In this document: positions 1 through 43,729 of the stretch, piece after piece
How the letters are laid out: each line of letters opens with the position of its first letter
Position numbering within the stretch: position 1 is the stretch's first letter
Origin: a virus
Lineage: Duplodnaviria > Heunggongvirae > Uroviricota > Caudoviricetes
DNA: 43,729 nt
Reading direction: 5' to 3' (one strand)
Virus record (IMG/VR): IMGVR_UViG_2711768013_000010
Translations under genes and position numbers: made by a program
The notes under the pieces: model-generated
Told to the model about the DNA's origin: nothing
The model's input: the letters and a program-made list of their open reading frames with translations, nothing else
Database searches by the model: none

Positions 1-125
1 TGTCCAATGTGCATAAAAAAATCCGGAAACAAGTGAGCGTTTCCGGATTCTTACACAGCCACTGGATCGGTCAACTGATCCTTAACTGATCGGCATTAGC
101 TCAATGAGCACCTTTTTTCTGTCTG

Positions 126-416
126 TTATTTATTCGCTGATTTTTCTGCTCGTTGCCTGCGAAGCTCTTTCGGATCGGCAATGAGAGGGCGATAAATCTC
201 CACCCGATCGCCATCATGCACACTATCGCTTAGTTTTGCCGGACGGCTGTAAATGCCGACTTTGTTTTTAGTTAAATCGATATCGGTACGCAATTCCAGC
301 AAGCCACTGGCGCGAATAGCTTCTTCAACCGTCGCGCCCTCCTGCAGCGTCACGCGCTGCAGGTACTGCTTCTCAGGTAGCGCATAAGCCACCTCAACGG
401 CAATTTTACCTAGCAC
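126..416 (-). CDS. ratB: UPF0125/RnfH-like protein YfjF (RatB)
   Basis: ORF 126..500; C-terminal 96 aa (..[45 protein letters not shown]..) matches the conserved enterobacterial YfjF; start trimmed to an internal GTG because the upstream part overlaps ratA. Synteny ratB-ratA-smpB-ssrA. Confidence 0.75.
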
Positions 417-882
417 TGTAAACCTCTTTCGCACGAACCGTAAAAGCCTGGACCATATTAGACGCCAGCTCTTTAAACACGCGACCAAAGGCGAGTTCAA
501 TCAACTTATTGGTAAACTCAAAGTCGAGATGAAACTCGATACGACACGCCTCCTGGCTCAGCGGCGTAAACTTCCATCCACCAATCAATTTCTTGAACGG
601 CCCATCCACCAGATTCATAAGAATACTTTGGTTACTGGTCAACTGGTTGCGGGTAGTAAACGTTTTGCTGATCCCAGCCTTAGAGACATCTACCGCCGCA
701 GTCATCTGCCCAGGAGTGGACTCCAGAATCCGACTTCCGGTACAACCCGGCAAAAACTGAGGATAAGACTGAACGTCATTCACTAACTGATACATTTGCT
801 CCGCGCTGTAGGGTACCAGTGCGGTCCGGCTAATCTGAGGCATAACTATTTCCATCAACAAAAATCCAACAAATAATATCAT
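406..882 (-). CDS. ratA: ribosome-association toxin RatA (SRPBCC/polyketide-cyclase fold, YfjG)
   Basis: 158-aa ORF recognised as RatA/YfjG; conserved position between yfjF and smpB. Confidence 0.85.
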
Positions 883-1013
883 TTATCCTGCTGTAAAAAA
901 AACGCTATCCCGGCGCTGGGTAACATCGGGTTCATGCTAAGATAGAGCCTTGTCCCCCGCAGGATTGATATGGGGTGTTTTCGATTTCAGATTACCGATG
1001 ATTCACGACGCTT

Positions 1014-1496
1014 ATGACGAAGAAAAAAGCACATAAACCTGGTTCAGCGACCATCGCGCTTAACAAGCGCGCCCGTCACGAATACTTTATCGAAGAAGAG
1101 TTCGAAGCGGGACTTGCCCTGCAAGGCTGGGAAGTTAAATCCCTGCGCGCAGGAAAAGCCAATATCAGCGACAGCTACGTCCTTCTGCGTGACGGAGAGG
1201 CATTTCTGTTTGGCGCTAACATCACGCCAATGGCCGTGGCCTCCACGCATGTGGTGTGCGATCCTACCCGTACCCGCAAGTTACTTCTCAACCAGCGCGA
1301 ACTGGACTCATTGTACGGTCGCGTCAATCGAGAAGGCTATACCGTAGTGGCGCTCTCCCTGTACTGGAAAAATGCCTGGTGCAAAGTGAAAATCGGCGTC
1401 GCCAAAGGTAAAAAACAGCACGATAAACGTTCAGATATCAAAGAACGCGAATGGCAGGTGGATAAAGCACGTATCATGAAAAACGCCCACCGTTAA
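1014..1496 (+). CDS. smpB: SsrA-binding protein SmpB
   Basis: 160-aa [51 protein letters not shown]..; immediately upstream of tmRNA as in all enterobacteria. Confidence 0.96.
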
Positions 1497-1710
1497 ACCT
1501 GCACTCCAATTATTGACCAGTTCCTCACCGCGCCTCCCTCTCCGGCGGCGCGAATGAACATCTTATTGGCTATCACATCCGACACAAATGTTGCCATCCC
1601 ATTGCTTAATCGAATAAAAATCAGGCTACATGGGTGCTAAATCTTTAACGATAACGCCATTGAGGCTGGTCATGGCGCTCATAAATCTGGTATACTTACC
1701 TTTACACATT

Positions 1711-2073
1711 GGGGCTGATTCTGGATTCGACGGGATTTGCGAAACCCAAGGTGCATGCCGAGGGGCGGTTGGCCTCGTAAAAAGCCGCAAAAAATAGTCG
1801 CAAACGACGAAAACTACGCTTTAGCAGCTTAATAACCTGCTTAGAGCCCTCTCTCCCTAGCCTCCGCTCTTAGGACGGGGATCAAGAGAGGTCAAACCCA
1901 AAAGAGATCGCGTGGAAGCCCTGCCTGGGGTTGAAGCGTTAAAACTTAATCAGGCTAGTTTGTTAGTGGCGTGTCCGTCCGCAGCTGGCAAGCGAATGTA
2001 AAGACTGACTAAGCATGTAGTACCGAGGATGTAGGAATTTCGGACGCGGGTTCAACTCCCGCCAGCTCCACCA
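1711..2073 (+). ncRNA. ssrA: tmRNA (transfer-messenger RNA, 10Sa RNA)
   Basis: Starts GGGGCTGATTCTGGATTCGACGGG, contains tag reading frame GCAAACGACGAAAACTACGCTTTAGCAGCTTAA (ANDENYALAA*, ~1800..1832), ends with T-arm GGGTTCAACTCCCGCCAGCTCCACCA; 363 nt. Confidence 0.95.
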
Positions 2074-2189
2074 CTTTTGACAGGACTGCAACCGGACAGA
2101 GACTATAAAAACAGTCACTTACGGACACTGACCAGACAGTAAGCGGACCAGAAAAAGACAAAAATATACACGCAAAATGCACGTGCATT

Positions 2190-2228
2190 TCAAAAAAGCC
2201 TCTGATTATGAAGTCAGAGGCTTTTCTA
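2190..2228. terminator. bidirectional intrinsic terminator hairpin (GCCTCTGA-loop-TCAGAGGC) flanked by A-run and T-run
   Basis: Perfect 8-bp stem with 8-nt loop, AAAAAA on one side and TTTTCT on the other; lies just downstream of the minus-strand chaperone gene stop. Confidence 0.5.
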
Positions 2229-2271
2229 GTTGTAAATAAGGGTAACAATTTAACACGATGCAGCTTACCAA

Positions 2272-2835
2272 TTACGTAACATCAAACGCTCTAATTGTTC
2301 CCAAATCCTCCAGACCACTCAGCTCCTCTTTCATTTCACGCTGACGGCGATAAATCTCATCGTTGCGATCGACCTGCGCCTGCACCATTGCTGCCGCCAG
2401 TTCTTCCAGTTCCGGCATCGACAGTTTCACCTGCTGATTATCGGCATCACCCCACGCCATATGCGTTTGTGCTGTGACAGATTTTGCCAGCATGACTACC
2501 GGGGACAGGCGGCCCAGTGAGTCGGGGCCAGCATTCCAGATACGACCATTCCATTCAAACGTGAACGGCTTCGCCTCCTGTTCTGTGCGCCATGCTTCAA
2601 TTTCCTGACGTCTGGCCTCTCTGGCCGCTTCCAGCATTTCTGGTGTCACAGTGAATGGGGCTATCTCACCCCATTTGCCACTTTGCAGTTCCTGCCAGAT
2701 TCGCTGACCCGTCGGTGCGACATCATCAGCGGTGGCTGTGTAGGGGACTGCCTGGTCCCTGTCGTCAAAAAAAACGTCACAGTCTACTGCGCCACTTTCG
2801 GTATAACGGGGATTAATGATTTTTTTAATTTCCAC
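2272..2835 (-). CDS. putative tail fibre assembly/chaperone protein
   Basis: ORF 2272..2895 immediately downstream of and overlapping the tail-fibre gene end; start trimmed to a GTG near the tail-fibre stop (uncertain). Assignment by position and general resemblance, not by a defined motif. Confidence 0.5.
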   Translation of the reverse strand: MEIKKIINPRYTESGAVDCDVFFDDRDQAVPYTATADDVAPTGQRIWQELQSGKWGEIAPFTVTPEMLEAAREARRQEIEAWRTEQEAKPFTFEWNGRIWNAGPDSLGRLSPVVMLAKSVTAQTHMAWGDADNQQVKLSMPELEELAAAMVQAQVDRNDEIYRRQREMKEELSGLEDLGTIRAFDVT

Positions 2836-2845
2836 GGTGCATTCC

Positions 2846-4018
2846 TCACGATGTGCGAATAAAAAGCCCGGGCATTGCGCCAGAGACATGAGCATCCGGC
2901 ACCCCGGACAGGGCGCTATATGACCCCGGTAATGAATGCTCTGAACATCCCGTAATGAAAAATTGTGGGGATGCTATATACGTTCCGGTGGGAGTACTGG
3001 GCACTGAAATCCCCACCGGTCCCAGTCGTGAGCCTCTGTATGACTGCCCCCTGACAAGTCTGATGACTTTATCACCGTCAGCTTCTCCCTGGTACGCAGC
3101 AATAATCAGCCCGCCAATGTCAGGGTCTCCCCATCTGTTGCAGACAGAGCTCGCCACGATTCTGTAAATAATATCTTCTGTGGTTATATTTATTTTCACC
3201 CAGCCAGTCAGTCTGGATATGGGCCAGTAGCAGTAGCGGGTGTGATAAATGGGGCCGTTAATGCCGTAAAAAGTAAGGGATTTGGCTCTGTACCTCGGTT
3301 CTGTTGTCTCAGGGCGTGCATCAGTCCACCGGATGCTGAGCACCCCTTCAAACCGTGTGTCGGGTATGATGATGTCGTAGGGGCCAGCAACGGAATATTC
3401 ACCTGGCAGCGCATTCCTTACCCAGGCCAGGAAATCACTCTTAGTGTCAAAACGGATAACATCTTCAGGCAGAAAAGCACACCCAAAGCCGAATGCGCCG
3501 GGTATCGCCAGACGGCCTTTTGTCCGGTCGTAAATGTCGCTCTGTGCTTCCATCGTGGCCGCACTTTTCAGCCCCAGATTATCCCGGGACTTCTGTTGTG
3601 CCTTTTCGCCTGCTGCTGCGATTTCAGACAGATGGTTAGCCGTTTTCAGAGTGCCGGTCAGCGCAGCATCAATGTCATTTTTGGCCTGCTCTGCTGCGCG
3701 GGCATAACCTGCGGCTGCCGCCACATCCTGCGCCGTCTGCTGTGCGTTTCCGGCTGCGGCCCCGGCGCTCTGCTGCGCCTGCGCCACCATTTCCTCAAAG
3801 CGTTTGACGACATCCGGTTTCAGGTCGCCCTCATCAGGAGCAATCAGAAAGTCATTCAGCGTGCCGGGCTTTGAGTCGTCGTATACAGCAATGTCGCCAA
3901 CGTTGTACTCGTTGTGCCAGCCCGGTTTCAGATACACACCATATTTTCCAGTCCGCGCATGGAAACAGTATTCACCATCGTTTCCTGTCATCACATCAGC
4001 AACAGTGTGCATCACCAC
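2846..4018 (-). CDS. side tail fibre protein, C-terminal portion (N-terminus apparently removed by IS66 insertion)
   Basis: 390-aa ORF with Ala/Gln-rich coiled region and C-terminal receptor-binding-like part; reading frame stays open upstream through 4019..4075 into the putative IS terminal repeat, i.e. no native start. Confidence 0.6.
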   Translation of the reverse strand: MVMHTVADVMTGNDGEYCFHARTGKYGVYLKPGWHNEYNVGDIAVYDDSKPGTLNDFLIAPDEGDLKPDVVKRFEEMVAQAQQSAGAAAGNAQQTAQDVAAAAGYARAAEQAKNDIDAALTGTLKTANHLSEIAAAGEKAQQKSRDNLGLKSAATMEAQSDIYDRTKGRLAIPGAFGFGCAFLPEDVIRFDTKSDFLAWVRNALPGEYSVAGPYDIIIPDTRFEGVLSIRWTDARPETTEPRYRAKSLTFYGINGPIYHTRYCYWPISRLTGWVKINITTEDIIYRIVASSVCNRWGDPDIGGLIIAAYQGEADGDKVIRLVRGQSYRGSRLGPVGISVPSTPTGTYIASPQFFITGCSEHSLPGSYSALSGVPDAHVSGAMPGLFIRTS

Positions 4019-4035
4019 TTCCGGGGTGTTTACCG

Positions 4036-4616
4036 TAAGCGTGCAGCAAGAACCGTATTGACGGGAATGTGTTATTCAGTCGGCAGTGCTACGCGCCAGG
4101 GGAGCAGTTCGCCGACCCGGTTTATCGGCCAGTCGGCTATGACGTCAAGGACATAGCGGAGGTAGCTTTCTGGCTCCACTCCGTTCAGTTTGCACGTCCC
4201 GATCAGGCTGTACAGCAGCGCTCCCCGCTCTCCTCCATGATCCGAACCGAAGAACAGGTAGTTTTTGCGGCCCAGACTGACCATCCGCAACGCATTTTCA
4301 GCGATGTTATTGTCCGCCTCAGCCCAGCCATCATCTGCATAGTACGTCAGCGCCGGCCACTGGTTCAGGGCATATGCGAACGCTTTCGCCAGTTCTGAGT
4401 GTCGCGACAGGGTTTTCATCTTTTCACGCAGCCAGCTTTCCAGGGATTTCAGCAGCGGTTTCGTTTTCAACTGACGTTCGGCAAGGCGCTGTTTCAGCAG
4501 GAAGATGTCGTCAGAAGAGATGTCGTTCATAAGCCCGTATTTTACCGGGCTTATTCTGTGACAACCAGGATAAAGAGATTTACAGCATGGTCAGGGAGGT
4601 CAGCAGCCGCTTAGGC
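4036..4616. mobile_element. IS66-family insertion sequence, right-end fragment (putative terminal inverted repeat + transposase 3' part)
   Basis: GTAAGCGTGCAGC.. at ~4036, the typical start of IS66-family terminal repeats; contains the TnpC C-terminal fragment; joined at ~4617 to the Mu-like prophage right end. Confidence 0.6.
4072..4530 (-). pseudogene. IS66-family transposase (TnpC/orf3), C-terminal fragment
   Basis: 152-aa ORF recognised as the C-terminal region of IS66 transposases; an in-frame stop at ~4582 upstream and no N-terminal ~330 aa anywhere in the window. Confidence 0.7.
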
Positions 4617-4637
4617 TGTCTATAGCGCGGCGATTTT

Positions 4638-4703
4638 TTTGATACCGATTTGCATTTCATTTGATACCGCTGAAAAACGCCGATACGCAACTTATTTGAT
4701 ACT
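4638..4703. repeat. right-end transposase-binding-site candidates: three copies of TTTGATAC(C/T)
   Basis: TTTGATACCG at ~4638 and ~4660, TTTGATACT at ~4695; mirrored by three inverted copies at the left end (42944..43099). Confidence 0.55.
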
Positions 4704-4748
4704 AAATCGGCGCTTTTCTTTTGAGTTTTAGAATGAGTTTTTAAGCGT

Positions 4749-5486
4749 TCATTCACTCTCTTTCAAACCAGTTTTAACTGTTTGTGGTTTTGGGTAAGGC
4801 TGGACTTTGAATAGCTTTGTGTTAAGGCGTTTTCTGGCTCTCTTGTCCAGAAACCGGATGTAACGAAACTGACGGAATTTATGAACACTGGCTCTGTCGA
4901 TATTAGCCCGCAGATGTTCACCTCGCTGTCCTCCTCGTTTGATTGCATTCTTGCAAATCTCGTGATACCACTCGCCATCAAGTTCATAGAATGTTGTTTC
5001 ATGACTGCCTACATAATCAAAATTGCTTGCCTGGTACACGACACCAAGACAGCCACAACGCTCATCTGCAAACGACTGAACCCACTGCACCTGCGGATAA
5101 AGTTGTCTGATTAGTTTGAGCGCGTAACTGATTGCCCTTGATTCGGAGTTTCTCGGCATACAGTCATGCAGCCATAACCGGTTAAGCTCCATATATTCGC
5201 GGTTCTGCGTGCCAGTTACGACGCGTGCACCATTGTTTGGATTAAGGGCATAACCCCATTGCATTACGCCAACCAGCTCCCGTTCTGAAAATATGCCCAG
5301 ATGAAGGTAGGAATTATTTACGAAACGATGGCTGTAATGTTTATTGACGACGACCAGCCGGGCCAGCCAGCAACTTATTGTCTCAACCCGTAACTCACGG
5401 GAGCCATAACCGACGATATTGTCGTTATAGTGAATAAGTTCAGGCGTGCTGATGATACGGGATGTAACTTGCTTTCTGTTCCCCAC
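4749..5486 (-). CDS. mom: Mom-like DNA modification protein (anti-restriction adenine modification), start uncertain
   Basis: Large ORF 4749..5681 immediately downstream of and overlapping a Com-like zinc-finger gene, at the right end of a Mu-like prophage exactly where mom sits in Mu; start placed at an in-frame GTG (~5486). Call rests on position and the com partner. Confidence 0.6.
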
Positions 5487-5640
5487 GACAGGATTTCCTT
5501 GTGTATGTGGGGTGCTCTGTGGCGCTCTGAGATGTGATTTGATTGAGGGTTTTACAGCGCGGACATTTAACTTCCAGATAACTGAAGCTGGCTCGTGCCA
5601 GTAGCTTGTTACAATGTCGGCACCGTATGTTTCGATACAT
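5440..5640 (-). CDS. com: Com-like zinc-finger translational activator of mom
   Basis: ..[26 protein letters not shown].. matches the C-x2-C..C-x2-C zinc-finger pattern and flanking residues I recall for Mu Com; ORF 5440..5685, start probably the internal Met (MYRNIRC). Confidence 0.7.
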
Positions 5641-5685
5641 GGCCGCATAACCTCCTGCTTTGTTGTTGATATCTTTATCACTCAA

Positions 5686-5775
5686 TCGATCGACAAAAAC
5701 GATCGATTTGATTTATTTAATTGATACAACAAATAACACGAAATGTCATTAGCGAAAATTTATGAGTTTGATCAC
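5686..5775. promoter_or_regulatory. GATC (Dam-site) cluster upstream of com-mom: candidate methylation-sensitive operator/promoter region
   Basis: Two CGATCG motifs 13 bp apart (~5688, ~5701) and a third GATC (~5770) in an AT-rich region just upstream of com; in Mu the mom promoter is controlled by three upstream GATC sites and OxyR. Confidence 0.4.
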
Positions 5776-5896
5776 TAATTTTAAACGGTGCTGTAACGCA
5801 TAAGTGCTGAATGATTGTACATTTGAATACCGCAAAGCAAACAAATCAACTAATTTATAGAAGTCAATTGGTTAATTGCCAGCGTAAGAGGCTGCT

Positions 5897-6190
5897 ATGG
5901 ACAATCATGTAACGACGAGAAATCGAAAAATGATTGAAAATGCGGAAATCTATAATGATTATTTTTCCGATTATTCAGATGCCTGCAAATACAGTTCGAG
6001 TGCGGGAGAGTTCATATGCTTCAACTTTTTTATTAAATCTTATGTTTTTCCTCCACAGCAAGAAGATGGAGGTGTGCCACCTCCTGAAATCACTTTGCAC
6101 CGTATAGCCTCCGTCTCAATGATGGAGCAACAGGCTAATGAGCTGTATAGCATTCTGGGAACGATTCTACAAAAGCGTGAATCGGACTAA
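5897..6190 (+). CDS. hypothetical protein (opposite-strand, AT-rich; candidate moron)
   Basis: 97-aa ORF preceded by a good Shine-Dalgarno (AAGAGG, ~7 nt upstream) and -10-like TATAGA; low GC relative to the phage backbone; no recognisable domain. Confidence 0.45.
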   Translation: MDNHVTTRNRKMIENAEIYNDYFSDYSDACKYSSSAGEFICFNFFIKSYVFPPQQEDGGVPPPEITLHRIASVSMMEQQANELYSILGTILQKRESD

Positions 6191-6357
6191 TGATACCGGT
6201 TCATTTGCCTGCCCGGATGGGGAAGCAGGATTGACTGCTCCATAAGCAGCTATATTTCTGAATACGAAATACTATCCAGCGATTACATATGGCTGGATAG
6301 CGGCAAAGATGTTTTCATTAGTGTCAAACCGGCAGAGGACACCACCGGTTTGTATTG

Positions 6358-6612
6358 TTACATCATGGTACTGTCAGTTCCGGGCTGAGCCGGGTCTGGT
6401 TGCTCTGGCTGCGCGTCGGTTTTCGGCTCATTATCAGCATCACTGGCCGCAACTGCTGGCCCAATAAGTTTTGCCAGCACTTCATCAACGTAAGTGTCGA
6501 TTTGTGCCTCAAAATCCTTGCGGACCTGCGCTTTCAGCAACTTATTTACTTCACCGGAATACAGTGCCTGTTTTACCAGGTCTTCAGTGACGGTGCCTTT
6601 AATTTCTGGCAT
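6358..6612 (-). CDS. hypothetical protein with acidic Pro-rich C-terminus
   Basis: 84-aa ORF; followed on the minus strand by a hairpin CAAACCGG..CCGGTTTG (~6321..6348). Confidence 0.4.
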   Translation of the reverse strand: MPEIKGTVTEDLVKQALYSGEVNKLLKAQVRKDFEAQIDTYVDEVLAKLIGPAVAASDADNEPKTDAQPEQPDPAQPGTDSTMM

Positions 6613-6647
6613 GTATATCCTCCTTATGCGGGAATAAAGCCCTGCAA

Positions 6648-6842
6648 TCAGGGCTGGGTCGGGTCTTTTGGGAGCGGAGTTACCTGCGCTGTTTTACTGA
6701 GTTTTTCAGCTGCTGCGTCCTCAATTTTGCGGCGAACATAATTTCTGATGGCCTTATAACCACCACTCACCAGATATAACGCACATACTGCCGTGCAGAA
6801 ATACAATAAAATAAGCTGTAAAAATGTCATTATCCCTCCCAA
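6648..6842 (-). CDS. small putative membrane protein (one predicted TM helix)
   Basis: 64-aa ORF with hydrophobic N-terminal stretch FLQLILLYFCTAVCALYLV followed by a basic region. Confidence 0.4.
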   Translation of the reverse strand: MGGIMTFLQLILLYFCTAVCALYLVSGGYKAIRNYVRRKIEDAAAEKLSKTAQVTPLPKDPTQP

Positions 6843-6974
6843 TTATTGACATGGTGTTGACACCGGTAATATCTGTTAGGTAAAAAGGTGCACTGCATTT
6901 TTTGCTTTGGATATAACGATCTTTTTGCCGCCGGTTTCTTGTTTTCCCTTACCGGCGGCATTTTTTTATCCTGC

Positions 6975-16608: not shown

Positions 16609-18652
16609 AGTTCCCTCCGTTCCAGACGTTCACATCCAGGCCATGCTGTGCGGTATCATCCACATCAATACTGCGCGCCCGCCAGCCTTCAGGGGCAACA
16701 AGCTCCACCCGTGCGGCGGTTTTCGCGGTGGCCTGTCCGCCGTTTTCGTCACTGCCGCCACGCAGTTTCTGCCAGGCCTGCGTCAGCCAGCCCCCCAGAT
16801 AATCACCGAGATAGCTGCCCACCGTGGAACCAATGGCAACCCCGACCGGACCGGCAGCCGCCCCCAGCGCGCCACCGGCGATACTTCCGGCAAGGGAACC
16901 CACGGCACCGGCTTTATCGGCTGCACTGGCGCTGCTGTCCAGCAGTACAGGAGCCGCCATGGCACCGGCCCACAGGGCACCACCACCCAGCCGACCGGCA
17001 CCACGGAACAGCCCGGCAAAACGCCCCAGCCCCATGCGGTTTCCGGCCGCCGTTAGCAGACCACCGGCACGGCTCATCATACGACCGAAGAAGCCCTGTT
17101 TACCGGCACTCTCCGCCAGTTGCTCACCGGCAGTCACGACGGTCGTGACACCCCGTCCACGTCCGGGGCCGCGTTTTTTACGGCCGCGCACGGTTTTGCC
17201 GTCACCGCTGACCACCACATCCCCGCCACCTGAGGCCAGGCCACCCGCAGGCCAATTGGTGACCAGCACGGGCTGAACGGCAGCCGGATTTACCCCGGTA
17301 AGGAAATTCAGGAACCGGCCAGCGCGTCCGGGCTGCGTTCCCGGTACAGTGGTCTGCGGTTTGCGGAAGGGCGACGTCAGCACGGAGGTCATCGCCATGC
17401 CATAGCGTAAGGGGGTTGCGCCGAGACGTAATGCCCCCGTCCCCGCAAACCTGAGCACCTTCAGCGCACGGGAGGCGAGATACATATACATCAGGTACTT
17501 TGCGGCGGTCTGCGCACCCTGACCAATGCGATCCAGCGCATCGCCATAACCGGCGTCGCGCAGTGCCTGAAGCGTTTCCCTGACTTTCTGAATGACCCGG
17601 TAAAAGCCGGTCGCAGCGTCTCTGGCATACTCAAATCCCTGATTCAGGGCTGAGGCCGTCTGTGTGGCCAGCTTATCCTGTAAGCCGCTTTTCTGTGCCG
17701 CATCAGCATAATCCAGAAAGCCTTTCAGGCTCTTTTTCAGGCTGTCAAACGGTCCCTTTGCCATCACCTCGCGGGCAAATCCGTCCCAGACATCGCCCAT
17801 CATGGACGTCATTCCCGTCCAGGAATTCATGGCGTTTTTCTGGGCACCTTTTGCCTGTTCGGCCATCACCTGAAATAACAGGCGAATGCTGTCCGGTCCC
17901 AGTTTTCCTTTCTCGCCTTTCTCACGGATGATCTTCTGGTTTACACCCAGCTTATCGGCCAGCAACTGGTAAACGTTAATCCCGTATCCGGTCAGAATAT
18001 TGGCGTCCGCTGCCTGGATACTCTGGCGGGCAAACATCTGTTTGAGTTGCAGGGACGCACCCTGTGCATCTGACAGTGACCAGCCGTGATAGCCGCCCTG
18101 ATCCTGAAGCATGGTAATAAAGCGACGGGCTTCCCTGTCACTCATACCGAACCCGCGACTGGAGGCGTATTCCTGCATAACCCCCGCCAGCCCCCAGGTG
18201 GTGTCTTTGGCGTTCTGTACCGCCCAGGCTTTCACTGCTTCCGTTTTTGCCGTATCGCCATGATTAATGGCGTTGAGACGCAGAATATAGTTCTCCATCT
18301 CTGCGGCCGGGCGGATAAAGGCTTTATTAAACCCGTAGACCGCAGCCCCTCCCGCCAGCATCCCGTAAAGGTTGCTTATCCGCCCGATGGTGCCGGTAAT
18401 GCTGCCCTGAAGGCGGTCAAAATCTGACGTCACCGTGCGGATACTGCCACGAACACCGGCAAGCGTTCGCTGCATACGGGAGCCGACAAGTTCTGTCTCC
18501 TGACCGGCACGACGTGCTGCATTTCCAAGACCACCCAGCCCCGTCCTGCCGGAACGGGAGAATGCCCCCAGCTCCTGTGACCACTGGCGGGATTTGGCAG
18601 AAATATTGCCGAGTAAATCGACAATCAGGGAGGCTTTCAGGTTTTTTGCCAT
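16595..18652 (-). CDS. tail tape measure protein (Mu gp42)
   Basis: 685-aa ORF with Gly/Ala-rich low-complexity C-terminal half, located between tail chaperone and N. Confidence 0.85.
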   Translation of the reverse strand: MAKNLKASLIVDLLGNISAKSRQWSQELGAFSRSGRTGLGGLGNAARRAGQETELVGSRMQRTLAGVRGSIRTVTSDFDRLQGSITGTIGRISNLYGMLAGGAAVYGFNKAFIRPAAEMENYILRLNAINHGDTAKTEAVKAWAVQNAKDTTWGLAGVMQEYASSRGFGMSDREARRFITMLQDQGGYHGWSLSDAQGASLQLKQMFARQSIQAADANILTGYGINVYQLLADKLGVNQKIIREKGEKGKLGPDSIRLLFQVMAEQAKGAQKNAMNSWTGMTSMMGDVWDGFAREVMAKGPFDSLKKSLKGFLDYADAAQKSGLQDKLATQTASALNQGFEYARDAATGFYRVIQKVRETLQALRDAGYGDALDRIGQGAQTAAKYLMYMYLASRALKVLRFAGTGALRLGATPLRYGMAMTSVLTSPFRKPQTTVPGTQPGRAGRFLNFLTGVNPAAVQPVLVTNWPAGGLASGGGDVVVSGDGKTVRGRKKRGPGRGRGVTTVVTAGEQLAESAGKQGFFGRMMSRAGGLLTAAGNRMGLGRFAGLFRGAGRLGGGALWAGAMAAPVLLDSSASAADKAGAVGSLAGSIAGGALGAAAGPVGVAIGSTVGSYLGDYLGGWLTQAWQKLRGGSDENGGQATAKTAARVELVAPEGWRARSIDVDDTAQHGLDVNVWNGGNYGLY

Positions 18653-18779
18653 GGGTTACTGCTTCGTTCTGAGAATTTTTTCGGTCTGTCGGCAGTGCCG
18701 GTAAAGCTGCGATAAGGGGAGGTTAAGCGCCCACTCCGGGCCGCTTTTTGTCACCATCCCCAGCACAATTGCGGCTTCT

Positions 18780-19256
18780 TCAATCTGATCCCGGCACTGC
18801 ATCTGGTCGCCCCCGTTCAGCGACCAGCTTTCCGGCCATCGCGGAATCAAGCAGGCTTACTGCCGCCATCAGTCGGGAGAGATCGCGCTCGCTGAGCTGT
18901 CCTATCTGACGCGGAGACAATGGCCCCTCAATCTGGCCGACAGCGGCAATCTGACGGCGCAGCAGCGCAATGCCGCGCAGTGCCGGTGAGGCCACAAGAA
19001 CCGGACCGTTTCGGGTTTCCATAAGACGCTCGGCCTCGCTCTCCGCATCAATGCTGTCTTTTGCCGTCAGTTCGCGGAAGGTGACGCGGTATTCACGGGA
19101 TTCCCCGAACGGCAGACCGTCGAGCAGATCCACATAGCCGTTCGCCAGTTGTTCAGCCAGCCCGGCGGTGCGGGGATCGCCGTCTTCAAGTGCATCCCGG
19201 ATAGCCTCCATCACGGCCTCGTCAGAAACCGCCGTTTTTTTCTTACGTGTGCTCAT
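18780..19256 (-). CDS. tail assembly chaperone (Mu gp41-like)
   Basis: 158-aa acidic ORF between tail tube and tape measure. Confidence 0.6.
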   Translation of the reverse strand: MSTRKKKTAVSDEAVMEAIRDALEDGDPRTAGLAEQLANGYVDLLDGLPFGESREYRVTFRELTAKDSIDAESEAERLMETRNGPVLVASPALRGIALLRRQIAAVGQIEGPLSPRQIGQLSERDLSRLMAAVSLLDSAMAGKLVAERGRPDAVPGSD

Positions 19257-19270
19257 TACATTTTTCCTGA

Positions 19271-19636
19271 TTACTGGACACGGGTACTGGTGGCGCTGGC
19301 GAACTTCGCGGAGATATCACCACCACCGTCAAGCGAGGCCGGTTCACTGCTCCAGGCCTTCGTCATCATGTGGACTTCACCGGTATCGGCCACGAACTCA
19401 ATCGTGACCGCAGTCCAGGTGTTGATTTCATCGGCAGCCGGTGAACCTTCTCCGCCCGCCGGGAATTTACAGTCCAGCGTCGCCTCACGGGGTTTCTCGC
19501 GATAGCCGTAAACTTTCGCGCCTTTCACCACTTCACGCTCAAAGCCGGACGGGGAGAACGTGGCCCCCTCAAGGGTGTCGTACTCCTGCCCGTTCACACG
19601 GATGGTGGCCGTGCCCTGATACTGTTTTCCGCTCAT
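19271..19636 (-). CDS. tail tube protein (Mu M)
   Basis: 121-aa ORF immediately downstream of the sheath gene. Confidence 0.85.
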   Translation of the reverse strand: MSGKQYQGTATIRVNGQEYDTLEGATFSPSGFEREVVKGAKVYGYREKPREATLDCKFPAGGEGSPAADEINTWTAVTIEFVADTGEVHMMTKAWSSEPASLDGGGDISAKFASATSTRVQ

Positions 19637-19644
19637 GCCTTACC

Positions 19645-21147
19645 TCACAAAATGAAACGGATCTGCGCGGCCATGAAGCGGAACTGGTTAACCAGATCCG
19701 GTGTACACATCACATCCAGACGGTTACGGTCTTTTGTGTTGCGCTCCACGAGCAGATTCTTTTTAAAGGTGTCCAGATTTTCGACCAGTCCCAGATCCAC
19801 CCATTCTTCCCCCAGCGAAATTAACTGAAGTTTCATGATCTCCGGTGTCACGATATTCTGACCGGCACGAACGGGCGTCCCGTCATCAGCCAGTTTATGG
19901 CGCGGAAAACGCTGCGTGATAAAGGTGCGCAGGGAATAACGCAGATATGACAGGGTGTAGATGGTTTCCACATCCAGATAGCTGGGATCGATTTCGCCGT
20001 ATGCATTCTGACGGTACATCGTCACCTGACGTTCAATCTGCACCACATCCGCGGCCGCGACGGTCACCGTGGACATGCCGGTATAAAGCAGGCTGTTTCG
20101 CTCTTCCCGCGTCAGACGATCCGGTGCTTCAGGTGCCATACGGGCAGGCAGCGCCAGTGTCTGTAATGGTCGGGCCGGATCCGTTGACAGGGAGGGCGCA
20201 CAGACCGCACAAATGGAGGCAGCCCAGACATAATCCGGCTCTGGTGCTTTAGGAATAGAAGTGCAGGTAAACAGGAAGTCATTACGGGATTCACCAAAAC
20301 TGGTTGCCGTACCGAAGGTGCCGGTATGCGCCATCCAGACCATACCGTCCGACATTTTTACCGGTCCCCAGCGTTTCAGCAGTTCATCCGCCAGAATTTT
20401 GAGATTTGCCGCATCCTTATAGGGCATGACGATGTAGTTGTACTGACGATTCCCCATCCCTGAGACGCTACGGGTGATATCGGGGTTTGTTGCCTTCTGT
20501 GTTGGCGCGACGAGCTCCAGCGTAAGACCGGCCGGTGTAGTTTCACCGTCATAATAGTTCACCCGTAAATCATGAGCTGAGCATTCACCGATAAAGCGGG
20601 CGTTAACCCCCATGCTGCCTTTAAGTCCTTCAGCATTATCACCACTGACTTCAGCTGCGATAGCAGTGAATGGCGCATCAGTGTCAGCGTTAATGACCTT
20701 AGCCAGCTCTTCCACAAGCTCTTTACCTTTTTTCCCCTTACTGACGGGCAGGAGGTAACGGCGACCGCCGATGTAAACACTTAACACCCCGTCTGCCAAT
20801 GCTGTTCCAATGATATTCATCACGCATGCCCTGGACTGACCTGTTCCAGCCCCCTGTGCAATGGCATATAACTCTGTGTCAGGGTTAATGGCGATAAATT
20901 CCTCTACCATCAGTGCAATCATGGAACCTCGCCCCCAGAGTTCTCTTGCTTGTGAAGCTCGGGTAATACGTACTGGTACATCAAGCTGACCGCGCCCCTG
21001 AATGGTAGTGTCTTTCATTGCAGCCTGACCAAACAACAGTACCGCCTGACGCTGTGGTGGAGTGCCGGTCACGGCCATTGAATTATTGATTTCAATCTGT
21101 ACCAGCGGAATGCGATTGTTATCGCCGATATAATCAAAGTTAATCAT
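19645..21147 (-). CDS. contractile tail sheath protein (Mu L)
   Basis: 500-aa ORF, sheath family by recognition; synteny. Confidence 0.9.
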   Translation of the reverse strand: MINFDYIGDNNRIPLVQIEINNSMAVTGTPPQRQAVLLFGQAAMKDTTIQGRGQLDVPVRITRASQARELWGRGSMIALMVEEFIAINPDTELYAIAQGAGTGQSRACVMNIIGTALADGVLSVYIGGRRYLLPVSKGKKGKELVEELAKVINADTDAPFTAIAAEVSGDNAEGLKGSMGVNARFIGECSAHDLRVNYYDGETTPAGLTLELVAPTQKATNPDITRSVSGMGNRQYNYIVMPYKDAANLKILADELLKRWGPVKMSDGMVWMAHTGTFGTATSFGESRNDFLFTCTSIPKAPEPDYVWAASICAVCAPSLSTDPARPLQTLALPARMAPEAPDRLTREERNSLLYTGMSTVTVAAADVVQIERQVTMYRQNAYGEIDPSYLDVETIYTLSYLRYSLRTFITQRFPRHKLADDGTPVRAGQNIVTPEIMKLQLISLGEEWVDLGLVENLDTFKKNLLVERNTKDRNRLDVMCTPDLVNQFRFMAAQIRFIL

Positions 21148-21425
21148 CAGGACGTCCCCTTATCTGATGCTGCGGTTTTTTCAGCCACCGCCGCAGTTTT
21201 TTCTGCTACCGCTCCCGCTGGTTTTGCCGCCGCGCCGGTATTAGCAGTTGTGGCAGCCGGGGCAGGCTCCGCCGTTTTATCCACCACAATGACGTCGCCA
21301 TCATTAAGACGGCGGCACCAGAACGGAGTGAAGGGTTTCTCTTCCCCGTCCTGAGAGAGCGGAGTCATCGTGTCGGGATCGCGGATCAGGCATCCCGGCG
21401 CAGGTTTAATAAAAATGGTTGTCAT
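21147..21425 (-). CDS. DUF2635-like small protein (Mu gp38)
   Basis: 92-aa ORF with Ala/Thr-rich C-terminus, directly upstream of sheath gene. Confidence 0.6.
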   Translation of the reverse strand: MTTIFIKPAPGCLIRDPDTMTPLSQDGEEKPFTPFWCRRLNDGDVIVVDKTAEPAPAATTANTGAAAKPAGAVAEKTAAVAEKTAASDKGTS

Positions 21426-21428
21426 CTG

Positions 21429-21992
21429 TTATTCCTCTGACAGTCCGGCGTTTTCACCGGCGGCAGTTGCACCAGGCAGACGGATGTGTGCCTTAAATTC
21501 CGGCGTGCCTTCCGGTTCGGTAAAGGTTTCGTAATGGCGCAGGAAATCATCCAGCGAGCTGATATCCGTCAGCGGGTCGATCATTTCCTCGCATGAGAAA
21601 TACAGGGCGTACATCACGGCACCGCTGCCTGCCTGCGTTTCGGTGTAACCGTTGACCGCCTTTTCAAAGTAAAGCGGTGAGGTTTTTTCTGCTCTGAAGC
21701 CGTCCAGCACGGTAATCAGGCGGGCCACAATCTGATAAAGCCCGGGACGGCTGACCTCACGGCCATTGAGCATGTCGCCGATGACGTAGAACACCCAGTG
21801 ACTGACCAGACGCCCACGGGTACGCCCTTCACCGGCACCCAGCCAGGCAACATAGATAGCCGGGGCGTTAATCAGCATGGTGCGCAGTACGCTGTCGCTC
21901 CAGTCGCCGGGATGTGTGTCAACAGACACCAGTTCATTCCCGAAATACTCACGGATACGGGCGATGTACGCCTGCTCGGTTTCCGTAATCAT
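21429..21992 (-). CDS. neck/tail completion protein (Mu gp37, K-like)
   Basis: 187-aa ORF in head-tail joining region. Confidence 0.65.
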   Translation of the reverse strand: MITETEQAYIARIREYFGNELVSVDTHPGDWSDSVLRTMLINAPAIYVAWLGAGEGRTRGRLVSHWVFYVIGDMLNGREVSRPGLYQIVARLITVLDGFRAEKTSPLYFEKAVNGYTETQAGSGAVMYALYFSCEEMIDPLTDISSLDDFLRHYETFTEPEGTPEFKAHIRLPGATAAGENAGLSEE

Positions 21993-22408
21993 ATAAAGCC
22001 CTTCTGGTTGCGCCCGAACACCGCCGCATCAGACTGCACCTGCGGTAAATCCCCGGATTCAGGGGCCGCACCGTCTGTATCCACGCCGACCGGCACGTTA
22101 CCGTTCATGACATCTTTCAGCCAGGCCAGCGCCTCACGGTAACGGTCACGCGCCTGATCGGATGCCCGCTGATCGCACAGGTAATAAAAGGCAATCGTGC
22201 AGCAATGCTGAACAAGGACCGCCGGAACCACCGCCAGCGGCAGCGTGTAACGGGAAGACAGATAGCTGTCGATAAGGGCAGACGCGTCCGTCAGTGCCCG
22301 GTTCAGCTTGCGCGTGTCCGGTTCATCCGAACGGGGCACGGCCAGTAATGGCCTGAGCAAATCCTCGCGGTAACGTGCCCGCATATCGGTTTCGGTGGCG
22401 TAATTCAT
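21989..22408 (-). CDS. head-tail connector protein (Mu gp36, DUF1320-like)
   Basis: 139-aa ORF in head-tail joining region. Confidence 0.65.
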   Translation of the reverse strand: MNYATETDMRARYREDLLRPLLAVPRSDEPDTRKLNRALTDASALIDSYLSSRYTLPLAVVPAVLVQHCCTIAFYYLCDQRASDQARDRYREALAWLKDVMNGNVPVGVDTDGAAPESGDLPQVQSDAAVFGRNQKGFI

Positions 22409-22764
22409 GCGCGCGCCTTTTTCGCCTGTCTGGCGTTATTGCCGGTCTTTTTCCGGGGAGCATCCTGTACGGTTTCGGCTTCGGCTAAATCTGCACCGGT
22501 CTCTGCATGAACCACACCCGCCACGGCTCCCGCATCATCACCAGGCGTCTGTAGTATTCGTACAGTGAGGCATGGCTCCGCTTCCAGTCGGGCAAGCTGC
22601 TCCGGGGTGACGTCAACCTGCTGGCGTCCCCGCATGAACAGGAACCCCGCACGACGAAAATGCGTACGACTGCAACGCACTTCTGCCAGTACCGTGACAG
22701 GACTGTCACCACTGACCTGAAGGCCTGAATCATCTGTTGCTGCCACAGTGTGATGTTCATTCAT
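22405..22764 (-). CDS. hypothetical head protein (Mu gp35 position)
   Basis: 119-aa ORF directly downstream of the major capsid gene. Confidence 0.5.
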   Translation of the reverse strand: MNEHHTVAATDDSGLQVSGDSPVTVLAEVRCSRTHFRRAGFLFMRGRQQVDVTPEQLARLEAEPCLTVRILQTPGDDAGAVAGVVHAETGADLAEAETVQDAPRKKTGNNARQAKKARA

Positions 22765-22807
22765 ATTTGCCCTCCGCAGGGGCCGGGCCGTAAGCCCGGC
22801 TCACCGT

Positions 22808-23755
22808 TTACAGATAATCCGCGACAACCAGCTCCAGCTTGCCCTTCATCTCGTTAGAGACTGTGGCGTTACCGTCTGCGAACAGCTCGCGCTCCAGCAG
22901 CTGCACCGCCTGTTTTTCCAGCGAGGTGGGGACAACAATATGGGTGGGTTTGATGCCGAGTTTGCGGCCACCGTCAGCCTTAAAGTCACGCATGGCTGAC
23001 CAGCCGTGCCACAGCGCATCCAGCGTCAGCGGTGACTGCATCATGTAGGCCATCTGCCAGAAGCCGTAGCCCACATTGCGACGGGCGGAAGCACCGAACA
23101 CAAACTCGTTATCAGTAAACGCACGGCCTTCATCGACTTTTGTCTGGGCAACCAGTTCGGCTTTGCGGCGATCCTGATAAATCAGCGGTTTTACCGCGCG
23201 GGAGCAGTCAAGCAGATACCAGGCCGGGCCGCTGTAATCCGCCTGTGCACCGACAGAGCCGGTTTTTGCCACAAACATATTGCTGACCATCTGTGCATCA
23301 CCGGAGCCATCCACTTTGGGGTAAACAGGGTGTTCGGTATCAAAGAAGTTCTGGCCGTCATAGCAGGCCGCATTCAGACCATCACGCAGTGCAGCAAAGA
23401 CCAGTTCATCCGGTTGTGCCGCAGCGGCACGACCCATTTCCTGGAATAACGGGGAGTAGATGCCGAGATTGTCGTCTTCAAAGTCATCGCGGCTAATGGC
23501 AACGGTGCCTTCAAAGGTTTTGTTCACGATGGCGTAGCCATAGGCTTTCATCTTCTCGATGACGCGGGAGCCGATCCACTCACGGAACTGCGGGAACTGC
23601 CCCAGCCAGCCGTAGGTGTTGGATTTCGAGGTGGACGGCACGGTCATCGCAATTTTCTGGTACTGCGACGGAGCCATGGACATCCCGGCCTGAAAATCAG
23701 AACGGTAGCCCGTCATCAGGGCGGTGATCATCGCCGGTGTAATCGGGGTAGGCAT
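22808..23755 (-). CDS. major capsid protein (Mu T)
   Basis: 315-aa ORF, Mu-like major head subunit by recognition; follows protease/scaffold gene. Confidence 0.85.
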   Translation of the reverse strand: MPTPITPAMITALMTGYRSDFQAGMSMAPSQYQKIAMTVPSTSKSNTYGWLGQFPQFREWIGSRVIEKMKAYGYAIVNKTFEGTVAISRDDFEDDNLGIYSPLFQEMGRAAAAQPDELVFAALRDGLNAACYDGQNFFDTEHPVYPKVDGSGDAQMVSNMFVAKTGSVGAQADYSGPAWYLLDCSRAVKPLIYQDRRKAELVAQTKVDEGRAFTDNEFVFGASARRNVGYGFWQMAYMMQSPLTLDALWHGWSAMRDFKADGGRKLGIKPTHIVVPTSLEKQAVQLLERELFADGNATVSNEMKGKLELVVADYL

Positions 23756-24888
23756 TATTGCATTTCCTCTTTCATTTTCAGGAACTCGGCTTCGGTTTTA
23801 CCCAACAGACGTGCGGCGGCGATATCTTCAGCCGACAGCACAGCGGTGGCGGTCTTTTTATCCGGCACGGTTACGGTGTCGGTCTGAAGAGTGGTCAGAG
23901 CCGCAACCGGCTGGCGGGCGTCAAGCTGTGCAGAAAGTGCCGCGACGCCAATCTGTTGTCCGAGTCCTTCCATGTATCCGCGTTCGCTTTTGAAAATGCG
24001 TCCTTCGGACTCGGCCTTATCCAGCAACTGCTCCAGCGTGGTGCTGCCGTGTTGTGCCGACAGCGCGGCATATTCGGTACGCAGGGCGTTATACGTCTCA
24101 ACGGGCACATATTTCGTCAGATCAATAGTGCCGCCAGTTGGTGTGCCTTTTGCGGTTTCCAGTTCTGCCGACAGGCTGGCAACCTGCGTTTTCAGGGTGT
24201 CGTGCGCATCCGCACGGGTTTTGATCCCGGTAAGGGCAGACAGCGCCGCCGTGCCCAGTTCCGGTGTAAATTCGTCACCGTCAGCCACGGTCAGACCGAG
24301 CGCCGTCAGCAACTGGCGTAATTGCTCATTCATGGGGGATTGCTCCTGAGAAGGGGAAACGACATAGAGATCATCAGCACTGAGTGCCGCGACAGGGTTC
24401 ATACCCGTAATACCCGGATCATTCGTCAGGGAAGCCATGCGCAACAGGTAGGGTTCCCCGGTGTCAGCGAAATAATGCATATATGCAGACAGATAGGCAT
24501 ATTCACGGTCATCAATATGTTTTTGTGCCTGTGGTGTCCATTCAGGTTTAATGAAAATCCCCTGACCCTCACGCCATTCGATGTTTTCCGGCTTAACCCA
24601 TCCTGCAGCAATAGCCTTGAATCCGTTTTTCTGCGCATTCACGGAGTGATGGTCATAATCAATCAGTAACGGCTGATGCAGGGCGGAAAGCCCGGCTTTC
24701 ATCCGGTTACAGGCGGATTCGTTAATCAGCCAGCCTTCAGTCGGTTTTTCCGGGCGACCGTCACGGGCCTTTACCCGACCGGCTGGCAGTAACTGACACC
24801 ATCCGTCGCCGGATGCAGTCAGCGAAGCTGAAAGCACGGCTAAACCGGAGGGGCGATTTGCGTCTTTTGGGTGATTTTCTGTCTTCAT
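23755..24888 (-). CDS. head maturation protease / scaffold (Mu I)
   Basis: 377-aa ORF upstream of and abutting the major capsid gene. Confidence 0.8.
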   Translation of the reverse strand: MKTENHPKDANRPSGLAVLSASLTASGDGWCQLLPAGRVKARDGRPEKPTEGWLINESACNRMKAGLSALHQPLLIDYDHHSVNAQKNGFKAIAAGWVKPENIEWREGQGIFIKPEWTPQAQKHIDDREYAYLSAYMHYFADTGEPYLLRMASLTNDPGITGMNPVAALSADDLYVVSPSQEQSPMNEQLRQLLTALGLTVADGDEFTPELGTAALSALTGIKTRADAHDTLKTQVASLSAELETAKGTPTGGTIDLTKYVPVETYNALRTEYAALSAQHGSTTLEQLLDKAESEGRIFKSERGYMEGLGQQIGVAALSAQLDARQPVAALTTLQTDTVTVPDKKTATAVLSAEDIAAARLLGKTEAEFLKMKEEMQ

Positions 24889-25065
24889 ACCGGCAGCATA
24901 AGCCGGGTATTTTTGGGGCTGGTTTTGCGGGACTTCAGAAAGTGCTGACAGGGGGGGAATGAGAAAGGCGCTTCACGCAGATTTTAAAGCCCGTTAAATA
25001 CAGGTTAGAAAATCACGACACGCGCCTGAAGGGGGTAAGGTAATACGTTTGCATACCTTAAACCA

Positions 25066-25539
25066 TTACGGCGTTTCTGTGGCCTTTTTAAAGCGTTTTC
25101 TGATTTCGTCCATGATCTCCTGTTCTGCCACCTGATCAAAGCCCATATACGGACGTGCGCCAATGGCCGCCGGTCCCGGTGGCATACCAGGCAGGCCACC
25201 CCACTGATGAATGGCTGCATAAGGTTCATTTGATCCAATCAGCGCCCAGGTATCGCCATAATCCGTGGTCAGGCGGCGGGCCAGATCGCCGTTCAGCGTC
25301 AGGATTTTGCCGGGCGTGTATCCCTTACGGGTACGCCACTCACGGTAAGGATCTGACCAGTCATGCCAGCGTTCACCATCCGGCTCTTTTTCCTGCTCAA
25401 ACGCCATTTCTGACGATGACAGAAGACTCGCCGCCACACTGCGGGCCAGGTCTTTTCCGCCGCCCACAAACTGAAGCCGGGCAAACACTCGCTGGAGACG
25501 CGTAACGTCAACAACGACAGCTGCATCAATGGATGACAT
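25066..25539 (-). CDS. virion morphogenesis protein (Mu G)
   Basis: 157-aa ORF between F and I. Confidence 0.7.
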   Translation of the reverse strand: MSSIDAAVVVDVTRLQRVFARLQFVGGGKDLARSVAASLLSSSEMAFEQEKEPDGERWHDWSDPYREWRTRKGYTPGKILTLNGDLARRLTTDYGDTWALIGSNEPYAAIHQWGGLPGMPPGPAAIGARPYMGFDQVAEQEIMDEIRKRFKKATETP

Positions 25540-25660
25540 ATTGCCTCCGCATAAAGGATGAATATAAAATAAACAGGCGGTCAGTGTACGCTTAACTGGT
25601 AAAGTCGGTGCCTGCCTCCGGGTGGATCATGTATGCGGGTTCGACCCCCGCCACTGACCG

Positions 25661-26992
25661 TTAATCAATTTGTCCTTCCAGCACCTCAAGCATTCCGCCC
25701 CGGATATCCGATTTCAGCTTATCCATATTGATAACCCGGTAAGCATTCACAATCACATCCAGTTTGTCGGGCTGACGTTTCAGACTGTACGGTGCATTAA
25801 CGGCAATCTGCACACTGCCATCCTGATTTTCCACGATATACATCAGATTGTTGTGCCGTTTGTCCCACAGTACCGCTTTTGGCCTTGCCAGCATTGCCGG
25901 TAAGCGCCCGAAGTCCTCCGGCGTCAGAGCGATGCCGTCATTCTGATGTTTCACACTGTCCGCATGGAGCACATTTTTACCGCTCATCGCCAGCAGGCGG
26001 GCCGGTGGCGTTCCCGTCCGGCTTTCCACTGCCTGCGCAATGCTTTCAGTCATAAAGCCCAGCGTGCGGATATCGTTACCACCTCGCCGGGTCTGCATGA
26101 TGTTTTTTGCCCAGATGCGGAACGCCAGCTGCCGCTCCGGGCTGTTGTTCATCTCCTGAACCACCATTTCCCGTAACGCCGGGCTTTTCACCTCGATCAG
26201 TTTGCGGATCAGCGCCTGGTCTGTGCCGAACGCTGCCGAGCCGGGGTTATATGACCAGCCCACATCCGGTGTCATGGTTCTGGCGCCATCTGAATATGTG
26301 GTCACCGGCATTTCTCTGACTTCTCCGGTCTGTTTATCCACGCCAGCCTCAACATTGCGGGTGGAGAGATGATCCTCACCGGATGAAACGGATAACCCCA
26401 TTGCATCCAGACGGGCCTGAGACAATGGCCGCACACGGCAGCGGCAGTTCCAGCCATTGGGCGGGTAGTGTGTTTTCCAGAACGGATCGTCATAGCGGAA
26501 TACCAGACCGTTAAGGGCGGAATGCGACGGGCGGGTACGGCTGTCCATGACCGCCACATACTGCCAGAACGGATGCGTGTCCGTGTTGTTCATCATCTGC
26601 GTGTAACGCCCGGCATTGTAAGCCACACGGGTGTTCACGTTGTAAATCAGCGCCAGACGACGGGGACTGCCCTGCTGCACTTCTTCCGCGTTACCGTCGC
26701 TGTCCACCACAATCTGCTTTCCCCACCATCCCAGCTTTTGCAGGCGTGGCGTCAGTGTGCGGATAAATTCTTTCTGTGAAATCCCCTCATCAATGGCCCG
26801 CTGCACTTCGGCCTGTAATGTGGTTACCACATCCAGCCGTGCCGTTTTTGCTGCCGTGAATGAGCGGGCATGAACATCCGCGTCTGTTTCGAACCAGTTC
26901 CAGCTGATATGCGCCCCTTTGGCGCGGAAGTATGCCACCGTCTCTTTTGAGGGAAGCGTGGCGGCATAACCTAAATCAATCCCCTGAGCCAT
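25661..26992 (-). CDS. minor head protein (Mu F / SPP1 gp7 family)
   Basis: 443-aa ORF immediately downstream of portal. Confidence 0.8.
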   Translation of the reverse strand: MAQGIDLGYAATLPSKETVAYFRAKGAHISWNWFETDADVHARSFTAAKTARLDVVTTLQAEVQRAIDEGISQKEFIRTLTPRLQKLGWWGKQIVVDSDGNAEEVQQGSPRRLALIYNVNTRVAYNAGRYTQMMNNTDTHPFWQYVAVMDSRTRPSHSALNGLVFRYDDPFWKTHYPPNGWNCRCRVRPLSQARLDAMGLSVSSGEDHLSTRNVEAGVDKQTGEVREMPVTTYSDGARTMTPDVGWSYNPGSAAFGTDQALIRKLIEVKSPALREMVVQEMNNSPERQLAFRIWAKNIMQTRRGGNDIRTLGFMTESIAQAVESRTGTPPARLLAMSGKNVLHADSVKHQNDGIALTPEDFGRLPAMLARPKAVLWDKRHNNLMYIVENQDGSVQIAVNAPYSLKRQPDKLDVIVNAYRVINMDKLKSDIRGGMLEVLEGQID

Positions 26993-28565
26993 CCAGCATC
27001 CCCTTCATTTCCGCAGCAAACATGGCATCACTGAGCAGCGTCATCAGGCGGGAATCATCCATTTCACGGTAAAGGGCAGGCAGGTCTGCCAGTGCCTCCG
27101 CCAGCCCCCGCGTTCTGATGACATCAATGACCGGCTCCAGCACCGGATCGATGGCCTCCTGTAAGCGGCGGGCAGGCACCGCGTCCCCCATGTCGTCCAG
27201 TTCATCACGCGGCGTGTTTTTCGCTTCCGGCAGTCGGGCTGAAAGCGCCGTCTGTTCTGTCTTTTCCTGTTTTTCCGGTAGCGTTTCCCTGTCAGGCATG
27301 GCCGGTTCATTACTGCTCTGACGGACACGGAATATGGCTTCACCGGGCGTGGGCTGTGGAATACCGGTCTGATCCCGTACCCAGGGATCAGGAATATCCA
27401 TCCCCGCACTGAGTTGCATCACCGCACTGGCTATTTTGGTGATATCCCCCGGTTCTTTGGTCTGGAAACAGATACGCGGCAGGCGACGGATATCAATGGC
27501 GTGGGCGGTGTTCAGGGCATACAGCGGATACACCAGATCGCGGTTCAGGGTTGCAGCCAGCTGGCGTAAATCAGAATCCCTGATTTCCCGGCGCACCTCG
27601 TTATGCACCTCACCCAGCGAGCGCGCGCCTTTGTCTCCGGCTTCTGTGGTCAGCGTGCCGCCGAGTATTGCTTTGGAGATGGAACGCTCACCCCACGAAA
27701 TCATGGTTTCAAACGGATCGGCCTGACCGTTCGCTGCCGCCTGAAACTCCAGCGACATCCCGGCCGGGATGATCCCGCCTGTACGTCGCCCGATATCCAT
27801 CACCGCCCGCATCAGGGCACTTTTCTGCTCCGGTGTTGCCCCGGACGGGTATTTCCCGACCTTCATTGGCAGGCCGTACACCTCCAGAAATTCCGCCAGA
27901 TCGCGCACGGAATAGTTTTTGAAAATGAACGGCCAGATAAGCGTTCTGACAAGCCCCGTCGCACCACCGTAGCCGGTGCGTGAACGCGACTGATGCACTA
28001 TCCAGCCAAAGGGCTGAAACGCCACCCCGGCATGGCTGCCGTCACGCAGCCGCAGTTCGCTCAAATCATCCGGGTTAAGGCAGAAATGCCCGCTGTCACG
28101 CCAGCGGATGGCGCGGATGATGTGCATTTTACCGAGCATCCCGTGCTCAATTTCCATGCAGGAATAGCCCTTCAGGATGGCATCCGTGGCGTCAAACAGC
28201 ATGGCATCAAACCAGTCTGCGGAATGCAGATATTCGTCGAGCATTTCCGCGTCCTTTTTCTCATTCGCGCTGGCGTTCGGTGGCGGCTCAATACTCCATG
28301 GCACCCCCTGAATGGCAAGACGTCGCTTGCCCAGCTCCGCAAAAAGGTGGGTGTCCTTTTCTTCAATATCAGCGGCCAGATCGGACTGGGCAATCAGATC
28401 GCCACGTTCAGCCCCGCGAAGGCACTGCGCCGCCCGGTTCGGGGTGATACCCGAAGCCGGATGTTCAATATAACGGCTGGCAATCTGCGGAATATCCAGC
28501 GCGGCACTCTGCATCTCCGGGTCAAAGGAGAAAGGTTTTCCGTCAGTATCAATGATGCGTCCCAC
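26976..28565 (-). CDS. portal protein (Mu H, DUF935)
   Basis: 529-aa ORF immediately downstream of large terminase. Confidence 0.85.
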   Translation of the reverse strand: MGRIIDTDGKPFSFDPEMQSAALDIPQIASRYIEHPASGITPNRAAQCLRGAERGDLIAQSDLAADIEEKDTHLFAELGKRRLAIQGVPWSIEPPPNASANEKKDAEMLDEYLHSADWFDAMLFDATDAILKGYSCMEIEHGMLGKMHIIRAIRWRDSGHFCLNPDDLSELRLRDGSHAGVAFQPFGWIVHQSRSRTGYGGATGLVRTLIWPFIFKNYSVRDLAEFLEVYGLPMKVGKYPSGATPEQKSALMRAVMDIGRRTGGIIPAGMSLEFQAAANGQADPFETMISWGERSISKAILGGTLTTEAGDKGARSLGEVHNEVRREIRDSDLRQLAATLNRDLVYPLYALNTAHAIDIRRLPRICFQTKEPGDITKIASAVMQLSAGMDIPDPWVRDQTGIPQPTPGEAIFRVRQSSNEPAMPDRETLPEKQEKTEQTALSARLPEAKNTPRDELDDMGDAVPARRLQEAIDPVLEPVIDVIRTRGLAEALADLPALYREMDDSRLMTLLSDAMFAAEMKGMLDGSGD

Positions 28566-30232
28566 TACCAGCCCCCCCGATCAAATTCATGATATGCCTC
28601 ATCGTCATCACGATAACCGCCCTCCATTGCCCGCGACCGCTCCTGTAGCGCCTGACAGGCTGATTCATCCAGGATGAAGCCCTCCATGTATGACGCCCGG
28701 TTTGCCATACAGAGCGCCACGGCAAAATCACCATGGCGGCGGGCGTTCGCAGCCGTTGCGTTCTGGTCCTTCGTGCGCCCCTTGTCGATTTGCGGGATAC
28801 CATTCACTACCTTCACATGGCGCAAATCATCAAGCGTGGTCTGATGGCGGGCGACGAGGATATTCTGATCTTCAAACTCGGCTTTCAGTTTTGGCATCCA
28901 CTCGCCGTACCACTTCGGCGACAACATCACGCAGTCGATGATGTCCGGGCCAAAGGCCAGCAGTGCGGCCTCTGCCAGATAGCCGCCGTTACCGGTGGCG
29001 TCGAACGCCGCACCGACCAGCGCCGGAACGCGGGTCAGGATGTACATCATCACCTGTTCCTGCTGGGCATACGGCAGGTTGCGCAGCTCCACGCGAAACA
29101 CCTCGCGCTTTGCCAGGGATTCGGTGATTTCCAGCAGCACAAAGCAGGACAGGTCACCGGTGCGGGCAAAGTCTTCCCCGAAGCTGAAGCGGGAACGGGG
29201 ATTTAATTTCTCTAAAAGCGGTTTTAAATGTTCTTCACACCAGGTTAAAACTTCCGATTCACGCAGCCATGCGGCACGGCTGATGAAGTTGTCCGGGGCT
29301 TCAAACGTCAGAATCGGGATGTCGCGGATCATCGCCATTTCAATAAGCGCGTGGGGGATATAGGCACCGCCGGATTTTTTCGGGATACAGCCGTATTCCT
29401 CGTCGGCATCCTCACGGGTCGGGGCGTTTTTGTAGAGATCATCACGCCATTTCTGCTCGCTTTCCGGTGACCATTCCTGATCGGTGACGTAACAGATACG
29501 ACGGTACAGCCCGTCCGCAATGGCATCATCCAGGGTTATGCGGTGGACGCTGTAATCCTTGCGCCCCTCGCGGGCTTCCTGAATGTACTGATTAAACAGA
29601 TTATCGACGCCGTTATGCGTGGAGATAATACGCACGCGCGCGCCCCACATAGTGAGCGCCATTGCCGCCTTGAGAAGCTCATCCAGTGACTCGTGGAACG
29701 CGGCTTCATCAATCACCACATCCCCCTGAAGGCCGCGCAGGTTTGACGGACGGGAAGACAATGCCTGAATTTTGAATCCACTGTTCGGAAAGCGGATCAT
29801 GTAGGTCAAAATTTCTTCTTTTTTATCCCGATCCCAGAATGTCTGCTCATACACATCAGCATCTGCCAGCTGGTTAAAGGCACGGGAGAACAGCGCGCAG
29901 GCAGAAATATATTCCAGCGCCATCTCCTGCTTTGATCCCACATAAAACACATTGCGGCCACCACGACGCTTCGGTTTTGCAGCAGTAATGACGTTACGCC
30001 CGGCTTCCGCCCAGGTAAGACCGGTGCGGCGGGATTTCTCCGCGATGCAGACCTGACTTTCATCTGCAAACCAGCGGGCCTGATAATCCAGAAACACCGG
30101 CATATCACCGGGCAAATCAAGGCTGTCCGGCACATCCACGCCCAGCAGGGCTTTTTCACCTGACAGATCAATTTTGCGGGGAGGCGTCATTTGCATCAGT
30201 GAAGGCGACGTTTCTCTGGCTTTGTTCATCAT
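28565..30232 (-). CDS. terminase large subunit (Mu gp28)
   Basis: 555-aa ORF, terminase ATPase/nuclease by recognition; synteny. Confidence 0.9.
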   Translation of the reverse strand: MMNKARETSPSLMQMTPPRKIDLSGEKALLGVDVPDSLDLPGDMPVFLDYQARWFADESQVCIAEKSRRTGLTWAEAGRNVITAAKPKRRGGRNVFYVGSKQEMALEYISACALFSRAFNQLADADVYEQTFWDRDKKEEILTYMIRFPNSGFKIQALSSRPSNLRGLQGDVVIDEAAFHESLDELLKAAMALTMWGARVRIISTHNGVDNLFNQYIQEAREGRKDYSVHRITLDDAIADGLYRRICYVTDQEWSPESEQKWRDDLYKNAPTREDADEEYGCIPKKSGGAYIPHALIEMAMIRDIPILTFEAPDNFISRAAWLRESEVLTWCEEHLKPLLEKLNPRSRFSFGEDFARTGDLSCFVLLEITESLAKREVFRVELRNLPYAQQEQVMMYILTRVPALVGAAFDATGNGGYLAEAALLAFGPDIIDCVMLSPKWYGEWMPKLKAEFEDQNILVARHQTTLDDLRHVKVVNGIPQIDKGRTKDQNATAANARRHGDFAVALCMANRASYMEGFILDESACQALQERSRAMEGGYRDDDEAYHEFDRGGW

Positions 30233-30477
30233 GCTTTACCTGTCAGAATGCTTTTGATTCGGGACTCAAGCTCTTCAGTCATCACGTCCACGCCGCTCAA
30301 CTCATCAGTGGCAGCCTCTGCCAGCAGCGAATGCAGTTGTTCCAGGGATATTTCCCCGGCAATGCTGAGTTCAGTCAACTCACGACATACCTTTATGGTT
30401 TCAGGAGGTAACTGTGTTGCAAGACTGAATGCTTTCTGATGGGCACTGCTCATCAGTGAGCGGTTATCTGTTGCCAT
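30229..30477 (-). CDS. small protein sharing the C-terminal motif of the terminase small-subunit-like protein
   Basis: 82-aa ORF ending ..DELSGVDVMTEELESRIKSILTGKA, paralogous to the C-terminus of the upstream 193-aa protein (..DELRGVDGMSEQIEFRIRQMLLGKA). Confidence 0.5.
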   Translation of the reverse strand: MATDNRSLMSSAHQKAFSLATQLPPETIKVCRELTELSIAGEISLEQLHSLLAEAATDELSGVDVMTEELESRIKSILTGKA

Positions 30478-30487
30478 GATTCACCTC

Positions 30488-31069
30488 CTACGCCTTACCC
30501 AGCAGCATCTGCCTGATACGGAATTCGATCTGCTCGCTCATGCCATCCACGCCGCGCAACTCATCGGTGACCGCATTCGCCATCTCTTCAGCAAATGCGG
30601 CCCGGATTTCTTTTTCACGCTTAATGCTGCGCTCGGCGGCACTTTCTGCACGCTGTGCCGACAGGAGGATGTCCTTAATAAGGCGCATATCCACATCGCT
30701 GTCGCTGTTCAGGGATTCGGTGGCGGCACGCAGACGGCGGTACATCAGGGCACGGGACATCTCCAGAATCAGTGCCGTGGTTTCACCGGTCGGCTTATCC
30801 CCCAGTTCGGCCATCATGGCTTTTGTCTGCTCGCGTAAATCACGCAGATTACGGGCAATCAGCTCATTACGGGAGGCTTCCCGGCTGATGGCCGCCGGTG
30901 AGAGCTGCTGCTCTTCCGGCAGACCTGCTTCACGGATCAGACGGTTGATTTCCTCGCGGATCTGGACCTGCGTCAGACGTTTTTCACGCAGCATTTCCAG
31001 CAGCGGCTTACGGATGCTGTCGGGGAGCAAATCCACCTTGCGTACACGGCCACGCGCTGGCTTATCCAT
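30488..31069 (-). CDS. terminase small subunit-like protein (Mu gp27, DUF3486-like)
   Basis: 193-aa basic coiled-coil protein directly upstream of terminase large subunit. Confidence 0.7.
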   Translation of the reverse strand: MDKPARGRVRKVDLLPDSIRKPLLEMLREKRLTQVQIREEINRLIREAGLPEEQQLSPAAISREASRNELIARNLRDLREQTKAMMAELGDKPTGETTALILEMSRALMYRRLRAATESLNSDSDVDMRLIKDILLSAQRAESAAERSIKREKEIRAAFAEEMANAVTDELRGVDGMSEQIEFRIRQMLLGKA

Positions 31070-31071
31070 CG

Positions 31072-31362
31072 TTACCCCCTTGCGCGTGGTTTCTTCACAC
31101 CCGGAACGGTGGCGCGGCCTTCCGCCACATCCTGACCCCGGCCGGTCAGTTCAGCGATGAAATAACCGTTAACAAGCGTGCGCTTACGCACCAGTCCCTG
31201 CTCGGCAAGCCAGGCAATGTGGGTATGAACGGTGTCGCGGGACACGCGGTGACCGTAATCATCCAGGCAGTCCTGAAGCACGGATTCGCCCAGTTCGCCG
31301 TTGTAATCCGCCAGCGACCGCAGAATGACAAGACGCTGATCTTCAGTAATGAAATCACTCAT
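31072..31362 (-). CDS. small winged-helix-like DNA-binding protein (Mu gp26 position)
   Basis: 96-aa ORF; helix-turn-helix-like stretch and basic tail. Confidence 0.5.
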   Translation of the reverse strand: MSDFITEDQRLVILRSLADYNGELGESVLQDCLDDYGHRVSRDTVHTHIAWLAEQGLVRKRTLVNGYFIAELTGRGQDVAEGRATVPGVKKPRARG

Positions 31363-31666
31363 TGTGTTTTTTCCTTACAGCCTGCTCCAGCAGCAGTTCG
31401 TTCTGATGGGAGACGGATTTCAGGGTGGCATTGGTGGCCTTAAGCTCACCGCGCAGGGTGGTGATTTCGATATTGAGTCTGTTCACCTCCTGCTGCGTGG
31501 GCAGGCCGGAAATCCGGCTCTCCACCCGCTCAACCCGGTCGGAGAGTTTTTCAAAGGCCTCGCGGGGGACAAAGGTTTTGCGCATCAGCGCCATGAAGAT
31601 CCCCCCGGCTGTGGCCGTTGCCGACAGGATCGGCACGACATAATCTTTAACGATGCTGACCCACAT
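31355..31666 (-). CDS. membrane-anchored coiled-coil protein (DUF2730-like; Mu gp25 releasin-like)
   Basis: 103-aa ORF with N-terminal TM helix (VVPILSATATAGGIFMALM) then coiled coil; sits in the lysis cassette. Confidence 0.6.
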   Translation of the reverse strand: MWVSIVKDYVVPILSATATAGGIFMALMRKTFVPREAFEKLSDRVERVESRISGLPTQQEVNRLNIEITTLRGELKATNATLKSVSHQNELLLEQAVRKKHNE

Positions 31667-31874
31667 GACCGGCCTCCATGATGTTCTGGCAGTTCACACA
31701 ACGGATGGCATCCGGCACGGCAACCAGACGGGCAGCCGGAATGTCACCCCCGCAGTCCGCGCATACACGCCTGCCCGGTGTCTCCGCCACCCGGCGCTTA
31801 CGTGTCAGCCGGTCACAAAGGGCGCGTTCTGTTGCACGCTCCATGACTGCCTGAGCACAATCTGAATCATCCAT
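31647..31874 (-). CDS. TraR/DksA-family C4 zinc-finger protein
   Basis: C-x2-C-x17-C-x2-C (CADCGGDIPAARLVAVPDAIRCVNC); ORF 31647..31940 trimmed to internal Met. Confidence 0.65.
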   Translation of the reverse strand: MDDSDCAQAVMERATERALCDRLTRKRRVAETPGRRVCADCGGDIPAARLVAVPDAIRCVNCQNIMEAGHVGQHR

Positions 31875-31884
31875 ACCTTTTTCC

Positions 31885-32256
31885 TTACTTCGTCTTTCCT
31901 GCCGGAACAGCAGTCGTTCCGGCCATATCAGTAAATTCATGCTGTCGCTGTGTCTCCAGACGGCGGATGCTGGCCTTGTCCACGTTGCAGTTTTTAATCA
32001 CCGCCAGCAGTTGCAGGTTGTAAGTGACCGATGCACCAAACGTGAACGGCTGCGGCGCGGGAGGGACCAGGCAGTCAGCCAGCCATTCAGCGGGGATCGG
32101 CACCGGCTTCACCGGCACGTATTTCACAGACGGCCCGCCGCACCCGGTCAGCCACATCATCAGGCACAGGCACAGCGGCAGCAGGCACCGTTGCCAGTGA
32201 CCGGCGGACAATGCTCTGCTGTTCCTCGCTGTGCTGCATGTTCTGCTGTTTTTCAT
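31885..32256 (-). CDS. o-spanin (outer-membrane lipoprotein, Rz1-like), start uncertain
   Basis: Lipobox LTGC after hydrophobic stretch, Pro-rich mature part; overlaps the i-spanin frame. Confidence 0.5.
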   Translation of the reverse strand: MKNSRTCSTARNSRALSAGHWQRCLLPLCLCLMMWLTGCGGPSVKYVPVKPVPIPAEWLADCLVPPAPQPFTFGASVTYNLQLLAVIKNCNVDKASIRRLETQRQHEFTDMAGTTAVPAGKTK

Positions 32257-32608
32257 TCGTGGCCGCCTTGCTGATTTGTGAAATGAGTTGCAGGGTGCGT
32301 TGCTGGTTTGCCAGCACCAGACGGGCTTCGTCCCGTTCACGCACAAGCACATGATTATTGTCCTCAAGGCGCTGCGTCTTCTGGTGCATTCCCCATACCA
32401 CGGCAGCCAGCACGCTCATCACCCCCAGCGCCGCCATACAGCCTCCGGCAATCAGGGCCGGTAAGGGATTGTTCACCGCAGACACAGCACACCCCGCAGC
32501 AGCACAACGGCACACAGCAGCGCAATCATGAGCGGTCGCCAGAAGCGGTTCAGACTTTCGGCAAATCGTAACGACATAACCATTCATCCGCCGAACGGCG
32601 GGCCTCAA
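32087..32608 (-). CDS. i-spanin (Rz-like), start uncertain
   Basis: N-terminal TM helix (LIAGGCMAALGVMSVLAAVVWG) followed by coiled-coil; immediately downstream of endolysin and overlapping the lipoprotein frame. Confidence 0.55.
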   Translation of the reverse strand: MRPAVRRMNGYVVTICRKSEPLLATAHDCAAVCRCAAAGCAVSAVNNPLPALIAGGCMAALGVMSVLAAVVWGMHQKTQRLEDNNHVLVRERDEARLVLANQQRTLQLISQISKAATNEKQQNMQHSEEQQSIVRRSLATVPAAAVPVPDDVADRVRRAVCEIRAGEAGADPR

Positions 32609-33050
32609 GACCGGGGAGTTTTACCCCCTTTGAATAAATCCAGCGGATATACTGCTTACAGGACGCGGGCATCTGCCCGGCATTGATAAGGCGCAGGAGC
32701 GTGGAGTTGCGAAAGTTCGTTTCACCGGCCCAGAAAATCCAGGAGGCCAGCGCCACCGTCTGACCACGGGTAAGCGGCACCTGAACATGACGATCGATAG
32801 CCGCAAAGGCCCATTTCATGTCCTTTTCCAGCAGCTCCAGACACTCTTCATCAGTTTTTGTCATCCCCGGTTTCACATCCGGGCCGGTATGGCCGTAACA
32901 GATGGTGGGGGTGCCGGTGGGATCAATGTACGTGGTGTTTTCTTTCCCTTCCCAGTAGCCGGTGTAGTGCGTGGCAATGGTGAACGTCCCGGCTCCGGCC
33001 AGAACAAGGGCAATCAGCTTTTTACGCAGGGGTGCGGGGAGTTTTGGCAT
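32550..33050 (-). CDS. SAR endolysin (T4-lysozyme-like muramidase with N-terminal signal-anchor-release domain)
   Basis: N-terminal hydrophobic LIALVLAGAGTFTIA then catalytic E-x8-D-x5-T (EGKENTTYIDPTGTPT). Confidence 0.85.
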   Translation of the reverse strand: MPKLPAPLRKKLIALVLAGAGTFTIATHYTGYWEGKENTTYIDPTGTPTICYGHTGPDVKPGMTKTDEECLELLEKDMKWAFAAIDRHVQVPLTRGQTVALASWIFWAGETNFRNSTLLRLINAGQMPASCKQYIRWIYSKGVKLPGLEARRSADEWLCRYDLPKV

Positions 33051-33121
33051 TGTTACGCTGTCTCATGGTGTTCTCTGAGTCAGCGTAACCGTGAGGAAAA
33101 GGGGGCAGGATTTGCGGAATA

Positions 33122-33544
33122 TCAGAAAAGCCGTGGCTGCGTGCGTTCCTGATGCAGGCGACGCTGGTTGCGGATAACGGAGTAAATCTGCGTCTCTGAC
33201 ATCTGGTAGTGGCGGCGCAGGGTTTCAATTTTTTCGCCCTGGCTCCAGCGGGAAAAAATTTCATTATTGCGCAGTTCGGTGAAAAGGGATTCACCGACCG
33301 GGAGATAATAACCACGCCCGCCCATGTACCCGGCCTGTGCGGCTGCAACCTTACGGGCAAGCATTCCCGCCTGAGCAGGTTCAATCCCCTGACGGTGCAG
33401 TTCAGCACTGATCACATCAACCAGGTCCCGCAGCGTGCCGGGCCAGTTCTTTTTCAGCTCATCATCAGGAATATCATCCAGACGGTCAATCAGCGCGTGC
33501 AGCTGTTCGCTGTCACCAAACATGCTCATCTGTGTTTCAGCCAT
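33122..33544 (-). CDS. Mor/C-family late transcription activator
   Basis: 140-aa ORF of Mor/C size and family by recognition, between gemA and the lysis genes; only one member of the family found. Confidence 0.8.
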   Translation of the reverse strand: MAETQMSMFGDSEQLHALIDRLDDIPDDELKKNWPGTLRDLVDVISAELHRQGIEPAQAGMLARKVAAAQAGYMGGRGYYLPVGESLFTELRNNEIFSRWSQGEKIETLRRHYQMSETQIYSVIRNQRRLHQERTQPRLF

Positions 33545-33579
33545 ACCCGCCTCCGGTCATCATTACACAGGGCAAGTTT

Positions 33580-33608
33580 AAAATAAAAATCCCGCGCTGT
33601 GGCGGGAT
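33580..33608 (-). terminator. intrinsic terminator (ATCCCGC-loop-GCGGGAT + T-run on minus strand)
   Basis: 7-bp GC-rich stem, 6-nt loop, followed on the minus strand by TTTTATTTT; immediately 3' of gemA. Confidence 0.5.
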
Positions 33609-33614
33609 TTGGGG

Positions 33615-34127
33615 TTAACGGGGGAATGATTTTTCATACAGCCTGCAAACACGCTCATAACTCATCACTGCACGTTCCGACATATCCAGGGCTGCCAGCA
33701 TTTTGCGGCGGTGCCAGCGTTTGAGACGCTCCAGCACATCAGAGGCCAGCGCGGGTTGTTGCTCCAGCCACTGCCAGTTAGCCACACCTTCGCCGTCGTT
33801 CTGCGCGGCCGTCTGCGATTTCACCCAGCGGTTAAGGGCCGTTTCCCCGCCATCAGAGATAAATCCCTGCCGGTGCATCACTTTCCAGATGGCGCGAATT
33901 TTGGCGGTCACCGTACCCGGTTTTAAGGCCCGGTTAACCGGCTTCTGACGCACTTTAAAACCGCGTTTTTTGAAAACATCCAGCACGCGGGATAACTCAC
34001 CGGGTGACATATCACGGCAACTGGATTTGCCGGTGGCTGCCAGCAGCGCGGATGTATAGGTATCATGGTCAAGCTGTAGATCGCGTTTTGCGACATGTAT
34101 TAAGGTAATCAGGGAAGCGCGATTCAT
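33615..34127 (-). CDS. gemA: GemA-like regulatory protein (Mu gp16, DUF1018)
   Basis: 170-aa ORF recognised as Mu GemA-like; upstream of Mor/C gene. Confidence 0.8.
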   Translation of the reverse strand: MNRASLITLIHVAKRDLQLDHDTYTSALLAATGKSSCRDMSPGELSRVLDVFKKRGFKVRQKPVNRALKPGTVTAKIRAIWKVMHRQGFISDGGETALNRWVKSQTAAQNDGEGVANWQWLEQQPALASDVLERLKRWHRRKMLAALDMSERAVMSYERVCRLYEKSFPR

Positions 34128-34197
34128 TATCGTGGCTCCATAAAAAATGGGCGGTGTTACCGCACCGCCATGTCAATTAACATAAAAGGAAAAATCT

Positions 34198-34437
34198 ATG
34201 TCAGATATAAAAAATGCACTTGATGTTGCCGCATTCACAATGGCTGGAAATCTTATGGTAACCCTGTTCGATAAGGGGCTGATTTCCCGTGAGGAGGCAA
34301 TACATATTATCAATCTCGCTCAAAAAAACTCTACCCCGGAAAATGCAGAAGATATCCAGGATGGCTCATATATTAATACCGACTGGCATTTCGACAATCT
34401 CCGGGCCTGTATGGGGATTACCGCTGAAAAAGATTAA
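34198..34437 (+). CDS. hypothetical small protein, opposite strand to the prophage operons
   Basis: 79-aa ORF with Shine-Dalgarno AAAGGA ~8 nt upstream; AT-rich; converges on and overlaps the 3' end of the next gene by ~20 nt. Confidence 0.45.
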   Translation: MSDIKNALDVAAFTMAGNLMVTLFDKGLISREEAIHIINLAQKNSTPENAEDIQDGSYINTDWHFDNLRACMGITAEKD

Positions 34438-34720
34438 AAATTTTTGCATAATGTTCAGATGTAAGAATTGCTGAACCATCAACACCGAGCCTACGGCGAA
34501 CGTATTCCTCGCGGGCTATTTTATTATCCAGAGATACAGCATCCTTAATCAGGTTAATCTCCCGCTCCATTATCAAAAGGGCTTCTCTGGCTGCAAGATT
34601 TTCTTTTATCGCATATTCGATAATGTCCCGCATACGTTCAAGCATGCCGATTTTAGCCAGTTCTTCGTCGATAGATTTAGGCGCAAATTTGATTTCTTTT
34701 TCCATATTATTCATCCTCAC
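34418..34720 (-). CDS. hypothetical coiled-coil protein
   Basis: 100-aa ORF, AT-rich, GTG start with alternative ATGs 2 and 5 codons in. Confidence 0.5.
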   Translation of the reverse strand: MRMNNMEKEIKFAPKSIDEELAKIGMLERMRDIIEYAIKENLAAREALLIMEREINLIKDAVSLDNKIAREEYVRRRLGVDGSAILTSEHYAKIFNLFQR

Positions 34721-34850
34721 AATTTATACATGCAGTGTCGTCGCCCATATCGCAGTGGTTACATTTTATCTCACCACAATGTGGGCACTCTTTCAGATAC
34801 TCCGGGTCCTCATTTCCACAGGTGGGACATTCAACAATTTGCTCATCCAT
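34707..34850 (-). CDS. small Cys-rich zinc-ribbon protein (47 aa), not in ORF track
   Basis: Hand-translated minus-strand ORF MDEQIVECPTCGNEDPEYLKECPHCGEIKCNHCDMGDDTACINCEDE with paired CxxC motifs; start overlaps upstream gene stop by 8 nt; coordinates +/- 2 nt. Confidence 0.4.
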   Translation of the reverse strand: MDEQIVECPTCGNEDPEYLKECPHCGEIKCNHCDMGDDTACINCEDE

Positions 34851-35175
34851 TATGTATCCCCTGTAATTCCGGCAAGGCCGAAAGATGGCACCAGTGCGTC
34901 ACCTGTCCGTCCTCATCTTCAAGGCAGGCTCCGGTTTCTTCATCAATAAAAAAGCCTTCATACCCCATATGGCCGATGCGCAGTTCCTGTTGGTCACCAT
35001 ACTGAACAATCAGCACGACAGCCTCCATATCAGGCGGAAATGCGTCATCCAGTGAATGCCAGGGATAACCGCGCAAATCCCCGAAATAAACGCCGGTCAG
35101 CGTTCCGCCACAGAGCGGCATTCCGGCGGCACACACAAGAGGTTCATCTGATTCAACAAATAAGGTCGTTATCAT
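34843..35175 (-). CDS. hypothetical acidic protein
   Basis: 110-aa ORF in the early accessory block. Confidence 0.55.
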   Translation of the reverse strand: MITTLFVESDEPLVCAAGMPLCGGTLTGVYFGDLRGYPWHSLDDAFPPDMEAVVLIVQYGDQQELRIGHMGYEGFFIDEETGACLEDEDGQVTHWCHLSALPELQGIHNG

Positions 35176-35723
35176 GGCGTTAACTCCCGTAATACAGCGT
35201 CCTCGGCAGTCCGGCGACGGTAATAAACTGCGTGAGCAGAATGTTCAGATATTCCAAACTTTTCGCCAATTTCCCGGAATGACAGACGGCGTGGGTAATC
35301 GGAATCACGCAGCTCACGTATAAGACGTACATCATCATCAGATATGCGCGTGCCGGGGCGTAACTCTCCGCACTTTGTTAATCCAGCACCAATCATTCCT
35401 GCCCGACATCTGACAGAATCTTTATTACGTCCGAGATATTCTCCCATTTGCTGGCAGGTCATTGTTCTGGCATTTTTTCGAATAAACTTATCTTCATCAG
35501 GTGTAAATCTTGGGTGTTTATATTTCAGTAACTCCGGGTATGAACTGCGCAATACACCAGTCCGGTTATATACAGCCCAGACAGTTCTTTTTATTCTGGC
35601 AGCAATATCCTTAACCGGGGTGGATGAATAAAGCGCAATCAGCAGCGCATCTTCTTCAGGTGTCCACGGACGGACATGAGCGGGGGCGCGACCTTTTAGT
35701 CCCATGGGTTGTAATTTCATCAT
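35172..35723 (-). CDS. putative DNA-binding protein (Myb/SANT-like repeats plus C-terminal HTH)
   Basis: WTPEEDALLIALY.. and FTPDEDKFIR.. repeats; C-terminal LSFREIGEKFGISEHSAHAVYYRRR resembles a sigma-70 region 4/LuxR-type HTH. Confidence 0.5.
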   Translation of the reverse strand: MMKLQPMGLKGRAPAHVRPWTPEEDALLIALYSSTPVKDIAARIKRTVWAVYNRTGVLRSSYPELLKYKHPRFTPDEDKFIRKNARTMTCQQMGEYLGRNKDSVRCRAGMIGAGLTKCGELRPGTRISDDDVRLIRELRDSDYPRRLSFREIGEKFGISEHSAHAVYYRRRTAEDAVLRELTP

Positions 35724-35726
35724 GCA

Positions 35727-43729: not shown

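Follow-up and report, generated by a model that had tools for sequence, protein, structure and literature searches.

The com and mom genes

A Mu-like prophage of E. coli carries at its right end two overlapping genes, com and mom, both on the minus strand. We analysed one stretch of 43,729 nucleotides (43.7 kb) from a Caudoviricetes record (IMGVR_UViG_2711768013_000010), hereafter the window, and the features that we place in it are collected in Table 1.

Table 1. Features of the com-mom region, the prophage right end and the late activator gene in the window
Feature	Coordinates	Strand	Description
attR (prophage right end)	4621..4748		Transposase-binding-type repeats TTTGATACCG at 4638-4647 and 4660-4669
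mom (Mom adenine-modifying enzyme, tRNA(Gly)-dependent GNAT family)	4749..5486	-	245 aa, GTG start
com (translational activator)	5440..5640	-	66 aa, ATG 5640, stop 5440, CCCC zinc ribbon
Translation-inhibition hairpin	5481..5512	-	CCCCAC (5507-5512) pairs with GUGGGG (5481-5486), which contains the mom GUG
Predicted Com-binding hairpin	5512..5525	-	GCGC[CACAGA]GCAC, with CC-ACA-GAG at 5515-5522
com ribosome-binding site	5651..5656	-	AGGAGG, 10 nt before the ATG; read from the sequence
Tentative -10	5671..5677	-	TAAAGAT (Mu TAAGAT), about 31 nt before the com ATG; inference only
Inverted repeat	5684..5708		AATCGATCG-N7-CGATCGATT, perfect 9-bp inverted repeat containing both Dam sites
OxyR-like operator	5689..5725	-	ATCAATTAAATAAAT-N7-ATCGTTTTTGTCGAT, 37-mer with two 15-bp half-sites 7 bp apart; predicted
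Third GATC	5770..5773		Only in window-identical copies and one further copy (L041); probably incidental
C homologue (Mor/C family; Mu late activator C)	33122..33544	-	40 % identical to Mu C, E = 2e-37

The frame that holds mom is open from 4749 to 5681. An earlier reading made from the letters alone (the sequence-only reading) had proposed that this frame encodes a Mom-type enzyme whose start is overlapped by a Com-like zinc-finger protein. Aligned with Mu Mom, the product of the frame proves to be a close Mom homologue and not merely a GNAT-like protein: the two enzymes are 78 % identical over 229 aa with no gaps, and the alignment to the chain of the Mom crystal structure in the PDB (8bv8_A, 2.4e-123) is also ungapped. 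The Pfam Mom model (PF25680) is matched over its entire length (1-202 of 202) by residues 96-298 of the large frame with E = 1.6e-77 and 260.2 bits compared to a cut-off of 27.1, and the large ORF matches PHROG 1384, 'Mom-like DNA modification protein', at 6e-83. NCBIfam holds no model for Mom, for Com or for the neighbouring ORF of 86 aa. By every sequence criterion the window protein can be placed in the Mom family.

Mu Mom has been reported in a 2026 study to move glycine from Gly-tRNA(Gly) onto the N6 of adenine in double-stranded DNA, where the adduct rearranges to N6-carbamoylmethyl-adenine (6-NcmdA) (PMC13219725). R111, S124, D149 and R151 of the Mu enzyme are essential, while H58, Y59, Y159, W48 and W181 as well as the insertion formed by residues 175-209 are important (PMC13219725). 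All nine of these residues are identical in the window Mom, where each number is that of Mu Mom minus 8, and the Mom-specific, helix-turn-helix-like insertion is present at full length as judged by sequence. The window protein would thus be a GNAT-fold enzyme with the chemistry described for Mu, and the resulting 6-NcmdA would block many restriction enzymes. The identity of Mom and the retention of all functionally tested residues point to an anti-restriction module acting through adenine modification, as had been proposed.

Com matches the Pfam family Zn_ribbon_Com (PF10122; E = 7.5e-13, 48.2 bits compared to a cut-off of 22.9) and the PHROG families 'translational regulator' and 'gpCom' at about 1e-13 (2.9e-13 for gpCom). 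Its zinc-ribbon cysteines are N-terminal (C7, C10, C26 and C29) and the protein is 45 % identical to Mu Com. The 3' end of com overlaps mom by 47 nt (5440-5486) compared to 50 nt in Mu. The ribosome-binding site of com is nearly invariant among 11 aligned lineage variants, the exception being AGAAGG in one of them (L044). The overlap of a Com-like zinc-finger protein with the start of a larger ORF is therefore confirmed by both the family match and the 47-nt overlap.

This pair is a known, ordinary and annotated module. The 1.2-kb segment comprising com, mom and attR was found by megablast in 233 of 5,426 complete E. coli genomes, and the NCBI pipeline annotates the exact window coordinates for both genes. 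The window proteins are identical to RefSeq entries, WP_014334043.1 for Com and WP_000528246.1 for Mom, both annotated under these names and with the same coordinates. Product names for Mom are 'tRNA(Gly)-dependent adenine aminoacyltransferase Mom' and, in older records, 'Mom family adenine methylcarbamoylation protein' or 'protein mom'.

The prophage right end

The pair had been placed at the right end of a prophage, and the end can now be located at 4621. Alignments of the right end to 18 E. coli genomes in which the neighbouring genes differ all end at 4621-4614. At 4621 the sequence switches to ISEc8, the remainder of which picks up again at 43117, and comparison with an intact ISEc8 copy indicates that the prophage interrupts this insertion sequence. 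In the same comparison only TGTC (4 bp) appears duplicated; a duplication of 5 bp requires one mismatch, and a second genome is compatible with either 4 or 5 bp. The termini read TATAGCG... and TATAACC..., and the first TTTGATACCG repeat lies 17 nt inside the terminus at each end (4638 and 43099) in inverted orientation. Further copies of the repeat are found at both ends, also inverted (11 matches compared to 2.4 expected). Since the same end is joined to differing flanks, the terminal repeats are inverted and ISEc8 is interrupted, the element is a Mu-like transposable prophage of 38,496 bp (window 4621-43116).

The prophage is apparently intact. Both ends are preserved, and the genes for transposase A and B, C, lysis, head and tail functions, com and mom are all uninterrupted ORFs in the window. 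The end of mom is 128 bp from the prophage right end compared to 115 bp in Mu. The ISEc8 copy that bears the prophage is located in a degraded prophage region beside ssrA. The C homologue is encoded directly upstream of the lysozyme gene, as in Mu, and is a possible trans-acting regulator of the com-mom operon.

Predicted translational lock on mom

The start of mom had been called ambiguous, with a GTG at about 5486 as the best guess. The guess was right and the ambiguity disappears: in the 120 nt that precede the conserved part of mom there is no in-frame start codon other than GTG 5486, this codon is homologous to the GUG of Mu, and the NCBI pipeline annotates the same start.

In Mu, the GUG start of mom lies within a hairpin stem, and the Com target is CC(N)2-3GAG within a hexaloop (PMC6483171). 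Both elements have counterparts in the window. The hairpin that holds the window GUG folds, within a stretch of 41 nt, at -12.6 kcal/mol (z = -2.2; 3 of 200 shuffles are equally stable), and the start codon has an unpaired probability of 0.00 in the predicted ensemble. The inner stem of this hairpin partly covers AAGGAA. A second, smaller predicted hairpin adjoins the start-codon hairpin on its 5' side and carries a CC-N3-GAG motif, whose spacing to the lock is that of Mu. The stem of this small hairpin has one C.A mismatch and the folding program gives just two of its pairs, making it a marginal prediction. In the window and in Mu alike, the small hairpin and the lock overlap by one base, which ends the former and begins the latter, and this shared nucleotide is consistent with the published proposal that the lock opens once Com has bound.

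Each of 10 com-bearing relatives that belong to other genera sequesters either its start codon or its Shine-Dalgarno sequence, and the arms of the lock vary between them (CCCAC/GUGGG, GUCUCCGA/UCGGAGAC, CCUCCA/UGGAGG and UGCCA/UGGCA). Rfam gave no match in the com-mom region or in com-less leaders.

The proposal that the pair follows the Mu arrangement, with Com unlocking the translation of mom, thus finds a predicted Mu-type lock consisting of a Com hairpin followed by a hairpin that holds the GUG. By analogy with Mu, Com would be translated first from the shared mRNA, would bind the CC-ACA-GAG hairpin and would open the lock over the mom GUG.

GATC sites upstream of com

GATC occurs at 5688-5691 and 5701-5704, both as CGATCG and 13 bp apart, and at 5770-5773, and nowhere else between 4243 and 6917. 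All three sites are located where the sequence-only reading had reported them. GATC is not enriched in the window, with 132 occurrences compared to 164.5 +/- 12.7 expected. The 13-bp pair at com is unique in the window; the count of GATC sites alone is nevertheless weak evidence because other close GATC pairs exist elsewhere in the window, and the strength of the case comes from homology.

Alignment with the mom promoter of Mu gives ATCAATTAAAT, then CGATCG, 13 bp and GATCGATT, such that the window pair, spaced by the same 13 bp, falls on GATC2 and GATC3 of Mu Pmom and corresponds to them. The pair forms the downstream half of the predicted OxyR-like 37-mer. This 37-mer agrees with the OxyR consensus at 13 of 20 positions, a modest match that equals the best score in Mu's own GATC region and that is reached at three sites in the whole window. 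Across 11 lineage variants, 21 consecutive alignment columns spanning both GATCs are invariant, while nowhere in the region is variation greater than in the adjoining 15 bp, which also contain an indel. GATC pairs with a spacing of 13 bp or 18 bp recur upstream of com/mom in Edwardsiella, Symbiopectobacterium, Scandinavium and Neptunomonas and in viral contigs.

The third GATC lies beyond the conserved block and behaves differently from the pair. Variants that are 95-97 % identical diverge upstream of about 5735 and are without it, and this site is probably incidental. The comparison of the cluster with the Dam-dependent, OxyR-repressed mom promoter consequently holds in part: the two CGATCG motifs match Mu GATC2 and GATC3 within an OxyR-like site, but the third GATC is not conserved and the promoter is not a copy of that of Mu. 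Dam/OxyR control of com-mom, carried over from Mu, would be a well-supported reading rather than a demonstrated one. An operator that is unmethylated or hemimethylated would bind OxyR and stay off, and full methylation by Dam would relieve this repression.

Tentative core promoter and lack of a recognisable activator site

The window promoter departs from that of Mu in its layout. Relative to the com ATG, the GATC pair is at -64/-51 in the window compared to -91/-78 in Mu, that is, 27 bp closer to the gene. In the alignment with the Mu promoter, the Mu C site ATTATGCCCCAATAACC has no counterpart upstream of com, the 27 bp that hold it being missing, and the position of Mu GATC1 reads GTATC.

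Comparing the region upstream of com with the regions upstream of the lysozyme and protease genes, we found a likely box for the C homologue of this phage, composed of CCGCAAAnCCnGCCCC, 14 nt and TAYGCT, which is exact upstream of both the lysozyme and the protease genes. Upstream of com, CCGCAAAnCCnGCCCC is absent within 3 mismatches. Candidate boxes at 21259 (3 mismatches) and 33599 (2 mismatches) were rejected, the former being located within coding sequence and the latter in a terminator-like hairpin. The motif GGTTATGCGGCC, just before the com ATG, matches the -10 region of the protease promoter at 10 of 12 positions and was treated as a chance match, with no box upstream of it.

A scan for sigma-70 promoters revealed nothing sigma-70-like on the com strand, a result that fits a weak promoter and places none. 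The tentative -10 element is at the same distance from com as the -10 of Mu and is not conserved among close variants. For Mu, the transcription start 22 nt before the com ATG was derived from an oligonucleotide covering -58 to +20 (PMC3378877, PMC4461284). Short-layout relatives have TATACT, TATAGT or TAGATT 7-9 nt after the second GATC, and these are better -10 hexamers. With TAAAGAT as the -10, the operator would extend over the spacer and the -35 region, an arrangement also seen in gtr. The operator probably overlaps the core promoter, unlike in Mu.

Interpretation and alternatives

Taken together, the region is very likely a com-mom operon at the right end of a Mu-like prophage, with Mom locked at the levels of both translation and transcription. 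This reading draws on what the analysis itself shows: the identity of the genes, the conserved catalytic residues, the RNA structures as predicted, the conserved operator and the location of the pair at the end of the prophage. For the chemistry of Mom, the action of Com at the lock and the control by OxyR and Dam, we rely on Mu, and these parts are correspondingly conditional. Expression would be locked twice because Mom is toxic. The gene identities are uncontradicted and the weak points all concern regulation.

The alternatives that touch the gene products can be largely set aside. A longer Mom starting at the in-frame ATG 5648 or GTG 5681 and running through com in another frame would take advantage of the open frame from 5681 and of the AGGAGG just before ATG 5648. 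That ATG is merely 2 nt from the ribosome-binding site, however, and in Mu and most relatives the upstream frame is open for only 18-66 nt. In addition, the Pfam Mom model and the alignment to Mu begin just after 5486, Mu Mom initiates at the homologous GUG inside the hairpin (PMC6483171) and NCBI annotates 5486. We rejected this isoform on the comparison of the upstream frame with Mu and relatives and regard it as extremely unlikely. It is equally hard to believe that Com is a DNA-binding transcription factor and does not act on the mom mRNA. The RefSeq product name, 'Com family DNA-binding transcriptional regulator', says so, but experiments on Mu Com have established that it binds the RNA hairpin adjoining the start-codon hairpin and then activates translation (PMC6483171; PMC3378877), and both the RNA motif and the structure are present in the window. 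The RefSeq name is misleading because Com acts on RNA. Whether the module is expressed at all is a separate matter. An insertion sequence in the degraded prophage region beside ssrA harbours the prophage, and related copies in other genomes have IS insertions or large deletions, so that one could think of a cryptic remnant from which mom is never expressed. The uninterrupted com, mom, A, B, C, lysis, head and tail ORFs, the two intact ends and the retention of all catalytic residues make such a silent state very unlikely.

The promoter leaves more room for discussion. One possibility is that the genes are com and mom as described, but that the GATC pair is an inherited relic that no longer serves as a Dam/OxyR switch, transcription being controlled otherwise. 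The loss of GATC1, the spacing to com that is 27 bp shorter than in Mu and the missing C site agree with this, as does the OxyR score of 13 of 20, which two other window sites equal by chance. A relic would nevertheless have to account for the 21 invariant bp over both GATCs in 11 variants next to 15 bp that vary and carry an indel, for the 13-bp pair being kept in distant short-layout lineages (Edwardsiella L005 and viral contigs L049-L051) and for its being the sole 13-bp pair in the window. We consider a relic unlikely and retain the operator as a probable part of the lock. A further, more doubtful hypothesis is that in this lineage and in the short-layout Edwardsiella and viral relatives the Dam/OxyR operator has moved onto the core promoter with loss of the activator site, and that mom is gated mainly by the methylation of the two GATCs, as in gtr and agn43, and not by the late activator. 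If true, Mom would be expressed from the resident prophage independently of C and possibly in a phase-variable manner, modifying host DNA. Only in this promoter variant would the locus be more than a repetition of Mu.

Beyond a correct annotation, the significance of the locus is small. With a predicted Mom system that looks functional, the DNA of the induced phage should resist many restriction enzymes, which bears on the host range of the phage in E. coli. What is mildly new is comparative only: two forms of mom promoter can be distinguished, a long one that resembles Mu and has an activator site and a short one that has none. The latter would offer a simple setting in which to study Dam/OxyR control alone.

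Comparison with known systems

The closest known system is that of Mu (NC_000929, 35768-36602). The window shares with it the gene order, the com/mom overlap, the location about 120 bp from the right end and the C-family activator encoded before the lysis genes. At the RNA level, the GUG lies in the 3' arm of a CCCAC/GUGGG hairpin that is preceded by a hexaloop hairpin with CC-N3-GAG, which in Mu reads AUGC[CUGCGA]GCAU. Upstream of com, two GATCs 13 bp apart within an OxyR-like site and the ATCAATTAAAT motif are common to both. The window differs in being without Mu's GATC1, C site and T6 spacer, in the loop of the lock hairpin (20 nt compared to 11 nt in Mu) and in Mom itself, which has a C-terminal extension of 12 aa and two extra N-terminal residues. 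Moreover, gin is not adjacent in the window, where about 3.4 kb of cargo genes and an ORF on the opposite strand are located between the invertase and com.

According to the literature, genes for Mom and its regulators occupy the matching position in SP18 and in further Mu-like phages (PMC3299994). As for the Mu-like prophages of E. coli O157:H7 and other STEC, this com-mom lineage is found with about 95 % identity in many O157:H7 genomes, labelled 'protein mom' and 'Com family', and we do not equate these copies with Sp18 itself. They are about 5 % divergent and, because their sequence further than about 95 bp upstream of com is unrelated, lack the third GATC.

The likeness to P22 gtr and E. 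coli agn43 is one of layout only. In P22 gtr, a 13-bp GATC pair is located inside one half-site of the OxyR dimer and its methylation blocks binding; GATC3 and GATC4 are at -46 and -33, and the operator overlaps the promoter (PMC2909390). The window pair would be at about -27 and -40 if the tentative -10 holds. We saw no further OxyR site at com-mom that could act as an alternative and that has a GATC pair to itself. While gtr and agn43 control the heritable phase variation of surface structures, the window gene is a phage gene of the lytic phase.

Finally, a DNA-modification gene preceded by a Com homologue is also known from the right end of phage B3 and of further Mu-like prophages (PMC3299994). 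Those phages carry a DNA adenine methyltransferase in place of Mom, whereas the gene downstream of com in the window is a true Mom.

Sequence upstream of com and GATC distribution

The 15 bp that separate the com leader from the two Dam sites (the GATC pair) are hypervariable in variants of the window's own lineage (L033-L048), among copies that are otherwise 95-100 % identical. This stretch is followed by a CAA repeat whose copy number differs, with three copies in the window and five in variant L041. All of mom and com lie within 1,445 bp free of GATC, where about 4 sites are expected from the window average. Only one more tight cluster of GATC sites occurs in the window; it has three sites inside 27 bp (positions 65, 77 and 88; spacings of 12 and 11).

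Divergent from com is an orphan ORF encoding a hypothetical protein of 86 aa (WP_000571916.1 in RefSeq), with no match in Pfam, PHROG or NCBIfam. It sits in a stretch of 33-40 % GC and has promoter-like sites nearby.

Table. Coordinates of features in the window
Feature	Position	Strand
GATC cluster	65-91	
ORF upstream of tmRNA gene	1014-1496	+
tmRNA gene	1711-2073	+
ORF downstream of tmRNA gene	2272-4018	-
ISEc8 flanks	4072-4620; 43117-43729	
GATC-free stretch	4243-5687	
Mu-like prophage	4621-43116	
33-40 % GC stretch	5600-6200	
Region with hypervariable stretch and CAA repeat	5657-5687	
Promoter-like sites near orphan ORF	5876-5905; 5934-5962	
Orphan ORF	5930-6190	+
Three cargo genes	6358-9029	-
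gin-like recombinase gene	9115-9822	
Putative invertible segment	9778-10963	
Box shared upstream of protease and lysozyme genes	24915-24930; 33102-33117	-

mom loci without com or with a truncated com

The mom genes found without com are about 69 % identical and come from viral contigs (L070-L103) and from genome-derived loci of Yersinia, Serratia and Sphingomonas (L012-L015 and L018). In place of com these loci have a conserved GC-rich leader, about 110 nt before mom, with no match in Rfam. The leader contains a hairpin, GAG(U/C)AC...GGAG(U)(A/G)C, that has two covarying pairs and hides the Shine-Dalgarno sequence. It may be a different, undescribed means of locking mom translation. At another locus, from Symbiopectobacterium (L016), com is truncated and about 200 bp of unrelated sequence separate it from mom; this copy of the operon seems to be in decay.

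Probable late promoters

The upstream regions of the lysozyme and protease genes share the box CCGCAAA(T/A)CC(T/A)GCCCC, and after a gap of 14 nt comes TACGCT or TATGCT. These sites are probably late promoters on which the homologue of the Mu activator C acts. For the protease gene a leaderless mRNA is suggested, since its -10-like hexamer stops 6 nt short of the ATG and a ribosome-binding site is absent.

Insertion history and comparison with Mu

A full-length tmRNA gene (295.8 bits) near the window start is followed by tail-fibre-like ORFs and then by an IS, and the window therefore begins at the ssrA locus beside a degraded prophage; the ORF upstream of the tmRNA gene may be smpB. The IS is an ISEc8 (IS66-family) element interrupted by the Mu-like prophage, with the C-terminal part of the transposase on one side and the remainder of the IS on the other. 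The degraded prophage at ssrA received the IS first and the Mu-like phage afterwards. Among the collection's complete E. coli genomes, none has the junction between prophage and ISEc8.

A segment beside the gin-like recombinase gene aligns in reverse with strain 23CRST047; it is apparently an invertible tail-fibre region of the G-segment type, captured here in its other state. A 5 bp target duplication is typical of Mu; at the ends of this prophage only 4 bp (TGTC) seem to be duplicated. The prophage carries three cargo genes in the interval from the invertase gene to com, which is empty in Mu; they encode a 684-aa DUF6645 protein and then DUF1378 and DUF826 proteins.

Follow-up and report, generated by a model that had tools for sequence, protein, structure and literature searches.

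At its right end, a Mu-like E. coli prophage carries three short reading frames between an esterase gene and com-mom, which raises the question of whether they form a single group of lysogen-expressed accessory genes or have come together from different sources. We analysed the whole stretch of phage DNA that carries them (43,729 nucleotides, IMG/VR record IMGVR_UViG_2711768013_000010; hereafter the window), in which the gene order is gin, esterase, DUF1378, DUF826, ORF97 (on the opposite strand) and com-mom. The original prediction had described positions 5897-6842 as one AT-rich island of three small morons. All three reading frames of this interval are real genes, but they represent two unrelated things and not three morons. 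ORF97 does run against its neighbours, as had been proposed, being opposite in orientation to com/mom, DUF826, DUF1378 and the esterase; beyond it both expected small proteins are present, although DUF826 comes first and DUF1378 second, the reverse of the succession first given. We consider it rather probable that the interval is the junction of two unrelated pieces, an esterase module (6326-9029) and an ORF97 cassette (5750-6325). Overall, the mosaicism of the locus is of the kind ordinary in phages, with some loose ends.

Base composition separates the parts of the interval. The description as AT-rich holds for the com-ORF97 spacer (GC 0.344) and for ORF97 (0.398), but not for DUF826 (0.502) or DUF1378 (0.448), the whole window having a GC content of 0.534. 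The interval overall has a GC content of 0.45, which places it at the 7th percentile. The truly AT-rich part is confined to 5641-6190, of which positions 5641-6140 fall within the lowest 0.3% of 500-nt windows by GC, and it consists in part of the mom control region.

The esterase module and its two small genes

The head of the module is a NanS-p-type sialate O-acetylesterase of 684 aa (6975..9029, minus strand), which matches phrog_143 (E 1.7e-296) and the SASA and DUF6645 families of Pfam. The two small genes that follow on the same strand had been reported to contain no recognisable domain, a statement that does not hold for either of them. The DUF1378 protein (6648..6830; pI 9.3), which has an N-terminal TM helix and a basic C-terminal part, matches PF07125 with 109.1 bits (cut-off 25, model positions 1-58 of 59) and phrog_494 (E 1.6e-32). 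It had been predicted as a 64-aa single-TM protein; the single TM segment and the basic character stand, but the length is 60 aa, with the start at ATG 6830, which is also the PGAP start and lies five bases downstream of GGGAGG, and not at TTG 6842. The DUF826 protein (6358..6612; GGAGG seven bases 5' of the ATG) is the acidic 84-aa minus-strand protein that had been foreseen, with a pI of 4.24, and is helical in its N-terminal half, which is followed by a proline-rich acidic tail ending in -TMM. It matches PF05696 with 58.7 bits (cut-off 25, model positions 1-58 of 75) and phrog_311 over its full length (E 4.9e-28). Comparison with the CI5 copy gives dN/dS values of 0.08 for DUF826 and 0.14 for DUF1378, and both genes are under strong purifying selection.

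The order esterase, DUF1378, DUF826 is found in 33 of the 33 IMG/VR loci with enough sequence (27 Mu-like, 5 lambdoid), a set gathered by similarity to the DUF1378 of the window and thus favouring close relatives. The link of the two small genes to the esterase is one of synteny. An O157 lambdoid prophage carries the same trio upstream of a class II holin, and in one lambdoid copy (L054) the esterase is 98% identical to that of the window; homology to the lambdoid copy takes in the spacer between esterase and DUF1378 and is lost a few bases past the DUF826 stop codon. The nanS-p region of lambdoid and Stx-type prophages has the same three genes in the same order and on the same strand, with a homologous esterase-DUF1378 spacer. 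There the module, positioned directly 5' of the holin, is part of the late operon that depends on Q, and the DUF826 and DUF1378 reading frames between nanS-p and S have been mentioned, as has the induction of nanS-p together with the phage (PMC10462455). Here, in contrast, the prophage is transposable and Mu-like, and the module is found between its gin and com-mom genes. Since Q, pR', stx and a holin are absent nearby, its transcriptional control must differ.

The lambdoid arrangement suggests another role for the pair. DUF1378 and DUF826 could be lysis-timing accessories, as a pinholin partner or an antiholin-like pair, that the Mu-like phage took up passively along with the esterase; in lambdoid prophages they are directly upstream of the class II holin, and DUF1378 is very small and single-TM, as are many holin-associated proteins. 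However, the 27 Mu-like loci keep the pair intact, and under strong purifying selection, without an adjacent holin, and the pair is missing at some esterase-holin junctions, such as that of E2348/69 PP2. Moreover, the esterase is upstream of DUF1378 in every locus with sufficient sequence, whereas a holin is downstream in just five. We regard a lysis-timing role as unlikely.

A probable small RNA gene in the esterase-DUF1378 spacer

Just outside the interval of the three genes, on the plus strand and antisense to the esterase-DUF1378 spacer, there is likely a small RNA gene of the PasA/PasC type (6857..6967), as judged from sequence signals. These are a -35 element TTGACA (6857-6862), a -10 element TAAAAA (6881-6886), a hairpin (6927-6959) and a run of seven T residues (6961-6967); between the end of the terminator and the stop codon of the esterase there are 8 nt, and the fold z-score is -3.5. 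PasA and PasC are Hfq-dependent RNAs of EPEC (EcOnc51/52 in EHEC), and the candidate has the same place and orientation, just 3' of a prophage sialate esterase and antisense to it, with an intrinsic terminator that includes a U-run. Its layout matches PasC and the distal terminator of PasA. The promoter block, TnTTGAC...CTGT..G..A.AAA, and the terminator also occur at the PasA and PasC loci validated in E2348/69 (coordinates and orientation from PMC8550237, Table S6) and in four sequence types across the 33 loci. Also alike are the predicted length of about 75-80 nt and the GC hairpin and U-run abutting the esterase stop codon. Alignment extends over the promoter block and the stretch that follows the terminator, but not over the body of the predicted RNA, which is unlike both PasA and PasC and represents one of at least four sequence types; the candidate also differs from them in what comes next, which is DUF1378-DUF826 and not a holin or an IS. 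A weak match to Esr41 (Rfam RF02676) was rejected, the score being 22.2 bits against a gathering threshold of 102 (E 0.23), and the related loci gave no match to Esr41 either; Esr41 itself is located in OI-43 (PMC8565820).

The esterase, the antisense small RNA, DUF1378 and DUF826 would make up one imported unit on the minus strand (6326-9029). DUF1378 and DUF826 may serve this module, for example as a membrane anchor and an oppositely charged soluble partner, and are probably not free-standing lysogenic-conversion genes.

ORF97 and the slot beside the mom control region

The remaining gene of the interval had been proposed as a 97-aa plus-strand reading frame with a strong ribosome-binding site, and in both respects the proposal is borne out. 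ORF97 (5897..6190) is preceded by a Shine-Dalgarno sequence, AAGAGG (5886-5891), five bases 5' of its ATG, and both the Shine-Dalgarno sequence and the ATG are conserved in the diverged CI5 and M3 copies. PGAP calls an 86-aa product in most copies from an internal ATG at 5930, which is absent from CI5; the gene should be annotated with 97 aa. Its dN/dS against CI5 is 0.33, the lowest among the six frames, an indel between the copies is in frame, and a variant of 78% amino-acid identity has kept the reading frame open. The central 40 codons are nearly invariant between the window and CI5. Given this dN/dS, the open frame in the 78%-identity variant and the existence of remote homologues, ORF97 is, by its sequence, a coding gene. 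The gene looks translated, and its product is predicted to be a small, acidic (pI 4.74), soluble cytoplasmic protein; the AF2 model (pLDDT 76) combines three long beta strands with a helix at the C-terminus, as is typical of small oligomer-forming modules. Candidate folds considered for it are those of the COMM-domain, PC4 and PUR-like type (beta-beta-beta-alpha). Several truncated or disrupted alleles (P0011-P0014) occur, and these, together with the only moderate dN/dS, argue that ORF97 is dispensable for the phage.

ORF97 lies in a replaceable cargo cassette of about 576 bp (5750..6325), which comprises about 147 nt upstream of the gene, the gene itself and about 135 nt downstream. In sister Mu-like prophages without ORF97 (L004 and L006), homology stops near 5735-5750 and resumes at 6326-6329, and in sister prophages the same slot is filled by other cargoes, of at least three types. 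The cassette is swappable and lies in a hypervariable slot between the esterase module and the mom control region. The convergent spacer between ORF97 and DUF826 (6191..6357) is strongly structured on both strands, with fold z-scores of -3.3 (plus) and -5.1 (minus), a terminator-like site and hairpins at 6235-6249, 6272-6300 and 6326-6352, the last of which is part of the shared DNA and outside the cassette. The spacer upstream of ORF97 was considered as a region under unusual constraint and rejected as such, its identity between the window and CI5 (86-87%) being like that of the surrounding genes.

For this one gene the moron designation largely survives. ORF97 is a discrete, swappable cassette, present in some relatives and replaced in others with sharp borders; its composition is unlike that of the surrounding phage; terminator-like hairpins follow it; and its relatives occupy accessory slots. 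Like Hendrix-type morons, it is an extra gene with deviant GC, followed by hairpins, in the orientation opposite to its phage neighbours and present or replaced among sister prophages; moreover, a lambdoid prophage of Yersinia has relatives of ORF97 between cI and N, which in lambda is the site of rexAB. It differs from Hendrix-type morons in having no identifiable promoter of its own and in belonging to a family without a match in defence-system libraries. The promoter-like elements that had been ascribed to ORF97 did not withstand analysis: a sigma-70 scan was no richer in matches than shuffled sequences, the plus-strand matches only overlap or follow the start codon, leaving no usable one upstream, and reading the sequence by hand for a promoter likewise gave none.

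The DNA on the other side of the slot offers a possible source of transcription. The com gene (5440..5640, minus strand; 66 aa) is intact, matches Zn_ribbon_Com of Pfam, encodes a protein identical to the Com of CI5 and overlaps the start of mom (about 5483..4749, minus strand; Mom of Pfam). Upstream is the control region (5641..5749), with a perfect 9-bp inverted repeat, AATCGATCG-N7-CGATCGATT, at 5684-5708 that encloses two GATC sites (5688 and 5701) and is conserved across all five prophage variants aligned; this repeat may be an activator site or a Dam/OxyR site. The com-mom genes are homologous to those of Mu, with about 72% DNA identity over mom, and both phages have a GATC cluster upstream of com. 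The resemblance of the control regions is partial, however: here only two GATC sites are upstream of com, inside the perfect inverted repeat, the C-site and T6-spacer sequence of Mu are absent, and the gap between gin and com, 95 bp in Mu, is taken up by the cargo slot and the esterase module. The mom region of Mu has the divergent promoters momP1 and momP2, the latter of which is occupied by RNA polymerase when the late activator C is absent (PMC4287176). By analogy, ORF97 might be transcribed from a divergent promoter in the mom control region, like momP2, although the local sequence matches that of Mu just around the GATC cluster. ORF97 would be an accessory gene whose transcription is independent of that of the late genes.

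The ORF97 family and the meaning of the locus

ORF97 is rare. It was found in 18 of 5,426 E. coli genomes; its 14 close protein clusters are all from E. coli or Shigella, no plasmid has the gene, and among phages only vB_EcoS-733R5 and its sister phage gave a match, a distant homologue. JE86-ST05 and DLI.5a carry this prophage with identity to the window over 5600-7000. Remote homologues were detected at E 1.4e-4, and by profile search at E 1e-21 to 1e-37. The family, found in the searches made only in Enterobacterales and mostly in prophage regions, is unnamed in any library searched: single sequences, the members one by one and the profile gave no match in Pfam, PHROGs, NCBIfam, PADLOC or the PDB sequences. 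The distant relatives head three-gene operons, which we term A-B-C, in prophage accessory slots; some of these slots lie between cI and N, others at the ends of prophages, next to retron or tail-fibre-invertase regions. Homology of B and of C extends across genera; the C protein matched nothing in the PDB or Pfam, and ORF97 and the A, B and C proteins matched no family among the PADLOC-DB 2.0 anti-phage models at E up to 1. ORF97 is a solo A: neither partner turned up when the window was searched over its full length by tblastn with B and C.

A solo A might be the decaying remnant of an A-B-C operon, the first gene left without function of its own after its partners were lost. All distant relatives examined are in A-B-C trios and ORF97 is alone, interrupted and truncated alleles exist, its rarity is as given above, and its dN/dS is merely moderate. 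Against this, the reading frame, Shine-Dalgarno sequence and start codon are intact at 84.5% DNA identity, the indel is in frame, the central 40 codons are almost identical in CI5, and every copy seen is solo, the cassette borders being clean and fragments of B or C absent. We find decay improbable. We favour a functional accessory gene, the product of which would act in phage-phage or phage-host conflict by binding another protein or a single-stranded nucleic acid.

The notion of three independent, AT-rich morons, each a lysogenic-conversion gene expressed from the repressed prophage, is quite improbable: ORF97 has most features of a moron, and read-through from gin, with no terminator found between gin and the esterase, could weakly express the esterase module in the lysogen (gin of phage Mu is known to be active there), but the GC content of DUF826 is average, DUF1378 and DUF826 are without a promoter or terminator of their own, the nearby promoter-like block facing the opposite way, and the pair, not acquired independently, was never seen apart from the esterase, as whose conserved downstream part it occurs, and has a late-operon position in lambdoid phages (PMC10462455).

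A more specific role for ORF97 is a long shot. It could be the orphan first component of an undescribed A-B-C system in rex-like and prophage-end hotspots of Yersinia, Klebsiella, Enterobacter and E. coli, in which the trio would be toxin-antitoxin-like or act by abortive infection and the solo A would be carried by the Mu-like phage as a decoy or neutraliser. Among the E. coli genomes, 18 carry ORF97 and 11 an A-B-C cluster with zero overlap, numbers too small to be meaningful. The solo A would in that case allow the phage to multiply in hosts with the complete A-B-C system, or to coexist with them.

Nothing here overturns current understanding. For annotation, the two genes labelled as hypothetical belong to the NanS-p esterase module, and the membrane protein is to be entered at its corrected length. 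The esterase module, which is discussed for Stx phages as an accessory that serves growth and virulence, also rides in Mu-like prophages together with a probable small RNA and exchanges between Mu-like and lambdoid phages, as the near-identical lambdoid esterase indicates. The cargo hotspot beside the mom control region and the unnamed A-B-C trio in rex-like slots could be entered at low cost into screens for defence or counter-defence.

The esterase module and its probable small RNA

The three open reading frames claimed by the original prediction are all present in the sequence, where they had been taken together as an AT-rich island of morons with no recognisable domain. This grouping does not hold, and comparisons of sequence and gene order indicate that the two minus-strand genes form the fixed tail of an esterase module and are not separate AT-rich morons. 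Both match Pfam, as DUF1378 (6648..6830; 109 bits) and DUF826 (6358..6612; 58.7 bits). The DUF1378 protein had been called as a 64-aa membrane protein, a reading from the first TTG; its true start is ATG 6830, with GGGAGG five bases upstream, giving 60 aa. The large gene upstream of the pair (6975..9029) encodes a NanS-p-type, SASA-family sialate O-acetylesterase with a C-terminal DUF6645 domain.

An IMG/VR search seeded with DUF1378 recovered 33 loci, which we annotated afresh. The order esterase, DUF1378, DUF826 was found in every locus with enough sequence, including 27 Mu-like loci (gin upstream, com-mom downstream) and 5 lambdoid loci (holin and lysozyme downstream). An O157:H7 lambdoid prophage carries the trio in identical order and strand immediately upstream of a class II holin and lysozyme, and in Stx2a phages, where nanS-p is co-induced with the phage, DUF826 and DUF1378 ORFs lie between nanS-p and holin S (PMC10462455). 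The window and the lambdoid copy are homologous throughout the esterase-DUF1378 spacer and onward to a few bases past the DUF826 stop. In one IMG/VR lambdoid locus (L054) the esterase is 98% identical to window 6975-9029 but DUF1378 differs (57%) and DUF826 is of the lambdoid type, which provides evidence for recent recombination between Mu-like and lambdoid phages inside the module.

Comparison with CI5, a diverged copy of the region, gave dN/dS values of 0.08 for DUF826 and 0.14 for DUF1378, indicating strong purifying selection on both. Since Mu-like phages retain the pair with no holin beside it, we infer a functional tie to the esterase and not to lysis. In DUF1378 an N-terminal transmembrane helix precedes a basic segment (pI 9.3), and DUF826 is acidic (pI 4.24); a charge-complementary pair is a reasonable guess from these predicted properties. 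No terminator was found in the stretch from the gin stop codon to the start of the esterase gene, and transcriptional read-through from gin into the esterase is therefore possible.

The spacer between esterase and DUF1378 likely encodes, antisense to it, a small RNA of the PasA/PasC type (6857-6967, plus strand). The element comprises TTGACA, an 18-nt spacer, TAAAAA, an RNA of ~75 nt, a GC hairpin and a run of seven T residues, finishing 8 nt from the esterase stop codon (fold z-score −3.5). PasA and PasC are validated Hfq-dependent small RNAs of EPEC E2348/69, with published coordinates (PMC8550237 Table S6), and each is placed and oriented with respect to its esterase as the window element is. 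When the window element was aligned with PasA, PasC and three other variants, the promoter block was invariant and the terminator and U-run were kept, whereas the RNA bodies differed. Four body-sequence types occur across the 33 loci, and changes in the terminator stem are compensatory. A match of the window RNA to Rfam Esr41 was weak and not meaningful. We regard the DUF1378-DUF826 pair and the small RNA as parts of the esterase module.

A swappable slot at the right end of a Mu-like prophage

Given the annotated gene order in JE86-ST05, the window region is a Mu-like prophage's right end: after head and tail genes of Mu-like type come an invertible segment with tail-fibre genes, a recombinase resembling gin, a 'DUF6645' protein, DUF1378, DUF826, an opposite-strand hypothetical protein, com, mom and then host DNA. 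Positions 5600-7000 were matched over at least 80% in 18 complete E. coli genomes. A gap of 95 bp separates gin from com in phage Mu; the ~3.4 kb between them in the window is thus extra relative to Mu. A full tmRNA gene (1711-2073, plus strand; Rfam 295.8 bits) lies ~2.7 kb beyond mom. Because a tail-fibre-like ORF (2846..4018, minus strand) and an apparent C-terminal fragment of an IS66-family transposase (4072..4530, minus strand) lie between the two, the window's prophage copy seems to border what is left of a different element near ssrA, unlike JE86-ST05, in which rhsC/ybfB adjoins mom.

The moron reading survives in spirit for the 97-aa plus-strand ORF (ORF97, 5897..6190), which occupies an exchangeable slot flanked by DUF826 and com. 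Two sister Mu-like prophages lack ORF97 (L004, inside an Stx2c phage, and L006, in FORC_069); their homology to the window runs to ~5735-5750 and resumes at 6326-6329. The homology borders define an ORF97 cassette of ~576 bp (5750-6325). Across the IMG/VR loci at least four slot types occur: the one of 717 nt with ORF97, and those of 851/930, 616 and 460 nt. The alternative cargoes (L025, L035, L041-L049, L004 and L006) include a 99-137-aa ORF (MIQGGDYLLKENE...), a 64-aa zinc-ribbon-like ORF with a CxxC...CxxC pattern and an opposite-strand 78-aa ORF, and no known family was found for them. An ORF points away from com in the ORF97 type and in each of the two larger alternative types. The convergent ORF97-DUF826 spacer (6191-6357) is strongly structured on both strands (fold z −3.3 and −5.1). 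It has three hairpins, and the DNA shared with the sister prophages includes only that closest to DUF826 (6326-6352).

Low GC content is confined to part of the supposed island. Only 5641-6190 is truly AT-rich, in the lowest 0.3% of 500-nt windows, with GC of 0.344 in the com-ORF97 spacer and 0.398 in ORF97, against 0.448 in DUF1378, 0.502 in DUF826 and 0.534 in the window. This AT-rich spacer is partly the mom control region. The com gene (5440-5640; ATG 5640, 66 aa) is intact and its product identical to CI5 Com; one JE86-ST05 copy (L001, 19842-20041), identical over 5600-7000, has a 1-nt deletion further in and is frameshifted according to PGAP. A perfect 9-bp inverted repeat, AATCGATCG-N7-CGATCGATT (5684-5708), with two GATC (Dam) sites, sits ~35-70 nt ahead of com and is retained in each of the five prophage variants aligned. 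Its likeness to the GATC cluster that precedes Mu com is only local, and the repeat probably takes the place of the Mu C-site/OxyR arrangement in mom control.

ORF97 had been credited with promoter-like elements of its own. Sigma-70-like sites are no commoner there than in shuffled sequence, and the promoter scan found no sigma-70 site able to serve the 5897 start. In Mu, two divergent promoters lie in the region upstream of com, and RNA polymerase sits on the outward-facing momP2 without the late activator C (PMC4287176). We entertain the possibility that a momP2-like outward promoter in the conserved 5686-5749 drives transcription of ORF97; it would explain both why slot cargoes mostly point away from com and why ORF97 has no visible promoter of its own. 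Such a promoter was not identifiable by sequence in this interval.

ORF97 and its distant relatives

By its pattern of divergence, ORF97 is a gene. The frame is open against the CI5 copy (84.5% DNA identity) with an in-frame indel, and with 14.8 synonymous and 22.2 non-synonymous differences its dN/dS of 0.33 is the lowest of the six frames. The claimed 97-aa start has AAGAGG five bases 5' of the ATG. Since this Shine-Dalgarno sequence and ATG are retained in the diverged copies CI5 and M3, while the internal ATG 5930 is lost in CI5, 5897 is the better start; PGAP uses 5930 in most ORF97 copies (86-aa call), and the CI5 gene is annotated at 100 aa.

ORF97 is rare (18 of 5426 complete E. coli genomes), and its close protein clusters, 14 among 5.8 billion, are all from E. 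coli or Shigella, some truncated. Two truncated alleles, P0011 and P0014, break at different residues and then continue with the same foreign peptide (NDSNLLIVFYVQIMPDD...), as would be expected if one kind of mobile element had entered the gene twice, at separate positions.

The profile search and structure prediction proposed originally yielded distant relatives and a model, and a family name from none of the libraries searched. One distant relative, from Yersinia enterocolitica (E 1.4e-4), came out of an exhaustive HMMER search, and another, from E. coli phage vB_EcoS-733R5, out of tblastn; a profile built from these recovered further ones, 22-31% identical, in Klebsiella, Raoultella, Lelliottia, Enterobacter, Citrobacter and E. 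coli. In the AlphaFold model made with the family alignment (pLDDT 76), a disordered N-terminus precedes three long strands (19-34, 37-51 and 64-76), and a C-terminal helix (77-96) follows them.

In every distant relative examined, the ORF97 homologue (A, 97-107 aa) heads a compact series of three same-strand genes and is followed by B (81-95 aa) and C (123-128 aa, with a conserved HCLWHYH motif). Between Yersinia and Klebsiella, C is 42% identical and B is alike only at its C-terminus. In Yersinia lambdoid prophages (L009-L012) the cluster is on the cI strand and fills the gap from the cI repressor to the N region, the slot that holds rexAB in lambda. It occupies a prophage end adjoining yfdC, near a retron-type reverse transcriptase, in Klebsiella (L013-L017) and phage 733R5 (L008), and in Enterobacter (L018-L021) a prophage end past tail fibres, an invertase and umuDC-like genes. 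Neither B nor C has a known family (C falls in phrog_5954, to which no function is assigned there), and Pfam, PADLOC and the PDB gave no match for the cluster, which is a candidate toxin-antitoxin or defence system. As neither B nor C is present in the window, ORF97 is a solo A. The full trio occurs in 11 of 5426 E. coli genomes with zero overlap with the ORF97 genomes, numbers too small to interpret.

ORF97 is a cargo gene of a familiar kind in a phage hotspot, from an un-named family without an assigned function. As a best guess, its transcription does not depend on that of the late genes, and its product works in conflicts between phages, or between phage and host, by binding a partner; we consider a role as decoy or antitoxin improbable. 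The overall picture is one of ordinary phage mosaicism, from which come some useful corrections to the annotation and two leads of modest weight.

Follow-up and report, generated by a model that had tools for sequence, protein, structure and literature searches.

The question raised by this locus is why the early operon of a Mu-like prophage should hold a small open reading frame that points the other way and runs tail to tail into its neighbour, and what such a convergent pair might do. The window, that is, the whole stretch of DNA analysed (43,729 nt; IMG/VR record IMGVR_UViG_2711768013_000010), comes from an E. coli Mu-like prophage whose early operon lies on the minus strand. That strand carries the genes for the Mor-family protein (33122-33544), GemA, Gam, a MuB-like ATPase and the Mu transposase, and a repressor-side gene near 42325 lies on the plus strand. 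As the early genes all share the minus strand, the plus-strand frame of 79 residues (ORF79) is alone among the genes of the early region in pointing against the operon. The features of the locus are as follows.

34198-34437, plus strand: ORF79, homologue of Mu gp15 (Mup15), 79 aa with an ATG start
34185-34190, plus strand: Shine-Dalgarno sequence of ORF79, AAAGGA, 7 nt 5' of the ATG
34418-34705, minus strand: ORF95, homologue of Mu gp14/E15, 95 aa; the original prediction used a 100-aa version starting from a GTG at 34720
34418-34437, both strands: tail-to-tail overlap of the ORF79 and ORF95 coding sequences, 20 nt in the ORF list
34488-34527, plus strand: predicted intrinsic terminator of the ORF79 transcript, inside ORF95 codons 60-73
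34140-34169, minus strand: terminator-like early-strand hairpin that separates the ORF79 start from the gemA Shine-Dalgarno sequence
34707-34850, minus strand: zinc-ribbon ORF, 47 aa, homologue of Mu gp13/E14, directly upstream of ORF95 and in the same cassette
33615-34127, minus strand: gemA (Mu gp16 family; Pfam GemA, E 1.8e-28), the next early-strand gene past the hairpin
34100-34860, no strand: low-GC exchangeable cassette holding the gp13-like, gp14-like and gp15-like genes and the hairpin

The locus had been described as a convergent, 3'-overlapping gene pair in an AT-rich stretch, and this description is borne out: positions 34418-34437 are common to 34198-34437 on the plus strand and 34418-34720 on the minus strand, and GC content is 0.39-0.43 over 34100-34800 versus 0.51-0.60 on both flanks. 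The overlap, which is 20 nt here, 32-98 nt in nine other lineages and missing only in the degraded L034, encodes C-terminal tails that in both proteins are poorly conserved and modelled with low confidence. The minus-strand member, originally taken to be a 100-aa ORF, is a real gene, but its start is most likely the ATG at 34705 rather than the GTG at 34720. The ATG is favoured because a GAGGA Shine-Dalgarno sequence is present at 34714-34718, because it lies 1 nt past the stop of the upstream 47-aa ORF, a gp13 stop to gp14 start spacing identical to that in Mu, because it is used by PGAP in identical RefSeq copies, and because the N-termini of all homologues agree with it. In one such identical copy (L003; NZ_AP022815.1), the PGAP annotation omits the 47-aa zinc-ribbon ORF.

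The pair corresponds to genes 14 (E15) and 15 (Mup15) of phage Mu and occupies the accessory part of the early region, immediately before gemA-mor. When searched by tblastn, ORF95 matched Mu, D108, SfMu and Yersinia Mu-like phages at 47-57% identity (E 1e-18 to 1e-22), with 49-57% identity to the gp14 proteins of Mu, D108 and SfMu (E about 1e-21 for Mu and D108), and it was assigned to phrog_6075 (E 5e-44). The RefSeq genome of Mu (NC_000929.1) annotates Mup14 (7655-7957, plus strand) and Mup15 (7896-8162, minus strand) as converging, overlapping genes immediately before gemA, and SfMu_15/SfMu_16 are annotated likewise. ORF79 was assigned to phrog_32893 (E 1e-45), which is also matched by Mu gp15 (phrog_8747; 6e-4) and by the 119-aa D108-type homologue (phrog_38610; 5e-7), and a profile search recovered the Mu-type members P0042, P0028 and P0030. 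As the pairwise identity between ORF79 and Mu gp15 is about 19%, the homology link between the two runs via intermediates; at the level of structure, the ORF79 model gave a weak Foldseek match to the Mu left-end ORF Q38493 with a TM score of 0.62. The adjacent 47-aa ORF carries four CxxC motifs, has weak zinc-ribbon Pfam matches, falls in phrog_5584 (E 3e-26) and has Mu_13 at the same position in Mu, and the gemA product is named 'gp16 family protein' in RefSeq. It had originally been held that nothing in the two sequences identifies either partner; the tblastn, PHROG and RefSeq results overturn this, identifying both as homologues of Mu gp14/E15 and gp15.

Genes 14 and 15 of Mu, like their equivalents in SfMu and D108, resemble the window pair in encoding homologous proteins and in lying after the zinc-ribbon gp13 gene and before gemA, and the Mu genes share with it the convergent 3' overlap, the embedded terminator and the hairpin before gemA. 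They differ in that the overlap is 62 nt in Mu versus 20 nt in the window, that ORF79 belongs to a 'WHLDNL' subtype and Mu gp15 to a Mu subtype, and that the T-run following the early-strand hairpin is much better in the window than in Mu. The pair is already known in RefSeq Mu, uncharacterised; the embedded terminator and the evidence for gp15 over a competing annotation, Mu_54, are useful by-products of the present analysis. A search of the accessible literature on the function of Mu gp14 or gp15 found nothing, the PHROG matches of the pair were to families of unknown function only, and a scan of species-representative genome contigs with the gp14 profile recovered no relative.

Comparison of alleles and homologues shows that both ORF79 and ORF95 are protein-coding genes under purifying selection. 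When computed among close alleles with 88-99% DNA identity, dN/dS for ORF79 was 0.22-0.36 in its own frame, the lowest of the six frames and comparable in scale to the values of 0.26-0.41 for ORF95 and 0.24-0.47 for gemA, versus 0.5-2.4 for the other five frames. ORF79 is conserved as a protein where the DNA stops aligning: an opposite-strand gp15-like ORF of 73-119 aa faces a gp14 homologue in at least ten lineages, with gp14 identity falling to 23-30%, and the convergent overlap was found in the window, Mu, SfMu, L005-L008, L019-L022, L030, L031 and L033. The plus-strand ORF is conserved in related prophages, as the original prediction required. Its relatives share the motif FDxAAFxLAGNxLxxLVxKGxIxxxEA, with WHLDNL in one subtype, and a purine-rich Shine-Dalgarno sequence lies at the same site before the gp15-like gene in all aligned lineages. 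A profile search of 1.84 billion representatives placed the gp15 family at about 25 clusters of 67-91 aa proteins, and in all retrieved contexts of clear members the gene lies opposite to its neighbours and converges with a gp14 homologue (29-43% identity); the exception to this context is a remote match, P0051, whose homology is doubtful. The convergent gp14/gp15 layout is kept in L031 although the downstream gene there is not gemA.

About five ORF79 variants in public assemblies are frameshifted, and the gene is therefore dispensable in at least some prophages. These frameshifts (P0005 and P0007-P0010) fall after residues 43-53, some of them at an A7 run (34318-34326), and all enter one alternative frame, which runs for 61 codons without a stop (34289-34474); the variants may reflect errors in sequencing or true pseudogenes. 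In two IMG/VR contigs (L011 and L012), ORF79 breaks off at nt 61/62 (contig position 3447) and runs into gp46/gp47-family baseplate genes of the same prophage; the junction reflects a misassembly or the internal loss of about 21 kb.

ORF79 has a predicted terminator of its own, and it is written inside its partner. On the ORF79-sense strand, a stem-loop (34488-34517) is followed by ATTTTATTAT at 34518-34527, 51-90 nt beyond the ORF79 stop, and this predicted terminator is coded by codons 60-73 of ORF95 (NKIAREEYVRRRLG). Folding recovered the same element in 10 of the 10 lineages examined. When its 11 base pairs are scored in the ten lineages, the stem shows pairing in 93.6% of cells and four base pairs in which both partners have changed in a compensatory manner, for example from C:G to U:A in a change linked to an Arg-to-Glu substitution in gp14. 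The observed covariation score was matched by none of 500 shuffles, and slid controls gave 37-50% pairing. The presence of 17 G·U cells makes the stem strand-specific: when read on the gp14-sense strand, 79% of cells are paired and the tail holds 2-5 T, versus 5-8 T on the gp15-sense strand. In L005 and L019 a terminator scan picked out the site on the gp15-sense strand, and TransTermHP annotates it in Mu at 7839-7873. Among the ten, the stem of the window is the least stable, having two mismatches and a folding energy of -10.8 kcal/mol. A terminator that is kept by selection on the ORF79-sense strand constitutes indirect evidence that this strand is transcribed. From the terminator and the Shine-Dalgarno sequence, we strongly infer that ORF79/gp15 is a self-contained, backward-facing, single-gene transcription unit.

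The early strand carries a second hairpin, between the ORF79 start and gemA. Read from 34169 to 34140 on the minus strand, it consists of GGCGGTG-CGGTAA-CACCGCC followed by CATTTTTTAT, with the stem-loop part at 34150-34169, as identified by scanning and folding. A GC-rich hairpin lies beside every gp15-like gene, built from three different stem sequences, and the variants in L005 and L031 contain a U·G pair that is valid on the early strand only. Where the cassette has been replaced, in L002 and in the common O157:H7-type prophage L036, the hairpin is absent. An early-strand hairpin with a T-run thus always accompanies the gp15 gene. The T-run in Mu is poor (CCCTTTCC) and the Mu GenBank record places a 'semi-early promoter' for gemA over the hairpin region, so that the hairpin could serve as a stem-loop at the 5' end of the gemA mRNA instead of as a terminator.

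Two further structures were observed on the early strand. In L005 (3505-3585), the complement of the gp15 Shine-Dalgarno sequence pairs with the gemA Shine-Dalgarno sequence around the hairpin, with a minimum free energy of -29.2 kcal/mol and z = -3.7; this modelled pairing, which is not obvious in the window, could occlude translation of gemA on long early transcripts. In the window, a strong terminator-like hairpin (33587-33610, minus strand), with a 9-bp stem followed by TTATTTTAAA, occupies part of the 70 nt that separate gemA from the Mor-family gene. These two genes overlap in Mu, and the hairpin in the gap here suggests separate transcriptional control of the Mor-family gene.

A search for the promoter of ORF79, using both a scan tool and a relaxed scan within 170 nt upstream, found no sigma-70-like site in eight of ten lineages, and the isolated matches in the remaining two lie at positions that are not conserved. 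These scans were for sigma-70-like sites, and non-canonical or activator-dependent promoters would escape them. The hairpin and the gp15 ATG are separated by only 26-33 nt.

The two transcripts had been proposed to be mutually antisense at their 3' ends, and the positions of the terminators predict that they are, well beyond the 20 nt of shared coding sequence. Transcripts from the early promoter would run antisense through the whole of ORF79 before meeting the hairpin, and the ORF79 transcript would run antisense into the last third of gp14 and end there, so that the two RNAs are predicted to be complementary over about 330-390 nt. Synthesis of each RNA would antagonize that of the other through polymerase collision and the formation of RNA duplexes. 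Under such an arrangement, production of the ORF79 protein would be largely confined to times of low early-operon activity and would be shut off under strong early transcription.

Layouts of this kind have precedents in other regulatory systems. The lambda oop RNA, which opposes cII, and the P22 sar RNA, which opposes ant, are convergent antisense transcripts of temperate phages. Each is a short convergent transcript over the 3' part of an early gene, as the ORF79 transcript is predicted to be, and the logic proposed for them is one of RNA pairing and transcriptional interference, which for ORF79 would be an extrapolation from the layout. They are non-coding RNAs, in contrast to ORF79 with its conserved protein product, and share no sequence relationship with it. 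Excludons are long antisense transcripts that silence an opposite gene while serving as mRNA for neighbouring genes. The early polycistronic RNA would be excludon-like in this sense, being the mRNA of its own genes and, as predicted from the terminator positions, a full-length antisense to ORF79; however, excludons were defined for divergent bacterial operons from transcript maps, whereas the window pair is convergent.

The composition and predicted structures of the two proteins were also analyzed. Structure prediction, which had been suggested as a check on the pair, returned helical models for both proteins but no significant Foldseek match in PDB or BFVD. The AF2 model of ORF95 has a pLDDT of 87.8 and four helices, one of them 35 residues long, and that of ORF79 has a pLDDT of 73 and three helices. 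Both proteins are acidic and predicted to be soluble and helical, and neither is hydrophobic or membrane-like (GRAVY -0.23 for ORF79 and -0.29 for ORF95). The pI of ORF79 is 4.5, and those of gp15 family members range from 4.3 to 5.8. Profile searches of both proteins against PDB sequences gave nothing below E 0.07, and Pfam, PADLOC and Rfam searches on the pair gave no useful match, with no defence system among them. The ORF79 motif LxxLxxKGxISxEEA resembles the repeat unit of SHOCT/DUF2680 proteins, which the gp15 family profile also picks up, but the likeness is limited to this motif of about 20 residues, and ORF79 did not reach the Pfam threshold for SHOCT/DUF2680, its small relatives scoring at best E 0.16 for SHOCT_2. 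We also considered ORF79 as a helix-turn-helix DNA-binding regulator of a divergent gemA promoter and rejected this, as the putative recognition helix is acidic and the pI is 4.5.

The two proteins evolve at different rates. Identity is lower for gp15 than for gp14 in 42 of the 45 lineage pairs compared (means 27% versus 43%), and between the window and L007 it is 19% for gp15 and 67% for gp14. Alleles of the two genes are also found in new combinations, L014-L017 carrying a window-like ORF95 together with an L001-like ORF79; such reassortment speaks against two proteins closely adapted to each other, as a toxin and its antidote would be. The ORF79 product is small, acidic and fast-evolving, with three predicted helices, and most likely works through binding to another protein. 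Overall, the explanation that we favour, with modest confidence, is that the window pair is the counterpart of Mu genes 14 and 15 in which the backward member forms a unit with its own predicted terminator, that the two transcripts are mutually antagonistic, and that the product of the backward gene binds another protein.

The foremost alternative is that ORF79 is an accessory, moron-like gene that happens to be reversed, the overlap and antisense relationship having no regulatory role. This is rather improbable in our judgement. In its favour, the cassette is low in GC and exchangeable, gp15 alleles reassort relative to gp14 alleles, as seen in the window/L007 comparison and in L014-L017, and the overlap falls in poorly conserved, low-confidence C-terminal tails. 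The cassette allele of the window is present in 14 of 5426 complete E. coli genomes and the gemA type with which it is associated in 231, and the slot is therefore an exchangeable accessory position. In L002, a Mu-like element inside an Stx2c phage, the place of the gp13-gp14-gp15 cassette is taken by about 1.2 kb of small, co-directional and unrelated ORFs (3501-4707), and unrelated co-directional small ORFs also occupy this slot in O157:H7-type prophages (L036); the bounds of the cassette were set from alignment breakpoints against L002. The cassette thus shares with prophage morons the character of a low-GC insert, polymorphic in its presence or absence, that lies inside a phage operon with its own intrinsic terminator, here that of ORF79. 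Morons are, however, sporadic insertions, whereas the gp14/gp15 unit is an old and conserved part of Mu-like genomes. As to the promoter that a moron carries, the sigma-70-like scans found no site for ORF79 in eight of ten lineages, and a non-canonical or activator-dependent one may exist. As the gp15 terminator is physically embedded in gp14, the two genes would always travel together even as a moron-like unit. Set against an incidental reversal are the retention of the orientation, the convergent partner and both hairpins down to a gp14 identity of 23-30%, which is much for a layout without a role, and the specific association of the early-strand hairpin with the presence of gp15.

A bolder extension of the antagonistic-transcript model can also be envisaged, in which the gp14/gp15 block and its two facing terminators form a conserved convergent switch of Mu-like phages. 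Transcription of the backward gene, acting with the early-strand terminator, would gate the early transcription that reaches gemA-mor and so time the middle phase, and gp15, produced in the lysogen or very early, would serve in exclusion or anti-defence. We consider this speculative and unlikely. Should the convergent layout govern entry into gemA-mor, or should gp15 prove to be a conflict protein expressed in the lysogen, this would constitute a new regulatory layer in Mu-like phages; otherwise, the locus would be an ordinary accessory gene pair.

The original prediction had offered a toxin-antidote or exclusion module as one interpretation of the pair, and a module of this kind, with abortive or exclusion activity under antisense control as in type I systems, now appears quite unlikely. 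The convergent overlapping layout does resemble that of antisense-controlled modules, the two genes co-occur strictly, and gp15 evolves fast, being less conserved than gp14 in 42 of 45 lineage pairs, as expected of conflict genes. There is also a precedent in a Pseudomonas Mu-like phage, in which overlapping opposite-strand genes have exclusion activity (PMC9936078), and the pair might conceivably serve in exclusion. Nonetheless, the Pfam, PADLOC and PDB sequence and fold searches that failed to match either protein yielded no toxin or antitoxin domain, and the genes are convergent rather than co-directional, so that they are not co-transcribed in the manner of type II pairs. Neither is there a small hydrophobic membrane-active peptide of the type I kind, both proteins being acidic, with negative GRAVY values, and predicted to be soluble and helical. 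The exchange of gp15 alleles relative to gp14 shows no sign of pairwise co-adaptation, and disrupted copies of ORF79 stand beside apparently intact partners, which an essential antidote would not tolerate. The toxin-antidote part of the earlier interpretation thus finds no support in the Pfam and PADLOC searches or in the nature of the proteins, and allele reassortment speaks against it.

The status of ORF79 as a gene also bears on a conflict between database records. The updated Mu record (AF083977.1) lists an early-strand ORF, Mu_54 (7960-8127), in place of gp15 (7896-8162 in NC_000929.1), and the D108 record (GQ357916.1) has nothing annotated at this site, yet D108 encodes a 119-aa gp15 homologue there. 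We examined Mu_54 as a candidate for the true gene and rejected it: in the window, the early-strand frames are interrupted by 2-7 stops, their dN/dS is 0.5-2.4, and no conserved counterpart was found in other lineages, the only match being a weak mirror match in L007. At the level of comparative sequence data, the opposite-strand gp15 is favoured over Mu_54. That ORF79 is not a gene, the conserved element being non-coding (a 3' UTR or antisense RNA) or the true gene being Mu_54 on the early strand, would accommodate the Mu and D108 records, the frameshifted variants and the failure to find a promoter, but is very improbable given the stops and dN/dS of the early-strand frames, the poor conservation of Mu_54, and an opposite-strand frame that is open for 73-119 aa in every lineage, with conserved motifs and a Shine-Dalgarno sequence in each.

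These results correct the annotations of Mu (AF083977.1), D108 and PGAP. Mu is a paradigm phage whose accessory early region is largely unexplained, and the only backward gene of that region has been removed from its current GenBank annotation. The comparative evidence indicates that this backward gene is real, that it is always paired with gp14, and that its predicted terminator is written in the reading frame of its partner.

The slot has also been entered by insertion sequences on two occasions, by IS1A in E. coli 2012EL-2448 (L028) and by ISKpn26 in E. coli S1-CAM-01-A (L037). The IS1A copy sits exactly at the ORF79-side edge of the hairpin and parts ORF79 from gemA.
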